A DNA stretch of 64,000 nucleotides from Gemmatimonadaceae bacterium (GTDB lineage: Bacteria; Gemmatimonadota; Gemmatimonadetes; Gemmatimonadales; Gemmatimonadaceae), in NCBI GenBank assembly GCA_045804245.1, contig JBJMNN010000196.1, positions 4,665 to 68,664 on the forward strand, written 5' to 3'. Both the position numbers and the translations under genes were made by a program. The notes beneath the pieces were generated by a model. That model saw only the letters and a program-made list of their open reading frames with translations, had not been told where the DNA came from and made no database searches. Positions 1 through 64,000 of the stretch are shown one piece after another. Each line of letters starts with the position of its first letter. Position 1 is the stretch's first letter.

Positions 1-327
1 CTCCGCCCGCAAGCGCGACACGCGACCCGGGATGAGGCCGAGCCCCGCGCCACCGCCCTCGTCGCTGGCATCGAACAGCAGCTGCATGCCGAGACAGATG
101 CCGATCGCGGGCAGTCCGCGCGCCACCGCGTCGCGCATCGCGGCGCGGCCTGGTGCAAGGCGCGCCGCCGCCGCGCCGAACGCGCCCACCCCCGGAAGCA
201 CCAGCGCGTCCGTCTCCACGGCACGCACCGGATCGGTCTCGACGCGGACGTCCACGCCGCCACGCTCGATCGCCTTCGCGAGCGAATGCAGGTTCCCCGC
301 GCCGTAGTCGAAGATCGTCACGCGCAT
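1..327 (-). CDS. hisH: Imidazole glycerol phosphate synthase, glutamine amidotransferase subunit HisH (N-terminal 109 codons; 3' end runs off the window)
   Basis: Minus-strand ATG at 325-327. My translation is MRVTIFDYGAGNLHSLAKAIERGGVDV...LPAIGICLGMQLLFDASDEG, which has the class-I amidotransferase nucleophile motif GICLGMQ. Overlaps the hisC stop by 10 nt. Absent from the ORF track because it has no stop inside the window. Confidence 0.85.
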   Translation of the reverse strand, partial: MRVTIFDYGAGNLHSLAKAIERGGVDVRVETDPVRAVETDALVLPGVGAFGAAAARLAPGRAAMRDAVARGLPAIGICLGMQLLFDASDEGGGAGLGLIPGRVSRLRAE

Positions 328-1430
328 GCCAGCGCCTCCCGGATCGCGTCGAGCAGTCGCTCCATCGATTCCCATGGACCGACGCCGATGCGTAGCGCAT
401 TGCCCGCCGCCGCCTGCAGCGCCAGGACGTCCTTCGGCAGGCCGCTCAGCGCCCGCACCAGTACGCCACGCTCACGCATCGCGCGCGCGATCCCCGGCGC
501 CCGCGAGGTCGGCACGAAGAGAAAGTTGCCCGCCGACGGCGCCGGCTCGAGCCCGAACTCGCGCAGCGCGCTCGCCAGCCGCTCACGAATCGTCACCGCC
601 AGGGCGGCGCGCCCGGCCACCCACCCGAGCGCATCGGGGCCGTCCGAGAGCGCCGCGATCGCCGCCGCCTCGGCGAGCGCGTTCACCTTGTACGGCCCGC
701 GGGCGCGCGTGACCGCATCGACGATCGCCGAGCTCCCGACGCCGTAGCCGACGCGTAGGCCGGCGAGGCCGAACGCCTTGGAGAACGTTCGCGTGACGAG
801 CAACCGTTCGGACCGCGTCACGAGCGAGGTGAAGACGTCCGGCGCGAACTCGGCGTACGCCTCGTCGAGCACGACCAGCCCGGTCGCGTGTTCGACGACG
901 TACTCCACCGCCTGGCGTGACATTGCCGTCGACGTCGGGTTGTTCGGCGTGCACAAGTAGGTGATCTTCGCGCGCCGATCCACCAGTCGCTGCGGGTCCA
1001 CCTCGTAGTTCGGACCCATGGGCACCGGGGCCGGCACGAGCCCGTTCAACCGGGTGAAGATCGGGATCATCACGAACGTCGGCGCCACGAACGCGACTTC
1101 GTCACCGGCCTCACCGAACGCGCGGATCGCCGCATCGAGCACGTCGTCGGAGCCACACCCCGTCACGAGGCCGATCCCGCTCGTCGAGGCCAGCCCGAGG
1201 TATCTCAGCACCGCATCCCGGAGCGGTGTGGAGTACAGCGACGGATAACGGCTCACGCGCTCCACTGGCACGCTCGCGAGCCCACGCAGCGACGCAGGCG
1301 GGCTTCCCCAGAGGTTGACGTTCTCGCTCACGTCCACGGCGCACGCGGCCACGTCGGGGGCGTACAGCGGCAGCCCGCGCACCCTGGCGCGTGGCTGGGG
1401 AAGTGCCGTGTCGCGCTCGTCGGCGGTCAT
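318..1430 (-). CDS. hisC: Histidinol-phosphate aminotransferase
   Basis: C-terminal 370 aa of track ORF 318..2003. Class-II aminotransferase motifs: NPNNPT-like 'TPNNPTS', and the PLP lysine context 'RTFSKAFGLAGLRVGY'. The ATG at 1428-1430 overlaps the hisD stop (ATGA junction). Confidence 0.9.
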   Translation of the reverse strand: MTADERDTALPQPRARVRGLPLYAPDVAACAVDVSENVNLWGSPPASLRGLASVPVERVSRYPSLYSTPLRDAVLRYLGLASTSGIGLVTGCGSDDVLDAAIRAFGEAGDEVAFVAPTFVMIPIFTRLNGLVPAPVPMGPNYEVDPQRLVDRRAKITYLCTPNNPTSTAMSRQAVEYVVEHATGLVVLDEAYAEFAPDVFTSLVTRSERLLVTRTFSKAFGLAGLRVGYGVGSSAIVDAVTRARGPYKVNALAEAAAIAALSDGPDALGWVAGRAALAVTIRERLASALREFGLEPAPSAGNFLFVPTSRAPGIARAMRERGVLVRALSGLPKDVLALQAAAGNALRIGVGPWESMERLLDAIREALACA

Positions 1431-2758
1431 CGCATCGCTCCAGCGCGCCAGGCACGCGCGGCGAGTGCATGGCCCGGGAGTCGTTCGGCGTCGGCGAAGA
1501 CGCCGACGTCGTCGGAGAGCCGGGCGGCGGCTTCCACCGTCACGCGTTGATAGGTCGTCCACCGCACGAAGTCGAGCGTGGACAGACCCGAATACGATCG
1601 AGCCAGCCCGCCCGTCGGCAGTACGTGATTCGCGCCTGTCATGTAGTCGCCGAACGCGACCGACGCCGAGGGGCCGACGAACACCGTGCCGGCATTGCGC
1701 AACCGCGCGAGCACGTCGTCGAGCGGCTCGACGGCGAGCAGCAGATGCTCTGCCGCGTACTCGTTCGCGAACGCGACGCACGCGTCGAGCGAGTCGGCGA
1801 CGAGCACGGCGCCCTGCTCCTCCAGTGCCGCGCGGCAGATCTCGGCCCGCGGCTGCGCCGTCAGCTGCGCATCGAGCGCGTCGACGATCGCGTGCGCCAC
1901 GCGCGCACTCGTCGTCACGGCGACGACCGCGGCGAGCGGGTCGTGCTCCGCCTGTGCCAGCATCTCGCGCGCGACGAGCGTCGCATCCGCCGACTCGTCG
2001 CACACCACGAGCAGCTCGCTCGGCCCGGCTGGAGAGTCGATCGCCACCACGTTCGCCACTTGGAGCTTCGCTTCGGCGACGTACGCATTGCCGGGTCCGA
2101 CGATACGATCGACGCGTGGCACGCTTTCGGTGCCGTACGCCATCGCGGCGATCGCGCCCGCGCCACCCAGCGCGAACACGCGGTCGGCCCCTGCCAGCGC
2201 TGCCGCGGCGAGCACCACGTCCGACGGAGCGCCGGTCTCGCGCACCGGTGGAGAGCAGAGTACGATCTCGCCCACGCCGGCCACGCGCGCCGGGACGATT
2301 CCCATCAGCACACTGCTCGGATAGGCGGCCCGCCCGCCGGGTGCGTACACACCGACCCGGCCGAGCGGATCGGGGCGCCGGCCGACGACGATCCCGGGCT
2401 CGCTCTCCGTTTCTTGCGCCACCGGACGAAAGGCGCGGTGCACGCGCCCGACGTTGTCCGCCGACCGCTGGAGCGCGGCGCGCAGCGCCGGCGGCAGCGC
2501 GTCGAGCGCCGCCCGCCAGCGGGCGCGCGGCACCTCGAGCGCATCGAGGTCGACACCATCCAGCTCGTGCGCGAGCGCGCGAAGCGCCCCGTCGCCCTCA
2601 TGGCGCACACGCGTCACGATGCTCGCAGTCCGTTCCCCGACGGCGGCGTCCATCGCGGCCGTGCGTTCGAACAGTGCGCGCCGATCCGCCGCCGTGAGCT
2701 CGGCGCAGGCGACCGTCCAGCGCAGGGCCGGTCCGCTCACCGCACTACCGTCGCTCAC
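1427..2758 (-). CDS. hisD: Histidinol dehydrogenase
   Basis: Tail of track ORF 1427..3352 (…VGVYAPGGRAAYPSSVLM…AGPSELLVV…AQAEHDP…). The GTG at 2756-2758 overlaps the hisG stop (GTGA junction), giving 443 aa, a typical HisD length. Confidence 0.88.
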   Translation of the reverse strand: MSDGSAVSGPALRWTVACAELTAADRRALFERTAAMDAAVGERTASIVTRVRHEGDGALRALAHELDGVDLDALEVPRARWRAALDALPPALRAALQRSADNVGRVHRAFRPVAQETESEPGIVVGRRPDPLGRVGVYAPGGRAAYPSSVLMGIVPARVAGVGEIVLCSPPVRETGAPSDVVLAAAALAGADRVFALGGAGAIAAMAYGTESVPRVDRIVGPGNAYVAEAKLQVANVVAIDSPAGPSELLVVCDESADATLVAREMLAQAEHDPLAAVVAVTTSARVAHAIVDALDAQLTAQPRAEICRAALEEQGAVLVADSLDACVAFANEYAAEHLLLAVEPLDDVLARLRNAGTVFVGPSASVAFGDYMTGANHVLPTGGLARSYSGLSTLDFVRWTTYQRVTVEAAARLSDDVGVFADAERLPGHALAARAWRAGAMR

Positions 2759-3618
2759 GACATCAACCTCTCGATGCGCGTGACGAGGATGCCCTCCGCA
2801 CCGAGCGCCTTGAGATCGGCGATCGTGCGGTAAATGGTGGCGGCCGAGACGACCGCGTGTACCGCGACGTAGTGTCCGCCATTCATGATGTCGATAATCG
2901 TCGGGCCATTGAGTCCCGGCACGACGCGCTTGACCTCCTCGAGCCGATCGCGCGGAACGTTCGCCATCACGTAGCGCTTGCCGCGCGCGGCGAGCACGCT
3001 CCCGAGCGCCGCGACGAGCTCTTCGAGCGCCCGAGCGCGCGCGGCATCGGCGCGAGTCCCTGGAGCGGCGATCAGCCGGGCGCTCGACTCGAGCACAGTC
3101 GCGATCTCGCGCAGACCATTCACGCGCAGCGTCGAGCCGGTGGACACGAGATCGACGATCACGTCGGCGATCCCGATGTGGGGAGCGATCTCCGCAGCGC
3201 CAGAGACGGGCACGATCTCCACCACCTGGCCGCGTGCGGCGAAGAAGCCCGCGGTGACGCGTGGGAAGACGGTGGCCACGCGCGTGCCGGGTCGAAGCGC
3301 CTGGATCGTCGTGAGCCCACTCTCCTCGGTCGCCGCAACGGCGAGGCGGCATCGTCCGAACGTCAGGTCTGCGAGGTCATCGAGGTCGCGTCCCGACTCG
3401 CGCACGAGGTCGGCCCCGGTGACCCCGGCGTCCGCCGCTCCATCGGCGACGAACTCGGGGATGTCCTGCGCGCGCACGAACAGCGCCTGGAACTCGCCGC
3501 CGAGCGACGCCGTCAGCGCACGCGGGCCAGCGGCGCGAATCTCGAGCCCGGCGTCGGTGAACAGCTCGCGGGCTTCCTCGGACAACCGTCCTTTATTGGG
3601 CAGTGCGATTCGGAGCAT
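2755..3618 (-). CDS. hisG: ATP phosphoribosyltransferase, long form with C-terminal regulatory domain
   Basis: Track ORF 2755..3666 trimmed to the ATG at 3616-3618 (MLRIALPNKGRLSEEARELF…). At 287 aa the length fits long-form HisG. Confidence 0.88.
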   Translation of the reverse strand: MLRIALPNKGRLSEEARELFTDAGLEIRAAGPRALTASLGGEFQALFVRAQDIPEFVADGAADAGVTGADLVRESGRDLDDLADLTFGRCRLAVAATEESGLTTIQALRPGTRVATVFPRVTAGFFAARGQVVEIVPVSGAAEIAPHIGIADVIVDLVSTGSTLRVNGLREIATVLESSARLIAAPGTRADAARARALEELVAALGSVLAARGKRYVMANVPRDRLEEVKRVVPGLNGPTIIDIMNGGHYVAVHAVVSAATIYRTIADLKALGAEGILVTRIERLMS

Positions 3619-3664
3619 GATGGCCAAGCGGCCTGAGAGAGGGAGATGAGCGGGCGACCGGCGC

Positions 3665-3692
3665 AAAAAAAGCCCGTCCTCGGGGACGGGCT
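3665..3692 (-). terminator. Intrinsic terminator hairpin plus U7 tract, located upstream of hisG (candidate attenuator terminator)
   Basis: Minus-strand RNA reads AGCCCGUCC-CCGA-GGACGGGCU followed by UUUUUUU. It lies 46 nt before the hisG ATG and 41 nt after the leader ORF stop. Confidence 0.75.
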
Positions 3693-3732
3693 GCGAGTCG
3701 ATTGGCGCCGCGGGGCGGAGTGCTCTCCGCGA

Positions 3733-3810
3733 CTACCCGTGCATGCGCGTCTCGCCCCGGCCCGTCGGACCGTGGTGATGATGCGCATGGCGATGGGTAC
3801 GGGCGATCAT
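3733..3810 (-). CDS. Candidate his operon leader peptide, 25 aa: MIARTHRHAHHHHGPTGRGETRMHG
   Basis: My own translation of the minus strand. ATG at 3808-3810, TAG at 3733-3735. Six His within eight consecutive codons, including four in a row (CAU CAU CAC CAC). Followed by GC-rich alternative pairings and then the terminator at 3665-3692. Confidence 0.55.
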   Translation of the reverse strand: MIARTHRHAHHHHGPTGRGETRMHG

Positions 3811-3921
3811 GCGCGCAACCTAACGGCGACCCGAGCCACGGTCAACGTGGCGGCGCGAGGTCTGCACGCAGGACACCGCTCTCATTTGCGCCTCGGACCC
3901 GCGAATTGCATTGCGCCTTCC

Positions 3922-3939
3922 TTGTGAATAAATTCACAA
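3922..3939. promoter_or_regulatory. Perfect 18-bp palindrome TTGTGAATAAATTCACAA containing the CRP-type consensus TGTGA-N6-TCACA
   Basis: Read directly from the sequence. AT-rich island in the hisG/cupredoxin intergenic region, centred about 71 nt upstream of the cupredoxin ATG. Confidence 0.6.
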
Positions 3940-3941
3940 TT

Positions 3942-3961
3942 CGGCGCGGGGCCCCGCGCCG
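3942..3961. repeat. Perfect 20-nt GC-only palindrome CGGCGCGGGGCCCCGCGCCG (hairpin-capable), function unknown
   Basis: Read directly from the sequence. Starts 3 nt after the CRP-like box. Confidence 0.8.
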
Positions 3962-4001
3962 GTACCACACCACGATCAGGTTCTACTGGAGGCCTTCAGA
4001 A

Positions 4002-4568
4002 ATGCGGTTCCACGGTATTGCGCTCCTCACCAGCGCAGCCATCCTCGGCGCCTGCGGCGGCGAGAAGACCCCCGCTGCCGACACCAGCGCGGCGGCCACT
4101 GCCACCACACCGGCGGCGAGCACGACCCCGACGACTGACTCGGCTGCGACGGCTGCGCCCGCGACGGCCGCTCCGGCGGCGGGTGCTGCGACGGCTCCGG
4201 CCGCTGGCGCTGTCGCGAAGGCCGAGCCGACCGGCAAGACGGTCGAGATCAAGATGATCGGCGACGCCACCGGCTATAAGTTCGACCCCGCCAACGTCAC
4301 CGTGAAGCAGGGCGACGCGGTCAAGTTCATCATGGTTTCCGGCGGCCCTCACAACGTCGCCTTCCAGAACGTCACGGACCCGGCCGCCAAGGCGCAGCTC
4401 GATGCCAACATGCCTGGTCAGAAGTTGGGCGAGCTCTCGGGCCCATTCGTCATGCAGCCGAACGAGGCGTATACCATCTCGTTCGCCAAGGTCCCGGCAG
4501 GCAAGTACGACTTCATCTGCACGCCCCACGCGGCCATGAACATGAAGGGCAGCATCACGGTGCAGTAG
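4002..4568 (+). CDS. Lipoprotein cupredoxin (plastocyanin/pseudoazurin-like blue copper protein) with a long Ala/Thr/Pro linker
   Basis: Tail of track ORF 3702..4568 starting at ATG 4002. Lipobox LGAC. Type-1 copper ligand pattern: GGPHNV … C-T-P-H-A-A-M-N-M (C-x2-H-x4-M). Confidence 0.8.
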   Translation: MRFHGIALLTSAAILGACGGEKTPAADTSAAATATTPAASTTPTTDSAATAAPATAAPAAGAATAPAAGAVAKAEPTGKTVEIKMIGDATGYKFDPANVTVKQGDAVKFIMVSGGPHNVAFQNVTDPAAKAQLDANMPGQKLGELSGPFVMQPNEAYTISFAKVPAGKYDFICTPHAAMNMKGSITVQ

Positions 4569-4756
4569 TCTCGTCGCTCACCGCGACTGCAGGGCTCACG
4601 GGGTGGATGTGCTCAAGCGCTTCCACCCCGTGTCACGTCCGGCCGCGGAGCTGATGGGATCGGGCCCGTGGTGCAGGTCGTGCAACTGAGCGTCACATCG
4701 ATGTGTGCGGCACGGCGCGCGTTGCCCGCCGACCATCGTGGAGCCATCATCCCGAC

Positions 4757-6499
4757 ATGAACCAGCGCCGCCGCCCACCGCGGCATCGCCCCAAGCCTCC
4801 CTCGCACACGCGCGCTACCTGGATGGCGGCACGCGCGCGCAATGCGTTGCGCCGCCCCATTTTCATCGGCGCGGTCAGCATCGTCACCTTCATCGCATCA
4901 CTCGTCGCGCTGGTCGTCGTACCTCAACAGGCTCGGCGGACGGCCGCCCAGTTGCGTCCCGATGCTGCCCAGCGTCCCGACACCGAGCCGACAGCCGCTG
5001 CGCTCGCCGAGGCCGGACGTCAGGTCGCAGGTGCGGATTCGGCGCTCGTCAGGGCGCGGAACGAGCTCACGCAGCTCATCGCGTCTACGGCGGCGGCACC
5101 CGCGCCCGACACGCTCGCCACGGGCGAGGCGCTCACTGGCGCGTCCGCTACCACCCGCGATTCACTCGCCGCGCAGGCCGCGCAGCTCGGCCGTCTACTC
5201 TCGCGCGCCGAGAATGCGCCTCTCCTCGGCTCGTATCGCGCGCTGGCCGAAGCCCCCGCGATGCGTGGCGACGCGAGCGTCCGCCAGCTCCTCGACTCCC
5301 TCGTCGAGATCGAGCGTGAGCGCGAGAGCTACAACGCGGTGGGCGGCGTCGATCCCGTCTTCGTCGCGCTCACCGCGCGGGCGAACGAGCTCGGTCGCGC
5401 CATCGAGGCCGTCGCCATCGCACGACGCGCCGAGCTCCGGCGACAGATGGCGGTGCTCGCCCCGGCAGCGCCCGATATCTCCTCGCGTCCGGTGCCGGAT
5501 ACCCTGCAGCTCATCGCCGCTGCTAGCCGTGCTCGTGCCGCCGCCGCGGGGGTCGCCAACAGGCTCGCCCGCGAGCGCGCCGAGCTCGCACGTCTGGACG
5601 CGCGCGAAGTGCGGGCGCGCGAGCTCGCGAATCTTGGCGCGTCACCACCGGCGATGCTCGCCGCGGCGCTGATCTTCGGTGCTGTCATCGGGTTCGGGTT
5701 TGCGCTCATCGACGAGATCCGTCATCCACGCATCGCGGACGCCTACGAAGTGGAGCGCGCGACGGGCGTTCGAGTGCTCGGCATCATCAGTCCGCTCCCC
5801 CCGTCGCCGGAGCGGGGCCGCCGCTCGAGCGACCGTGCCGCGCCGCCGTACATCGATCCAGGTGCCGACGGACATCAGCTGATCTACCTGCACATCGCCG
5901 CCGCCGGCGCGAACGTACTGATGCTCACCGTGACGGGAGACAATCCCGCCGTGTCGGCGGTCGTCGGGATCAACTTCGCTGCCATCGCCGCGAACGAGGC
6001 GCGCAGCACACTCCTGATCGACACCGATGCTGCGGCGTCGACGGTTGCCACGGCGCTGAGGCTGCGGGCGAGCGAAGGGGTCAGTGGATTGGTGAGCCAG
6101 AAGGTGAGCTGGCCCGAGGCGACTCGGCCCGTGCGCATCGGACGCGAGAGCTCAATCGACGTGGTGCCAACGGGGCCCGACGCGCCCCCATTCCAGGCGG
6201 TGAGCGCGCTCCTACAAAACGACGCGGTACGGTTGGCGCGACGCTACGACACTCTCGTGATCGTGAGCGCCGCCGAACAGGTGTTGAACGGCCTCGCGAG
6301 CGTGCTGCCGATCCCCGATGTGATCTACTGTGTCCGAACCGGACAGACACCGATCGCGAAGCTCAGGCGCGCGCTCGAGGACACCGAGCGAACGGGGGGC
6401 CGCATCCGAGGCATCGTGCTCTGGAACGCGCCGGATCCGATCCTCGCCGAAGTGCGCGCTCCGGAGCAAACCGCCGAACCGGTGCCAGCCACAGCGTAG
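4757..6499 (+). CDS. Polysaccharide co-polymerase (Wzz/GumC-like) fused to a degenerate BY-kinase/ParA-like domain
   Basis: Track ORF 4703..6499. Two transmembrane segments flank a long coiled-coil region. The C-terminal domain keeps the Walker A' motif (LLIDTD), but Walker A is replaced by 'TGDNPAVSAV' with no GK(S/T), and there is no C-terminal Tyr cluster. Start is uncertain (4757 or 4823). Confidence 0.6.
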   Translation: MNQRRRPPRHRPKPPSHTRATWMAARARNALRRPIFIGAVSIVTFIASLVALVVVPQQARRTAAQLRPDAAQRPDTEPTAAALAEAGRQVAGADSALVRARNELTQLIASTAAAPAPDTLATGEALTGASATTRDSLAAQAAQLGRLLSRAENAPLLGSYRALAEAPAMRGDASVRQLLDSLVEIERERESYNAVGGVDPVFVALTARANELGRAIEAVAIARRAELRRQMAVLAPAAPDISSRPVPDTLQLIAAASRARAAAAGVANRLARERAELARLDAREVRARELANLGASPPAMLAAALIFGAVIGFGFALIDEIRHPRIADAYEVERATGVRVLGIISPLPPSPERGRRSSDRAAPPYIDPGADGHQLIYLHIAAAGANVLMLTVTGDNPAVSAVVGINFAAIAANEARSTLLIDTDAAASTVATALRLRASEGVSGLVSQKVSWPEATRPVRIGRESSIDVVPTGPDAPPFQAVSALLQNDAVRLARRYDTLVIVSAAEQVLNGLASVLPIPDVIYCVRTGQTPIAKLRRALEDTERTGGRIRGIVLWNAPDPILAEVRAPEQTAEPVPATA

Positions 6500-6517
6500 C
6501 CGCGGTCGTCGCCGAGG

Positions 6518-8191
6518 TCAGTGGTCGTCGACGGAGGTCGCAGTGTCACCGGCCAGCTCGCGCACGCGGGCCAGCGTGTCGATCTCCGATGGCGGTTTGT
6601 CATCCCGGACCCGCACGATACGAGGGAAACGCAACGCGTAGCCCGCCTTGTGGCGCGTCGAGCGTTGGACGACGTCGAAGGTGACCTCGAGAACTACCTC
6701 TGGACGAACGACGTGGTACCGCCCGAACCGCTCGGTGGTGATCGACTCGAAGAGTATGGTCAGCGCGGCAATCTCGGCATCGGTCAATCCGTTGTATGCC
6801 TTGCCCACGTTCAGGAGCGTGGGATCGCTCTCCGAGGCGCGGACGGCGAAGGTGAAGTCCGAGAGCACGCGGTTGCGCCGACCATGGCCCCGCTCCACTC
6901 CGGTCACGACGACATCCAGGGTGGCGAGGGCGCGCTTGAGCTTGACCCAACTCTTGCCGCGCCGGCCTGGGGTATAGGTGGACGCAGGATCTTTCGCGAT
7001 CAGTCCCTCGTTTCCCGCCGCCCGCGATCGCGCAAACGCCGTCTCCACGTCGTCTGGGCTCGAACAGAGCGTGCTTGACGCCACGAACGCGCTTTCTCCA
7101 CGCCAGAATAGCGACAATAAATGGCTTCGACGCACCTCATAGCTCGAATGCAGGACGAGCTCGTGATCGAGCGCGAGCAGGTCGTACGCCACGAAGGCAA
7201 CCGACGTCTCCTTGAGCACAGCCGCAGTCGGCGCTTTCCGTCCGAGCCGCTGCTGAAGTGCCGCGAACGGGCGTGCACGGCGCCGATCCTCCGAATCGAC
7301 CGCGATCAGCTCCCCATCCAGAACCAGCCCGCCGCCGAGCCCGCGGAGCGAAGCGACTACCTCGGGATAGCCATGCGTGATGTCGTCGAGGGTGCGGGAG
7401 AACAGACGGACCTCCTCGCCGTCCACGTGCGCCTGGGCGCGGATGCCGTCGTACTTTTCTTCGACCGCGAACGGCGCGGGCATCACCTCGACGATCTCTT
7501 CCGGGGTCGCCAGCGGCTGGGCCAGCATGAAGCCGATCGGGTGAAAGAGTGCCAGGCGCGCCGATTCGAGCCTGCCCTCTCGAGCGAGGATCGCCACCTC
7601 GCCGATGTCTCCCCGGAGCCGGTTAGCGTGTCGGATCTGCTCGAGCGGCCGCTCGAACGCGCGTGCGAGGGCGTCCTCCACCTGTGCCTCCTTGAGGCCG
7701 ATGCGCAGTTCCCCGCCGAGCAGCTTGGCGAAGTACCGCGCCTCGTTGGCGCCGAGCGTCGCGAGCACCTCGCGTACCATCTCGCGTCGAGCCGTGGATC
7801 CGGTTGCCTGGGCCAACGCTGCGAAGCGTCCTTCCATCCACGCAAGGGAGTGAGCCGACGGTGGCTGTGATGCGAGCACATCGCCCACCATGTCCCCGGC
7901 GTCGCCATGGCGGCCATACGCCTCGGCGAGCGCTTCGTCCGACGAGCCCGTGAGCGACACGAGTGCGTTCCAGAGAATCGAGCCGCCCACCTGCGTCGTC
8001 CGCGCATCGTGCCGCGGGAAAACGAAGCCCGAGAAGAAACGCGCCGCGATCGCGAGCGCATCATCGGGCAACGAGGGCAGGTAGGCGACGAGCGCCGCGG
8101 CCTTCTGCAGGCGCTTCGTGGTGGCGCGCACCGCATCCGCGACCGCAGCCCATCGATCGAACGCGTCGGCCCCTGCGAGCTGTACCGTCAT
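6518..8191 (-). CDS. ATP-dependent DNA ligase (Lig1/LigB type, with N-terminal DNA-binding domain)
   Basis: Track ORF 6518..8221. Adenylation motif I 'EEKYDGIRAQ', followed by 'EGLIAKDPAS…Y.PGRRGKSWVKLK'. Start chosen at the ATG at 8189-8191 (MTVQLAG…). Confidence 0.88.
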   Translation of the reverse strand: MTVQLAGADAFDRWAAVADAVRATTKRLQKAAALVAYLPSLPDDALAIAARFFSGFVFPRHDARTTQVGGSILWNALVSLTGSSDEALAEAYGRHGDAGDMVGDVLASQPPSAHSLAWMEGRFAALAQATGSTARREMVREVLATLGANEARYFAKLLGGELRIGLKEAQVEDALARAFERPLEQIRHANRLRGDIGEVAILAREGRLESARLALFHPIGFMLAQPLATPEEIVEVMPAPFAVEEKYDGIRAQAHVDGEEVRLFSRTLDDITHGYPEVVASLRGLGGGLVLDGELIAVDSEDRRRARPFAALQQRLGRKAPTAAVLKETSVAFVAYDLLALDHELVLHSSYEVRRSHLLSLFWRGESAFVASSTLCSSPDDVETAFARSRAAGNEGLIAKDPASTYTPGRRGKSWVKLKRALATLDVVVTGVERGHGRRNRVLSDFTFAVRASESDPTLLNVGKAYNGLTDAEIAALTILFESITTERFGRYHVVRPEVVLEVTFDVVQRSTRHKAGYALRFPRIVRVRDDKPPSEIDTLARVRELAGDTATSVDDH

Positions 8192-8259
8192 GGCCGACGG
8201 TACCCACACAAAGCGCGCCACCGCTCTCGGCCGCGCGCCACATCCGCTAGCGTTCCAGC

Positions 8260-8697
8260 ATGCAATTCATGTGGGCGGACACACTGCTCGCGCTCGAGCG
8301 AGCTCATCTCGTACGCCTGATCGTGTGGGGAGGGGCGAGCGCGCTCGTCGGGAGCGCGCTGCTCGGACTGATGCGAATTCGCGGTCATCGATCTGCCCTG
8401 CTGGATCACTTCGGCATTCAGACTCTGGCTTGGGGCGCCATTGAGTTCGCGCTCGCCCTGACGGGACTTCAGCGCCTCGAGCTCCGCGATCTCGCCGGCG
8501 CCACGCGCCTCGACCGGTTCCTGTGGCTCAATATCGGGATGGACGCCGGTTACGTGCTGGTGGGGCTCACGTTACTCGTGCTCGGCTGGCGGCTGGCCAG
8601 GCGCTTGGACTTCGTGGGCGCGGGGTTGGCGGTGATCGTTCAAGGGTCGGCACTCGCATTGCTGGATCTCGCGCTGGCGGGCCAGATCTCGCGCTAG
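8260..8697 (+). CDS. Hypothetical integral membrane protein (about 4 TM segments)
   Basis: Track ORF, 145 aa, with hydrophobic segments and normal composition. No family recognised. Confidence 0.5.
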   Translation: MQFMWADTLLALERAHLVRLIVWGGASALVGSALLGLMRIRGHRSALLDHFGIQTLAWGAIEFALALTGLQRLELRDLAGATRLDRFLWLNIGMDAGYVLVGLTLLVLGWRLARRLDFVGAGLAVIVQGSALALLDLALAGQISR

Positions 8698-8798
8698 CAC
8701 CCGCGACGGATCCACGGGGATCGCACGCTGTGCGGAGCGGAACGGCGCACGGTATCTTTCGGCCCCATCCTCCCGCGACTCCTGCCTTCGCGCCCTCG

Positions 8799-9428
8799 AT
8801 GTCGATCCGCGGCTACTCCGACCGAATCAATCACGCCTTCGCTTTCGCGGCGAAGCATCATGATCGGCAAGTGAGGCGCGGCACACGTCTCCCGTATCTC
8901 ACGCATCCCGCCAACGTGGCCGTGATCCTCACGCGCTACGGGCAGGATGAGCACACGGTGGTCTCCGGCATCCTGCACGATGTCATCGAGGATTGCGTGC
9001 GCGATGGCTACACGCGCGACACGCTCGACCAGCGCCTCGGCGACAAGTTCGGCCAGGACGTACTCGACACGGTGCTCGCGGTGACGGAGCGCCAGGTGGA
9101 CGAGGAGGGAGTCGAGCTCTCGAGCGAGGAGCGGAAGGACGATTATCTGGCTCGATTGGCGGCCGCCCCGGAGCGCGCACTGTGGGTGTGTGTGGCGGAC
9201 AAGATCCACAACGGCAGCACGATCCTGGCCGATCTCATGCGAACGCTCGATCCGGATACCGTCTGGTCGCGATTCTCCGCAGGCCGAACGGGTACCGTGC
9301 GCTGGTATCGGCGCGTCTACGAGCGTCTGCGCGAGCTGGGATTCGATGCGCCGATCATGGAGGAGCTGCGCGACGTGGCCGGAGAGCTCGAGCGCGTCGC
9401 GGGCGCGAGCTCGTTGACGTCGCGCTGA
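8799..9428 (+). CDS. HD-domain protein resembling the RelA/SpoT (p)ppGpp hydrolase domain (small alarmone hydrolase-like)
   Basis: Tail of track ORF 8523..9428 from ATG 8799. Motifs 'AAKHHDRQVRRGTRLPYLTHPANVAVIL' and 'GILHDVIED'. Confidence 0.7.
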   Translation: MSIRGYSDRINHAFAFAAKHHDRQVRRGTRLPYLTHPANVAVILTRYGQDEHTVVSGILHDVIEDCVRDGYTRDTLDQRLGDKFGQDVLDTVLAVTERQVDEEGVELSSEERKDDYLARLAAAPERALWVCVADKIHNGSTILADLMRTLDPDTVWSRFSAGRTGTVRWYRRVYERLRELGFDAPIMEELRDVAGELERVAGASSLTSR

Positions 9429-9435
9429 GCGCGCG

Positions 9436-10698
9436 TCAGCGTGACGCGGCCGGCGCTGCCATGCCGGACAGCGCCGCGCGCGGCGCCACGGGATAGGTAC
9501 GCGCGACGTACTCGTCGAGGATCACGAGGAACTCCTGCACGATACGGTCGCCTTTGAGCGTCGTGAAGAGCCGGCCGTCCACGTAAACCGGGGCCTTCGG
9601 CTCCTCGAACGTGCCCGGAAGCGAGATACCGAGATTGGCGTGTTTGGATTCGCCGGGTCCGTTCACGACGCAGCCCATCACCGCGACGTGCATCGTCTCC
9701 ACGCCAGGCCGAGTCTCGCGCCACACCGGCATCTGCTCGCGCAGATACGTCTGGATGTCTTCCGCCATGTGCTGGAAGAAGGTCGAAGTCGTGCGCCCGC
9801 ACCCCGGGCACGCCGTCACCTGCGGCGCGAAGCTGCGCAGGCCGAGCGACTGCAGGATCTGTTGCGCGACGAGCACTTCCTCGGTGCGGTCGCCATTCGG
9901 TTTCGGGGTGAGCGAGACGCGAATGGTGTCGCCGATTCCCTTGGTGAGAAGGATGGAGAGCGCCGCGGCGCTGGCCACCTGCCCCTTCATCCCCATCCCC
10001 GCCTCGGTGAGTCCGAGATGCAACGGGTAGTCGCAGCGCGCCGCGAGCCGCTCGTAGACGTCGACCAGATCGGGGACCTGCGACACCTTGGCGGAAATCA
10101 GGATGCGGTCGTGACCCAGGCCCACCTCCTCCGCCAGCTCGGCCGACCGGAGCGCGGACGCGAGCATCGCCTCGATGTAGACATCCTTGGCGGAGAGCGG
10201 CGCCGCTGCTCGCGCATTCTCGTCCATCATCTGCGTGAGCAGGTCCTGGTCGAGCGAACCCCAGTTCACGCCGATGCGCACGGGCTTTCCGTGTTCCAGC
10301 GCCAGCTGCACGATAGTGCGGAAATTCTCGTCGCGCCGCTTGCCTCCCACGTTCCCCGGATTGATGCGGTACTTGTCCAGTGCACGCGCGCAATCGGGGA
10401 AGCGCGCGAGCAGCAGATGCCCGTTGTAGTGGAAGTCGCCGACGATCGGCACGGAGACGCCCGCATCGGCTAGACGCATGACGATCTCGGGGACCGCTGC
10501 TGCCGCTTCCTCGTTGTTGACCGTGATGCGAACGAGCTGCGAGCCCGCGCGCGCGAGGGCCTCGATCTGCACGGCCGTGCTCGCGGCATCGGCCGTATCC
10601 GTGTTCGTCATCGACTGCACGACGATCGGATGCGCGGATCCCACGGGGACCGAGCCTACGAGCGTGGTGACGGTTGGTCTACGAGGCGCGAACGACAC
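9436..10698 (-). CDS. ispG: 4-hydroxy-3-methylbut-2-en-1-yl diphosphate synthase
   Basis: Track ORF, 420 aa: '…[15 protein letters not shown]…RITVNN…ACPGCGRT…'. GTG start. Confidence 0.9.
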
Positions 10699-10816
10699 AG
10701 GCGAAACGGGTCAGGGTCAACGACGAAATCTAAGACCACCCCCTGCTGCGCGCGCATGGGAGGCGTAGTTTCTGCTCACTGGCAACGGATCGGAGCACCC
10801 ACCTGGGAGGAGTGCC

Positions 10817-11245
10817 ATGAGCGATGAAGGGCAGCATCGTGACGCGTTGGACGACATACCGACGTCGCGTCGCCGGCAGCGGCGCTGGCCGTGGATCATC
10901 GTTGGCGCGCTGATCGGCCTCCCTGCCCTGGTGCTCGCCGCATGGACCGCGATCGCGCTTTCATACACCTACTCCAGGGGCGATCGCGCCGGATACATCC
11001 AGAAGCTCTCGAAAAAGGGCTGGATCTGTAAGACGTGGGAGGGTGAGCTCGCCATGGTGAACATTCCGGGCGCGATGCAGGAGCGATTTCCCTTCACCGT
11101 CCGCTCCGACAGCCTCGCTGCGGAGATGAACAAGATGATGGGATCGCAGGTTTCCCTCACCTACGAGGAGCACAGAGGAGTGCCGGGGAGCTGCTTCGGC
11201 GAGACGAACTACTACGTGACTGCGGTGCGCCCGGTCGGGAAGTAG
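10817..11245 (+). CDS. Hypothetical membrane-anchored protein
   Basis: Track ORF, 142 aa. One N-terminal TM segment followed by a non-repetitive soluble domain. Confidence 0.5.
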   Translation: MSDEGQHRDALDDIPTSRRRQRRWPWIIVGALIGLPALVLAAWTAIALSYTYSRGDRAGYIQKLSKKGWICKTWEGELAMVNIPGAMQERFPFTVRSDSLAAEMNKMMGSQVSLTYEEHRGVPGSCFGETNYYVTAVRPVGK

Positions 11246-11303
11246 TGCGCCGCGAGCCGGAGGGGACTGATTGCGGAGGCACGGGAACGCCACGGGCGCG
11301 CTA

Positions 11304-11332
11304 TTGACCGATTTTTCAGGTCTTGCTACGTT
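11304..11332 (+). promoter_or_regulatory. Sigma-70-like promoter candidate for the cold-shock gene: TTGACC-N17-TACGTT
   Basis: Read directly from the sequence. It would give a 5' UTR of roughly 130 nt, typical for csp genes. Confidence 0.4.
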
Positions 11333-11468
11333 TGCGCTCGCTGAACCTCAGCGGACCGGGGCTCGGCAACGATCGTCGCGACGGGACACTGGTGCGCCCG
11401 CCGCGCTGGCTATTGTCAGGGTCGGCGCGTTCCGCTCCCTAGACAATCAGTTTTCTCAGGAGTGGGAC

Positions 11469-11675
11469 ATGCGTACGACCGGCAAGGTGAAGTGGTTCAA
11501 CGACGCGAAGGGTTTTGGCTTCATCACTCCCGACAGCGGCGAGAAAGACTGCTTCGTGCACTACAGCGCGATCCAGGGAAGCGGGTTCAAGTCGCTGGCC
11601 GAGGGTGACTCGGTCGAATTCGATATCGTGCAGGGGGCCAAGGGACCGGCCGCCGAAAACGTCTCGAAGACCTGA
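11469..11675 (+). CDS. Cold-shock protein (CspA family)
   Basis: [54 protein letters not shown]… carries the RNP1 (KGFGFI) and RNP2 (VFVH-like) motifs. Confidence 0.93.
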
Positions 11676-11694
11676 GTCGACTCGGGCCTGACAC

Positions 11695-11732
11695 GATGCG
11701 GGGCGCCTTCACCGGCGCCCCGCATCATTTTT
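11695..11732 (+). terminator. Intrinsic terminator after the csp gene
   Basis: 13-bp stem GATGCGGGGCGCC / GGCGCCCCGCATC, 6-nt loop, then ATTTTT. Confidence 0.8.
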
Positions 11733-12135
11733 ACCCTGCCGAATGCTCTTTCGCGGCGAAGGCCCGGCGCGCTGGCCGGCCGCGCCGAGGCCTGGGGGCG
11801 GACTCGAGCGCCTCGGCGAGCCGCCGTTGCAGGTCCTCCTCCAGAGCTCGACGCTCGAAGCTCAGTGTCGACCAGCGGCCCACCCTCACCTGACCCGCTG
11901 GCGCGCGCAGCAAGAGGTCCGAAAGGGCCACTGCCTCTCGAACTCCGCACCCGAGTGCAAGGTGGAGCTCTCGGATCAGCGCGATTCGCACGAGGCCAGC
12001 CCACGACACCCCACGAGCGACTCCACGAGCTCGCGACTGTACGTCGGGGATGCCGTGATGCGCGATCAGGTTGTCGGTCCACTTGGTGGGCGCCTCGATC
12101 GCAAGCGACGCAATGGCAATGCTGTAAAGGCGCAC
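11731..12135 (-). CDS. Hypothetical protein, possibly with an N-terminal helix-turn-helix
   Basis: Track ORF, 134 aa, GTG start. Plausible composition in the first ~100 aa with an Arg/Pro-rich tail. No family recognised with confidence. Confidence 0.4.
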   Translation of the reverse strand: MRLYSIAIASLAIEAPTKWTDNLIAHHGIPDVQSRARGVARGVSWAGLVRIALIRELHLALGCGVREAVALSDLLLRAPAGQVRVGRWSTLSFERRALEEDLQRRLAEALESAPRPRRGRPARRAFAAKEHSAG

Positions 12136-12137
12136 CT

Positions 12138-12209
12138 AATCTTCCTATTTATGAAGGATATTAGTCGTCCGGAACTGGCCGACATTTATTCTGTGAAAAT
12201 AGGAATATT
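12138..12209. promoter_or_regulatory. AT-rich island with a 13-bp inverted repeat (AATCTTCCTATTT … AAATAGGAATATT, 12 of 13 matching) separated by 46 bp
   Basis: Read directly from the sequence. Lies between the hrpB stop and the start of the 134-aa ORF, and stands out strongly against the GC-rich background. Confidence 0.45.
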
Positions 12210-12349
12210 CTCTAGCGCGACCGTTGCAGCAAGACCAGCATCCGCGCCAGCCGCAATTCCTGACCGCTGGAGTGAACCTGGGCGACGTGGGCGCGAGTCT
12301 TCAGTTCATCCCGATCACGTTTGGCATCGTCTTCTGAATGACGGACGAA

Positions 12350-14860
12350 TTACGAACGCGGCCGGGTGCGGTCGGTCGGCTCGGCGCGCATCGGATCGTC
12401 GGGCCACGCATGCTTTGGATAGCGCCCGCGTAGCTCCTTCCGAACCTCGAAGTACGAGTTGCGCCAGAAGCCGGCGAGGTCGCGCGTGACCTGCACCGGT
12501 CGGTGAGCCGGCGACAGCAGATGAAGCGTCAGCGGCACCGTATTGCCAGCGACACTCGGCGTCGCATCGAGACCGAATAGTTCCTGGAGCCGTACCGCCA
12601 GAACGGGCGCCTCGGGATCCGAGTAGTCGATCCGGATGCGGGAACCGCTCGGGACCTCGATGTGAGTCGGCGCGAGGTCGTCCAGCTCCCCGCGCTGTCG
12701 CCAGCTCAGTCGCGAGAGCAGCAACGCACCCAAGTCGAGCGCCTGGACCTCCTCTCGTCGCCGGAGCCCGACGAGGTGTGGCAGCAGCCAGTCGCGCGCC
12801 GTCGCGCGCAATGCTCCGTCGCCGACATCGGGCCAACCGGCGACGTGACGGTGCAGGAACGCGAGCCTCGCTCGAAGGCGCGCCGCGTCCTCACGCCATG
12901 TCAACGACAACCCCTGCTCCGTCGTCAGCGCCAGGAGCAGCGCTTCGGCCACGGCCACCGGCTCGGCATCACGCAGCGTCGTCTCGCGAAGCACGATGGC
13001 GCCCAGTCGCTCGCGACGCACCGCGACGATGGCGCGATCGGCAGTGCGCCATTCCACTAGGTCCTCCCGTTGCACGTCGTCGCCGAGCAATTCGTCGAGG
13101 TCAGCTCGCGTGAGCGCCGCGGCGAGCTGGATGCGCGCATCAGGACGTTGGCCTCCCAGCTCCGCGATCGCGAGATACGCCGCGCCCGTCAACGAGGATC
13201 CTTCCGGCAACAGCGCGCCGAGGCCGTTGCGTAGCACGTAACGCTCCTCGCTGCCGGAGCGTCGCTGCGCGACCCGATCGGGGAACGCGAGCGCGACCGC
13301 GCGACCGCACTCGCTCTCGATGGTGCTCGCGTGACCTGGGATGCGCAGCATCGCACGCCAGGTGCGAGCGTGCTCCCGCACGCGTCGCACCGTCTCCCGG
13401 TCGACGCTCGACGATCGATCGTGACCTTCGACGATCGCGACACGATGCCGGAGGTCGGGATCGGGAGCGAGCGTACCGCTGCGCATCGGGTCGCGCTCGT
13501 CGAGCAGCGCCGCGATGAGGCACGCAGTGGCGCCGAATCCGAGCTCCTGTCCGCGCAGCATCATGTGGGCGAGCCGCGGATGCACGCCGAGCGACGCGAT
13601 CGCGCGCCCGTGGGGCGTGATTCGGTGAGCGACGTCGAGCGCGCCGAGCTGCATCAGCAGCTCGCGGGCTTGCGCGAGCGCGGGGGCAGGAGGCCGGTCC
13701 AGCCATCGCAGCGAGGCGGCATCGACCACTCCCGCGACCGCAAGATCGAGCGCGAGCGGCGCCAGATCGGCCTGTAGTATCTCGGGTCGATCGCGCTCCA
13801 GAAGAGCCGCCTGTTCTTCGGCGACCCACAATCGGTAGCACACGCCGGGTGCGGTACGCCCCGCACGTCCGCTGCGCTGCTCCGCGGAAGCGCGCGACAC
13901 GCGGACGGTCTCGAGTCGCGACATCCCGGTCCGCGGCGAGAACGCCGGCACGCGCGCGAGGCCGCTGTCCACGACGACATGCACGCCGTCGATGGTCAGA
14001 CTGGTCTCCGCAATCGCCGTGGCGAGAACGACCTTGCGCGTACCGACGGGCGCGGGAAGGATCGCCTCGTCTTGCGCGGCTGGAGGCATTGCGCCGAACA
14101 GCGGAAGCACGCGCACGTCGGATGGCAGCGCGCTGGACGTGAGCATCGCGTGCGTGCGGCGGATCTCACCCGCGCCCGGAAGGAAGGCGAGCACGCTGCC
14201 GCCGTCCTCGGTGAGCGCTCGACGGATTGCGCTCGCCACCGCGCCCTCGGCCTGTTGTTCGACGCGCCGAGGCAGGTAGCGGATCTCGATCGGAAACGTT
14301 CTGCCTTCGCTGGCGATCACGGGGGCATCGTCCAGCAGGCCCGCGATCCCGACGCCGTCGAGCGTGGCGGACATGACGAGCAGCCGCAATTCGGGGCGGA
14401 GCACAGACTGTGTTTCCAACGACAGTGCAAGACCGAGGTCGGCGTTGAGGCTGCGCTCGTGGAACTCGTCGAAGATCACGAGGCCGACCCCGTCGAGTGC
14501 CGCGTCCTCGTGCAACATGCGCGTGAGTACACCTTCCGTGACGACCTCGATGCGCGTGCGAGCGCCGATTCGCGTTTCGCCGCGCACACGGAACCCTACC
14601 GTCGCCCCGACCGATTCGCCGAGCGAATCGGCCATGCGTCGTGCCGCGGCGCGGGCCGCGAGCCGGCGGGGCTCGAGCATGATGATTCGCTGCGGCGCGA
14701 GCCAGCTCTCCCCGAGCAGCGCAAGCGGTACACGCGTCGTCTTTCCCGCACCGGGCGGCGCCTGCAGCACCGCGGCCGACCGATTCGCGAGCGCGGCACG
14801 GAGCGCGGCCAGCACGTCATCGATCGGCAGGCGGGGCAGGAGCAGGGACGTACGCGCCAT
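12350..14860 (-). CDS. hrpB: ATP-dependent DEAH-box helicase HrpB
   Basis: Track ORF, 836 aa. 'QAPPGAGKTTRVP', 'DEFHERS', 'SATL', followed by the HA2/OB and HrpB C-terminal region. Confidence 0.9.
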   Translation of the reverse strand: MARTSLLLPRLPIDDVLAALRAALANRSAAVLQAPPGAGKTTRVPLALLGESWLAPQRIIMLEPRRLAARAAARRMADSLGESVGATVGFRVRGETRIGARTRIEVVTEGVLTRMLHEDAALDGVGLVIFDEFHERSLNADLGLALSLETQSVLRPELRLLVMSATLDGVGIAGLLDDAPVIASEGRTFPIEIRYLPRRVEQQAEGAVASAIRRALTEDGGSVLAFLPGAGEIRRTHAMLTSSALPSDVRVLPLFGAMPPAAQDEAILPAPVGTRKVVLATAIAETSLTIDGVHVVVDSGLARVPAFSPRTGMSRLETVRVSRASAEQRSGRAGRTAPGVCYRLWVAEEQAALLERDRPEILQADLAPLALDLAVAGVVDAASLRWLDRPPAPALAQARELLMQLGALDVAHRITPHGRAIASLGVHPRLAHMMLRGQELGFGATACLIAALLDERDPMRSGTLAPDPDLRHRVAIVEGHDRSSSVDRETVRRVREHARTWRAMLRIPGHASTIESECGRAVALAFPDRVAQRRSGSEERYVLRNGLGALLPEGSSLTGAAYLAIAELGGQRPDARIQLAAALTRADLDELLGDDVQREDLVEWRTADRAIVAVRRERLGAIVLRETTLRDAEPVAVAEALLLALTTEQGLSLTWREDAARLRARLAFLHRHVAGWPDVGDGALRATARDWLLPHLVGLRRREEVQALDLGALLLSRLSWRQRGELDDLAPTHIEVPSGSRIRIDYSDPEAPVLAVRLQELFGLDATPSVAGNTVPLTLHLLSPAHRPVQVTRDLAGFWRNSYFEVRKELRGRYPKHAWPDDPMRAEPTDRTRPRS

Positions 14861-14989
14861 TCGCGCAATCCAGCGCTCGGCGGTGCGCCCATCGAACCTC
14901 GCTGCGCCAGCGGGTATGATGCCTGCGACGACTCGGTCGGCCGCGTCTCGCGCCCATGCCGGCAGCTCGAAGTGCCTCTCTCATTCTCA

Positions 14990-15223
14990 ATGGCGAAATT
15001 CGGGATCTTCCGCGACTCGGAGCTGGCAACGGATTGCGATCAGTGCGGTGGCCGCGTCGACCTGCTCAAGGGCGGCGCCTGCGTGCGCTGCCGTCGCATC
15101 CTCTGCTTCACGCATCTCCACGGCTCATTCGTCCGGCGACTCGCCACCGACCTCGGCGCGCAGATGCAGTGCGTTCGTTGCCGATCGAGTGGCCCGGACG
15201 TCAGCGTCGACACCACTTCCTGA
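14990..15223 (+). CDS. Small Cys-rich protein (zinc-ribbon-like), 77 aa
   Basis: Tail of track ORF 13979..15223 from ATG 14990: MAKFGIFRDSELATDCDQCGG…CVRCRRILC…CVRCR. It occupies an otherwise empty gap between hrpB and the GGDEF gene. Confidence 0.4.
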   Translation: MAKFGIFRDSELATDCDQCGGRVDLLKGGACVRCRRILCFTHLHGSFVRRLATDLGAQMQCVRCRSSGPDVSVDTTS

Positions 15224-15305
15224 TCGACGCCCCGCCGCGGCACTGCTATCTTGCAAGCCGTAGCCACGGCCGATTGCACGTCCTCTCCTCCCGCCGACCA
15301 CGGAT

Positions 15306-16982
15306 ATGATCCGTCGGCCCCTCCTGTTCGCGCTCGTTCCCCTCGGGACGCTGGTTGCGCCCTCCCTCCGCGCGCAGGGGACGAATGCCGTGCGCCCGAT
15401 CCGCGCGGCGTCCGCCATGCAGGGGTCGAGCGAGGCGGTGACGATCTCGGGGCGTGCGACGGTGTCCGCCGGCCAGATGCAGTCGCGTGCGTTCGAAGTC
15501 GCTCTGCAGGACACAAGCGGTGGGATCCGTATCTTCTCCCGCGTGCTCGACGTGCGCGTGCGCGAGGGCGACAGCCTCATCGCGACGGGAACCGTCAAGC
15601 GCTACCGAGGCGATCTCGAGCTCGTCGCCACGCGAGTGACCGTCATACCGAGCGCGACTCGCCTGATCCAGCCACGCGAGGTACCGATCGATGTGGCGCA
15701 GCTGGAGCGCTATCCCGGACAGCTCGTGCGCGTGCGTGGACGCATCGACGCGCTCGGACACAGCGAGGGCGGGCAATGGTTGCGGCTGCGTGACGGGGCG
15801 ACGGCGCGCGGCACGATCACCGTATGGGTGCCGGCCAATCATGGCGCACGGATCGATCTCTCGAGCGTGCGTCCGAACGATAGTCTCACCGTCGCCGGAA
15901 TCGTCACGTCGTATCAGGACAACATCGACGATCCGGTCGTCTGGCAGCTCGTGCCGCGCTCGAGCGACGACGTCGTGGTGTCGGCGACCACCGCCATCTG
16001 GCCGACCTGGCTGCTCTGGTCGTTGCTGGCCGCCGCTGTTCTGGTGCTCGGCGTGCTCGCGCTCACGCGGATCAACTCGCGGCGGCACCTTCGCGCGCTG
16101 CGGGAGACCGACGCACGCTATCGGCAGCTGCTCGCGATGACGCCCGAGGCGGTGCTCGTGCACGCCGCCGGCCGAATCCTGTTCACCAACCCCGCCGCTG
16201 CGGAGCTGCTGGGCGTGACCAACGAGCACGCGCTGGTCGGGCGTTCGATCGCCGACTTTGCCGCACCGGAATCACGCGATGCGCTCGATGGGCTGACCGA
16301 TGCGGAGGGTGGCCGCCCACCACGCGTGCGTGGTCGCTTCGTGACGTCCACCGGAAGCGCGCTCGACGTCGAGATCAGCTCCAGTCCCTGTGTGTACCTC
16401 GACCAACCGGCAGTCGTGGTGCTCGCCCGGGACATCAGCGGACAGCTGCGCTACGAACGCGACCTACACGCACTGGCCCTCGTCGACGACCTGACGGGTC
16501 TACACAACCGCCGCGGTTTCACCCTGTTTGCCGATCAGGAGATCGCGCGCGCACGCCGGAGCGGTCACCTGCCGACACTCGTCTTCGCAGATCTGGACGA
16601 CCTGAAGGGGATCAACGACGTGCACGGCCATGCAAGCGGCGACGCCGCGATCCGCCTCGTCGCCGCCGCATTCAAGAGCATCCTGCGCGAGACGGACATC
16701 GTCGCTCGGTGGAGCGGCGATGAGTTCGTCGCCCTGCTCAGCGATGGCGCTCCGGGATCGGCCGAGCAAATCGACGAGCGACTCGCTGCGGCAATCGCGA
16801 GCCAGATATCGCCCGATCAGCGGTACACCGTGAGCGCGACCGTCGGCACGAGCACGCTCGATCCGATGTTCTCTCTGCGTGACGCGATCGAGCGCGCCGA
16901 CGCCGAGCTCTACACTCGGAAGAAACACGCTCGTCGCGGCCGGCCGGTCGGCAACGTCGACGCGGTCTCCGAACGGGAATAG
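15306..16982 (+). CDS. Diguanylate cyclase: signal peptide, extracytoplasmic tandem OB-fold-like region, TM segment, PAS, GGDEF
   Basis: Track ORF, 558 aa. 'RETDIVARWSGDEF' gives an RxxD I-site plus an SGDEF active-site variant. PAS region 'EAVLVHAAGRILFTNPAAAELLG'. Confidence 0.85.
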   Translation: MIRRPLLFALVPLGTLVAPSLRAQGTNAVRPIRAASAMQGSSEAVTISGRATVSAGQMQSRAFEVALQDTSGGIRIFSRVLDVRVREGDSLIATGTVKRYRGDLELVATRVTVIPSATRLIQPREVPIDVAQLERYPGQLVRVRGRIDALGHSEGGQWLRLRDGATARGTITVWVPANHGARIDLSSVRPNDSLTVAGIVTSYQDNIDDPVVWQLVPRSSDDVVVSATTAIWPTWLLWSLLAAAVLVLGVLALTRINSRRHLRALRETDARYRQLLAMTPEAVLVHAAGRILFTNPAAAELLGVTNEHALVGRSIADFAAPESRDALDGLTDAEGGRPPRVRGRFVTSTGSALDVEISSSPCVYLDQPAVVVLARDISGQLRYERDLHALALVDDLTGLHNRRGFTLFADQEIARARRSGHLPTLVFADLDDLKGINDVHGHASGDAAIRLVAAAFKSILRETDIVARWSGDEFVALLSDGAPGSAEQIDERLAAAIASQISPDQRYTVSATVGTSTLDPMFSLRDAIERADAELYTRKKHARRGRPVGNVDAVSERE

Positions 16983-17019
16983 CTTCGTGGGGTAGCACGC
17001 GCGCACGACATCCGCATCC

Positions 17020-17544
17020 ATGACGACCCATCACAGCAGGCAGGAGAGCAGGACCATGACCGATAGCCCACTGACGCGCCGCGCCTGGATCGCGCGCCTG
17101 GCGACGACCGCGCTGGGGGGCGCGGCGATGACGACGCTTCTGCCGCGCATCGGCACCGCCGCCCCGAAGCCGATGGCGATCACGGTGTACAAGGATCCAT
17201 CGTGTGGGTGCTGCAAGAACTGGGTGGAGCATCTCCGCGCGAACGGATTCGCGCCCGAGGTCCACGACCGCTCCGACATGGCTGCGTTGAAGCACAGCCT
17301 CGGCGTTCCCGCCGCGCTGCGCTCCTGTCACACCGGAGTGGTGGGAACGTACGTGATCGAAGGACACGTCCCCGCGACGGACGTGAAGCAACTGCTCGCG
17401 ACGAAGCCAGCGAAGACGGTGGGTGTCGCCGTGCCTGGCATGCCGGCCGGATCACCGGGCATGGAGATTGGCGGTCGCGTCGATCGCTACGACGTGATCG
17501 CGTTCGCGCCCGGTGGCGCGACGCGCGTCTTCGCGCGGCACTAG
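17020..17544 (+). CDS. DUF411-family (CopG-like) periplasmic metal-binding protein with a Tat signal
   Basis: Twin-arginine 'LTRRAWIARLA'. 'VYKDPSCGCCKNWVEHL…CHTGVV..YVIEGHVP' is characteristic of DUF411. Alternative start at 17056. Confidence 0.75.
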   Translation: MTTHHSRQESRTMTDSPLTRRAWIARLATTALGGAAMTTLLPRIGTAAPKPMAITVYKDPSCGCCKNWVEHLRANGFAPEVHDRSDMAALKHSLGVPAALRSCHTGVVGTYVIEGHVPATDVKQLLATKPAKTVGVAVPGMPAGSPGMEIGGRVDRYDVIAFAPGGATRVFARH

Positions 17545-17837
17545 ATCGCAGTGCGACGCGTCCGAACGCACCGCGTCGGACGCACGCGCAGCGACACAGG
17601 CGTCGCTGACGCTCGCGTCGGTCACGGCTTGCCACACGCGGGACCACGCGAGAGATTCGCGCAGCCGATTCGAGCAGCGTACGTCATCGGCGTTCCACGC
17701 ACGGTCGGACCCCGGTGCTCGTCCGGGCTCTCCGGCGCGACACGGTCGAGGTGCCGTCCGGGCGGTACCCGGCCGTGTCGTGCGTTGCGACGGTCCATTT
17801 CTCGCACCGAAGAGTTGCGTCCCTTCGAGGAGCGACG

Positions 17838-18320
17838 ATGGAGGCGACTGAGCTACGAGAGCAGCTGTGCGCCGCGATCCGGCGACGATCGCTCGTGATG
17901 TTCGAGTACGGCGATCTGATCCGCGTCGTCGAGCCGCATCGGTTCGGGATCAACAGCGCAGGACACGAGATGCTGAGCGGATGGCTGCGTGCCGGTTACA
18001 GCCGGTCCGATCCCGCTGGCGGCTGGCGCAACTATCTGCTGGGCGACGTCAGCGCTCTGCAGGTGCTCGACGCGCCGTTCGCCGGTACGCGCCCGGGCTA
18101 CGCCGCGCACGACCCGCGCATGCGCGAGGTCTACTGCGAGCTCGAACTCATCGAAGCGGCCACGCAGACGGAAGGCCCGTTCATCGTGCGCGAGCCGGAG
18201 GCCGGTACCTCCGGCGCGCCGAGCGACGAGGAAACGAACACGCCGGCGCCGATCCAGCATCCGACCGAAGCGGCGCGCACGCGCGACGGCGAAGTCGATC
18301 CGCCCGCGGCCACGCCGTAA
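17838..18320 (+). CDS. Small WYL-domain-like protein with an acidic/Pro-rich tail
   Basis: Tail of track ORF 17715..18320 from ATG 17838. 'LVMFEYGDLIRVVEPHRFGINSAGHEMLSGW…GGWRNYLLGDVSALQVLD' resembles the WYL-fold pattern. Confidence 0.45.
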   Translation: MEATELREQLCAAIRRRSLVMFEYGDLIRVVEPHRFGINSAGHEMLSGWLRAGYSRSDPAGGWRNYLLGDVSALQVLDAPFAGTRPGYAAHDPRMREVYCELELIEAATQTEGPFIVREPEAGTSGAPSDEETNTPAPIQHPTEAARTRDGEVDPPAATP

Positions 18321-18326
18321 GACGCG

Positions 18327-19787
18327 CTAGGCGACCACGTTCGTGGAGCGAGGCGTCGGCGGCGGCGCGAGCGCGGCCTGCGCGGCGTCGATCTGCGCAC
18401 GCACTGCTGCGGGTCCGGTTCCCCCCTCCACCTCGCGCTGCAGCACGGACCGCTCCGCGCTGAGGGCGTCGCGCACGTCCTCGGAGAATAGAGAGTGCGC
18501 CGCGGCGAACGAGGCGAAGGGAAGCTCCTGCAGCTCGCGGCCGGTGGTCTCGCTCTCGCGCACGAGCCGCCCGACGGCGCCGTGTGCCTCGCGGAACGTC
18601 GCCCCCTTCCGAACCAGATAGTCGGCGAGATCCGTCGCCATCATCGTGCTCGAGAGGGCGCCACGCATTCGCTCGGGACGGAAGCGACACTCGCCGAGCG
18701 CGCCGGCGACCGCGGGCAAGACGAGGAGCAGGGTGTCGGTCGCATCGAACAGGACGCGCTTGTCGTCCTGCAGGTCCTTGTTGTAGCTCGACGGCAGTCC
18801 CTTGAGCGTCGCGAGCAACGTGGTGAGGTTGCCGAGCATGCGCGCCGCCGAGCCACGTGCCAGCTCGAGCGCGTCGGGATTCCGCTTCTGCGGCATCATG
18901 CTCGAGCCCGAGGTATAGCCCTCGCCGAACTGCACGAAGCCGAACTCGCTCGATCCGTAAATGATCAGATCCTCGGCCAGCCGCGACAGGTGCGTCCCGA
19001 TCATCGTGGCGGCGAACAGGACCTCGGCGATGAAGTCGCGGTCGCTGACGGCGTCGATCGAGTTCGGCGAGAGTGCATCGAAGCCGAGTGTCCCCTGGAT
19101 GAGGATGCGCGAGATCGGATATGCGCACCCGGCGACCGCACCGGAGCCCAGTGGCAGCACGGCCGCCGAGTGGTGCGCCGCACGAAGCCGCGCGCGGTCG
19201 CGCTCGAGTGGCCAGAAATGCGAGAGCAGCCAATGCGCGGCCGACACCGGGATGGCGCGCTGCAGGTGCGTGTACGACGGCATCAGCACCGTTTCGAGCG
19301 TACGCGCCTGCTCCAGCATCACGCTCTGCAGTCCGCGCAGCGAGGCGTCGAGCTGTTGGCACAGGTCGATCGTCCACAGCCGCGCGGCGGTGGACACCTG
19401 ATCGTTGCGACTGCGACCCGTGTGCAGCTTGGACGCGACGTCTCCCACCTCGTCGTGCAGCAGGCGGTCGATCAGCGTGTGCACGTCCTCGTCGGATGGA
19501 AGCGGCTGCTCACCCGCCTCGAGACGCGATGCGACGGCATCGAGACCGCGCTCGATCGTCTTGCTCTCCTCCAGCGTGAGCACGGCGGCGCCCCAGAGCG
19601 CCACGGCCCACGCCTTCGACAGACGGACGTCGTACGGCCAGAGCCGGAAGTCGACGCCGATCGAATTGTTGAGCGCGTCGAACTCCGGCGTTGGGCCCGC
19701 GCCGAACCGTCCACCCCAGAGCTTGTGCGTCCGCTTCTCGCCCTGGGGCGTGGAGGGGGCGGGGGCTCCCACGTCGATGTTCGTCAT
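18327..19787 (-). CDS. argH: Argininosuccinate lyase
   Basis: Track ORF, 486 aa. 'LWGGRF', 'TGRSRNDQV', 'GSSMMPQKRNPD' (fumarate-lyase signature). Confidence 0.93.
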   Translation of the reverse strand: MTNIDVGAPAPSTPQGEKRTHKLWGGRFGAGPTPEFDALNNSIGVDFRLWPYDVRLSKAWAVALWGAAVLTLEESKTIERGLDAVASRLEAGEQPLPSDEDVHTLIDRLLHDEVGDVASKLHTGRSRNDQVSTAARLWTIDLCQQLDASLRGLQSVMLEQARTLETVLMPSYTHLQRAIPVSAAHWLLSHFWPLERDRARLRAAHHSAAVLPLGSGAVAGCAYPISRILIQGTLGFDALSPNSIDAVSDRDFIAEVLFAATMIGTHLSRLAEDLIIYGSSEFGFVQFGEGYTSGSSMMPQKRNPDALELARGSAARMLGNLTTLLATLKGLPSSYNKDLQDDKRVLFDATDTLLLVLPAVAGALGECRFRPERMRGALSSTMMATDLADYLVRKGATFREAHGAVGRLVRESETTGRELQELPFASFAAAHSLFSEDVRDALSAERSVLQREVEGGTGPAAVRAQIDAAQAALAPPPTPRSTNVVA

Positions 19788-19808
19788 CGCGACGCTTCGG
19801 CGCGACGA

Positions 19809-21092
19809 CTAGACGCCCGCCAGCTCGCCCACCGGCGCCGGCTCGGTGTCGGGCAGGGCCGATGCGCCGTTGCCGGAGGTGTGCGCCGCTGCGAGCTCCT
19901 GATCCTTGATCGCCCGCACCCGCGCCGGAAGCGCGAACAGGCGAATGAAGCCGGCGGCGTCGCTCTGCTCGTACACGTCGTCCTCGCCGAACGTGACGAA
20001 ACGCTCGTCGTACAGCGCGTGCGCGCTCTCGCGGCCGATCACGTTCACCGAGCCCTTGTACAGCCGGAGCGTCACCGTACCGGTGAGACGCTGCTGCGTG
20101 ACGTTCACGAAGGCGTCGTAGCCCTCGCGCTCCGTCGTCCACCAGCGGCCCTCGTAGACGAGATCGGCGTAGCGCGGTGCGATGAGGTCCTTGGCCGAAA
20201 GCGTGCGGCGATCGAGCACGAGCTGCTCGAGCTCGGAGTGCGCCGCGTAGAGCAGGGTGCCGCCGGGCGTCTCGTACACGCCACGCGACTTCATCCCCAC
20301 CATGCGATCCTCGACGAGGTCGATCCGGCCGACGCCGTGCCGCCCGCCGATCGCGTTGAGTTCCGCGACGAGCGCCACCGGGCCGAGCGCCTTGCCGTTC
20401 ACCGTCACCGGCGTGCCGCGCTCGAAGCCGATCACCACGTCGTCCGGCGCATCAGGCGCCTGAGCGGGCTCGGTGGTGAGCATGAACATGTCCGGCTTCG
20501 GCGCCGAGTTCGGATCCTCGAGATTCCCGCCCTCGTGGCTGAGATGCCAGAGGTTGGCGTCGCGCGAATAGATCTTCTCCTTCGTCGCGGCGATCGGGAT
20601 GCCGCGCGAGGCGGCATAGTCGATGGCGTCCTCGCGGCTGCGAATGTTCCATTCGCGCCATGGCGCGATGACGGGGAGATCGGGGGCGAGGGTGGCGAAG
20701 GTCATCTCGAACCGCACCTGATCGTTCCCCTTGCCGGTGCAACCGTGCGCCAGCGCATCCGCGCCGACACGGCGCGCGATCTCGACCTGCCGCTTCGCGA
20801 TGAGCGGCCGGGCCATCGCCGTGCCGAGCAGATACTTCCGGTTGTAGACCGCGCCGGCGCGCAGCGTCGGGAAGATGAAATCGCGGACGAACTCCTCGCG
20901 GAGGTCCTCGATGAAGCACTCTTCGGCGCCCGAGGCGATCGCCTTCTCGCGGACGCCCCGCAATTCCTCACGATCCTGTCCGATGTCCGCCGCGACGCAG
21001 ATGACGCGCGCGTCGTAGTTCTCGCGAAGCCAGGGGACAATGATCGACGTGTCGAGACCACCGGAGTAGGCGAGAACGATGGTGCGCGGCAT
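19809..21092 (-). CDS. argG: Argininosuccinate synthase
   Basis: Track ORF 19809..21152 trimmed to the ATG at 21090-21092 ([16 protein letters not shown]…), which has AGGAG 7 nt upstream. Confidence 0.93.
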
Positions 21093-21112
21093 GGCTGCTC
21101 CTGAGAAAGAAT

Positions 21113-21131
21113 TTATGCAGTCTGGCTGCAT
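21113..21131. promoter_or_regulatory. Palindrome TATGCAG-N5-CTGCATA in an AT-rich patch upstream of argG (candidate ArgR operator)
   Basis: Perfect 7-bp arms, read directly from the sequence. Located between the argR stop and the argG start. Confidence 0.35.
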
Positions 21132-21202
21132 ATTTACACAGGAACAGAACACCCGTCAAGTCTCGAAGTTCCCCCGACCCCCTCGAGGGCGAGCCGCCGC
21201 GT

Positions 21203-21664
21203 TCAGCCCTCTCCAGCGAGCGCTCTCAGCCGCTCCGTGAGTAACATGCGCGCTCCCGCCGACCTGGTGACGATGAGGATCGTGTCGTCGCCCGCGATGG
21301 TGCCGAGCACTTCCGGAAACTCTTCGAGGTCAATGGCCTCGGCGATGGGCTGCGCCCCGCTGGCGACCGTGTGGAGCACGACCAGCTCACCGACGCCGTC
21401 GACCCGCGAGAAAAGCTGCGGTAAGAGACTGGCCAGCAATGGCTTATCATTGTCGGCCACGAGCGCTTCGGGGAGGACGTAGCGGGCGCCGCCCGCTTCC
21501 GACACCCGCGCCAGGTGTAGGTCGCGCAAGTCGCGCGACAGTGTCGCCTGAGTGACGTCCATCCCTCGCGCAAGCAGCAGTCGGCGAAGATCCTCCTGAC
21601 TGCCGACAACGTGCTCGGCCACAAGGTCGAGGATCGCGGCTTGGCGTGCCTGTTTGTTCGTCAT
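21203..21664 (-). CDS. argR: Arginine repressor
   Basis: Track ORF 21203..21736 trimmed to ATG 21664. 'QEDLRRLLLARGMDVTQATLSRDLRDL' is the winged helix, with the C-terminal 'TIAGDDTILIV' oligomerisation/arginine-binding motif. Confidence 0.88.
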   Translation of the reverse strand: MTNKQARQAAILDLVAEHVVGSQEDLRRLLLARGMDVTQATLSRDLRDLHLARVSEAGGARYVLPEALVADNDKPLLASLLPQLFSRVDGVGELVVLHTVASGAQPIAEAIDLEEFPEVLGTIAGDDTILIVTRSAGARMLLTERLRALAGEG

Positions 21665-21732
21665 CGCTTTCCTCTCGAGTCGCCCCATTCTATCATCTCT
21701 GGCTTCGCCGGGGAAGACCGTTGACCCCGATT

Positions 21733-21756
21733 CCATGCATGATTATACATGATACC
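21733..21756. promoter_or_regulatory. AT-rich element CCATGCATGATTATACATGATACC at the argC start / argR-argC divergent region (candidate ARG box)
   Basis: Read directly from the sequence. It shares the ATGCA/TGCAT core with the argG-proximal palindrome. Confidence 0.3.
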
Positions 21757-22740
21757 GTGAATAAGATCCCTGTCGGTGTCCTCGGCGCCAGCGGCTACGC
21801 GGGGCGCGAGCTCTGTGGTCTTGTGGCTCAGCATCCCGGGCTCGAGCTGGCCTTCGCGACCGCGAACGAACAGCGCGGGCAGACTGTGCGCATCAGTGGA
21901 CGGCCGCTCACGTTCCAGGGCCCGGACGACGTGGCGCTCGAACGCGCGGCGATCGTGTTCTGTGCGCTGCCGCACGGCGCGTCGCTGCCGTGGGTGAACC
22001 GCGCACGGGAGGCGGGTGCCCGCGTGGTGGACCTGTCGAGCGATCTGCGTCCCGGCCACGCCAACGGGACGGCCGTCTATGGAATGCCCGAGCTGCGAGC
22101 CGGGCACTCCGGCGCGCTCCTGCGCGAGGAGATCCGCACGGCGGACGTCGTCGCGAACCCCGGATGCTACCCGACGTCCATCCTGCTCGCGCTCGCTCCG
22201 CTCGTGCGCGCCGGCGTCGTCGCCCCGGGGGCGACGGTGATCGCCAACTCCGCGAGCGGCGTGACCGGCGCGGGGAACACCCCCAAGCGCGAGTATCTCT
22301 TCGCCGAAGTCTCGGACGACTACCGCGCCTATGGCGTCGGCAACACGCATCGCCATCTCAAGGAGATGACGGCGACGCTCGGCACCCTCGGCGCCGACGC
22401 GGACCTCGTGTTCACGCCGCATCTTCTGCCGGTCGCGCGCGGCATCCTGTCGACGATCACGATCCCGCTCACCGCGACGCTGGCCGACCCGCTGGCGATC
22501 TACCGCGATGCGTATGCCGGCGAGCCGTTCATCGAGATCGCCGAGCAGCAGCCGACGCTGCACGACGTCGTGCAGCGCAACGTCGTGCGCATCGCCGCGA
22601 CGATGATCGAGGGCACGCGCACACCGACGCTGCTCGTCACGTCGGCGATCGACAACCTCGTGAAGGGTGCGGCCGGCCAGGCACTGCAGAACGCGAACCT
22701 GATGCTCGGGCTCGACGAGACGCTCGGGCTGCCGGCATGA
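21739..22740 (+). CDS. argC: N-acetyl-gamma-glutamyl-phosphate reductase
   Basis: Tail of track ORF 21646..22740. 'VGVLGASGYAGRELCGLV', with active-site Cys context 'NPGCYPTS'. Alternative GTG start at 21757 (MNKIPVGVLGASGYAG) is equally plausible. Confidence 0.88.
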   Translation: MIIHDTVNKIPVGVLGASGYAGRELCGLVAQHPGLELAFATANEQRGQTVRISGRPLTFQGPDDVALERAAIVFCALPHGASLPWVNRAREAGARVVDLSSDLRPGHANGTAVYGMPELRAGHSGALLREEIRTADVVANPGCYPTSILLALAPLVRAGVVAPGATVIANSASGVTGAGNTPKREYLFAEVSDDYRAYGVGNTHRHLKEMTATLGTLGADADLVFTPHLLPVARGILSTITIPLTATLADPLAIYRDAYAGEPFIEIAEQQPTLHDVVQRNVVRIAATMIEGTRTPTLLVTSAIDNLVKGAAGQALQNANLMLGLDETLGLPA

Positions 22741-23504
22741 CACGCGTCATCAAGATCGGCGGACGTCCGCAGATCGATCCCGCACTGCCCGCGGCGGTGG
22801 CGGCCGCGCAGCGCGCCGCGCCCGGTTCGCTGCTCGTCGTGCACGGCGGGGGCGACGAGGTCAGCACGCTGCAGCGGCTCTACGGCGTCGAAGCGCGGTT
22901 CGCCGGCGGACGGCGCGTCACGACCGCACTCGACCTCGATATCATCCGCATGGCGCTCTCCGGCTCGGCGAACAAGCGTCTCGTCTCTGCCCTCGTCGAT
23001 GTGGGAGTGTCGGCCATCGGGCTCTCGGGAGAGGATGGCGCGCTGCTCACGGCCGACCCGCTCGATCCAGCGCAGTACGGTCACGTGGGCACACCCGCCG
23101 CGGTGAACACCGTGCTGCTGCGCCAACTTCTCGGCGCGGGCTACCTGCCGGTGCTCTCGCCCGTGAGTCGTTCGACCGACCCGGCGATGGGCGCCACGCT
23201 CAATGTGAACGGCGATGACGCGGCGGCGGCAATCGCCGCCGCGCTGGGTGCGGATGAGCTGCTGCTCGTGTCCGACGTGGTGGGCGTGCTGCTCGGTGAG
23301 CGGGCGGTGCCCAGCCTCGGACCCGAGGAAGCGCAACGACTGATCGACGACGGGACGGCGCGCGGCGGAATGGCTGCCAAGCTGCAGGCGGCACTCTCGG
23401 CACTGGACGGCGGCGTGCAACGCGTACGAATCTCTGACATCGCCGCGATCACGGATCCGCATCGCGGCACGATACTCACTCGAGTGGGGAGCATGGCCGT
23501 ATGA
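22737..23504 (+). CDS. argB: Acetylglutamate kinase
   Basis: ATG 22737 overlaps the argC stop (ATGA). 'VIKIGG', 'LLVVHGGG', 'NVNGDDAAAAIAAAL'. Confidence 0.88.
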   Translation: MTRVIKIGGRPQIDPALPAAVAAAQRAAPGSLLVVHGGGDEVSTLQRLYGVEARFAGGRRVTTALDLDIIRMALSGSANKRLVSALVDVGVSAIGLSGEDGALLTADPLDPAQYGHVGTPAAVNTVLLRQLLGAGYLPVLSPVSRSTDPAMGATLNVNGDDAAAAIAAALGADELLLVSDVVGVLLGERAVPSLGPEEAQRLIDDGTARGGMAAKLQAALSALDGGVQRVRISDIAAITDPHRGTILTRVGSMAV

Positions 23505-24733
23505 CCGCACCGACCATGAAGGCGACGACCGAGACTTCCGCCCAACCCAGCGCGCTGGCCGCTTCCTCGACGCCGGCGTCGCTCGAGAGCGCCATCCTCG
23601 GCACCTACAAGCGCGCGCCGATCGAGCTGGTGCGCGGCAGTGGCGTCTATCTGTACGACGCCGAGGGGAAGTCGTATCTCGACTTCGGCAGCGGCATCGC
23701 CGTGAACTCGCTCGGCTACGACGATCCGGGGCTCAAGGCCGCGCTGCACGCCGCCGCGGAAGGACTGATCCATACGTCGAACCTGTATCACACGGCGCCG
23801 GGCGAGCGGCTGGCCGCGGAGCTGGTCGCACGGTCGTTCGCGTCCAAGGCGTTCTTCTGCAACTCGGGCGCGGAGGCGAACGAAGGTGCGTTCAAGTTCG
23901 CGCGCCGCTGGGCGCGCACGCTCGGCGAGGCGAAGCACGAGATCATCGCGCTGCGCGGCTCGTTCCACGGGCGGCTTTTCGGCACGCTCGCGGCGACCGA
24001 CCGCCCCGGCTACCGGCTTCCCTTCCGCCCGCTCGCCCCCGGGATCTCGATCTTCGAGCGCGATCTGAAGGAGCTCGACGCTGCGCTCAACGAGGACACG
24101 GTCGCTGCGCTGATCGTCGAGCCGATTCAAGGCGAGGGCGGCGTGCGCGTCATCGACCAGGGTTTCCTGCGCGAACTGCGCGCCCTGACGAAGGCGCGCA
24201 ACGTCGCGCTCATCTTCGACGAGATTCAGTGCGGCCTCGGACGCACCGGAACGCTGTTCGCCTACGAGCAGGTGGGCGTCGAGCCCGATATGGTCACGCT
24301 GGCGAAGCCACTCGCTGGCGGCCTGCCGATGGGCGCCGTGCTGATGACGGAGCCGATCGCGGCGGCGATGCAGTACGGCGATCACGGCACGACGTTCGGT
24401 GGTGGACCATTCGTGGCGTCGGTCGCGCTGCACGTTCTCGAGCGGCTCTCCGATCCGACGCTGCTCACGCACGTGCGCGAGACGGGCGCGTGGTTCGGCC
24501 GGGAGCTGAACGAGATCGCACATCGCACGAGCCGCATCCGGCAGGTCCGCGGAGCAGGGTTCATCTGGGGTATCGACGTGATGGGCACGGCGGCGCACGT
24601 CGTGAGCGAAGCGATGGCCCACGGACTGCTCGTGCTCACGGCGGGAGAGTACACCGTGCGCATTCTTCCCCCGCTCGTGGCGACGAAGGAGGAGCTCGCG
24701 CGCGGGCTGCACATCCTCGAAGAGGTCCTCTGA
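23501..24733 (+). CDS. argD: Acetylornithine aminotransferase
   Basis: Track ORF, 410 aa. 'FCNSGAEANEGAFK', 'DEIQCGLGRTG', PLP-lysine context 'TLAKPLAGG'. Overlaps the argB stop. Confidence 0.9.
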   Translation: MTAPTMKATTETSAQPSALAASSTPASLESAILGTYKRAPIELVRGSGVYLYDAEGKSYLDFGSGIAVNSLGYDDPGLKAALHAAAEGLIHTSNLYHTAPGERLAAELVARSFASKAFFCNSGAEANEGAFKFARRWARTLGEAKHEIIALRGSFHGRLFGTLAATDRPGYRLPFRPLAPGISIFERDLKELDAALNEDTVAALIVEPIQGEGGVRVIDQGFLRELRALTKARNVALIFDEIQCGLGRTGTLFAYEQVGVEPDMVTLAKPLAGGLPMGAVLMTEPIAAAMQYGDHGTTFGGGPFVASVALHVLERLSDPTLLTHVRETGAWFGRELNEIAHRTSRIRQVRGAGFIWGIDVMGTAAHVVSEAMAHGLLVLTAGEYTVRILPPLVATKEELARGLHILEEVL

Positions 24734-25227
24734 TGGCCCCTGACGTGTTCGTGCGTCGAGCACGTCCACAGGACGCAGTGGCGATCTCGAGACTGAACAA
24801 CTCGTTCGCCAATGAAGGGCTCATGTTGCTCCGCACGCCGGAGACGATCTCCCTCGCCATCGACGACTACATCGTCGTGCAGGGCCCGAGCAGCGAGATC
24901 CTGGCGTGCGGGGCGCTCAAGGAATACTCGCCGAGCGTGGCGGAGATCGCCGCGATCGCCGTCTCGCGGGACGCGCGCGGCCAGGGGCTGGGCCGCGCGA
25001 TCGTGCACGCGGTCGAGGATCTGGCACGCATGCGTGACATCTACGACGTGTTCGCCCTGACGCTGCAACCGGAGTTCTTCGCGGCGATCGGCTACCAGCG
25101 TGTCGACCGCGCACGGTATCCCGAGAAGATCCGCCGCGACTGCCTGGGCTGCATGCGTCGCTTCGCGTGCAACGAGATCTGCTTCGCGAAGAATCTCATG
25201 CTCGAAGAGGTCGGCCGCGCGGCCTAG
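24733..25227 (+). CDS. GNAT acetyltransferase, short N-acetylglutamate synthase-like
   Basis: ATG 24733 overlaps the argD stop (TGATG). 'IAAIAVSRDARGQGLGRAIV' is GNAT motif A. It sits as the last gene of the argCBD string. Confidence 0.7.
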   Translation: MAPDVFVRRARPQDAVAISRLNNSFANEGLMLLRTPETISLAIDDYIVVQGPSSEILACGALKEYSPSVAEIAAIAVSRDARGQGLGRAIVHAVEDLARMRDIYDVFALTLQPEFFAAIGYQRVDRARYPEKIRRDCLGCMRRFACNEICFAKNLMLEEVGRAA

Positions 25228-25312
25228 CGATCGAGCGATGTAGATTGCGCGAGACGCGCTGGTGCACCCCGAACAGGTTCGGGCCTCGCCATCGCCGGAC
25301 CGTCCGTCATCG

Positions 25313-26926
25313 ATGCCGATCTCTCGCTCCTGGCTCCTCGCCACGACGCTCGTGCTGCTGGGCATTCCGCAGCAGACCGCGACCGCGCAGACCGCTTCAC
25401 GATCACCAGCGGCACGCCCCCGCCTCGTGGTGTTCTTCACGGTCGATCAGATGCGGTCCGATTACCTCGACCGCTGGGCGCGGCAGCTGACCGGCGGACT
25501 GGGCCGACTCTCGCAGCGGGGCGCGTTCTTTCCGAACGCCTACCAGGATCACGCCATCACCGAGACCGCGCCGGGACACGCGAGCACGATGTCCGGACGG
25601 TTCCCGCGCTCGACGGGGATCCTGCGCAACACCGCAGGGGTGGAGGATTCACAGGCACCGCTCCTCACCTCGCGCGACCCCGGTGCGTCGCCCTATCGGT
25701 TCCGCGGCTCGACGCTCATCGACTGGCTGCGGAGTCGCGATCCGCGCTCGCGCGCGCTGTCGATCTCGCGCAAGGATCGTGGCGCCATCCTCCCGCTGGG
25801 TCGCGCGAAGCAGAATGTGTTCTGGTACGCGACGTCGGCCGGCGAGTTCACGACGAGCCGCTACTATGCCGACACGTTGCCGACGTGGGTCCGGCGCGTG
25901 AACGCGCGTCACGTTCCGCAGTCGCTCGCGGGCCAGTCGTGGACGCTGCTCCTGCCCGCGCGTGAGTATCCCGAGCCGGACAGCGTGCCACAGGAGAACG
26001 CCGGTCGCGACTTCCTGTTTCCGCACGTGCTCTCGAGCGAGCCCGCGCGTGCCGCCTCCGAGCTGCCGTCGACGCCGTGGATGGATCGGCTCACGCTGGA
26101 CGCGGCGCTCGAAGGGCTGCAGGCGCTCGACCTTGGCCGGGGTCCACAGACGGACCTGCTGGCGATCTCCTTGTCGGCTACGGACTACGTGGGTCACCGC
26201 TACGGGCCCGACTCGCGCGAGCAGCACGACAACGTGCTGCGTCTGGATCGCGCCCTCGGCACGTTCATCGACTCGTTGTTCCGGATCCGGGATTCGAGCA
26301 CGATCGTCTTCGCCCTGACGGCTGATCACGGGGTCACGTCGTTTCCGGAGCTCGTCGCGCAACGCACCGGCCGCACGCCTCCGCCGCGCTACGACGTCAC
26401 CACGTCGCTGCGGACGTTGCGCGACATGCTGCAGAGCGCCAGGGTGGAGACCGACGCCGTGGACTTCGACGGCACGCTCGTGATCGTCGATCGCACCGCG
26501 TTCGCCCGCGCGCGCGTCGATCCAGGCCCCCTCTTGGCCCGGTTCGCCGCGACACTGCGCCAGCGGCCAGGCATCGCGCGCGTGGATCGTGTGCGCGACC
26601 TGGCGCAGCGGGATACGGTGCGTGACGCCGTGAGTCGCCGCTGGCTGCACATGCTGCCGCCCGACGCGGGGGTCGAATACGTGGTGACTCCGGTGCAGGG
26701 CGCCTATCCCGCGGGCGCGCAGATCGCCGAGCACGGGTCGCCCTACGACGACGACGCCCGCGTGCCGCTCATCTTCTACGGCGCGGGAATCCGGCCGGGT
26801 CGCACCGTCGAGCGGGCGCTGGTCGTGGATGCCGCGCCCACGCTCGCGCATGTGATCGGCATCACGCCATTCGAGCGGCTCGACGGGCGAGTGCTCGTGC
26901 GCGCGCTCGCCGATGGAACGCGTTGA
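25313..26926 (+). CDS. Alkaline phosphatase-superfamily / nucleotide pyrophosphatase-phosphodiesterase family protein (secreted)
   Basis: Track ORF 25262..26926 trimmed to the signal-peptide start MPISRSWLLATTLVLL. 'VVFFTVDQMRSDYL', 'TETAPGHASTMSG', 'TADHG'. Confidence 0.8.
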   Translation: MPISRSWLLATTLVLLGIPQQTATAQTASRSPAARPRLVVFFTVDQMRSDYLDRWARQLTGGLGRLSQRGAFFPNAYQDHAITETAPGHASTMSGRFPRSTGILRNTAGVEDSQAPLLTSRDPGASPYRFRGSTLIDWLRSRDPRSRALSISRKDRGAILPLGRAKQNVFWYATSAGEFTTSRYYADTLPTWVRRVNARHVPQSLAGQSWTLLLPAREYPEPDSVPQENAGRDFLFPHVLSSEPARAASELPSTPWMDRLTLDAALEGLQALDLGRGPQTDLLAISLSATDYVGHRYGPDSREQHDNVLRLDRALGTFIDSLFRIRDSSTIVFALTADHGVTSFPELVAQRTGRTPPPRYDVTTSLRTLRDMLQSARVETDAVDFDGTLVIVDRTAFARARVDPGPLLARFAATLRQRPGIARVDRVRDLAQRDTVRDAVSRRWLHMLPPDAGVEYVVTPVQGAYPAGAQIAEHGSPYDDDARVPLIFYGAGIRPGRTVERALVVDAAPTLAHVIGITPFERLDGRVLVRALADGTR

Positions 26927-26931
26927 CGCAA

Positions 26932-27549
26932 ATGGCCGAGTCGCGGAAGGTGCGCGGACTCGCGGGCTTGCAGCAGGCCTTCGACGAGGTGCGATTCGGC
27001 GCGCTGCGAACGCTGAACCTGCGCGAGTCGCTACCGACCGGAGCGGAGGCGGCCCGACGCGTGGACGCGTGGCTTCGCCAGCACCAGGTGCAGCAGTCGG
27101 GAGAGCTTCTCGTGATCACGGGACGCGGCAACAACAGCGAGTCGGGGATCGCCGTGGTGCGCGAAGCGGCCCTTCGCGTGTTCCACGATCTCCGACGGAA
27201 GGGCGTCGTCGAGGAGTTCTCTGAGCACACACCCGGCTCGTTCGTCGTGACGCTCGCGCCGATGCAGGCAATGCTCGACGCGCGGCACCGGCGGGAGCCG
27301 CCCTCCATACCGGCCGTCCCGGCCGCCGCGCCACCGACACTCTCCGCGTTGAACGATTCCACGCGCGAGCAGCTTCGCATCCTCGCCGAGCGGTCGCTCG
27401 ATGTGCTGGGCGTGCGCGAGCGAGGGCCTTTCGTCGAGAACGAGATGCTCCGCCTGTTCGGCGAGCTCGCCGCCGGCGCGGGACATGGCCCCGACCGTGA
27501 AGCGCGGCTGCGCGCCGCGATCGAGCGCATGCTCGCCGAGGTGGACTAG
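26932..27549 (+). CDS. Smr-domain protein
   Basis: Track ORF 26923..27549 (TTG start) trimmed to ATG 26932. 'LLVITGRGNNSESGIAVVREAALRVFHDL'. Confidence 0.65.
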   Translation: MAESRKVRGLAGLQQAFDEVRFGALRTLNLRESLPTGAEAARRVDAWLRQHQVQQSGELLVITGRGNNSESGIAVVREAALRVFHDLRRKGVVEEFSEHTPGSFVVTLAPMQAMLDARHRREPPSIPAVPAAAPPTLSALNDSTREQLRILAERSLDVLGVRERGPFVENEMLRLFGELAAGAGHGPDREARLRAAIERMLAEVD

Positions 27550-27569
27550 TGCACGTCGTCACGCGCACG

Positions 27570-29696
27570 ATGCGGCCAAGTCTCGCGTGCACCCTTGCCG
27601 CCATCCTGCTCGCCGTGCGGACAGCCGAGCTGCGTGCCCAGGACGCGACGGTGCCGGCGCAGTCGATGCCGGGGTTCGCGGGGCCGAATGCTGCTGCGCA
27701 GCGCGTTCTCGAGGACGACATCGTCCGACGTCCGCGCGCGGACACCGCCCGTGCGCATTCGCGCGCACTCTCGGTGGAGACACACGTCGCCGGCACACCC
27801 GCCCAGCTGCGTACGCGCGACTACGTGCTCGAGCGGATGCGGGCGATGGGACTGCAGACCGAGGTGCGCAGCTACTTCGTGTTCATGCCGCATGCGACCT
27901 CCGTGCGCCTGTGGCGCACGGCGCCCACGGAGAAGGAGCTGTCCCTTCGCGAGCCAGCCGTCGCGGATGACTCGACGTCGGCTACATGGCAGTACCCGAC
28001 CGTGAACGGCTACAGCGGTGCTGGCGAGGCCGCGGGCGAGATCGTGTACGTGAACTACGGGTTGATCGAGGACTACGCGCGGCTCGACTCGCTCGGCGTA
28101 TCCGTGCGCGGGCGCATCGCCGTCGCACGCTATGGTCGCTCCTTCCGCGGCATCAAGTCGCGCGAGGCGGAACGACATAGCGCCGTGGCGCTGCTCATCT
28201 ACAGCGATCCGCAGAGCGACGGCTACGTGCGCGGAGATGTCTATCCCGAAGGTCCGATGCGCAACTGGGATGGCGTCCAGCGCGGCAGCGTGTTCAACGG
28301 CGCGGGAGATCCGGCCACACCGGGATACGCGAGCACGGCGAACGCACCGCGGCTCCCAGTCGATCGGATGGAGCTCCCGCGCATTCCCGTCGTGCCGATC
28401 TCCTACGCGAACGCGAGCGAGCTGCTGGCCGGCGTGCGCGGCCACGACCTGCCCGCCGGATGGCAGGGCGGCCTCCCCTTCCGCTATCACGTCGGTCCAG
28501 GGCCGGTTCGCGCGCGCGTCATGGTGACGGACGACCGCTCGACGCAGGGTACGAAGCAGATTCACGATACCTTCGGCATTGTCGTCGGCAGCGAGATGCC
28601 CGACGAGCTGGTGATCATGGGTGCGCACCGTGATGCATGGGGGCCCGGCGCGTCGGACAACGTGAGTGGGACGGTGAGCGTGCTGGAAGCGGCGCGGGTC
28701 GTGGCCGACGCCGTGCGCGCCGGGCACCGACCGAAGCGCACGATCGTCTTCGCCACGTGGGATGCCGAGGAGTGGGGAATGCTCGGCTCGACCGAATACG
28801 TGGAGGACGACTCGCTGCGGTTGCTTCGGGGCGCCGTGGCGTATCTCAATCAGGATACGGCGGCCGAAGGCGTGCGCTTCGGAGCGGGGGGCTCGCCCTC
28901 GCTGCGCGCGTTGCTGCGCGACGTCGCGCGACATGTGCCGGATCCGCGCGGGGGAGCGAGCGTCTTCGCCGCGTGGCAGCGCGCGTCGGCGATCGTCGAC
29001 ACGACGTCGCCGCCGATGACCGATCCCGGTGGCGGATCGGATTTCGCCGGCTTTTACAACCACCTCGGGATCCCCATCGTGGACTGGGGCTTCAGCGGCG
29101 AGTCGGGGATGTACCACTCGCAGTACGACGACTTCGCGTGGATGTCGCGATTCGGTGATACGACCTTCGCCTATCACGCCACGGCGGGCGGCATCGGCGC
29201 AGCGATGGTCCTCCGTCTGGCCAACGCCGACATCCTCCCCTACGACTACGTGGAGTTCGCGCGCACGATGCAGCGATACGTGCCCGGGATCGAACGGCAG
29301 ATCGCGAGTCGCGGCTGGACCGCGTCCACGACGGCGCTACGCACGGCGATCGCTCGCATGGAGCGCGAAGCGGCGAGCTTTGCGTCGGCGCGCGATTCCG
29401 CCCTCGCGCGCACACTCACCCGTCCTCGGCGTCGCGCCGCGAACGCCGCGCTGCGCGAGGTCGAACGCGCCCTCACACGACCGATGGGGTTGCGCACGCG
29501 GCCCTGGTACCGCAACCTCATCTACGTCGCCGACGAGAACAACGGCTACGCGAACATGCCGTTCCCGTCCGTCAACGAGGCAATCCGCGATGACGATGAA
29601 GGACTCGCGGTGCGTGAGCTGGCCGATCTCGCGCAACGATTCGACGCTGCAACCCGTGCGCTCACGCACGCGCGCACGGTACTCATTGCACCCTGA
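27570..29696 (+). CDS. M28-family metallopeptidase with PA and transferrin-receptor-like dimerisation domains (glutamate carboxypeptidase II-like)
   Basis: Track ORF 27549..29696. The signal peptide begins at ATG 27570. 'VIMGAHRDAWGPGASDNVSG', 'FATWDAEEWGMLGSTEY', 'GGGSDFAGF', 'YHSQYD'. Confidence 0.85.
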   Translation: MRPSLACTLAAILLAVRTAELRAQDATVPAQSMPGFAGPNAAAQRVLEDDIVRRPRADTARAHSRALSVETHVAGTPAQLRTRDYVLERMRAMGLQTEVRSYFVFMPHATSVRLWRTAPTEKELSLREPAVADDSTSATWQYPTVNGYSGAGEAAGEIVYVNYGLIEDYARLDSLGVSVRGRIAVARYGRSFRGIKSREAERHSAVALLIYSDPQSDGYVRGDVYPEGPMRNWDGVQRGSVFNGAGDPATPGYASTANAPRLPVDRMELPRIPVVPISYANASELLAGVRGHDLPAGWQGGLPFRYHVGPGPVRARVMVTDDRSTQGTKQIHDTFGIVVGSEMPDELVIMGAHRDAWGPGASDNVSGTVSVLEAARVVADAVRAGHRPKRTIVFATWDAEEWGMLGSTEYVEDDSLRLLRGAVAYLNQDTAAEGVRFGAGGSPSLRALLRDVARHVPDPRGGASVFAAWQRASAIVDTTSPPMTDPGGGSDFAGFYNHLGIPIVDWGFSGESGMYHSQYDDFAWMSRFGDTTFAYHATAGGIGAAMVLRLANADILPYDYVEFARTMQRYVPGIERQIASRGWTASTTALRTAIARMEREAASFASARDSALARTLTRPRRRAANAALREVERALTRPMGLRTRPWYRNLIYVADENNGYANMPFPSVNEAIRDDDEGLAVRELADLAQRFDAATRALTHARTVLIAP

Positions 29697-29825
29697 TCGA
29701 GTGCTCATCGAACACGCTGGCTCCGCACGCGGGACCGGCCAAACGCGCCAGCGGTTGAGCTCGCGCCATTTCCCCGGCCTGCCAATTGCGTCGCGGCGCA
29801 AGCCTGAACGGGAGGGGAGGCTAGC

Positions 29826-30569
29826 GTGGTGACCCGAGACGAGAGCACAGGCCTGGCCGTCGCGCGCCTGTCCGAGACTGAGCGAATCGCATTGCAGGGC
29901 TACGCCGCACGCGCGGCGTGGCCCGCTGGTTTTCAGATCTACGAGCGCGGCGCGAACGCGGACGGAGTGTTCATCGTCGTGCGGGGACGCGTCGTGCTGC
30001 GGAGCCGCGTGCGCGCGGGCCGCGGATTCGTTCCCTGGGTCGCGACGCCTGGTGAAACGTTTGGCGCCGAAGGGCTGTCGCCGAACGGACAGTACGCAAC
30101 CGACGCACGCGCCGACGAGGAGACGGAAACGCTCTTTCTCAGCTCCGCGAATCTCCGCGCGTTCGTGCGCGAGCAACCCAATCGCGCGCTCGCGTTGATC
30201 GGTCAGATCATGGCCGAGCGGACCGCGCTGCTCGAGAAGCTGCGGGAGCTCACCACGCTGTCCGTCGAACAGCGACTCGTCGCGGCCCTGCGTCGGCTCG
30301 CCTCGCACGAGAGCTTCCTTACCGCGGACGGACGGATCGAGCTCTGTAGCTCGCGATACCGGCTCCTGTGCGAGCTGGTGGGGGCCACGCGCGAGTCGGT
30401 GTCGCTCGTGCTGGGCCGACTCACGGGTGAGGGCCTCGTCGAGCGTTCGGGAAGCACGTTGTTCGTGACCCCGTCCCAGCGGTTGTTCGAACGACTGGAT
30501 CGCACCGGTGAGGACCTGCTGCTCGTGCCGGCGCTCGCCGAAGTCACGCAGACCGCGCCGCTGCAATAG
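29826..30569 (+). CDS. Crp/Fnr-family transcriptional regulator
   Basis: Track ORF, 247 aa. GTG start preceded by GGGAGGGGAGG. cNMP-binding-like barrel, and a C-terminal HTH 'ELVGATRESVSLVLGRL' with a CRP-like R-E pair. Confidence 0.85.
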   Translation: MVTRDESTGLAVARLSETERIALQGYAARAAWPAGFQIYERGANADGVFIVVRGRVVLRSRVRAGRGFVPWVATPGETFGAEGLSPNGQYATDARADEETETLFLSSANLRAFVREQPNRALALIGQIMAERTALLEKLRELTTLSVEQRLVAALRRLASHESFLTADGRIELCSSRYRLLCELVGATRESVSLVLGRLTGEGLVERSGSTLFVTPSQRLFERLDRTGEDLLLVPALAEVTQTAPLQ

Positions 30570-30637
30570 CCACACGCCGCCCGGCGAACCCGGAACCGTC
30601 TCGCGGGCTTATATTTTCGTCACGCCCGCGAGCCCGC

Positions 30638-31816
30638 ATGTCGCATCTTCCGCTTTCGCCCGCACCGCTCGACGCAGACGAGCTGCAGCGCTATCACCGA
30701 CATCTGATCCTGCCCGAGATCGGTGCGGAGGGTCAGCGCCGACTCAAGGCGGCTCGCGTCCTCCTGATCGGAGCCGGCGGCCTGGGCTCCCCGGCTGCCC
30801 TCTATCTCGCCGCGGCGGGAGTGGGGCATCTCGGCGTCCTCGATGCGGACGACGTGGAGCTCAGCAACCTGCAACGCCAGGTGCTGCACGATACGGAATC
30901 AGTCGGGACGCCGAAGGTCGATTCCGCTGCCACGCGCCTGCGTGCGATCAATCCGCACGTCGACGTGGTCACCCATCGCACGCGGCTCACCAGCGCCAAT
31001 GCGATGCGGCTGTTCGCCGACTACGACGTGGTCGTCGACGGCAGCGACAACTTCCCGACGCGCTATCTCGTCAACGACGCGTGCGTGCTGCTCGGCAAGC
31101 CGAACGTGTACGGCAGCGTCCTTCGCTTCGAGGGACAGGCTTCGGTCTTTTCATTCGGCGACGGGCCCTGCTACCGGTGTCTGTTTCGCGAGCCGCCACC
31201 ACCGGGGCTGGTGCAGAACTGCGCCGACAGCGGAGTCCTCGGCGTGCTCCCTGGGTTGATCGGTGTGGTGCAGGCCGCGGAGACGATCAAGCTGATCACG
31301 GGGGCCGGCGAGACGCTTGCGGGACGGTTGCTGCTCGTCGACGGGCTTCGCATGCGGTTCCGCACGATCGACGTGCCTCGCGATCCGGAGTGCCTCGCCT
31401 GCGGCACGCGCGAGATCACGACGTTGATCGACTACGACGCATTCTGCGGTGTCGCTCCGAACGCTCCCACACACGTCCCGGCGACGCGCGACAGCGACGA
31501 GGAGGAGATCACGCCCCGAGCCCTCGCCGAGCGCATGAGCGCCGGCACGACGCCCTCGCTGCTGGACGTCCGCGAGCCGTACGAGTTCACGATCGCACGA
31601 CTCCCCGGCGCGCGGCTGGTGCCCCTCGACGCCTTGCCCGATGCCGTGTCCGCGCTGGATCCCAGTGCGGAGCTGGTCGTGTACTGTCATCACGGAATAC
31701 GCAGCTCCGACGCGGTCGCATGGCTGCGGGATCGCGGCTTCCAGCGGGTCCGCAACCTCACCGGTGGCATCGACCGGTGGAGCCGCGAGGTCGACCCGTC
31801 GACGCGCCGGTACTGA
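30638..31816 (+). CDS. moeB: ThiF/MoeB-type adenylyltransferase fused to a rhodanese domain (MoeZ-like sulfur-carrier activating enzyme)
   Basis: Track ORF, 392 aa. 'RYHRHLILPEIGAEGQRRL', 'GAGGLGSP', two CxxC pairs (CYRC…CLAC), and a C-terminal rhodanese with 'YCHHGIRS'. Confidence 0.88.
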   Translation: MSHLPLSPAPLDADELQRYHRHLILPEIGAEGQRRLKAARVLLIGAGGLGSPAALYLAAAGVGHLGVLDADDVELSNLQRQVLHDTESVGTPKVDSAATRLRAINPHVDVVTHRTRLTSANAMRLFADYDVVVDGSDNFPTRYLVNDACVLLGKPNVYGSVLRFEGQASVFSFGDGPCYRCLFREPPPPGLVQNCADSGVLGVLPGLIGVVQAAETIKLITGAGETLAGRLLLVDGLRMRFRTIDVPRDPECLACGTREITTLIDYDAFCGVAPNAPTHVPATRDSDEEEITPRALAERMSAGTTPSLLDVREPYEFTIARLPGARLVPLDALPDAVSALDPSAELVVYCHHGIRSSDAVAWLRDRGFQRVRNLTGGIDRWSREVDPSTRRY

Positions 31817-31844
31817 TCGACCACCACGTGGACCCCTTCGGCTG

Positions 31845-32717
31845 ATGCTCGCGGCCCTGGTGCTCGCGGTGGGCATCGCAGCGGGACTGCTGCGCGTGCG
31901 GGGGGCCCGGCGTGCGGAGCGTGCCTACGCGGACCGGCGGCCGCCGAACGTCGACGGCATCGTACCGGGGGCCGAGGGCTTCACGCTCGAGGGACGCACG
32001 GGCCGCGCGCTGTTGATGCTCCACGGCTTCGGGGACACGCCACAGACGCTGCGCTACCTCGGAGGTCGACTGCACGCCGCCGGGTTCACCGTTCATGCGC
32101 CCCTTCTCCTCGGACACGGACGGGGCCTGCGCGACTTCGCCACGGCGAGCGCGGAGGACTACGTATCCTCCGCGCGCGACGAGCTCGCGCGGCTCCGCGA
32201 GCGTGCGCCCTGGCTCGGGGTGATCGGCCTCTCGATGGGCGGCGCCATCGCTGCGAGGCTCGCCGCCGAAGCCGACGATGTTCGCATCCTCGCACTGCTG
32301 GCTCCCTATCTCACGCCGCCACGTGCTGTGGAGCTCGTGGCGCGGACGGCGCCACTCTGGTCCGTGCTCACGCCGTATCTCCGCGGTCGCGCCGGTGATG
32401 CGTCCGTGCACGATCCGGTCGCGCGCGACTCGAGCTTCGCTTACGGGTTGTTTCCGCCGCGCGCGGTGCGTGCGCTCTGTGCGACGGCGGCGGCTGGTCG
32501 CCGTGCGCTGCCGTCGATCACCGTGCCGACCCTCGTGGTGAACTCCCGCGAGGACAACCGCATCCCGCTCGCGCTGGCCGAGACGGCGACGGCGAGTCTC
32601 GCCGGGCCCACCGAGCGCCAGTGGGTGACGGGGTGTGGCCACGTCATCACGGTGGACTACTGCCGTGACGTGGTAGCGAACCTGGTGCTCGACTTCCTCG
32701 CGCGCCACGCCGACTGA
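31845..32717 (+). CDS. Alpha/beta hydrolase (carboxylesterase/lysophospholipase-like)
   Basis: Tail of track ORF 31641..32717 from ATG 31845. 'LLMLHGFGDTP', nucleophile elbow 'GLSMGG'. Confidence 0.75.
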   Translation: MLAALVLAVGIAAGLLRVRGARRAERAYADRRPPNVDGIVPGAEGFTLEGRTGRALLMLHGFGDTPQTLRYLGGRLHAAGFTVHAPLLLGHGRGLRDFATASAEDYVSSARDELARLRERAPWLGVIGLSMGGAIAARLAAEADDVRILALLAPYLTPPRAVELVARTAPLWSVLTPYLRGRAGDASVHDPVARDSSFAYGLFPPRAVRALCATAAAGRRALPSITVPTLVVNSREDNRIPLALAETATASLAGPTERQWVTGCGHVITVDYCRDVVANLVLDFLARHAD

Positions 32718-32748
32718 GGACGTCGGCGTGGCGCGCGCCGTGGTGCGG

Positions 32749-33189
32749 TCAGCCCGAGACGCGCTCCACGATGTTCTCGCTCAACTCCTTCACGGCATCG
32801 ACGCCGTGCGAAACCGCCGTCTGCGCCTGCTCCACGACGCCGGTCGCGACGCGCTTCACTCGATCGAGGGGCGACGTCTTGCGGCGGCCGCCCATGCGCT
32901 TGGCCGTCGAGCGCTTCGCCGATGATTGCTTGGCACCGCCCCGCTTCGCGCCGCCACGCTTCGCCGCGCCACGCGAGGTCGCGCCGCGCGCCGACGACTT
33001 CTTGGCCGCGCCCTTTCTCGCCGCCGCACCCTTCTTCGCGGCGCCCTTCTTGGCCGCCCCCTTGCGCGCGCCGCCCTTCTTCGCCGACGAGCGCTTGGCG
33101 CCACGCTTGGCGCCACGCTTGGCGCCACCGCGGCGCGCCGAGCCTTTGCTCGCGCTTCGCTTGCTGCCGCCCTTCTTCTTCGTTGCCAT
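32749..33189 (-). CDS. Histone H1-like Lys/Arg/Ala-repeat protein with a short helical C-terminal domain (146 aa)
   Basis: Last 146 codons of track ORF 32749..34530, from the ATG at 33187-33189: MATKKKGGSKRSASKGSARRGGAKRGAKRGAKR…AAKKGAAKKGAA…. Confidence 0.65.
   Translation of the reverse strand: MATKKKGGSKRSASKGSARRGGAKRGAKRGAKRSSAKKGGARKGAAKKGAAKKGAAARKGAAKKSSARGATSRGAAKRGGAKRGGAKQSSAKRSTAKRMGGRRKTSPLDRVKRVATGVVEQAQTAVSHGVDAVKELSENIVERVSG
33092..33127 (-). repeat. Three perfect tandem copies of a 12-nt unit (CGCTTGGCGCCA on the plus strand) inside the H1-like gene
   Basis: Read directly from the sequence. Encodes (GAKR)x3 on the minus strand. Confidence 0.9.
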
Positions 33190-33516
33190 CGCTGCGTCTC
33201 CTCTGCCGGTTGGTGGCTCTCGGTGCTGCGCGAGATCGTGGCCGTGTGCGCAAGATTCGGGCGCATGGTCGCGTCCGTCGATCCTGCCGCCACGAGTGAT
33301 GCAACTGCGTACGTCGAGTGATCGCCTGACGTCGCCGCGCGCCCTGCATGCGCGGCACCGCGTCGAAGCGTACGCTCGAGCGGTGCGCGTCGCCGACGAT
33401 CCGGGACTGCGACGACAGGAACATGGAGTCTGGCGCCGCAACCGGCCAGCGGTGCGACGATGTGGCGTGCGTCGCCGACGCTTGCCGGCCGACGCGTGGC
33501 TGCGCACCATTGGGGC

Positions 33517-34509
33517 ATGGCGCCGCTGAATCTGACGCAACTCACCATCGGGGAGCGCGTTCAGCACGAGCTGATCGTCGTCGATCGGGTGGAGAAGACC
33601 CAGGGCAACGGCGATCCATTCGTGCTCCTTACACTCGGCAACGCCTCGGGGTCGATCGGTGTGGCGCCGATCTGGTCGAATCAGCGCGAGTGGGCGGACG
33701 GCGCCGACCGTGGGCGCGTGGTGCAGGCGATCGGACAGGTGGGACTCTACCAGAAGACGGGCAAGCGGCAGATCCATCTCGCCGGACCGCTGCGCGTGCT
33801 GCCGACAGAACAGGTGGATCTCCACGCGTTCCTGCCACGCATCGCCGGGGGCACGACGAGGCTCTGGGACTGGATCGACAAGCGTCGCGCCGAGATCGCG
33901 ACACCCGCCCTGCGACGGGTCGTGGATCTCTTCTATGCGGACGACAACTTCCGCCTCCAGCTGGAGCACACGCCCGGCTCGGTGAACGGTCATCACGCGA
34001 AGCTGGGTGGCCTGCTGCTCCACGTCTTCGAGGTCACCTCGATCGCCAGAAACATGGCCAGGACGATGAACGCGAACGCGGACCTCGTCGTCGCCGGCGC
34101 GCTGCTGCACGACGTCGGCAAAGTCGAGGCGTACGAGATCGACGGCGGCGGCTTCGGCTACACGCCGTGCGGGCTGCTGCTCGGCCACGTGGTCCTCGGA
34201 TGCCTCATGCTCGAGCGCCGGCGCGTCGCGGCGGGCCGCTCGGTCTGCAGCGACGGACAGCTGCTCGACCTGCAGCACATGATCCTCTCCCATCATGGCT
34301 CGCTGGAGTTCGGGAGCCCGGTCCAGCCGATGACCGCGGAAGCGGAGATCGTGCACTGGGCCGACGAGGCGAGCGCCAAGGCGAACGACATGATCGAGTC
34401 GCTCGAGGACTCCGAGGCGTTCGCACCCGGGAAGGAGCTCTCGGACAAGCGGCCCTGGCGAGTGGGCCGTCGCATCTGGCGTCGTCCCGACGGCACCTGG
34501 GAGGGCTAG
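33517..34509 (+). CDS. yhaM: OB-fold plus HD-domain 3'-5' exoribonuclease, YhaM-like
   Basis: Track ORF 33460..34509 trimmed to ATG 33517. N-terminal OB ('VEKTQGNGDPFVLLTLGNASG') and HD domain ('HHAKLGGLLLH…GALLHDVGK…SHHG'). Confidence 0.75.
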   Translation: MAPLNLTQLTIGERVQHELIVVDRVEKTQGNGDPFVLLTLGNASGSIGVAPIWSNQREWADGADRGRVVQAIGQVGLYQKTGKRQIHLAGPLRVLPTEQVDLHAFLPRIAGGTTRLWDWIDKRRAEIATPALRRVVDLFYADDNFRLQLEHTPGSVNGHHAKLGGLLLHVFEVTSIARNMARTMNANADLVVAGALLHDVGKVEAYEIDGGGFGYTPCGLLLGHVVLGCLMLERRRVAAGRSVCSDGQLLDLQHMILSHHGSLEFGSPVQPMTAEAEIVHWADEASAKANDMIESLEDSEAFAPGKELSDKRPWRVGRRIWRRPDGTWEG

Positions 34510-34559
34510 CCCCGCACGCCGCCGTAACACGAGCGCACGCTCTCTCGAGAGCTGCGCGT

Positions 34560-35273
34560 TCAGGGCCAGGGATGCTTTTTGGAGTACGGGATCCCGAACA
34601 CGGCGGCGAGGGTCGCCGAAGGGTCCTCGCTCCGCACGACGACATCGAGCACGTCACCCGACCGCATGACGCGCGTGAAGTCGCGATACCGTCCGTACGA
34701 GTGGAAGAACCCGGACGGGCCTGGCCGCGTGATGCGGCCGAGCAGGATGTCGAGGACCCCGAGCTGATGGAAGGCGTAAAAGGAGTTCAGCGTCTGGAAT
34801 CGCGGGAGATCGCTCTCGACGATGCCGCGCGGCAGGAGTCCGTGCTTGCCCCACTGCACGTCGACGGCAGGCGTGCCGCGACCGCGCCAGTCGGCGTGCA
34901 GCACTTTGCCATGCCAATACGTCCATACATCGGTGGGTGCACCGCTGGGGTCGTAGCCGACCCAGACGATCTCCTCGTCGGTAGGCACCGTGAACGGGAT
35001 CCAGGCACCGTGGACGTCGTCCTTCCAGAGCAGGTGGTAACCGATGATCGGCCGTGTTGGGTGGGCAACGGCGACGGCGCGCTCGAGAGGGAACCATTCA
35101 TCTCGCTGGAGGTATAGAAGTGGCGCGAGTCTATGCGCGAGCCTGGCGATGCTGTCCGTCTCGGAGAGGGCGCCAACCACGGTCAGTGGCCGTGGGGGAA
35201 GATGCGCCCGTGGCCCGCAGGCGCAGAGAATTCCAAGGCCGACACAGAGGGCGGCGCGCAAATCACATCGCAA
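34560..35273 (-). CDS. Hypothetical lipoprotein
   Basis: Track ORF, 237 aa. Lipobox 'LCAC'. Trp/His-rich and non-repetitive. No family recognised. Confidence 0.55.
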   Translation of the reverse strand: MRCDLRAALCVGLGILCACGPRAHLPPRPLTVVGALSETDSIARLAHRLAPLLYLQRDEWFPLERAVAVAHPTRPIIGYHLLWKDDVHGAWIPFTVPTDEEIVWVGYDPSGAPTDVWTYWHGKVLHADWRGRGTPAVDVQWGKHGLLPRGIVESDLPRFQTLNSFYAFHQLGVLDILLGRITRPGPSGFFHSYGRYRDFTRVMRSGDVLDVVVRSEDPSATLAAVFGIPYSKKHPWP

Positions 35274-35374
35274 GACGATGCCCCACTGTGCTTTAGGCGC
35301 TTTGAGGGTTACTATTCGTCACGGCGGCCCGGCGCCTGGATCACCGGGTGGTTTGAAAACCTTCTGGAGGGCCA

Positions 35375-35584
35375 ATGCGCAAGCCGCGCCCGGCTACGTA
35401 TAACCCAGTGCAAGCGCTCCACTTGATCGCAAACGACCGGAACGGTTCGCCGCTGAGCTGTCCGTCGTGCTCTGGGCAAATCGAACGAACTCCTGACGAT
35501 TTCCCGCCGCCTCCGCGCTCGCAGGTCACGCTGCAGTGTCGTGCATGCGGCCGTGTCGCACGGTACATCGCTGGCGCCGCGTAA
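35375..35584 (+). CDS. Small zinc-ribbon protein, 69 aa
   Basis: Track ORF with two CxxC pairs (CPSC … CRAC). It is followed by its own intrinsic terminator at 35632-35665. Confidence 0.45.
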
Positions 35585-35631
35585 CAGCCTGAACTGTCAG
35601 GGACACCGACACGCAGCACCACCCATCGCGA

Positions 35632-35665
35632 AACGGGGCCCGATTCGGCCCCGTTCTCGCTTTTC
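35632..35665 (+). terminator. Intrinsic terminator
   Basis: AACGGGGCC-CGATTC-GGCCCCGTT followed by CTCGCTTTTCT. Confidence 0.75.
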
Positions 35666-35858
35666 TGGACGGCGTGCGCGACGGCAACTCCTCGTGTGCA
35701 CAAAACTTGCCCGATTCGACGGTACGTCCCGCCCCGAGAGCCGCAAGCACGGCGCGACGGGGCATCACAGGGATCACGTGGGACGAGCGGCGGCCGGCGA
35801 TCGGCCCATCCCCTCGCACGCGCGATCAGGCTCCATAGCTCGGTACGAGGTACGGTTC

Positions 35859-36068
35859 ATGGCTCGCATCAATGGAACGGTGAAGTGGTTCAACGACGCG
35901 AAGGGTTTCGGTTTCATCTCGCGTGAGGGAGGTCCTGACGTCTTCGTGCACTTCAGCGCCATCCAGGGGAACGGATTCAAATCGCTCGCCGAAGGTGACA
36001 AGGTCGAGTTCGAGATCGTGCAGGGTCAGAAGGGGCCGCAGGCGGCTGACGTGACCAAGATCAGCTGA
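35859..36068 (+). CDS. Cold-shock protein (CspA family), second copy
   Basis: [54 protein letters not shown]…. Confidence 0.93.
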
Positions 36069-36112
36069 TCGCACCCGATTGCTCGCGGCACGCTGCTCCA
36101 CCCGATCTCGAT

Positions 36113-36142
36113 GAACGCCCGGGCGCATGCGCCCGGGCGTTC
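36113..36142 (+). terminator. Perfect 30-nt palindrome GAACGCCCGGGCGCATGCGCCCGGGCGTTC (13-bp-stem hairpin) after csp; no U tract
   Basis: Read directly from the sequence; the reverse complement is identical. The ATG of track ORF 36127 lies in its loop. Confidence 0.55.
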
Positions 36143-36222
36143 GTGTCTCCATTGCGTCCCGATCCATCTCCGCGAACCGGACGCGTGCGATCGGGCACCC
36201 GAATTGCCGATTGCTGGCGATC

Positions 36223-37269
36223 GTGTCCAGTGTGCGTGCGCCGCTCCCGGAGCCGATGTACGCCACCCTCGGTCACGCGCTCCCGCGCGATGGCGGGTGG
36301 ACGTACGAGCCGAAGTATGATGGCATGCGCGTGCTCGCCGATATTTCGGCGCGCCACGTGCGCCTGGTGACGCGCAACGGCAAGGAGAAGCAGGCGCAGT
36401 TTCCGGAAGTCGTTGCGGCGCTCCGCTCGTTCGCTGTCCGGATCGGCCACGGCGCTGTGCTCGACGGTGAAGTCGTCGCGCGCCGCCGACGGTCACGCAC
36501 CACGGCACCCGTGGCGAGCGAGTTTCAGCCGCTGCAAGCGCGCATGCACCTCAAAGATGCGGGCGAGATCGCACGGCTCTCCCTGGAAGCGCCCGCGACG
36601 CTCATGGTGTTCGACCTCTTGCGCGACGGCCGCACGACGCTGACGTCGCGTCCCTGGAGCGAGCGGCGTGCCCGGCTCGAGGCGCTGTTCACAGCCGCAC
36701 CGGGTGATCCAGCGCTCCGAATCAGCGACACGAGCACGCGTGGCGCCACGATGCTCGCACGGGCGCGCCGGGCCGGCTGGGAGGGGATCATCGCGAAGCG
36801 CACCGATGCCCGGTATCAGCCGGGCGCGCGCTCCGACGACTGGCTCAAGCTCAAGCTCCAATTTCGCGCGGAGTTCGTCGTCGGCGGATTCACGGAGCCG
36901 CGCAAGTCGCGTCCGTACCTCGGCGCGTTGCTGCTCGGAGCGTACGACGCTTCGGGCCGCTTCATCTACGTCGGGCATATGGGTGGCGGCTTCGACCGCG
37001 AGGGGCTACGGGCGATGCGCGAGCGGCTGGACAAGATCGAGCGTCGTGCATCACCATTCGAGGTCGCGCCACGGACCAACGAACCGGCGCACTGGGTCGC
37101 GCCGAAGCTGGTCGTGGAAACCAAGTTCGCCGAGTGGACGTCCGATGGCCGGTTGCGCCAGCCGATCTTCCTCGGCCTACGTGAGGACAAGGCGCCGCGC
37201 GACGTGACGATCGAGGGCGTGAGCATGCAGCGGTGGGGCACGGGCGAGATCGCAAATGACGCCGCGTAA
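36223..37269 (+). CDS. ligD: ATP-dependent DNA ligase, LigD ligase-domain type
   Basis: Track ORF 36127..37269. 'PMYATL', motif I 'YEPKYDGMRV', 'EGIIAKRTDARYQPGARSDDWLKLK'. Start uncertain: I prefer GTG 36223 because ATG 36127 lies inside the palindrome. Confidence 0.85.
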   Translation: MSSVRAPLPEPMYATLGHALPRDGGWTYEPKYDGMRVLADISARHVRLVTRNGKEKQAQFPEVVAALRSFAVRIGHGAVLDGEVVARRRRSRTTAPVASEFQPLQARMHLKDAGEIARLSLEAPATLMVFDLLRDGRTTLTSRPWSERRARLEALFTAAPGDPALRISDTSTRGATMLARARRAGWEGIIAKRTDARYQPGARSDDWLKLKLQFRAEFVVGGFTEPRKSRPYLGALLLGAYDASGRFIYVGHMGGGFDREGLRAMRERLDKIERRASPFEVAPRTNEPAHWVAPKLVVETKFAEWTSDGRLRQPIFLGLREDKAPRDVTIEGVSMQRWGTGEIANDAA

Positions 37270-38344
37270 GCGCGCCGAAGATTTCAGCGGCGTCGAGGCG
37301 CAATTGCGCGCGCTCGAGCGCGGCGCCGGCGAGGGACCGCTCACGTTCGCTGATGGCGCGACGCTTCACGTGTCGAGCCTCTCGAAGCCGTTCTTCCCCA
37401 AGCCCGGAATCACGAAGGGGGCTCTGATGCGCTACTACACACGTGTCGCTCCCTATCTCCTGCCGGAGATCGAAGGGCGCGCGCTGGTGCTGAAGCGCTA
37501 TCCCGACGGGGTGGCGGGACCGATGTTCTTTCAGCAGAATGCCGGCGACCACGTGCCCGACGCCGTGCGTGTCGCGACGCTGGACACCGTGGAGCTGGGC
37601 GCCAAGCCGCGCATCGTGGGCGGCGACCTCGCGACGCTGCTCTACACCGTGCAACTCGGCGCGATCGAAGTGCACCCGTGGCTCTCACGCATCGAGGATG
37701 TCGATGCGGCCGACCGCTGTCTGATCGATCTCGATCCCGGCGACGACGTGCCGTTCGTCGCCGTCGTGGCGCTTGCGCGGGAGGTCGTGCGCATCGCCGA
37801 AGCGGGTGGTCTCACCGTGGCGGTGAAGACATCGGGGGCGAGCGGCATCCACATCGTGCTGCCGCTTCCACCGCGCACGAGCTACGAGACGTCGGCTGCC
37901 CTCGCGCTGCGGTTGGCGGAAGCGGTCGTCGCGGCGAATCCCGAGACCGCGACGGTGGAGCGCGGCGTGAAAGCCCGTCCGAAGAAGAGCATCTACGTCG
38001 ACGCGTTGCAGAATGCGCGCGGCAAGAGCATGGCGGCGCCGTACAGCGTCCGGGCGCGGCCCGCCGCGACGGTGTCGGCGCCACTGCGTCCGCGCGATCT
38101 GACGAGTCGACTCCGCATCGATGCGTTCACCGTTGGCACCATGCCCGCGCGCGCGACGCGCGTGGGAGACTTGTGGGGTGACGCGATCGCCACGCGTCCC
38201 ACTGCGCGGAACCTCGCGCGAGCCATGGCGGCATTGCAGGACGCGTCATCGGCGCCCCCGCCGCGACGCGGAAGCAGCGGACGCAGGCGAGCAGGAGGCA
38301 AACATGCTGGACCAGCAGCAGGACGCCGAGCGCGGAGCGCGTGA
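37256..38344 (+). CDS. ligD: LigD primase-polymerase (PolDom) domain protein
   Basis: Track ORF, 362 aa. 'LSKPFFPKPGITKGALMRYY', 'LVLKRYPDG', 'DLDPGDDVPF', 'VKTSGASGIHIVLPL'. Overlaps the ligase ORF by 14 nt in the +1 frame. Confidence 0.85.
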   Translation: MTPRKRAEDFSGVEAQLRALERGAGEGPLTFADGATLHVSSLSKPFFPKPGITKGALMRYYTRVAPYLLPEIEGRALVLKRYPDGVAGPMFFQQNAGDHVPDAVRVATLDTVELGAKPRIVGGDLATLLYTVQLGAIEVHPWLSRIEDVDAADRCLIDLDPGDDVPFVAVVALAREVVRIAEAGGLTVAVKTSGASGIHIVLPLPPRTSYETSAALALRLAEAVVAANPETATVERGVKARPKKSIYVDALQNARGKSMAAPYSVRARPAATVSAPLRPRDLTSRLRIDAFTVGTMPARATRVGDLWGDAIATRPTARNLARAMAALQDASSAPPPRRGSSGRRRAGGKHAGPAAGRRARSA

Positions 38345-38648
38345 GGGTGCGCGAGGCGCGCCGCTGTACCGGCGGCAGATGCCGGGCGGTGGCTACGTAG
38401 AAGTGGAGCTCGACGCGTCGGGCGAGGCGACGCTCGACGGGCGGGTCGCGCCGACCCGCGGGCGGGTCGTCATGGAGCGGCGCGCGGATCCCGGCCGTCG
38501 GTCCGGGCATCGGGCTCCCGTGGTCGCGGAGCTCGCCGGCGACGATCTCGACGAACTGATGGCGGATCTCTTCCGGTTGGCGCGAGACAACGCGGCATTA
38601 GCGCGCAGTCTGATGCGGATGCACGCCGCCCGCGAGCGAGCGGACTGA
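38304..38648 (+). CDS. Hypothetical protein, 114 aa
   Basis: Tail of track ORF 38121..38648 from ATG 38304. Non-repetitive. Overlaps the low-complexity tail of PolDom by 41 nt. Confidence 0.4.
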   Translation: MLDQQQDAERGAREGARGAPLYRRQMPGGGYVEVELDASGEATLDGRVAPTRGRVVMERRADPGRRSGHRAPVVAELAGDDLDELMADLFRLARDNAALARSLMRMHAARERAD

Positions 38649-38660
38649 GGGCAGGACCGC

Positions 38661-38969
38661 TCAGCCACCTGCCGCGCGAAGCGGTATCTCGATCTGCGGC
38701 TCGTCGTCGGCGCGGTCAGGCGTACCGGGCGCGCCCGCCTGGCCGCGCGCCGCAGGGCGGGCGCCGAGGAGATGGAGCGTCTGATGGTAGAAGTGCAGCG
38801 TCTGGACGGGTGCCCGAAGACTCTCCGGGCCGGCGCGCGCGATGGCATAGCCTTCCTCGCGCACGCGGCGCGGCAGGGCGCGCGCGAGCGGATGCCGAAG
38901 CAGGCGCCGAATCTCGGTGCCGTTCCGGGCCAGGAGGGCCGCGCACAGGCTATCCAGGTAGTCGAGCAT
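38661..38969 (-). CDS. Hypothetical protein, 102 aa
   Basis: Track ORF: MLDYLDSLCAALLARNGTEIRRLL…. Preceded by an AT-rich region carrying a 21-bp palindrome. Confidence 0.45.
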   Translation of the reverse strand: MLDYLDSLCAALLARNGTEIRRLLRHPLARALPRRVREEGYAIARAGPESLRAPVQTLHFYHQTLHLLGARPAARGQAGAPGTPDRADDEPQIEIPLRAAGG

Positions 38970-38988
38970 CCAGGCTCCGCATTCGACC

Positions 38989-39009
38989 TAAATAACATAT
39001 TGCTACTAA
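38989..39009. promoter_or_regulatory. 21-bp imperfect palindrome TAAATAAC-ATATT-GCTACTAA
   Basis: Read directly from the sequence. Each arm matches the 39779 site at 6 of 8 positions, with the same 5-nt spacer and the same trailing TGT. Confidence 0.4.
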
Positions 39010-39069
39010 TGTGCCAGAAAGCAAGCCCTGGCGCAGCGCGCTGGCGTCACGATCCGGTCTCGGAAGGGC

Positions 39070-39768
39070 TCAACCGTCGGTGAACAGGTCGAATCGGACG
39101 CCGCGGCGCGCCCCGCGGCGCCTGCGGGGGGCGTACCGGAACAGCTGGGCGGGTCGACCGCGTCCCTCGCTGCGCCACTCGTCGGTCGGCTCCACGAGGT
39201 AGCTCGCTTGGAGTGCGCGCCGGAAGCTCGCCTTATGGAGCCGTCGCCCGAGGAGCAGCTCGTAGATCGCCTGCAGCTCGCTCAGCGCGAACGTCGGAGG
39301 CAGGAGCCGAAACGCGAGCGGTGACTGGTCGACGCGTTGGCGGACTACGGTGGTCGCGCGGTCGACGACGGCGCGGTGACGTGGCGACAATGGTGGCAAC
39401 GCGGCGAGCGAGAACCACTCGGCTCCCGCGACGAGCGCCGCCTCCGCGTGCGGCGTCAGCGCGACGAGGCCGACCGAGACGTCGGCGTCGCCCGGGTGGC
39501 GGCGCGCGTCGGCGAATGCGCCCACCTGCTCGAGGAGCGCCGGCGTCGCACCGAGCGCTGCTTCGGCGATGCGAGCCGCGGCGTCCTCGAGGCCCTCACC
39601 CGGAAGCGGTGCGTCCCAGGGCAGCGACCAGCGTTCGCGACCGCCCGGTGCAGTACGCACGAGCAGGGCCGCGAGCGTGTCCGCCTGCGGCGAGAGCACC
39701 ACCACGTCGACCGCCAGTGTCGTCTTGCGCACGGCGGGCTTCACGGGGTGAGACGGGCGCTCGCGCAT
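39070..39768 (-). CDS. nrtR: Nudix-domain plus winged-helix transcriptional regulator, NrtR-like
   Basis: Track ORF, 232 aa. N-terminal Nudix fold, and a C-terminal region 'LLPPTFALSELQAIYELLLGRRLHKASFRRAL…GRGRPAQLFRY' matching the NrtR C-terminal DNA-binding domain pattern. Confidence 0.7.
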   Translation of the reverse strand: MRERPSHPVKPAVRKTTLAVDVVVLSPQADTLAALLVRTAPGGRERWSLPWDAPLPGEGLEDAAARIAEAALGATPALLEQVGAFADARRHPGDADVSVGLVALTPHAEAALVAGAEWFSLAALPPLSPRHRAVVDRATTVVRQRVDQSPLAFRLLPPTFALSELQAIYELLLGRRLHKASFRRALQASYLVEPTDEWRSEGRGRPAQLFRYAPRRRRGARRGVRFDLFTDG

Positions 39769-39778
39769 GACGCGCGAA

Positions 39779-39799
39779 TTAGTAACAAAGAGTCACTAA
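39779..39799. promoter_or_regulatory. 21-bp palindrome TTAGTAAC-AAAGA-GTCACTAA, 11 nt upstream of the nrtR-like start codon
   Basis: Read directly from the sequence; arms match at 7 of 8 positions. A weaker third copy (TTGGTAAC-AAGCT-GACGTGAA) lies at about 39831-39851. Confidence 0.5.
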
Positions 39800-40040
39800 T
39801 GTCAAGAGCGCACGATCCGTGGCGACCGAATTGGTAACAAGCTGACGTGAATTCAGTCGCGCCGCGTGATGCGTGATATACGTCGTGCCGACAGAACCGT
39901 CAACCGACGATGTGGCCGGTGTCGCGTGCTCGGTGCGTCAGCAATGACACCGTGCGACAGCGTGCGACACCATGCACCGTCCGGCGCGCTCCGGCGCAAG
40001 AAACGGACTGCGAGCGCGACGTGTGCGCGGACGCCGCGTA

Positions 40041-41960
40041 CTAGGGCACGGTCGGCGCAGCGACCGAAGTGTTCGCGGCACGCGCCTCGCGCCGCACTCC
40101 CGCGCCATACGGCGCGACTGACGGGATGGTGATCGGAAGCTGCCCGGTGATCGGCGCCATGCCGAGCAACGCGCGAGCGGCGGCGCGCTGCATGAGCGGC
40201 GATCCGCCCCACGCGATGAGATAGCTCGAGACGGGAGGCAGGTCCTGCGCAATGTAGGGATTGCTGAACGTGGCGAGCACCACGCGCGAGCCGGCCTTCT
40301 GCAAGCCGTTCACGAGATCGGCCATCCCTTCGGGCGCGCCGAGGCGTGAGGTCGACGAGCTCGCCCCGAAGTACGAGGAGACGATCACGAGGTCGGCGCC
40401 CTGCGCGCCGCGCAGCGCGTTCTCGACGAGCGCAGGCAGCAGGCGTGGCTGGGGCGTGGCGATGTACTGCGCGTTCTGGCCAGGCGCGGCGGCTGCTGCT
40501 GCAGTGGCGTCGAAGACCTGCTCGGTGGAGAGCGAGATCGAGCGCAGTGCCGGAAACATGCGCGCGAGCTCTGCGTTGAAGGTGACGCCGGCTCCGAGGT
40601 CCGTGCGCGGGGCGATCGTGACGCTCACGACGCGCGCCGTTCCTGGCAGCCCGGTGAACGGGACGAGGCCGAGCGAGTCCTTCACGAGGGTGATGGCCCG
40701 TTCAGCGGCGAGCCGCGCGGTGGCGACATTGCTACTGTCGCCGACGACGGCGCGCATGGCCTGGACATCGGTGAGGCGCTGTCGAGGGAGGCCCATCTCC
40801 TGTTTGGCGACGAGGAGCTTGCGGACCGATTCATCGATGCGCGACTCCGGAAACAGCCCCTGGCGCACACCGTCGACGACGGCATTGATCGCCCCCGGAA
40901 TGTCGGTCGGCATCAGCAGCACGTCGTTGCCCGCCATGACGGCCCGCTGCGTCACCTCGGTCATGGTCATCTTGCCGAGCACGCCGTTCATGTCGAGCGC
41001 GTCGGTGACGAGCAGTCCGCGGAAGCCGAGCCGGCCGCGCAGCAGACCGGTCATGATGCGTGGGTTGAGCGTGGCGGGCAGCGACGACGTGTCGAGACCT
41101 GGCAGCTGCCCGTGGAAAGTCATGATCCCGCGTACGCCGGCTTGCACGGCGGCGCGGAAGGGCACGAGCTCGACGGTGTCGAGCCGCGCTGCCGAGGCGT
41201 TCACGCGCGCGAGCTCGAGGTGCGAGTTCTGCTCGGTGTCGCCATGTCCGGGAAAGTGCTTGCCGGTGGCGAGCATGCCGTTCTCCTGGATGCCACGCAC
41301 GAAGGCGGCGCCCAGTCGCGCGACGAGCTGCGGGTTCTCACCGAAGGACCGGAGGCTGATGACCGGATTCTTCGGGTTGTTGTTGACGTCGAGCACCGGC
41401 GCGAACGCCATGTGGATGCCGAGGGCGCGCCCTTCGCGTGCCGTGGCCCGACCCATCTCATACGCGAACGCCGTGTCGCGAGTTGCACCGATCCCCATTT
41501 CGTAGGGGAAATAGGTGGCTCCGCCGAGATCGATCGCGTTCGGGAGGAAGTAACCGCCTCGGGCGCGGAATGCCGCGCCGGTCTCAAGGTCGGCCCCGAC
41601 GAGCAGCGGCAGCGTACTGGCCTGCTGGAGTGCGTTGAGCTTACTGGCGATCTCGGTCGGCGAGCCGACGGAGATGATGATCCCGCCGAGATGTTGCTCG
41701 CGAACGAGCCGTTCGACGCGCTGATAAGTCGGGTCGTCGGCAGCGGTGTAGTCGCCGAGCACCCAGGGCCACACCATCTGTGCCGCCTTGTCGCGCAGCG
41801 AGAGCGTCGCAAGGACCGAGTCGGCCCACGTCGTCCTCCCGCGCGGGGCCGTGGTGGAGGCCGCGCCGGCAGGGGTGGTGGCAGGCGCGGTGTGGCTCGC
41901 CGTGGCGCAGGCCGACAGGGTCGCTGCGGCAAGCGCCGAGCGCGCCAGGCGCGCTACCAT
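40041..41960 (-). CDS. Glycoside hydrolase family 3 lipoprotein (beta-N-acetylhexosaminidase/NagZ-like with C-terminal domain)
   Basis: Track ORF 40041..42218 trimmed to the ATG at 41958-41960 (MVARLARSALAAATLSAC, lipobox). 'VLDVNNNPKNPVISLRSFG', 'KHFPGHGDTEQNSH'. Confidence 0.85.
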   Translation of the reverse strand: MVARLARSALAAATLSACATASHTAPATTPAGAASTTAPRGRTTWADSVLATLSLRDKAAQMVWPWVLGDYTAADDPTYQRVERLVREQHLGGIIISVGSPTEIASKLNALQQASTLPLLVGADLETGAAFRARGGYFLPNAIDLGGATYFPYEMGIGATRDTAFAYEMGRATAREGRALGIHMAFAPVLDVNNNPKNPVISLRSFGENPQLVARLGAAFVRGIQENGMLATGKHFPGHGDTEQNSHLELARVNASAARLDTVELVPFRAAVQAGVRGIMTFHGQLPGLDTSSLPATLNPRIMTGLLRGRLGFRGLLVTDALDMNGVLGKMTMTEVTQRAVMAGNDVLLMPTDIPGAINAVVDGVRQGLFPESRIDESVRKLLVAKQEMGLPRQRLTDVQAMRAVVGDSSNVATARLAAERAITLVKDSLGLVPFTGLPGTARVVSVTIAPRTDLGAGVTFNAELARMFPALRSISLSTEQVFDATAAAAAAPGQNAQYIATPQPRLLPALVENALRGAQGADLVIVSSYFGASSSTSRLGAPEGMADLVNGLQKAGSRVVLATFSNPYIAQDLPPVSSYLIAWGGSPLMQRAAARALLGMAPITGQLPITIPSVAPYGAGVRREARAANTSVAAPTVP

Positions 41961-42235
41961 GCGATGGTGCCCTTCTTCGACGTGTCCACATCCTCTTCGT
42001 GCCCGCTCTTGAAGAGGAACGCTTCCATGTTCTTGGTGAGGAAGCTCCGCGCCTGCGGATCCATGACGTTCAAACCGTAGTGGTTGATCAGCATGGTCTG
42101 CTGCTTCACCCACTGGCCCCAGCACTCCTGACAGAGACTCTCGACGATGCGGGCGCCGATCGGGCCAGGAAAGGGCGGCCGCTCGAAGCCGGCGCGCGTC
42201 TGACCACAGCGTACGCAAGTGACTGTACTAGGCAT
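41954..42235 (-). CDS. yggX: Fe(2+)-trafficking / oxidative-damage protection protein YggX
   Basis: Track ORF, 93 aa. 'CVRCGQ…PFPGPIGARIVESLCQECWGQWVKQQTMLINHYGLNVMDPQARSFL' closely parallels E. coli YggX. Confidence 0.85.
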   Translation of the reverse strand: MPSTVTCVRCGQTRAGFERPPFPGPIGARIVESLCQECWGQWVKQQTMLINHYGLNVMDPQARSFLTKNMEAFLFKSGHEEDVDTSKKGTIAW

Positions 42236-42332
42236 GGGACCTCACGATAAGGCAGAATGTCAAATCTACACCGAAACGGCCGTAAACGGTTCACGGTTGT
42301 CGGTTTACGTCAGCGAGCAGCAACAGCAGAAA

Positions 42333-42360
42333 GGGCACACCTGCAAATGCAGGTGTGCCC
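42333..42360 (-). terminator. Intrinsic terminator after the desaturase gene
   Basis: GGGCACACCTGCA / TGCAGGTGTGCCC stem, followed on the minus strand by TTTCTGCTG. Confidence 0.75.
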
Positions 42361-42398
42361 TCCGACAACCGATCACTGACAGCCGATGACCAACGCTG

Positions 42399-43199
42399 TC
42401 AGGCTGCCGCGTCCACCGCGTGCTCGTCGTGGCGCAGGGCGGCGGAGCCGTAGTTGCGCGCATACTCGATCTTGGCCAGGCCGAACGCCTGGAGCGTGCG
42501 GATGTAGGCCCAGCCGATGTCGAACTCGAACCACTTCGCCTTGAACTTGGCGCTCTTCGGATCGGCGTGGTGGTTGTTGTGCAGCTCCTCGCCGCCGAGC
42601 CAGATGGCGATCGGAGAGATGTTCCGGCTCTCGTCCTTGACCTCGAAGTTCCGGTACCCAAGCGCGTGGCCGATGCCATTGATGACGCCGGCGGCCCAGA
42701 GCGGGATCCAGATCATCTGAACGCCCCACACCGCGGGCCCGACGAAGAAGCCGAACAGGTAGATGTCGATGGCGAGCATCACGAGGATGCCCGTCCAGTT
42801 GAGCGGCGTGAGAAGGTGGCGCTCGATCCAGTCGTTCGGCGTGCCCTTGCCGTACTTCTCGAGCATGCCGGGCTGGCGCACCGCCTTGCGGTAGTAGAAC
42901 GCGCCCTTGAGCAGGATCTCACGCAGGCCCTCGACGAGCGGCGAATGCGGGTCACCTTCGCGATCGGCGAACGCGTGGTGCTTGCGATGGCACGCGACCC
43001 ATTCCTTGGTGACGATCGCCGTCGTGAGCCACAGCCAGATGCGCATCGGCATCGCCGCGATGGCGTGCAGGCGCACGCCGCGATGGGTCTGCGCGCGATG
43101 GAGGAAGAGCGTCACGCACACGTTCGTGAGATGCCCCGCGATCACGACGAAGAGCACCGGAATCCACCACCGGCTTGCCCAAGCGCCAAACTCTAGCAT
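42399..43199 (-). CDS. Membrane fatty-acid (acyl-CoA/acyl-lipid) desaturase
   Basis: Track ORF 42399..43295. Three His boxes: HRAQTH, HRKHH, HNNHH. Start trimmed to ATG 43199 because the 43295 ATG lies inside the upstream gene's terminator hairpin. Confidence 0.8.
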   Translation of the reverse strand: MLEFGAWASRWWIPVLFVVIAGHLTNVCVTLFLHRAQTHRGVRLHAIAAMPMRIWLWLTTAIVTKEWVACHRKHHAFADREGDPHSPLVEGLREILLKGAFYYRKAVRQPGMLEKYGKGTPNDWIERHLLTPLNWTGILVMLAIDIYLFGFFVGPAVWGVQMIWIPLWAAGVINGIGHALGYRNFEVKDESRNISPIAIWLGGEELHNNHHADPKSAKFKAKWFEFDIGWAYIRTLQAFGLAKIEYARNYGSAALRHDEHAVDAAA

Positions 43200-43272
43200 T
43201 TGCTGACTCCACTGACTTGTAAGCACCAACTCCAGAACGGCGTTGTACGCGTCGCCTGGACGGGGACAAATA

Positions 43273-43302
43273 GCTCCGGATGTCTCACGGGACATCCGGA
43301 GC
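43273..43302 (-). terminator. Terminator hairpin after the M1 aminopeptidase gene
   Basis: 12-bp perfect stem GCTCCGGATGTC / GACATCCGGAGC with a 6-nt loop, followed on the minus strand by TATTTGT. Confidence 0.7.
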
Positions 43303-43433
43303 CAGCACGAACATCACAGCACAACTCGTGAATCTAACGGCCGACGACCCGGACAGCCATCGGCAACCTCCCGACACGATGCGAACAAGCTCAGCCGCCG
43401 ACAAAATTGCATGTATCGCGCGGCGGAATCGCA

Positions 43434-45503
43434 TCACGGCAGCGGATGTCCAGCGATCTCGCCGCTCAACCCACCTGACGTCGCCGCCGGTGACGCCACG
43501 ACGGGAACAGGCGTTCCCCACGCATCGTTCGTCGCGTTCCAATCCGGAACGATCCCGTCGGGCCAGAGTCGCGCGCCGATGACAGCCGACTTCACGGTGA
43601 CCACGGCTTCGATGCGCTCGCCCTGCGACCACACCTCGACCGGCATCGCGACGTCCTGGGTGGAGTTGTCCCTCAAGAGGAGCCGGAGGCGGATGGGAAA
43701 TGGCACCGGCGTGTTCCGGCGCAACGCGATCACTGCGAGGTTCTGCCCCTGCTGCTGCCGCATCGTCACGTTGTCGATGCCGATGTCGAGCACGTCGGTC
43801 GAATACCAGAACGAGCGCCAGTACCAACCGAGGTCCATGCCGGACACGTTCTCGATCGTGCGGAAGAAGTCTCCCGGCGACGGATGCTTGAAGGCCCAGC
43901 GGTGCGCGTACTCGCGGAACGCCCGATCGAACGTCGCGCGGCCGACGACGTTGTCGCGCAGGGCGAGGAGCACCGCGCCCGGCTTGCGGTAGCCGAGCGC
44001 GCCGAGTGCCCGTGCGGCGATGCGATCGGGCGGCGTCATGAGCGGTGCGTCGATGTGATTCTCCACCGTCTGGCGCCAGTTGTTCACGTAGCCGGCGTAG
44101 GGTGACGTGCCGGGCGTGCGCCGCTCCAGGGCGAAGGCGTTGATGTAGGTGTTGAAGCCCTCGTCCTGCCAGGCGTACCGGCGCTCGTTGGAGCCGACGA
44201 TCATCGGGAACCACTCGTGCCCGTGCTCGTGGTTCACCGTCCCGAAGATCGACTTGGGGTCGTCCTTCGGGTCGCCGTAGTGCACCATGACGAACATTGG
44301 ATACTCCATACCGCCGACGGTGCCCGCCACCGACGTCGCCTGCGGATATGGATACTTGTAGAAGAGCTCCGAGTAGTTCCTGATCGTCCACGCAGTCTGC
44401 TCGGCCGCCTGCTCCCACGCCTTGCCCGCTTTGGCGATCTGATAGTAGGCCTGCGCCAGCACACCGTTGGCGTTGACGGCGTCCCACCGGAAATCGGGCG
44501 CGCCGGCCCACGCGACGTCGCGCACGTTCTGCGCGCGGAAGCGCCACGTGCGCGTACCGGAGGTCGTCGTGGCTCGCGCCTCGTGGTCGGTGATGATGGC
44601 GACGGTGGAATCGGAGCGCGACGCGCGCGCGAGTCGTTCGCGCTGCACGGCCGTGAGCACGTCAACGGCGTTCTGCAGCACACCGCTGCCCGCGATCGTG
44701 TAGCCGGCCGGCGCGGTGACGCTGTAGTCGATGTCGCCGTACTCGAGATAGAACTCACCCTGGCCGAAGTACGGATCGGTATTCCACCCGCGGATGTCGT
44801 CGTAGACGGCCATGCGCGGGTACCACTGCGCGATCTCGTAGAGCGTGCCGTCGCGGCCCATGCGATCGGAGCCATGCTCGGGAACGCGGAACGCGTAGCT
44901 CATCGTGACGGTGAGTCGCCCACCCTTCGGGGCGAGCGGTTGTTCGAGATCGATGCGCCCCATCGTGTCGTCGACGTGCATCGCGGCAGGGCGCCCGTTG
45001 ACCTGCAGCCCCTCGATGTCGTAGCCGCCCTGAAAACCACGCACGCCCCAGCGCGAATCGGCGGGAAAGAGCATCGACCCCTTGCTGCCCGGCCGATAGA
45101 GATTCTGATCGAGCTGCAGCCAAACGAAGCGGAGCGTGTCGGGGGAGTTGTTGGTGTAGCGGATCGTCACCGAGCCCGCGACGCGTTGCTGCGTGGTGTC
45201 GAGCGAAACCGCGATGGTGTAGTCGGCGCGCTGCTGCCAGTACTCCGGCCCGGGCGCGCCGGATGCGGAACGTGCCGCGTTGGGGCCTGGCCATTCCATC
45301 CGGTCGACGCGTGCGAGCGGATCGGTGTCGACTGTCCGAGGGCGCCCAGTACCGACCGCGGCGGCCGCTGGCGGGGCGCCGGCGGGCGCGGCCCCCGTCG
45401 CACGCGCGGTGTCGACGCGGACGGGAGTCAACACCTGGGGCCGCTGCGCAGCGCACGCAGCGAGCAGAGCGAGGGAGATCGCGATGGAGATGGAGCGCGT
45501 CAC
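43434..45503 (-). CDS. M1-family zinc aminopeptidase (lipoprotein)
   Basis: Track ORF 43434..45605. 'GGMEYP' (GxMEN-like), 'HEHGHEW' (HExxH), and a downstream 'WQDEGFNTY' Glu ligand. I chose GTG 45503, which gives the lipoprotein signal (M)TRSISIAISLALLAAC. Confidence 0.85.
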   Translation of the reverse strand: MTRSISIAISLALLAACAAQRPQVLTPVRVDTARATGAAPAGAPPAAAAVGTGRPRTVDTDPLARVDRMEWPGPNAARSASGAPGPEYWQQRADYTIAVSLDTTQQRVAGSVTIRYTNNSPDTLRFVWLQLDQNLYRPGSKGSMLFPADSRWGVRGFQGGYDIEGLQVNGRPAAMHVDDTMGRIDLEQPLAPKGGRLTVTMSYAFRVPEHGSDRMGRDGTLYEIAQWYPRMAVYDDIRGWNTDPYFGQGEFYLEYGDIDYSVTAPAGYTIAGSGVLQNAVDVLTAVQRERLARASRSDSTVAIITDHEARATTTSGTRTWRFRAQNVRDVAWAGAPDFRWDAVNANGVLAQAYYQIAKAGKAWEQAAEQTAWTIRNYSELFYKYPYPQATSVAGTVGGMEYPMFVMVHYGDPKDDPKSIFGTVNHEHGHEWFPMIVGSNERRYAWQDEGFNTYINAFALERRTPGTSPYAGYVNNWRQTVENHIDAPLMTPPDRIAARALGALGYRKPGAVLLALRDNVVGRATFDRAFREYAHRWAFKHPSPGDFFRTIENVSGMDLGWYWRSFWYSTDVLDIGIDNVTMRQQQGQNLAVIALRRNTPVPFPIRLRLLLRDNSTQDVAMPVEVWSQGERIEAVVTVKSAVIGARLWPDGIVPDWNATNDAWGTPVPVVASPAATSGGLSGEIAGHPLP

Positions 45504-45668
45504 GACATGCGGTGGTGAAGGGTAGGGCGGCTGCAGACGCCGCGCGCAGAGGACACGTCGCACGCGACGTCCCCTCTCCAGCGTGGTCGCGCGGTAGCAC
45601 CGCAACGAAAATACCGTCCGAGGGGACGCCCTTGCCCAACGCGGAGGGGGCGCCTAGCGTCACCGGAC

Positions 45669-46829
45669 ATGAAAGACCGAACGACGAGCCTGCCGACGCA
45701 ACGCCCCGCCACCGAGCTCCCGCCCGTCCGGGCGGGTCGCGGCACGGGACGCGACGCGACGCGCGCGACCACCGCGGGCACTCGCCGGCTCGCCGACCGC
45801 GACGGCGGTGACCGGATCGATTTCCGCCGCGGGTTTCCCCGACGCCTGACCGTCAGCGCGCTCGGCGTGGGCACCTATCTGGGCGACTGTAGCGATGCGG
45901 ACGACATCGGCTATGCGCAGACGCTGCACGCCGCGGTCGCCGATGGAGTGAACCTGATCGACACGGCGAGCAACTACCGCTGCCAGCGATCGGAGCGTGT
46001 GGTCGGCCGAACGCTCGAGTCGTTGATCGCCGCGGGCGCGGTGCGGCGCGACGAGCTGGTGATCTGCACGAAAGGCGGCTACGTCGCGCTGGACGGGGAG
46101 CCACCCGCATCGCGCGAGCAGTACGAGGTGTGGCTCGACGAGACGCTCGTCGGGCCCGGGATCGTCCGGCGCGACGACCTGGTACGCGCGGGACACTCGA
46201 TCGCGCCATCGTTCCTCGGCCACCAGCTCGCGCAGAGCCGCGCCAACCTCCGGCTCCAGTCGATCGATCTGTACTACCTGCACAATCCCGAGGAGCAACT
46301 GCTCGGCGTGGACCGCGCGACGTTTCGCACGAGACTGCGCGCGGCGTTCACGCTCCTCGAAGAGCGTGCCGAGCGCGGCGAGATCGGTGGCTACGGCTGC
46401 GCGACGTGGCTGGGGCTGCGCGTGGGACCGGAGCATCGGCAGCATCTCACGCTCGCGGAGCTCGTCACGGTGGCACGCGAGATCGCGGGCGCGACGCATC
46501 ACTTCCGCGCCGTGCAACTGCCGGTGAGTTTGGCCATGCCGGAGGCGGCGCGCGCGCCGACGCAGCCGCTCGGTCGCAAGCTGGTGCCGCTGCTGGAAGC
46601 CGCCGACGCGCTGGGTGTCGCGGTGGTGGCGAGCGCGCCACTGATGCAGGGGCGGCTCGCGTCGGGACTTCCCGACGAGGTGCGCACGCTGTTTCCCGAG
46701 TGCACGACCGACGCGCAGCGCGCGCTCCGATTCGCGTCGTCGCTGCCGGGGGTCGCGGCGGTGCTGGCGGGAATGCGCCGGCCGGCGCACCTGGCGGAAA
46801 ACCTCGGCGCGTGGCGCACGATCACCTGA
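45669..46829 (+). CDS. Aldo/keto reductase with an N-terminal extension of about 60 aa
   Basis: Track ORF, 386 aa. 'LGVGTYLG', 'GVNLIDTASNY', 'ICTKGG', 'DLYYLHNP'. The start is not resolved. Confidence 0.8.
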   Translation: MKDRTTSLPTQRPATELPPVRAGRGTGRDATRATTAGTRRLADRDGGDRIDFRRGFPRRLTVSALGVGTYLGDCSDADDIGYAQTLHAAVADGVNLIDTASNYRCQRSERVVGRTLESLIAAGAVRRDELVICTKGGYVALDGEPPASREQYEVWLDETLVGPGIVRRDDLVRAGHSIAPSFLGHQLAQSRANLRLQSIDLYYLHNPEEQLLGVDRATFRTRLRAAFTLLEERAERGEIGGYGCATWLGLRVGPEHRQHLTLAELVTVAREIAGATHHFRAVQLPVSLAMPEAARAPTQPLGRKLVPLLEAADALGVAVVASAPLMQGRLASGLPDEVRTLFPECTTDAQRALRFASSLPGVAAVLAGMRRPAHLAENLGAWRTIT

Positions 46830-46830
46830 G

Positions 46831-48279
46831 TCACGCCGTCACGATCTCGACGGCATGCAGCTCGGCCGACGCCCAATCGGCCACCACGAGGCGGTGGGCG
46901 TTGGTGTCGGCGACGTACGCGCCGCGCGAACCGATCGCGACGCCTCCTGGCTCGTGGAGCCCGCGCACCCACGTCGTGACACTTCGGTCGGCGCGATCGA
47001 GCCAGCGCAGCGAATCGTTGTAGGAATCGCAAACGAGCACGCGCCCGTCGGCCGCGACGGCGATTCCCTGCGGATGCTGCAGTCGCACCGTATCGCCGAC
47101 GCCGTCGACGTCGCCGAAGTCGAACAGCCCGGTTCCGACAATCGTGCGCACGCCACCCGCTGCAGCGAGGTCCACCTCGCGGACGGCGCTCGACTCCGCG
47201 TCGGCGGCGAGCAGCACATCGCCGGCAAGCGCGATCCCCATGGTCTGCGCGAGAGCCGCGTCGGCGTGCGGCCCATCGTGCAGCTCCTCGGCGCCACTGC
47301 CCGTGCGCTGGGAGGCCGTTCCGTCGCGGAGGTCGATCGTCCACAGCTGATGGATGCCAGCCATCGCGACGTGAAGCGTGTCGCCGGCGAGCGCGAGGTC
47401 CCACGGAGAGCTCAGCGCGCCCGCCGCGCGATCGCGTGCACTGCTAAGCTGGGTGCCCGTGCCGGCGATGATGCGCGTGGCGCCCGACGCGAGCGTGATC
47501 GCGCGGACGGCATGGTTTCCCGTGTCGGCGACGTAGAGCACGTCGTCGCCGAAGGCGAGTCCCTGCGGATAGCGAAACGCCGGCGCGTCGCCGTCTTCGA
47601 AGCCCTCGCGCCCGGAGCCGACGACGCGCTCGACACGCATGCGCAGGCCGTGCTCCTCGAGCCGTCCGACGAGAATGCGGTGATGGCCGGAGTCGGCGAC
47701 GGCGATGCGCTCGCCATCGACGGCGACCTTGCCCGGGTACGCGAGCTCCCGGGGCGCAACCGAGGGCGGCTCGGCGGGGAAGTGGAGCGGCCCTTCGCGC
47801 AGGGACCCATCGGCGCGCGCCGCCGCGACGACGCGCTCGATGAACGGCGTGACTGCATCGGCGGTGAACTCGCCGGCGCTCATTCCGACCACCGCGCCTC
47901 GTGGATCGATGGCGACGAGCGTGGGCCACGCGCGCACGGCGTAGGCGCGCCACACGCGGAACTGGCGATCGTTCAGGACGGGATGGATCGATCCGAGCCG
48001 GATGGACGCATCACGAATGCGCGACGTGTCGCGCTCGGCGATGTACTTGCCGCTGTGCACACCGACGACGGCGACGACTTCGGGAAACCGCTGCTCGAGC
48101 TCCCGCAACTGCGGCAGCACATGGATGCAATTGATTCAACCGTAGGTCCAGAAGTCGAGAAGCAGCAGCTTGCCGCGAAAGTCGCCGAGGGTGAGTCGTC
48201 GACCGCCGGTATGCAGCCAATCGAGCGTGTCGGGAAAGTCGGGGGCGCGCACGGCGGGGGAGGCGATCCGGTCTGACAT
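46831..48279 (-). CDS. Thioredoxin-fold plus NHL-repeat protein with an in-frame TGA (48136-48138) at the first position of the CxxC motif: candidate selenoprotein (482 aa if TGA is read as Sec)
   Basis: Track ORF 46831..48120 starts mid-domain. My codon-by-codon translation of the same frame upstream gives [67 protein letters not shown]…, with ATG at 48277-48279. NHL repeats follow ('[23 protein letters not shown]' and others). Confidence 0.6.
48099..48118 (-). ncRNA. SECIS-like hairpin GCUGCCGC-AGUU-GCGGGAGC, 17 nt downstream of the in-frame UGA
   Basis: Read directly from the sequence. A 3-bp plus 4-bp stem with one G.G mismatch and GU in the apical loop. The loop lies about 29-32 nt after the UGA. 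Confidence 0.4.
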
Positions 48280-48411
48280 GGCGATCCTGGTACGAGAGCG
48301 TCGAGCCGGCGACGACGAGAGCAGATGGGACCCAGCACAACGTGCACCACAAGCAGTCCCTACCGGTAGAGCCCGTCAGGTCGCGTCACGCGATTTGCTC
48401 TAGCTCAGGGC

Positions 48412-49479
48412 GTGGCCGCCACGCTCAACCCCCGGTACACGTTCCCGCAGTTCATCGTCGGTCGAAGCAACGAGGCAGCGTATGCCGCCGCCTCCGCCGC
48501 CGCCGTCGCGCCGGGTGCGCTGTACAACCCCATCCTACTCGCGGGGGGCACGGGGCTCGGCAAGACGCATCTCGCGCATGCGGTGACGGGAGAGGCCGCG
48601 CTGCGCGATCCGATGCGAACGGCGGAGCTTCTCACGGCGGACGAGTTCCTGCGCCGGCTTTCCGCTGCGGTGAGCGCGGGAACGCCCGAGCTGCTGCTCG
48701 ACGAGCTGGCGCGCGCGTCGTTGATCGTCGTCGACGATGTGCACGTCCTCGACCGGCACGCCACGGCGCAGGAAGCGTTGCTCTCGCTCGCGTCGCGCGC
48801 GCTCGCGGGGGCGAGACAACTCGTGCTGACGAGCGACGATGCCGCCGGCGCGAGTGCACTCGCACATCGGATCGTGCACCGATTCCGCACGGGGCACAGC
48901 GCGACGCTGGGCATCCCCGACTGGGCGCATCGGGTGGCCATCCTGCACGCGAAGGCGGCGATGCTCGGCGTCGATCTCCCGCCGAGCGTCGCGCACCATC
49001 TCGCGTCACAGTGCGAGGGGAGCGTGCGCGAGCTCGAAGGGAGCCTCACGCGCGTGCTCGCCGTCGCGTCGCTCGATGGCTCGACGCTCACGCTCGCGCT
49101 GGCGCGCCGCGCCGTGCCGACGCGCGTGGACCGCGGCGACGGCGAGAGCGCGCCGCACACACTGCTCGGCGCGCAGCTGGTGCAGGACGCGGTGTCGGCG
49201 GAATGGGGCGTGTCTCCGGACGAGCTGGTCGGCGCGGGGCGTTCGCGGCGGCTGGTGGAACCGCGGCGGATCGGAATGCTGCTCTGCCACGAGCTCCTCG
49301 ATCTGTCGCTGCGCGAGATCGGCGCGGCGTTCGGCGACCGCGATTCGTCGACCGTGCTGTCGGCGCTGGCGCGCGCGCGTGAGGATCTGGAGGAGAGCGT
49401 GTTGGTGGCGGAGCGCGTGGCGCGGCTGCGCCAGATGCTGCCGACGCCGGGCAACGCGCAGACGGCGGACGCGCGCTGA
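48412..49479 (+). CDS. DnaA paralogue consisting only of the AAA+ domain III and DNA-binding domain IV (355 aa)
   Basis: Track ORF, GTG start. The start coincides with the DnaA domain III entry motif 'LNPRYTFPQFIVGRSN'. Walker A 'GGTGLGKTHL', Walker B 'IVVDDVH', sensor II 'SVRELEGSL'. Domain IV 'PRRIGMLLCHEL…LREIGAAFGDRDSSTV'. Confidence 0.8.
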   Translation: MAATLNPRYTFPQFIVGRSNEAAYAAASAAAVAPGALYNPILLAGGTGLGKTHLAHAVTGEAALRDPMRTAELLTADEFLRRLSAAVSAGTPELLLDELARASLIVVDDVHVLDRHATAQEALLSLASRALAGARQLVLTSDDAAGASALAHRIVHRFRTGHSATLGIPDWAHRVAILHAKAAMLGVDLPPSVAHHLASQCEGSVRELEGSLTRVLAVASLDGSTLTLALARRAVPTRVDRGDGESAPHTLLGAQLVQDAVSAEWGVSPDELVGAGRSRRLVEPRRIGMLLCHELLDLSLREIGAAFGDRDSSTVLSALARAREDLEESVLVAERVARLRQMLPTPGNAQTADAR

Positions 49480-49480
49480 A

Positions 49481-50536
49481 CTAGGGTACCCAGTCGGCGA
49501 CGAAGAGATTCGTCTCGGTCGGCGTGGCGCCGTGCCGGTTCGACGCCCAGACGACTGACCGCCCGTCGGGGCTGAACATCGGGAAGCCGTCGAACGCACC
49601 GTGCGTGGTGATCTGCTCCAGCCCCGTGCCGTCGAGCGCGATCAGATAGAGGTCGAAGTTTCCGCTCCGCGGCTGGGTGTAGTTCGAAGAGAAGATCAGA
49701 CGCTTGCCGTCAGGGGTCCACGACGGACCGAAGTTCGCGCCGCCGAGGTGGGTGATCTGACGCTGATTGCTGCCGTCGGCGTTCATCACCCAGAGCTCCA
49801 TGCGATTCGGCCGCACGAGCCGCTCGGCGAGGAGCGCGCGATAGGTGACGAGCGCGCTGTCGGTGGGATGCCAGGCGCGGTAGACGATCTGCGTGCCGTC
49901 GGGGGACCACCACGGGCCGCCGTCGTAGCCGGGCGTCGTCGTGAGCCGGCGCACGTCGGTGCCGTCGACGTTCATCGTGTAGATGTCGAGGTCCCCGTCC
50001 TTGAGCGACGTGAAGACGACGCGCCGGCCATCGGGTGATACGATGGCTTCCGCCGTGTACACACCGTAGTTGGTGAGGCGCCGGAGATCGCTGCCGTCGG
50101 GCTTGGCCGTGTAGATGTCGAACGGATCGAGCCTCCACACGTAGCCCTTGGACGGATCGGGCCGGGGCGGACAGTCCCGCTGCAGCGCGTGCGACGAGCC
50201 GAAGAGAATGCGCTGATCGTCGGCGTAGAAGAAGCCGCAGGTGGTCTTGCCCGAGCCGGTGGAGACGCGATGCACGCCGGTGCCGTCGACGTTCATGACG
50301 TACTGCTGATCGCAGGCGCGCCCGTCGCGGGTGCTCTGGAAGATCAGGCGGCGTCCGTCGCGGCTGAAGTACGCTTCGGCATTCTCACCGCCGCTGGTGA
50401 GGCGACGGAGATTGCGCAGGTGGCGCTCGGCCGGCTCCGCGCCGAAGGTGGCGACGCGTGCCGACTGCGGCGGATGCGCGCAGGACAGTGCGGCGGCGAG
50501 CACCGGAAGCAATCGGCGGGCGAAGGAGGATCGCAT
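49481..50536 (-). CDS. TolB-like beta-propeller (WD40-like/PD40 repeat) periplasmic protein
   Basis: Track ORF 49481..50563 trimmed to ATG 50536 (signal MRSSFARRLLPVLAAALSCA). Repeated 'SPDG..(I/V)VF.S.R.G..DIY' units. Confidence 0.8.
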   Translation of the reverse strand: MRSSFARRLLPVLAAALSCAHPPQSARVATFGAEPAERHLRNLRRLTSGGENAEAYFSRDGRRLIFQSTRDGRACDQQYVMNVDGTGVHRVSTGSGKTTCGFFYADDQRILFGSSHALQRDCPPRPDPSKGYVWRLDPFDIYTAKPDGSDLRRLTNYGVYTAEAIVSPDGRRVVFTSLKDGDLDIYTMNVDGTDVRRLTTTPGYDGGPWWSPDGTQIVYRAWHPTDSALVTYRALLAERLVRPNRMELWVMNADGSNQRQITHLGGANFGPSWTPDGKRLIFSSNYTQPRSGNFDLYLIALDGTGLEQITTHGAFDGFPMFSPDGRSVVWASNRHGATPTETNLFVADWVP

Positions 50537-50606
50537 GCCGACAATGTAAAACGGGCGCCCCACGTGGGGCGCCCGTTCACATGCGTGGTCGCAGTGGTCG
50601 CAAGCG

Positions 50607-52217
50607 TTACGGCGCGGTTGCGGTCGCCCCCGTGCTCGGCCGCTCGACGACGCGGGTCGCGGCGGCGATGGTGAACAGGTCGCGCTGCGACTGTCCCTTC
50701 TCCATCACCTCGAGCGCCTTGCGGAGCGGTGCGTCGAAGGGGAGATCGCGGCGCTTGGCGGTGGAGTCGCCAGCGACGAGTCGCGCGACGCGCTGCTCGA
50801 GCAGTCGGTCCACGTAGCGGCCGGCGGCGTTGTACTGCGCACGGTCGAGCGTGACGCCCTTGGCGGTGAGGCGACGATAGAACTCCTCACGCCACTGCGG
50901 CTGCACCTTGAAGTCCTTGCCCGCGCTGCGCGAGAGCTCGAGCGCGTAGTCGTAGAGCGTGACGTAGACGTCCTGCTGCTTCGGCGCGAACGCCTTGGAG
51001 AGCGTCTGCTCGGCGGTCGTGAGCGTGTCGTCGTGCACGAGGATGTCGGGCGTGATGCCGCCGCCGCCGTACACGATGCGGCCCGCGTCGGAGCGATAGG
51101 CCGGACGCGACTTCTTCTTCGCCTCGGTCTCGAGCGAGTCGGGCGCGGTCTCGACGAACTTGCCGTTCTCGAACTTGCGCTCGCGCTGGATGCTGCGGCC
51201 GCTCGGCGTGTACCACTTGGCGGTCGTGATCTTGAGCGCGTAGCCACCGTCGAGCGGGAAGAGCGTCTGCACGAGTCCCTTGCCGAAGCTGGTGCCGCCG
51301 ACGACGAGCGCACGGTCGTGGTCCTGCAGCGCGCCGGCGACGATCTCGCTCGCCGAGGCCGAGCCGTCATCCGTGAGGACGGTGAGCGGCACCGCAGGGA
51401 ACACGGCGTTGCCCGACGTCGTGAAGCGCTGCGGCTCCGTCGTGCGACCTCGGACGCTCACGATCTCCTGTCCGTCCTTCAGGAACAGGTTCGACATCGC
51501 GATGCTCTGATCGAGGATGCCGCCCGGGTTGCCGCGCATGTCGAGGATGACGCCCTTCACGCCTTCCTTGACGAGGCGCGCGACGGCGCCCTGTACCTCC
51601 TCCGTGGCCGTCTCGTTGAAGCGCTGCACGGGGAGGTAGCCGATCTTGTCATCGAGCACGATCGCGTACGGCACGGCGGGGATGTGAATCACCTGCCGCG
51701 TGAAGACGCTGGTGATCACGTCGGCGACGCCGGGACGCTGGAATTTCACCGTGACCTTGGTGCCGGGCACGCCGATGAGATAGTCGGAGACCTGCTGCGT
51801 CTTCCACCCGCGCGTCGAGAGCGTGTCGACCTGGACGATGCGATCGCCCTCGCGCACCCCGGCACCCTCGGCCGGCGTGTGCGGGAAGACGCGGCTGATC
51901 GTGATGGCGCCCTGCTGCTCCTCGATCTGCATGCCGATGCCGGCGTACTTGCCGTTGGTCTGCTGCGAGAAGCTGGCGAGCTCCTTCGGGGTGAAGAGCT
52001 CGCTGTACGGGTCGTTGAGCTCCTTCACGAGGCCGCGCGCGGCCTTCTCGTACAGCGCGCCCGAGCTGACGGTGTCGACGAAGCGTTGCGACACGAGCTG
52101 GAGCACCTGATCGAGCACACGCGCCCCGTCGGCGGTCGCCCGGTTCTGATAGAGGAAGCCGCCCGCGATGATCGGAAGGAGCGCGGCAGCGACGAAAGCG
52201 GAGCGACGACGAAGCAT
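50607..52217 (-). CDS. S41-family C-terminal processing peptidase (PDZ-containing)
   Basis: Track ORF 50607..52247 trimmed to ATG 52217. PDZ 'GIGMQIEEQQGAITISRVFPHTPAEGAGVREGDRIV', 'VILDMRGNPGG', 'SASASEI'. Confidence 0.88.
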   Translation of the reverse strand: MLRRRSAFVAAALLPIIAGGFLYQNRATADGARVLDQVLQLVSQRFVDTVSSGALYEKAARGLVKELNDPYSELFTPKELASFSQQTNGKYAGIGMQIEEQQGAITISRVFPHTPAEGAGVREGDRIVQVDTLSTRGWKTQQVSDYLIGVPGTKVTVKFQRPGVADVITSVFTRQVIHIPAVPYAIVLDDKIGYLPVQRFNETATEEVQGAVARLVKEGVKGVILDMRGNPGGILDQSIAMSNLFLKDGQEIVSVRGRTTEPQRFTTSGNAVFPAVPLTVLTDDGSASASEIVAGALQDHDRALVVGGTSFGKGLVQTLFPLDGGYALKITTAKWYTPSGRSIQRERKFENGKFVETAPDSLETEAKKKSRPAYRSDAGRIVYGGGGITPDILVHDDTLTTAEQTLSKAFAPKQQDVYVTLYDYALELSRSAGKDFKVQPQWREEFYRRLTAKGVTLDRAQYNAAGRYVDRLLEQRVARLVAGDSTAKRRDLPFDAPLRKALEVMEKGQSQRDLFTIAAATRVVERPSTGATATAP

Positions 52218-52322
52218 GAACGACCCTGCTTGAATGAGGAGACCCAAGTGAATGAATACGCCCCGCCAGCCTGGAGTGTTCCGTCATGGCGCCCGGACCC
52301 GGCGGCGGATCAGGGCGCCGGC

Positions 52323-53171
52323 TCAGGCAGGGCGTGACCCGAGCATGTAATCGACGAACCACTCGCGCTGATGTTGCCGAACAGCAGCGTTGCGAAGCAC
52401 GCCTTGCGCCACGAGCATGTCGTGGGCCGGCTGGAGCACCCGTTGGAGGTGTGACGGGTACCGCTGGGCCAGGGGAAGCTGCTCGGCGAGCTGATCCAGA
52501 GCGACCCGCCAGGTGAGCTTTCCGTCTGCCCGAGCGACCTCGACCAGCCGATAGAGACGCCTGGCGACGGGCGACCCGAGTGCCCAGTAGCGTGGGACCG
52601 AGATGCTGATCGTATGGTTGGCGGCGAGGTTCTCCCGCACGACGGAAGCGAGCACGACGCGCGCGACACCGGGCTCGCCCGTCGTGATCGTGGAGAAGAG
52701 CTGAAGCTGATCGCGGTCGAGGCTGCGGCGGCGCTCGACCGCAACGGAGGTCAGCAGCGTGAAGGCGAGATCCTGCCGACCACCAGCCGCGGACTCGTAG
52801 ATGCCGGTGGACTCGAGCGTCGTGCGCTCGAGGCGTCCGAGCGCGCCGCGCAACTGCTCGTAGGTGCGTCCATCGACGCGGCGCCCCATCGCGCGCAGGA
52901 ACGCGTGCAGGGTGAAGGTGATCGCGCCGTCCGCGGGCTCGCCGGCCTCCTGGTAGCGGCGCAGGAGCTCGACGTAGACATCCTGATCGAAGGTGCCCGG
53001 GAGCCGCTCACCGGGGCTGGGGATGACTCGCCATCGACCGCCGGTGCCATCGGCGTAGGTGATGACGCCGTCGTCGGCGGAGTCGCTGAGGCGGAAGAGT
53101 GGGAGCGCCTCGAGCGACCGGTCGAGCCGAACTGCCCGGGACACCGCCCGGCGGCGCGCCGCGACTGTCAT
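52323..53171 (-). CDS. Replication initiator protein A (RPA/RepA) family protein
   Basis: Track ORF, 282 aa. The N-terminal 'LEALPLFRLSD', then 'LPGTFDQDVYVELL' and 'ITFTLHAFLRAMGRRVDGRTYEQLRGALGRLERTTLE', match the pattern I recall for the plasmid RPA family (assignment from memory only). Confidence 0.6.
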   Translation of the reverse strand: MTVAARRRAVSRAVRLDRSLEALPLFRLSDSADDGVITYADGTGGRWRVIPSPGERLPGTFDQDVYVELLRRYQEAGEPADGAITFTLHAFLRAMGRRVDGRTYEQLRGALGRLERTTLESTGIYESAAGGRQDLAFTLLTSVAVERRRSLDRDQLQLFSTITTGEPGVARVVLASVVRENLAANHTISISVPRYWALGSPVARRLYRLVEVARADGKLTWRVALDQLAEQLPLAQRYPSHLQRVLQPAHDMLVAQGVLRNAAVRQHQREWFVDYMLGSRPA

Positions 53172-53222
53172 GCGGGCAAGCTGGAGTACCGACCCCTAGG
53201 CGGCAAGGCGACGGGCACGCGA

Positions 53223-53933
53223 TCACCGCACGCGAACGACCTGCCCGGTGACGGCGCGAGCGGCATCGGAGCACAACCAGACGACCACGTCGGCCACCGC
53301 CTCGCGCGTGACGTACGCGGCGTCGGCGCCCATCGCGGCGATGTTGGCGGCGGTCCGGATCGCCGCCGGGGCGAGCGCGTTGGCGCGCACACCGTTGTCG
53401 CGCTCCTCCTGCGCGATGGCCTGGACGAGAGTGAGCACCGCACCCTTGGCCGCCGCGTACGCGGCGATGCCCGCGACGCGCGCGCCCGGGAGCGCAGCCT
53501 CCGACCCGAAGAAGAGCATCGCGCCCTTCGTCGCACGCACGAGGGGAAGGAAGGCGCGTGCGGTGAGGTACGCCGTGGTGAAATTGATCGTGAGCTGGCG
53601 GGTCCACGCCGCGGGATCGCTGTCGGCCACGGGGCCGCTCGCGGCGAAGCCGCCGGCGAGATGCACCAGCGCGTGCACGCGGCCGCTCGTCGCGTCACGC
53701 ACGCGAGCGGCGAGCGCGTCGACGGCGGCAGGGTCGCTCAGGTCAGCCGAGAGCGCGGCGGAGCGAAGTCCGGCCGCGTTGAGCGCATCGCTCCGTGCGC
53801 GCGCCTCGTCTTCCGAGCGAGCGACGAGATAGACTCGAGCGCCGCGCTCGGCGAAGGCGCGCGCCACAGCCTCGCCGACCTGTCCCTCGCGCCCGACTCC
53901 CGTCAGCACGACGCTTCGCCCCGAGAGCTCCAT
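53223..53933 (-). CDS. Short-chain dehydrogenase/reductase
   Basis: Track ORF, 236 aa. 'VLTGVGREGQVGEAV' is an atypical glycine-rich loop. Catalytic 'YAAAKGAV'. Confidence 0.8.
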   Translation of the reverse strand: MELSGRSVVLTGVGREGQVGEAVARAFAERGARVYLVARSEDEARARSDALNAAGLRSAALSADLSDPAAVDALAARVRDATSGRVHALVHLAGGFAASGPVADSDPAAWTRQLTINFTTAYLTARAFLPLVRATKGAMLFFGSEAALPGARVAGIAAYAAAKGAVLTLVQAIAQEERDNGVRANALAPAAIRTAANIAAMGADAAYVTREAVADVVVWLCSDAARAVTGQVVRVR

Positions 53934-53995
53934 CCATCCTCCACGTGCAGTGCAGGGCGGCGCGAGCCGCGTATTACCGGACTCGGCCTCTTGGC

Positions 53996-55333
53996 ATGAA
54001 GTATGTGTATCGGGGCCGACAAATGCGAAAGCTGATCCGCGTCAAGCGCGTCGCCCTGGTCCTGGGCATTCTCCTGGTCAGTGTGCTGTCGCTGATCGGC
54101 ATCCTCTCCCTGACTCGCGGGACGCCGGTCAAAGCCGTCGTCGCGATCGGCGATCGCGAAGGACCGCCGGCGATCACCGACTCGCTTTTCTCGCAATCGA
54201 TGGAGCTGTACACCGGCCTGCATCTAACGCGCGGGAACGCCGCGCAGCAGATGCTGGACGGCGTGGGCACATATCCCCAGCTCTGGAAGGACCTGCGCGC
54301 GGCGAAGCGGACGATCACCGTGCAGATGTACTACTCGCAGCCCGGCGCAGTGGCGGACACGATGGCGGCCGTGCTGAAGGAGCGGGCTCGCGCCGGAGTG
54401 CGCGTGCTGTTCGTGCTCGACGCATTCGGCTCGCAGAACCTCAAGCAGGAGTGGGCGGACAGCCTGCGCGCGGCCGGCGTGGAGCTGGCGCTGCTGCGTC
54501 AGCTCCACTGGTACTCGCTGCACAACGCGAGCGACCGATCGCACGTGCGCGTCGTCGTGGTCGACGGCGAGATCGGCTACACGGGTGGCTTCGGGCTCGC
54601 CGACTACTGGCTCGGGGACGGGCGCCACAAGGATCAGTGGCGGGAGACGAACGTGCGCTTCGAGGGGCCCGCGGTGATGGGCCTCCAGGCAGCATTCGCC
54701 GCGGCGTGGGCCGAGTGCACGGGCGAGCTGATCTCCGGCGACATGTTCTTTCCGAAGCGGGCGTTCACCGACGTGGACGGCGGCGTGCGCGCCGGCCTGT
54801 TCTTCTCGTCGCCGACGGCGGGGAGCACGCCGGCGGAGCGCTACATCGCGCTGTCGATCGCGAGCGCGCGGAAGACGCTCTACGTCTCCAACTCGTACTT
54901 CGTCCCCGATGACGACTTCCGGAAGCTGCTGAAGCTAGCGCGGGCACGCGGCGTGGACGTCCGCATCCTCACGGTGAGCAAGGAGACGGACGTCAAGACG
55001 ACGTGGTGGGCGGGACGCTCACGCTACGAGGAACTGCTCCGCGCGGGGATCCGGATCTACGAGTATCAGCCGACGATGATGCACGCCAAGTCGTTCATCA
55101 TCGACGGTCTGTGGGGCTCGATCGGCTCGATGAACTTCGACAACCGTTCGCTCGCGTTCAACAACGAGTCGAACTTCACGTTCCTCGACCTGACGCTCGG
55201 CGCGCAGATGGACTCGACCTTCCAGGACGACCTGACGCGCTCGAAGGAGATCGTGCTGGCCGAGTTTCAGCGCCGGCCATGGTACGATCGCGTGGTCGAG
55301 TGGGGGGCGGCGGTGTTTTCGAGGCTGCTGTGA
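53996..55333 (+). CDS. cls: Cardiolipin synthase / phospholipase D-superfamily protein
   Basis: Tail of track ORF 53795..55333 (alternative start 54023). N-terminal TM segment. Second HKD motif 'HAKSFIIDGLWGSIGSMNFDNRS'. The first motif reads 'HVRVVVVDG', that is H-x-R-x4-D. Confidence 0.85.
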   Translation: MKYVYRGRQMRKLIRVKRVALVLGILLVSVLSLIGILSLTRGTPVKAVVAIGDREGPPAITDSLFSQSMELYTGLHLTRGNAAQQMLDGVGTYPQLWKDLRAAKRTITVQMYYSQPGAVADTMAAVLKERARAGVRVLFVLDAFGSQNLKQEWADSLRAAGVELALLRQLHWYSLHNASDRSHVRVVVVDGEIGYTGGFGLADYWLGDGRHKDQWRETNVRFEGPAVMGLQAAFAAAWAECTGELISGDMFFPKRAFTDVDGGVRAGLFFSSPTAGSTPAERYIALSIASARKTLYVSNSYFVPDDDFRKLLKLARARGVDVRILTVSKETDVKTTWWAGRSRYEELLRAGIRIYEYQPTMMHAKSFIIDGLWGSIGSMNFDNRSLAFNNESNFTFLDLTLGAQMDSTFQDDLTRSKEIVLAEFQRRPWYDRVVEWGAAVFSRLL

Positions 55334-55438
55334 GGCAGCGAGTGAGGTGGTGAGATGGTGGGTTGATGGGAAACGGCCTCGGGAAGTTCCTGCTTCCCGA
55401 GGCCGTCAACTCACGATCCCACCCTCCAACCAACCAAC

Positions 55439-55996
55439 TCACCGAATGTCTGCTCTCCCTAGTGCCGCGCGCACCGCTTCGCGCATTGCGACGAGCGCTT
55501 CGTCGCGCGCGGCGGGGGCGTCGTCGCGGACGTGGATCTCGATGCCGTCGGCGACCGGGACGCGGCGCCAGCTGGCGGAGCGCTCCTCGTCGGTGTCGCG
55601 CACGGTCTGATCGGCGCCGGCCCCGAGCGCGGGCGCGAGCGAGGCCGCCACGCGGCGCTCGAGCGCGTCGCCGGTGACGTCCTTCATCTCTTTCTTGATT
55701 CCCTCGAGCGTCGCGCCCTCGCGCTGGCGGATCTTGATGGAGAGGAGCTGAAGCAGGTGCCGGTAGTTGTAGGTGGCCGCGGTGCCAGCGCCTTCCGGAC
55801 GATCGAGCAAACCGCTCGCGACGTAGAACCGGACCGAACGGGCGCTCGGCGCGACGCGCGCGGAGGCGTTGGTCGGGCGGATGCCCGCGGCGTCAACGAG
55901 CGCAGTGACGTGGGCAGCGAGTCCGCGCGCGTTCCAGGGGGCGTGGCGCGAGTGGGCGCGCAGCAGCGCGACGGGAGTCATCGAGGAATCCGGCAT
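55439..55996 (-). CDS. Hypothetical protein with a probable MerR-type helix-turn-helix
   Basis: Tail of track ORF 55439..56266 from ATG 55996. 'RSVRFYVASGLLDRPEG…YNYRHLLQLLSIKIRQ' resembles a MerR HTH/wing. Confidence 0.4.
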   Translation of the reverse strand: MPDSSMTPVALLRAHSRHAPWNARGLAAHVTALVDAAGIRPTNASARVAPSARSVRFYVASGLLDRPEGAGTAATYNYRHLLQLLSIKIRQREGATLEGIKKEMKDVTGDALERRVAASLAPALGAGADQTVRDTDEERSASWRRVPVADGIEIHVRDDAPAARDEALVAMREAVRAALGRADIR

Positions 55997-56063
55997 AGGC
56001 GGCGGAAGATAACGAACGCCTTCAGCCGATGTGAGCCGATGTCGCGATCCAGTCGTGGAAGCG

Positions 56064-57065
56064 TCAGGCCATCGCGAGGTGCGATCCACCAGAGCCGGAC
56101 CAGCGTCGAGCCCGCTCGAGGAACGAGCGCAGCGCCGCGTTGAACTCGTCGGGCCGCTCGTCGTGCGGCAGATCACCAGCGTCCTGCACGAGCGACCACT
56201 CGAGATCGTGCTTGATGACACGGAACGCGTGTGCGCGCTCGACCGAGTTCTCGCGCGCGAGGTCACCCCACAGCAGCAGCGTCGGTTGGCGGACCCGGCG
56301 CAGTGCCGCGCGTACGTCGACGTTGAGCTTCCCGCTCAGCAGCGCGGCGATGGCGTGCTTGCCGCCCGGTCGGCGTGCCATGCGCACGTAGTGCTGCACG
56401 AGCGCGGGCGTGACCATACGGTCGTCGACGTAGACACTCTCGAGACGGCGGCGCATCCTCGCCGGCGAGGTGAGCCCGTTGTAGATCGTGTTTCCCACGA
56501 ACGGCGCGCCGAGCAGCAGCCGCCGCGTCACACTCGCCGATGGCGTCGGGTCGCGCATGTAGGCGACGCCGGTCGGCGCGACGAGCGCCACGGCGGCGAT
56601 GTGCCGCGGATCGCGGCCGGCGAGCGCGACGAGCTGCGCGGCGGTGAGTCCGCTCGCCACGACGGCGCATGGCTCGCGGACGACCTGTGCGACGAGATCG
56701 CCGAGCAGTGCCTGATACAGGCCGGGGGTGTAGCGCGCGGCGGGTCGATCGGAACGACCGAAGCCGAGCAGGTCGACGGCGACGACGCGATGGTGCTCGG
56801 CCAACGCGGGCACGACGTGACGCCACTCGAACGATGAAGCGCCCGGATAGATCCCGTGAAGGAGCAGCACGGGCCTGCCTTCGCCATGCCGCGTCAGAGC
56901 GATGCGGTGACCGCGCCAACGGAACTCGTCCGGTTCGCCGCCAAGGACGTCGTCCGCCAACTCCCGGGTCGACGCCGCGTTGTACAACGCGGCTGCACCG
57001 AGCGCCGCACCACCGACCACCGCCGTCTTACGCCACCGCATTGCCATCGCCTCCTGCTCCCTCAC
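56064..57065 (-). CDS. Alpha/beta hydrolase
   Basis: Track ORF, 333 aa. 'PVLLLHGIYPGASSFEW', 'VDLLGFGRSD'. The nucleophile elbow is atypical ('VVASGLTA'). Confidence 0.7.
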   Translation of the reverse strand: MREQEAMAMRWRKTAVVGGAALGAAALYNAASTRELADDVLGGEPDEFRWRGHRIALTRHGEGRPVLLLHGIYPGASSFEWRHVVPALAEHHRVVAVDLLGFGRSDRPAARYTPGLYQALLGDLVAQVVREPCAVVASGLTAAQLVALAGRDPRHIAAVALVAPTGVAYMRDPTPSASVTRRLLLGAPFVGNTIYNGLTSPARMRRRLESVYVDDRMVTPALVQHYVRMARRPGGKHAIAALLSGKLNVDVRAALRRVRQPTLLLWGDLARENSVERAHAFRVIKHDLEWSLVQDAGDLPHDERPDEFNAALRSFLERARRWSGSGGSHLAMA

Positions 57066-57230
57066 CGTACACGATCATTCCTGCGCCATCGATCGGCGCA
57101 TCTCATGTACGACCAACCGTGCGGAAAGTGTCTCCGTCACGCGCCATTCGTACACGCTCCTCTCCGGAGCATTGACGCACGAGGGGGCCGGCGCGCAAAC
57201 ACGTCACGGCGGCCCGGGAGTGCGCAGCGA

Positions 57231-58379
57231 TCACGCGCTCGCGAGCGGGAGCACGACGGTGGCGGTCGTGCCGCGCTCGGGGGCACTCTCGAGCGAGATC
57301 GTGCCGCCGTGCTCCTCGACGATGCGCTGGCAGAGCGCGAGGCCGATCCCGGTGCCACCCGGCTTGGTGGAGAAGAAGATCTCGAACACGCGCGGGAGCA
57401 CGTCCGGCGGGATGGCCGCGCCGCCGTTGTGCAGGCGGCAGCGCCACATGCCGGTGGAGAGCACGCTCGACGTAAGCGTCAGGTCGCTCGCTTCGGGCGC
57501 GGCGTCGGTGGCGTTGGCGAGCAGGTTGACGAACACCTGCGCGAGCTGCTGCGGGTCGATCGCGCACGTGGCGCGCGTGGCGCGTGTGCGCTCGAGCAGG
57601 ATGGCACGGCTCTCGAGGAGCCCACGCTGACTCTCGAGCACCTCGTCCCACACGTCGTCGGGGTCGCCGGTCTCGAGACGGATCGGGCTGGGACGTCCGT
57701 ACTCGAGCAGCGACGTCACCATGCTGTTCAGCCGTTCCACCTCACGCAGGATGCGCCCGACGTTCTTCTCGACGACGGGATCGTCCTTGACGCGGAAGCG
57801 GAGCAACTGCGCGGCGGAGGAGATGCCGAACAACGGATTGCGCAACCCGTGGGCGACGCCGGCCGATATCTCGCCGATCGCCTCGAGACGACGCTTGTGC
57901 TCGAGCCGCTGAACGAGGCGCGCTCGCTCGACGGCGGCGGCCGTCTGGGCAGCGACCGTGGCGAGCACGCGGCGTGACTCCTCGACGCGATCCGGCGCGA
58001 GTGGGCCTGACGTGAGTGTGATCGCGCCGAGCACTCCGCCATCGCTCTTCATCGGCGCCGTGAGCTCGATGGCGTCGGCCGAGGCATGCGACACCACCTC
58101 GCCGGTGTGGAGCGCCTCGGTCCAGACGGGCGTCAGCCGCGTGGTGATGGCCGCTTCATCGTCGGCAAAGCCCGAGTGATGGACGAGACGCAGTGCCGCC
58201 GTCTCACCGTCGGCCAACGCGACGGCGACCGCGTCGCCCGCCACGCTGCGGCGAAGCTGCTGCACCACCTCCTGAACGACGCGGTCGACGCTGATGGGCC
58301 GCGCCAACGCCATCCCCGTGTCGATGAGAACCTCGCGCCACCGATGGGCGTCGAGCAGCTGGCGCTCGAGAGACGTCAT
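57231..58379 (-). CDS. Cytoplasmic GAF-domain sensor histidine kinase (orphan)
   Basis: Track ORF 57231..58424 trimmed to ATG 58379. H-box 'AGVAHGLRNPL', N-box 'NLLANATDA', G-boxes 'STKPGGTGIGLALC'. Confidence 0.85.
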   Translation of the reverse strand: MTSLERQLLDAHRWREVLIDTGMALARPISVDRVVQEVVQQLRRSVAGDAVAVALADGETAALRLVHHSGFADDEAAITTRLTPVWTEALHTGEVVSHASADAIELTAPMKSDGGVLGAITLTSGPLAPDRVEESRRVLATVAAQTAAAVERARLVQRLEHKRRLEAIGEISAGVAHGLRNPLFGISSAAQLLRFRVKDDPVVEKNVGRILREVERLNSMVTSLLEYGRPSPIRLETGDPDDVWDEVLESQRGLLESRAILLERTRATRATCAIDPQQLAQVFVNLLANATDAAPEASDLTLTSSVLSTGMWRCRLHNGGAAIPPDVLPRVFEIFFSTKPGGTGIGLALCQRIVEEHGGTISLESAPERGTTATVVLPLASA

Positions 58380-58481
58380 GAGCGGAATGTTACGAGACGG
58401 CGACGAGGGATGGAAGCAAAACACCGGAGGGCGTGACCTGGTTCGCCACGCCCTCCGGTGCGGAACGCGACCACGCAGCGC

Positions 58482-59291
58482 TCAGCGCCGCCGGCCCCCG
58501 CTCTTCTTGACTGCCTTCTTCGCGCCGCCCTTCTTGGCCGTGCTCTTCTTCGCGGCACCCTTCTTCGCGGCACCCTTTCTGGCCGAGCTCTTCCTGGCCG
58601 CCTTCTTCGCGCCTCCCCCTGATTTCTTCGCGGAGGCCTTCTTGGCGACTCCCTTCTTCGCCGCACCCTTCCGGGCACCGCCCGACTTGGCGGCGCTCTT
58701 CGTAGCCGCGGACTTTCTGGCCGGCGCGGCCTTCTTTGCGCCACCGCCGGACTTGGAGGCGGCCTTCTTCGCGGCGCCGCCACCCATCCGGGCACCGGAC
58801 GCTCGCGCAGGCTCCTCGAACACATTGCCCCGCACGACGGCACTCTTGCCGCCCGGAGGCTCGGCCGTAGCCGGATGCTTGGCGGCCGTCACGGGCGTCT
58901 TGGCAGCCGCGTTGCCGGCGCCGACACCAGCGCCACCGCCGGCGCCGCCAGCAGCTCCAGCGCCACTCCTGCCGGCCCCTCCCGCAGCACCGCCACCAGC
59001 GGGACGGCCCGCCGAGCGCGGGGCGCGCGCTACGACGAGGGGGCTTTCCTCCTCCTCGTCATCGCCCTCGACGACCGGGGTGCCGAGCCCTTCCTCTTCC
59101 TCCTCGTCCGAGTCGTCAGTGCTGTCCCAGAGGTCGTCGCTGTCGTCCTTGTGGGTGGTCCAGCCGCCATCCTCTTCGTCGTCGTCGTCGTAGGACGACC
59201 CGCCGCCCCCGCCACCATAGCCAAGATCGTCGACGTCATCGTCGCGATCGGAGAATCGGAGCTCGTCGTTCACCTCGTCACCGCGCGGCAT
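58482..59291 (-). CDS. Low-complexity, charge-segregated protein: polyacidic N-terminus, Gly/Ala-rich middle, histone-H1-like AKK-repeat C-terminus (269 aa)
   Basis: Tail of track ORF 58482..59384 from the ATG at 59289-59291, which has a consensus AGGAGG 5 nt upstream. By my count, 37 of the first 87 residues are Asp/Glu. The last ~90 residues are (G/A/S)AKK repeats. Confidence 0.6.
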   Translation of the reverse strand: MPRGDEVNDELRFSDRDDDVDDLGYGGGGGGSSYDDDDEEDGGWTTHKDDSDDLWDSTDDSDEEEEEGLGTPVVEGDDEEEESPLVVARAPRSAGRPAGGGAAGGAGRSGAGAAGGAGGGAGVGAGNAAAKTPVTAAKHPATAEPPGGKSAVVRGNVFEEPARASGARMGGGAAKKAASKSGGGAKKAAPARKSAATKSAAKSGGARKGAAKKGVAKKASAKKSGGGAKKAARKSSARKGAAKKGAAKKSTAKKGGAKKAVKKSGGRRR

Positions 59292-59480
59292 CACCGCCTC
59301 CTGTGGAGATAGGAAAGTCGGACCAACGAATCGCCGGCAATGCGGAGTGCAGGACGTGCGACCCGCGCGGCGCGCGCTGCACACCGTATGCCCTGCGCTG
59401 GACGATCGTCGGCATCACCGCACGTCACCCACGTCGGGTGTCGCGCAGACGACTTCGTGCATGACCACCCTTGTAAGGCC

Positions 59481-59513
59481 GCGCGCGGAATCCGTCAAGC
59501 GAATTCCGCGCGC
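59481..59513 (-). terminator. Hairpin after the RND transporter gene
   Basis: 11-bp perfect arms GCGCGCGGAAT / ATTCCGCGCGC with an 11-nt loop. No clear U tract. Confidence 0.5.
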
Positions 59514-59553
59514 TGGTGTTTCGCCGACGCGTAGTGCGCGATGCGCTGCTATG

Positions 59554-62500
59554 TCAGTCGCCGGCGGTGGGGGCAGGGGCGGGAGCGCGTCCGGGGATGG
59601 GCGTCGAGGTCGCCACCGCCGCATCGTGATCGCTCGCGCTGGTGAGCCGCGCGCTCACCCAGCTGCCGAGATCGTCGAGGAAGGTGTACATCACCGGCAC
59701 GACGAACAGCGTGAGCATGGTGGAGGTGATGAGCCCTCCGATGACGGCGCGCGCCATGGGGGCGCGCTGCTCGGCGCCGGCACCGATGGCCAGTGCCAGC
59801 GGGATCATGCCGAAGATCATGGCCACGGTCGTCATGATGATTGGCCGCAGGCGGATGCGGCCGGCGGCGAGCAGCGAGTCCGCGCGCCCCTTCCCGTCGG
59901 CGCGCAGCTGGTTGGTGAAGTCGACGAGCAGGATGCCGTTCTTGGTCACGAGCCCCATGAGCATGATGATGCCGATCATCGTCATCACGTTCAGGTTGCC
60001 GCGGGTGAGGAGCAGGGCGAGGGCGACGCCGATGAAGCTGAGCGGCAGCGCCAGCATGATCGCCAGCGGCTGGAGGAAGGAGCCGAAGAGCGACGCGAGG
60101 ATCAGATAAATGAAGACGACGGCGAGCATGAGCGCCTCGAGTACGTAGCCCTTGGTCTCCTCGAGGCTCTGGACGTCGCCGCCGAACTCCGTGTGATAGC
60201 CGGGCGGAAGCCCGAGGGCGTCGATCGTCTGCTGGACGGCACGCGCCACGTCACCGAGGGCGAAGCCCGGAAGCACGCCGGCGGAGAGGGTGACCTGCTG
60301 CTCGAGCTGACGCCGTTCGATCTGCTGCGGACCGACACCGGCGCGCACGTCCGCCACCTGGGCGAGGGGCACCATCGACGGCAGTCCGTTCGCACCGTTG
60401 AAGGTGGAGGCGACGGGCAGCCCCGAGACGTCCGCCGCCGAGGTGCGCAGCGAGTCGGGGAAGACGACGACCACGTCGTGCGAGAAGCCCTGCGGATCCT
60501 CCCACGTGGTGACGCGCGAGCCGCTGAACAGCGGCTGGAGCGTGGACGCCACCGCGCCGACGCCGAGGCCGGCGCGCCAGGCCTCCTGCCGGTCGACACG
60601 CACGTCGAGCTGCGGGATGTCGCCCTCCTCGCTCGAGTTGGGCTCGGCAACGCCGTTCACGTTGCGGACGGCCTGCAGGGTGCGGTCGGCGACCATCTTG
60701 AGGCGCGTCGGCTCCGGGCCCTGCACGCTCACCTGGATTGGCGGGCGGAAGCCGCCGAAGATCGAGCGCTGCCCCTGGATCTGCGGGCGCACGCCGGGAA
60801 TCTGGCGCAGCTTGCCGCGCAGATCGTTCTGGATCTCCGAGAGCTCGCGCTTGCGGTCGTGCTTGAGCGAGACGAAGACCTGGCCCTGGTTGGGCGAGCC
60901 GCGGAAGCCGCCACCGACCGAGAGGTAGGTGAAGTCGGTCTCCGGCTGCTTGAGCAGGAAGTTGGCGATCTCGCGTCCGCGATCGACGGTGTATTCGAGG
61001 CGCGACCCCGGCGGGGTGCGGAAGCTCACGGTGAACTCGTCGCCGTTGACGTCGGGGAGCCAGGTGAAGCCCAGCTTCGGGAGGATCAGGAAGCTGGCGA
61101 CGATGGTCGAGGCGGCGACGGCGAGGACGGTCAGCCGGTGCGAGAGCGCCCACCCAAGCCCGCGCGGATAGCGGTCGGCCATCCGCTCGAACCAGTCGTT
61201 GAACGCGAAGGCGACGCGACGGATCGGGTTCGCCTTCCTGCGCTGCGCCGCCTGGTGCTCGCCGCCGTCGTTGGCGCTGTGCTCGATCTCGGGATCGGCC
61301 CACACGCTCGACAGCATCGGATCGAGCGTGAAGCTGACGAACAGCGAGACGAGCACGGCGAAGGTGACCGTGACGCCGAACTGGAAGAAGATCTTGCCGA
61401 TGACGCCGCCCATGAAGGCGACGGGTATGAACACGGCGACCACGGCGAACGTCGTTGCCATGACGGCGAGGCCGATCTCGTCGGTGCCCTCCTTGGCGGC
61501 GAGATCGTGCGCTTTTCCCATCTCGAGATGGCGTACGATGTTCTCGCGCACGACGATCGCATCGTCGATCAGGAGCCCGATCGCGAGCGACAGCGCGAGC
61601 AGGGTCATGGTGTTCACGGTAAAGTCGAACACCCACATGATGAAGAACGCGCTGATGATCGACACCGGCAGCGTGAGGCCGGTGATGACGGTCGACCGCC
61701 AGGAGTTGAGGAACAGGTAGATGATCATCACGGTGAGCGTGGCACCGAGCACGATCGACAGCTGCACGTCGGCGAGCGACTCGCGGATGCGGCGCGAGTC
61801 GTCGCGGATGACGGTCATCTTGATGTCGTTCGGCAGCTGGCGCTCGAGCTCACCGACCACGTTGCGCACGGCATCGGCGACGGCGACGGTGTTGGAGCCC
61901 GAGATCTTCAGCACCTCGAGCGACACCGCCGAGGCGAAGCCGGACGGATCGCTGATCTCGGCGGCCGTCCGGCGTTCTTCGGCGCCATCGACCACCTTCG
62001 CGACGTCACCGATACGGATCGGCGTGCCGTTGCGCACGGCGACCGGGATGTCGGCGAATGCGGCCGGATCGGTGATGCGTCCCGTGACGCGTACGAGCCG
62101 CTCGGTCGCCCCGCGCTCGATGCGGCCGGCCGGCACCTCCTGGTTCTCCCGCTGGAGCGCGGTGGAGAGCTGCGAGGGAGAGAGCCCGTAGGCGTTGAGA
62201 GCGACGGGATCCACCTGCACCCGGATCTGGCGCGGGTTGCCGCCGACCACGTTGACGCCGCCGACCCCTTCGATCGCCTCGATGCGCGTCTGCACGACCT
62301 CGATCGCCAAGTCGGTGATCTCGCGGATCGACCGCTCGTTCGACCGCAGGGCGATCGACATGATCGGCTGCTCGTTGGGGTCGAAGTGCTGGATGATCGG
62401 TTCCTGAATGTCCTGGGGCAGCTGGCGACGGATGCGCGCCACCTTGGCCTGCACGTCCTGCTGCGCGACGGCCACGTTCACACCCAGGTTGAACTGCAGG

Positions 62501-62775
62501 CGGACGATCGAGACGCCCTCGAGCGAGGTGGAGGTGATCTCCTTGATCCCCTGCACGGTGTTGAGCGCTTCCTCGATCGGCTTCGAGATCTCGCGCATCT
62601 TCACCTCGGGCGAGGCACCGGGATACGTCGTCTGGGCGACGACGACCGGGTAGGTGATGTCGGGATACTCATCGATGGCGAGGCGCTTGTAGCTGACGAC
62701 GCCGAGCACGACGAGCGCCACCATCATCATGGTGGCGAACACGGGCCGCTTGATCGAGACGTCTGAGAGGATCAT
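59554..62775 (-). CDS. RND-family efflux transporter, inner-membrane permease (AcrB/HAE1-like)
   Basis: Track ORF, 1073 aa. 'SIKRPVFATMMM', and 12-TM architecture with two large periplasmic loops. Confidence 0.92.
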   Translation of the reverse strand: MILSDVSIKRPVFATMMMVALVVLGVVSYKRLAIDEYPDITYPVVVAQTTYPGASPEVKMREISKPIEEALNTVQGIKEITSTSLEGVSIVRLQFNLGVNVAVAQQDVQAKVARIRRQLPQDIQEPIIQHFDPNEQPIMSIALRSNERSIREITDLAIEVVQTRIEAIEGVGGVNVVGGNPRQIRVQVDPVALNAYGLSPSQLSTALQRENQEVPAGRIERGATERLVRVTGRITDPAAFADIPVAVRNGTPIRIGDVAKVVDGAEERRTAAEISDPSGFASAVSLEVLKISGSNTVAVADAVRNVVGELERQLPNDIKMTVIRDDSRRIRESLADVQLSIVLGATLTVMIIYLFLNSWRSTVITGLTLPVSIISAFFIMWVFDFTVNTMTLLALSLAIGLLIDDAIVVRENIVRHLEMGKAHDLAAKEGTDEIGLAVMATTFAVVAVFIPVAFMGGVIGKIFFQFGVTVTFAVLVSLFVSFTLDPMLSSVWADPEIEHSANDGGEHQAAQRRKANPIRRVAFAFNDWFERMADRYPRGLGWALSHRLTVLAVAASTIVASFLILPKLGFTWLPDVNGDEFTVSFRTPPGSRLEYTVDRGREIANFLLKQPETDFTYLSVGGGFRGSPNQGQVFVSLKHDRKRELSEIQNDLRGKLRQIPGVRPQIQGQRSIFGGFRPPIQVSVQGPEPTRLKMVADRTLQAVRNVNGVAEPNSSEEGDIPQLDVRVDRQEAWRAGLGVGAVASTLQPLFSGSRVTTWEDPQGFSHDVVVVFPDSLRTSAADVSGLPVASTFNGANGLPSMVPLAQVADVRAGVGPQQIERRQLEQQVTLSAGVLPGFALGDVARAVQQTIDALGLPPGYHTEFGGDVQSLEETKGYVLEALMLAVVFIYLILASLFGSFLQPLAIMLALPLSFIGVALALLLTRGNLNVMTMIGIIMLMGLVTKNGILLVDFTNQLRADGKGRADSLLAAGRIRLRPIIMTTVAMIFGMIPLALAIGAGAEQRAPMARAVIGGLITSTMLTLFVVPVMYTFLDDLGSWVSARLTSASDHDAAVATSTPIPGRAPAPAPTAGD

Positions 62776-62820
62776 CGGAACACCTGGTACTGGATGGTCG
62801 GGCGCGTGGCGCCCGCGCGC

Positions 62821-64000
62821 CTACGGCCGGCGGACCTGCTGCCGCTCGGTGCCGGCGATCGTAACCTGCATGCCGCGGCCGAGGGTGCCGACGTTGCCGA
62901 CGATGACCTTGTCGCCGTTCTGGAGCCCTTCGGTGACCTGCGCGACGCCGAGCTGCTCGTCGACGGCGCCGAGCTGGACTGGCGCGGGGTTCAGCGTCTT
63001 GCCGTCGATGCGGTAGACGAACGGTTTGCCGTCCTCCTGGCCCTGCCGCAGCGCGGCGGTCGGAATGGCGAGCACGTTCGTCAGCGTCCGAGCCACCACG
63101 CGTCCGGTGGCGAAGGTGCCGCCGCGCAGCGTATTGCCGGGATTGGGGACCTGCACGTACACCGTGACCGCGCGCGTGGCCGGGTCGATCGTCGGGCTGA
63201 CGCGCGCGACCTTGCCGTCGAACCGCCGCGCATCCGCGACGAAGTGGACGACCTGGCCGGCGCGCACCGCGGTCGCCTGGCGCGCGGGCACCGCCGCGGC
63301 CAGCTCGAGCGTCCCGCTCCGCACGATGGTGAACATCGGCGCGCCGCGCGCGAGGTGCACGCCACCGTCGACGAGCCGCTTCTCGACGACGCCGCTCGCC
63401 GGCGCGACGACGCGCGTGTCGCGCGCCTCGTTGCCACTGGCGCGGAGGCGCGCGACCGCGGCGGCGAGCCGCGCGCGGGCGGTGGCCACCGCCTGCTGCG
63501 AGGTCTTGAGGTCGCGCTCGGCGATCGCGCCCGCCTTGAACAGCGACTCGTTCTGCTCGAGCGTCCACTGCGCGTTCGCCAGCTCGGCGTTCGCAGCGAC
63601 GCGGTCGGCCTCGGCGCTCGCGCGGCTGCTCTCCTGCGCACTCGCCTCGAAGCTCGCGAGCAGCTGACCGGCACCGACCTGTTGACCCTCGCGCACGTAG
63701 ACCTGCGTCAGGTCGCCCTCGATCCGCGAGCGCACGTCGATCGTCTCGATCGGGCGCAGGTCGCCGGTGAGCGCGACACCATCCTCGATCGTCATCGGCA
63801 CCACAGTGGCGACGTCGCTCGCCGCGAGCGTGATCGACGGCGCTGGACGTCCGCCAGCGCCACCACCACCGCCACCCGGTCCGCGCGCCGCACCCGCAGC
63901 GCCAGGCGTGCCGCCCTCGCGGCCGCCCCCCGCGGGACCGCCCTGCTGCGCCGCAGAGCCGCTGCGCGTGGCCTCGGCACCGGGGGCCGAGCCGGCCGCG
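62821..64000 (-). CDS. RND efflux periplasmic adaptor (membrane fusion protein); 5' end runs off the window
   Basis: Track ORF 62821..63804 is a GTG-truncated version. My translation of the same frame stays open to position 64000 (…GGGGGGAGGRPAPSITLAASDVATVVPMTIEDGVALTGDLRPIETIDVRSRIEG…). Lipoyl, hairpin and beta-barrel MFP pattern. Confidence 0.85.
   Translation of the reverse strand, partial: AAGSAPGAEATRSGSAAQQGGPAGGGREGGTPGAAGAARGPGGGGGGAGGRPAPSITLAASDVATVVPMTIEDGVALTGDLRPIETIDVRSRIEGDLTQVYVREGQQVGAGQLLASFEASAQESSRASAEADRVAANAELANAQWTLEQNESLFKAGAIAERDLKTSQQAVATARARLAAAVARLRASGNEARDTRVVAPASGVVEKRLVDGGVHLARGAPMFTIVRSGTLELAAAVPARQATAVRAGQVVHFVADARRFDGKVARVSPTIDPATRAVTVYVQVPNPGNTLRGGTFATGRVVARTLTNVLAIPTAALRQGQEDGKPFVYRIDGKTLNPAPVQLGAVDEQLGVAQVTEGLQNGDKVIVGNVGTLGRGMQVTIAGTERQQVRRP

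Follow-up and report, generated by a model that had tools for sequence, protein, structure and literature searches.

Organisation of the locus

The window analysed here (the whole stretch of DNA, 64,000 nucleotides from a Gemmatimonadaceae bacterium) carries on its reverse strand a gene for a thioredoxin-like and NHL-repeat protein whose reading frame is crossed by one TGA codon (Table 1). Re-reading of the sequence reproduced the elements of the preliminary description of this DNA, namely an open reading frame with a GTG start (46831..48120, 429 aa), a single in-frame TGA (48138..48136) preceded by 47 sense codons back to an ATG (48279..48277), and a conceptual protein of 482 aa. The site reads G-U-I-N-C, with the UGA replacing the first Cys of a thioredoxin-fold CxxC. 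When the 64-kb window was scanned for further in-frame TGAs flanked by coding-like sequence in a redox context, none qualified.

Table 1. Features of the predicted selenoprotein gene and their positions in the window
Feature	Position	Strand	Basis
Complete predicted selenoprotein CDS	46831..48279	-	Translation of 482 residues including the predicted Sec48, then TGA stop 46833..46831
AGGA, Shine-Dalgarno-like	48285..48288	-	Direct reading; 5 nt 5' of the ATG
ATG, probable true start (Met1)	48277..48279	-	Met of relatives at the equivalent position; the callers' 47-aa ORF starts here
In-frame UGA, codon 48, predicted Sec, position 1 of U-I-N-C	48136..48138	-	Alignment of homologues
Cys51, predicted partner (resolving) Cys of UxxC	48127..48129	-	Invariant in 41 Sec and Cys forms compared by column
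Putative SECIS	48100..48117	-	5' arm 48117..48111, AGUU loop 48110..48107, 3' arm 48106..48100
Thioredoxin-like (TlpA/DipZ-type) domain, residues ~8-157	47809..48258	-	Pfam and PDB matches
cis-Pro119	47925..47923	-	W118-P119-T120 invariant
Six-bladed NHL-repeat beta-propeller, residues ~175-470	46870..47757	-	Pfam NHL (E 3.5e-26, 90 bits); model of P0104; Foldseek
Truncated publicly annotated ORF, GTG start, 429 aa; no real gene boundary	46831..48120	-	ORF list; NCBI MFL5619731.1

Public annotation and start codon

The preliminary description had anticipated that ORF callers would truncate such a gene, and both the gene callers and NCBI do split it, annotating two CDS (47 aa and 429 aa) in place of one. 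The longer piece, MFL5619731.1, is labelled 'alkyl hydroperoxide reductase', a name whose sole basis is a weak match to AhpC-TSA (32 bits). The cut falls at the same place in 119 of the 120 best database homologues (72-100% identity), which are called at 414-430 aa, and a 47-aa ORF is called directly 5' of the truncated homologue ORFs. The start at the ATG is supported by the relatives, in which a Met equivalent to ATG 48279 is present 9-11 codons ahead of the conserved VRAPDFP. Of 24 Sec-form relatives, only 5 have a GTG or an ATG at the position of the annotated GTG (48120), and reading of the sequence before it revealed nothing comparable to the AGGA that precedes the ATG.

The public annotation would be correct if the TGA genuinely terminated translation, giving a 47-aa peptide and a ~429-aa protein initiated downstream. 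Exactly these two CDS are what the gene callers and NCBI report, and a GTG is available in the window at 48120. However, such a split would interrupt the redox motif halfway and would separate beta1 from alpha1 of the thioredoxin fold. The downstream start is seldom preserved, the callers disagree on its position, no Shine-Dalgarno sequence precedes it, and the hairpin described below would occlude initiation there. Moreover, a split gene does not account for the exclusive use of TGA, as opposed to TAA or TAG, at this stop, or for its location, in every case exactly at the Cys of the homologues. We consider termination at this codon very improbable.

The TGA is paired with Cys across homologues

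The codon aligned with the TGA was compared in 80 homologous loci. It was TGA in 22 (all 12 Gemmatimonadales loci and 10 Chloroflexota loci) and TGC or TGT in the other 58, within the conserved motif DFWTY(G/C)-x-INC. When aligned with SOQ1 (7DJJ), the TGA column falls on the second Cys of CCINC, which is the first Cys of CxxC. The alignment of homologues called for in the preliminary description thus yielded a strict TGA/Cys pairing, at the position where UxxC had been proposed in place of CxxC. Cys in homologues at the nucleophilic site of CxxC is the classic Sec/Cys signature.

The sequence on the 5' side of the TGA behaves as coding sequence. Over the 38 codons upstream, entropy was 0.46, 0.31 and 1.20 at codon positions 1, 2 and 3, respectively, which indicates purifying selection on the translated sequence, and purifying selection was evident on both flanks. 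Relatives that carry the TGA without a conserved hairpin, or with decayed upstream codons, had been named beforehand as evidence against Sec decoding; the upstream codons proved to be constrained and the hairpin conserved (see below).

A lone in-frame stop in one sequence would normally suggest a pseudogene, a nonsense mutation or a sequencing or assembly error, and the hairpin stem of the window does contain a mismatch of its own. Against this, more than 25 independent assemblies, drawn from two phyla and reaching down to ~44% protein identity, have the same TGA, with selection on both flanks and with synteny and the full ORF intact around it. Nonsense mutation and sequencing error, the two alternatives raised in the preliminary description, are excluded because of this recurrence, and the probability left to a defective gene or a faulty sequence is negligible. 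Genome-wide reassignment of TGA as a sense codon was also rejected, because TGA terminates the present gene as well as its neighbours (3 of 5 Pfam-confirmed neighbours); it also ends 10 of 24 Sec-form genes.

A conserved hairpin follows the TGA

The hairpin proposed downstream of the UGA, GCUGCCGC-AGUU-GCGGGAGC (48118..48099, reverse strand), was confirmed together with its AGUU loop, but not its eighth stem pair. This outermost G-C pair (48118/48099) was rejected, as it is unpaired in 17 of 22 relatives, and the supported stem is therefore 7 bp (48117..48111 with 48106..48100). It begins 18 nt past the UGA, and the distance from the UGA to the loop is 25 nt. A G.G mismatch (48115/48102) that had been overlooked splits the stem of the window into 4 + 3 bp and is unique to the window among the aligned sequences; its relatives have U.G at this pair. 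The 20-nt hairpin of the window (MFE -11.9 kcal/mol), when folded alone, was no better than shuffled sequences (z = 0.11) in this 69% GC sequence; consequently, its significance comes only from the relatives.

In the relatives, a 7-bp hairpin with an AGUU loop is present past every TGA examined, always 25 nt from UGA to loop, and the AGUU loop is invariant in 22 distinct aligned sequences. In-register pairing was found in 89% of cells, compared to 34-66% in the control in which the partners were slid. Three pairs of the stem show compensatory changes (in L065, for example, C-G replaces G-C, and in L034 G-C replaces C-G), and these alter the peptide (PQLR to SQLG in L065, PQLR to AQLR in L034). 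At codons +8 to +11 (PQLR), third-position variation was zero in 15 Sec forms, compared to 1.3-1.6 in 26 Cys forms. Folding energies differed in the same direction (MFE of -10.4 to -15.1 kcal/mol for a 27-nt segment in the 15 Sec forms vs. a mean of -3.5 in Cys forms). A covariance model of the element discriminated Sec from Cys loci; it detected no second element in the window, and an Rfam search of the window gave no family match.

The hairpin is missing from the Cys forms except for two, in which decaying remnants are present. L086, an in-clade Cys form, is the only sequence of the Gemmatimonadales clade with an altered loop (AGCU), and in the Ktedonobacter robiniae locus L078 (TGT) the stem is degraded. 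These remnants suggest, at the sequence level, that the hairpin relaxes when Sec is lost.

The element resembles the bSECIS consensus (bSECISearch; E. coli fdhF/fdnG type) in being a stem-loop inside the CDS, directly 3' of the UGA, with a small G-U apical loop. It differs from this consensus in its compactness, its strict tetraloop and its conservation at the nucleotide level across two phyla, and it presumably also differs from the fdhF type in having no bulged U. The published bSECIS criteria are a loop of 3-9 nt with G at loop position 1-2 followed by G or U, a stem of 4-16 bp, a distance of 16-37 nt from the UGA and an MFE of -7.5 or lower (PMC13188914). The 4-nt AGUU loop (G at position 2, then U), the 7-bp stem and the MFE all lie within these limits, and so does the distance of 25 nt, in agreement with the SECIS-like spacing first proposed. 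Since the SECIS elements of different bacterial genes are usually dissimilar (PMC13188914), the conservation of the AGUU element in two phyla is unusual.

The protein belongs to the NHLRC2/SOQ1 family

phmmer aligned the conceptual protein over its full length with SOQ1 (7DJJ; query 8-436, E 9e-91) and NHLRC2 (6GC1; query 11-470, E 2e-77), so that the homology extends across the UGA. It shares with human NHLRC2 (6GC1/6G7W) and the lumenal region of Arabidopsis SOQ1 (7DJJ) a colinear core of thioredoxin-like domain and propeller, and the active-site context DFWTY-x-[C/U]-INC with a conserved cis-Pro. Two of the family's traits are present: a thioredoxin domain that contains cis-Pro and a motif of the C-(I/V)-N-C type (here with the predicted Sec at the first Cys), and, directly after it, a six-bladed NHL propeller. 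The N-terminal domain matched Thioredoxin_8 (the best), AhpC-TSA and Redoxin in Pfam, and DipZ, ResA and TlpA in the PDB.

For the structure we used P0104, a full-length Cys homologue of 476 aa that is 68% identical to the window protein. Its AF2 model has 24 strands in six propeller blades (pLDDT ~90), and Foldseek placed NHLRC2/SOQ1 as the top matches (NHLRC2 propeller 6G7W, TM 0.81, rmsd 3.3 A). The thioredoxin domain of this model is of low confidence and was used only for the order of secondary structure, leaving geometry out; in that order, the equivalent Cys follows beta1 and precedes alpha1.

The window protein differs from NHLRC2/SOQ1 in several respects. Apart from the predicted Sec in place of the first CxxC Cys, the preceding residue is Gly (GUINC) where SOQ1 has Cys (CCINC), while Chloroflexota Sec forms are CUxNC. 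The C-terminal beta-stranded domain (CTD), which in SOQ1 carries a second Cys pair needed for function, is absent together with its Cys pair, and the protein ends with the propeller at residue 482; one Sec form, L014, does have a CTD. As most bacterial NHLRC2/SOQ1 homologues are without a CTD (PMC6107167), its absence points to a two-domain bacterial subtype and does not exclude homology. By inspection, there is also no HAD domain, transmembrane helix or obvious signal peptide, and the protein is therefore probably cytoplasmic.

The nearest single-domain structural relatives are the C-terminal domain of M. tuberculosis DipZ (2HYX, E 2e-21), TlpA and ResA (both E ~1e-8). They are exported or membrane-anchored reductants in cytochrome c maturation or copper-protein assembly and, by contrast, have no propeller. 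The DipZ active site is SCINC (PMC6107167).

Catalogued selenoproteins and the decoding of the UGA

A Sec form of the NHLRC2/SOQ1 family was not found in the readable selenoprotein catalogues, in NCBIfam or in the searchable literature. None of the NCBIfam models reached its cutoff (best ResA, 48 bits vs. 170), and neither FWTY nor UINC occurs as a string in the representative tables of deep-Sep. The catalogued thioredoxin-fold UxxC families (thiol-disulfide isomerase-like, Prx-like and thiol:disulfide interchange) are similar in that Sec takes the place of the N-terminal Cys and Cys homologues are widespread; in the first of them the best Pfam thioredoxin match is Thioredoxin_8, as in the window protein. 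BLASTP against three published UxxC representatives gave 21% over 116 aa (E 1e-06), nothing significant, and 33% over 33 aa. These representatives have one domain each (178-235 aa), lack an NHL propeller and are only remotely similar to the window protein. As a possible prior description we considered the Sargasso 'thiol-disulfide isomerase-like' family and rejected it, its deep-Sep representative being an unrelated single-domain protein.

Searches with E. coli SelA, SelB and SelD (tblastn) gave no match in the window or across related loci totalling ~0.7 Mb, and ARAGORN detected no tRNA, including tRNA-Sec, in the window and 20 related loci, which is uninformative since these sequences cover a tiny part of each genome. 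Reports of Sec decoding in Gemmatimonadota or Gemmatimonas were not found in the searchable literature. Dehalococcoidia, a class documented as rich in selenoproteins (PMC13326102), carry the same recoded gene.

Alternatively, a suppressor or near-cognate tRNA (for Cys, Trp, Arg or Gly) might read the UGA, in which case the hairpin would be a generic stimulator of read-through and the full-length product would be free of selenium. Conservation shows that the UGA is translated but not by which agent, and the silence of the literature on Sec in Gemmatimonadota and the lack of Sec machinery in the sequences searched would both fit such read-through. However, all 58 homologues without the TGA have Cys at this position, the nucleophilic site of CxxC, and the hairpin fits the SelB-type bSECIS consensus in its loop (G then U) and spacing. 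The same element is present in Dehalococcoidia, a class with heavy use of Sec, and TGA is otherwise a normal stop in the window. Read-through without selenium therefore appears unlikely.

Proposed model

We conclude that the gene (46831..48279, reverse strand) is very probably a single NHLRC2/SOQ1-family selenoprotein gene in which UGA is read as Sec by means of the downstream SECIS. The Sec-decoding gene of the preliminary description is thus upheld by the TGA/Cys pairing, the codon-periodic conservation upstream and the conserved, covarying hairpin. Translation would start at the ATG (48279) and reach the UGA, where the hairpin 18 nt downstream, with its 7-bp stem and AGUU loop, would function as a bacterial SECIS. 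It would recruit SelB-GTP-Sec-tRNASec, as in characterised systems, and Sec would be inserted instead of translation being terminated. Sec48 is predicted to lie at the N-terminus of helix alpha1.

In the NHLRC2/SOQ1 structures, the motif lies in a cleft facing the cup of the propeller (PMC6107167), and the SOQ1 domains are redox-active, electrons being relayed by thiol-disulfide exchange (10.1101/2024.11.01.621559). If Sec48 occupies the equivalent position, it may be the attacking nucleophile in thiol(selenol)-disulfide exchange, Cys51 may resolve the intermediate and the propeller may serve as the platform for binding a substrate. SOQ1 is also reported to reduce methionine sulfoxide.

Significance

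Public ORFs of ~429 aa named 'alkyl hydroperoxide reductase / YncE / NHL repeat' and the orphan 47-aa 'hypothetical protein' ORFs adjoining them would be the two halves of one selenoprotein, and the NCBI record of the window is itself an example of this split annotation. The presence of the family in Gemmatimonadales, a soil lineage that is mostly aerobic, implies that these bacteria decode Sec. We give about an even chance to a broader proposal, in which the Sec homologues of NHLRC2/SOQ1 form an uncatalogued family, fixed in Gemmatimonadales, found in at least four Chloroflexota lineages and sharing one SECIS. The unit of UGA and SECIS would probably have a single origin, because all members carry one SECIS (AGUU tetraloop, 25 nt past the UGA), followed by spread between phyla or by repeated loss.

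If this proposal is true, the family would be the first evidence of Sec decoding by Gemmatimonadota, and it would provide a natural Sec/Cys marker of the first Cys of C-I-N-C as the catalytic nucleophile. A Cys that is replaced by Sec in nature is normally a catalytic redox residue, which supports a catalytic role for the thioredoxin-like motif of NHLRC2/SOQ1. Human NHLRC2 causes FINCA disease; to our knowledge, it has no established biochemical activity, and classical assays of it revealed none. The Sec form offers a hyper-reactive natural variant that may be used for substrate trapping. The compensatory changes that rewrite PQLR, SQLG and AQLR are a clean case of RNA structure constraining protein sequence, and the covariance model of the SECIS can be used for finding more copies of the family.

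Reading frame and annotation

The gene at 46831..48279 is a real, mis-annotated selenoprotein gene. The frame of its annotated minus-strand ORF is open upstream through a single TGA to an ATG, conceptual translation from which gives 482 residues. Direct reading and translation of the strand thus confirmed the ORF, the TGA and the upstream frame of the preliminary description. An AGGA lies 5 nt upstream of the inferred ATG, and nothing comparable precedes the annotated GTG. Of 24 relatives with the Sec (selenocysteine) form, the one bearing the TGA, just 5 have GTG or ATG at the position of this GTG, and gene callers disagree on where the downstream 'start' lies (product lengths of 414-430 aa). 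Genuine termination at the TGA, giving two products, is very unlikely, as the thioredoxin (Trx) fold would be cut at its active site and there is no conserved restart codon.

In the NCBI annotation the gene appears as two CDS, MFL5619732.1 (47 aa, hypothetical) and MFL5619731.1 (429 aa, 'alkyl hydroperoxide reductase'), and on contigs with closer relatives the callers report a separate 47-aa ORF immediately upstream of the truncated gene; the predicted truncation by ORF callers therefore does occur. The 47-aa fragment belongs to a 34-member cluster whose listed members are each seen on 1 to 31 contigs. Relatives carry the JGI labels 'DNA-binding beta-propeller fold protein YncE' or 'sugar lactone lactonase YvrE'. 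These public names, like 'alkyl hydroperoxide reductase' and 'hypothetical protein', are misleading.

The 38 codons preceding the TGA have a mean column entropy of 0.46 at the first, 0.31 at the second and 1.20 at the third codon position (15 Sec forms), indicating purifying selection on the protein upstream of the TGA. This codon-periodic constraint, and the lack of decay in relatives, place the upstream codons within the gene, as had been claimed. TGA also terminates the gene under study and three of its five Pfam-confirmed neighbours, all five of which lack a TGA within the frame; 10 of 24 Sec-form genes end in it as well. TGA is therefore an ordinary stop in this organism and recoding is site-specific; a reassigned genetic code was ruled out.

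Coordinates of the gene, its recoding element and related features
Feature	Position	Strand	Remarks
Selenoprotein gene	46831..48279	-	
Inferred start ATG	48279..48277	-	
In-frame TGA (residue 48)	48138..48136	-	
Annotated ORF	46831..48120	-	GTG start, 429 aa
Hairpin of the preliminary description	48118..48099	-	
Supported stem	48117..48111 paired with 48106..48100	-	7 bp
G.G mismatch	48102/48115	-	Fifth pair
Antisense ORF	46855-48276	+	473 aa, ATG start; opposite nearly the whole selenoprotein gene
DnaA-like neighbour	48412-49479	+	355 aa; Bac_DnaA ATPase and Bac_DnaA_C helix-turn-helix domains
L086 remnant hairpin	L086:1351-1400		Loop AGCU
L078 remnant hairpin	L078:3112-3160		C.C mismatch in stem
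TGA, Chloroflexota loci	L014:3133, L017:3139, L019:3112, L034:3112, L039:2973		
TGA, Chloroflexota loci	L051:3115, L057:3106, L058:3136, L065:2738, L067:3139		
Ardenticatenia Sec-form gene	L014:2995-4923		~642 aa

The TGA codon among homologues

A search of 5.8 billion proteins was followed by examination of the best 120 matches (72-100% identity). Of these, 119 were called at 414-430 aa and span only the C-terminal 85-89% of the query, i.e. they are truncated at the same place; P0104 (476 aa), a Cys homologue encoded at locus L086, was the sole full-length protein among the 120. Codons were then counted in the DNA of 80 homologous loci from species-representative genomes. Each of the 12 Gemmatimonadales loci (55-64% identical to the window) has TGA; homologues from Longimicrobiaceae, Acidobacteriota, most Chloroflexota and other phyla have TGC or TGT. 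The remaining 20 loci, classified by a looser motif, yielded ten more TGA forms, all from Chloroflexota (seven Dehalococcoidia and one each from Ardenticatenia, Thermomicrobiaceae and Ktedonobacteraceae), with the motif DFWTYC-U-(I/V/M)NC. Altogether, the column in which the preliminary description had proposed to look for Cys or TGA holds 22 TGA and 58 Cys codons. TGA is also present in the closer relatives on contigs (up to ~89% protein identity). A pseudogene or a sequencing error is barely credible, given the conservation of the TGA in more than 25 independent assemblies.

The ten Chloroflexota TGA loci have a eukaryote-like C-U-x-N-C motif and an AGUU-loop hairpin at the same distance as in Gemmatimonadales.

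The probable SECIS hairpin

Alignment of 23 Sec-form sequences (22 distinct) from both phyla revealed an AGUU loop invariant in all of them and a supported stem of seven pairs. The hairpin of the preliminary description is present as claimed, but it contains a G.G mismatch and its eighth pair, unpaired in 17 of 22 sequences, was rejected. Both-sided changes were observed at three stem pairs (C-G/U-A/A-U; C-G/U-G/U-A; and G-C to C-G in L065), and both sides had changed in 19 cells, where shuffling predicts 4.9 (none of 500 shuffles reached 19). Pairing was 89% of cells in register vs. 34-66% with the 3' arm slid by 1-3 nt. The stem swaps in L065 (UCCC-AGUU-GGGG) and L034 (CGCGC-AGUU-GCGCG) keep the helix while changing the peptide PQLR to SQLG and AQLR, respectively. 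Third-position entropy in the P-Q-L-R codons was 0 in the Sec group vs. 1.3-1.6 in 26 Cys forms. Folding of a 27-nt segment gave this hairpin in every one of the 15 Sec forms tested (-10.4 to -15.1 kcal/mol), whereas the Cys forms averaged -3.5 kcal/mol and had no common structure. A covariance model was built from the Sec forms. Its scores were 43-59 bits for 27 TGA-bearing sequences, 28 bits for L034 and, with two exceptions (L086 and L078), at most 20 bits for Cys forms. In the window the model gave no credible match to a second SECIS besides the known element. Four criteria have been published for bacterial SECIS elements (PMC13188914), and the hairpin agrees with all of them: a 4-nt loop on a stem of at least 4 bp, G at loop position 2 followed by U, 25 nt from UGA to loop, and an MFE of -7.5 kcal/mol or lower. 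The proposed SECIS downstream of the UGA is thus supported by a conserved, covarying hairpin.

Taken alone, the window hairpin was no better than dinucleotide shuffles of the 69% GC sequence (z = 0.11). Its G.G mismatch occurs in the window alone among the 23 Sec forms, the closest relatives having U.G. It is due to a synonymous substitution, CTG where those relatives have CTT. The loop and the upper four pairs are intact (-11.9 kcal/mol for the 20-nt hairpin).

TGA/Cys pairing, upstream coding constraint and the conserved, covarying hairpin together uphold the candidate selenoprotein reading. Read-through of UGA48 inserting something other than Sec is improbable: it fits poorly with the strict Cys pairing, with the SelB-type loop and with the occurrence of this element in Dehalococcoidia, bacteria that rank among the richest known in selenoproteins (PMC13326102). 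The best-supported reading, which we consider very probable, is standard bacterial Sec insertion at UGA48, yielding a Trx-NHL thiol(selenol)-disulfide oxidoreductase. The ribosome would pause at UGA48, the AGUU hairpin, 18 nt past it, would recruit SelB with Sec-tRNASec, and once Sec was inserted, translation would run on through the remainder of the Trx fold and into the propeller. Sec48 would act as the attacking nucleophile and Cys51 as the resolving residue, and the propeller would present the substrate. Computation shows the recoding signal and the selection acting on it; for the roles of SelB and tRNASec, for the chemistry and for the substrate, the inference draws on what is established about Sec decoding in bacteria and about enzymes with a Trx fold. 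The 64-kb window contained no tRNA and no Rfam family, and selA, selB, selC and selD were absent from the window and related loci, which cover a small fraction of any one genome.

Protein family and genomic neighbours

With Cys substituted at residue 48, Pfam detected a thioredoxin-like domain at residues ~11-140 (Thioredoxin_8, E 1.8e-9; AhpC-TSA; Redoxin) and NHL repeats (E 3.5e-26). Among solved structures, the best match was the lumenal region of Arabidopsis SOQ1 (7DJJ; E 9e-91, query 8-436), and human NHLRC2 (6GC1) matched at E 2e-77 (query 11-470), both domains being covered in each case; M. tuberculosis DipZ, ResA and TlpA matched the Trx domain alone. Residue 48 aligned to the second Cys of CCINC, the first of CxxC. 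The AlphaFold model of P0104 (68% identical) has a confident six-bladed propeller (24 strands, pLDDT ~90) and a low-confidence Trx domain, in which the Cys equivalent to residue 48 lies between beta1 and the N-terminus of alpha1. Foldseek ranked NHLRC2 and SOQ1 at the top, the propeller alone reaching TM 0.81 to 6G7W.

Unlike SOQ1, the window protein stops after the propeller. It has no counterpart of the SOQ1 C-terminal domain, which bears a second redox Cys pair and is required for SOQ1 function (10.1101/2024.11.01.621559). The two-domain form is common to most bacterial homologues (PMC6107167). The Ardenticatenia Sec form (L014) aligns to SOQ1 through the C-terminal domain (chain residue 643 of 667), so that the two-domain form of Gemmatimonadales has a full Trx-NHL-CTD selenoprotein beside it. 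Lengths above 600 aa are also found in many Cys forms of other phyla.

The neighbouring genes encode an aldo/keto reductase (convergent), a short DnaA-like AAA+ protein (divergent), a PD40 propeller protein, and peptidases of families S41 and M1. Their synteny extends to close relatives, but they offer no functional clue. The DnaA-like gene, divergently transcribed and much shorter than canonical DnaA, keeps its synteny with the selenoprotein gene in every close relative. The antisense ORF was rejected as a gene; shadow ORFs are typical of high-GC DNA.

Evolution of the Sec form

A neighbour-joining tree was computed from 84 sequences after masking the Sec/Cys column. It places all 25 TGA-bearing sequences, together with six Cys forms, in one clade of 31, at a node with only 40% bootstrap. 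Better supported were the subclade of Gemmatimonadales and L086 (100%, with Longimicrobiaceae Cys forms sister at 95%), the Dehalococcoidia Sec forms (100%), L014 with L065 (95%) and a Ktedonobacteria pair (100%). The tree and the identical SECIS architecture suggest a single origin of the Sec form, followed by transfer or by repeated reversion to Cys. L086 (TGC), nested within the Gemmatimonadales Sec clade (100% support), is the only member altered in the 12-nt core, by a synonymous TTG to CTG change that makes the loop AGCU. In cultured Ktedonobacter robiniae SOSP1-30 (L078, TGT), sister to the TGA form L034 (100%), the remaining stem has a C.C mismatch. Both look like recent Sec-to-Cys reversions; remnant SECIS-like structures after such conversion were known previously (PMC1794560).

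Relation to known selenoproteins

Trx-fold UxxC selenoproteins are a well-known kind, and there is nothing unusual in the recoding mechanism. Neither 'NHL' nor 'Gemmatimon' occurs in the available text of the BSepDB and deep-Sep papers and of a 2026 review (main text, with known families in Table 1), and 'Gemmatimon' is likewise missing from Peng et al. 2016, including supplements, and from the Secmarker paper. The deep-Sep tables of representatives lack both FWTY and UINC, and the nearest catalogued representatives are single-domain proteins only remotely similar to the window protein, for which no NCBIfam model reached its cutoff. Literature searches found no paper connecting NHLRC2 or SOQ1 with selenocysteine and no publication on Sec use in Gemmatimonadota. 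Judged by the papers, an NHLRC2/SOQ1-type Sec family is, as far as could be established, not among the published catalogues, although it may have been described earlier under another name. To the same extent, what is new is the assignment to the NHLRC2/SOQ1 family, the Gemmatimonadales lineage and one SECIS conserved across phyla.
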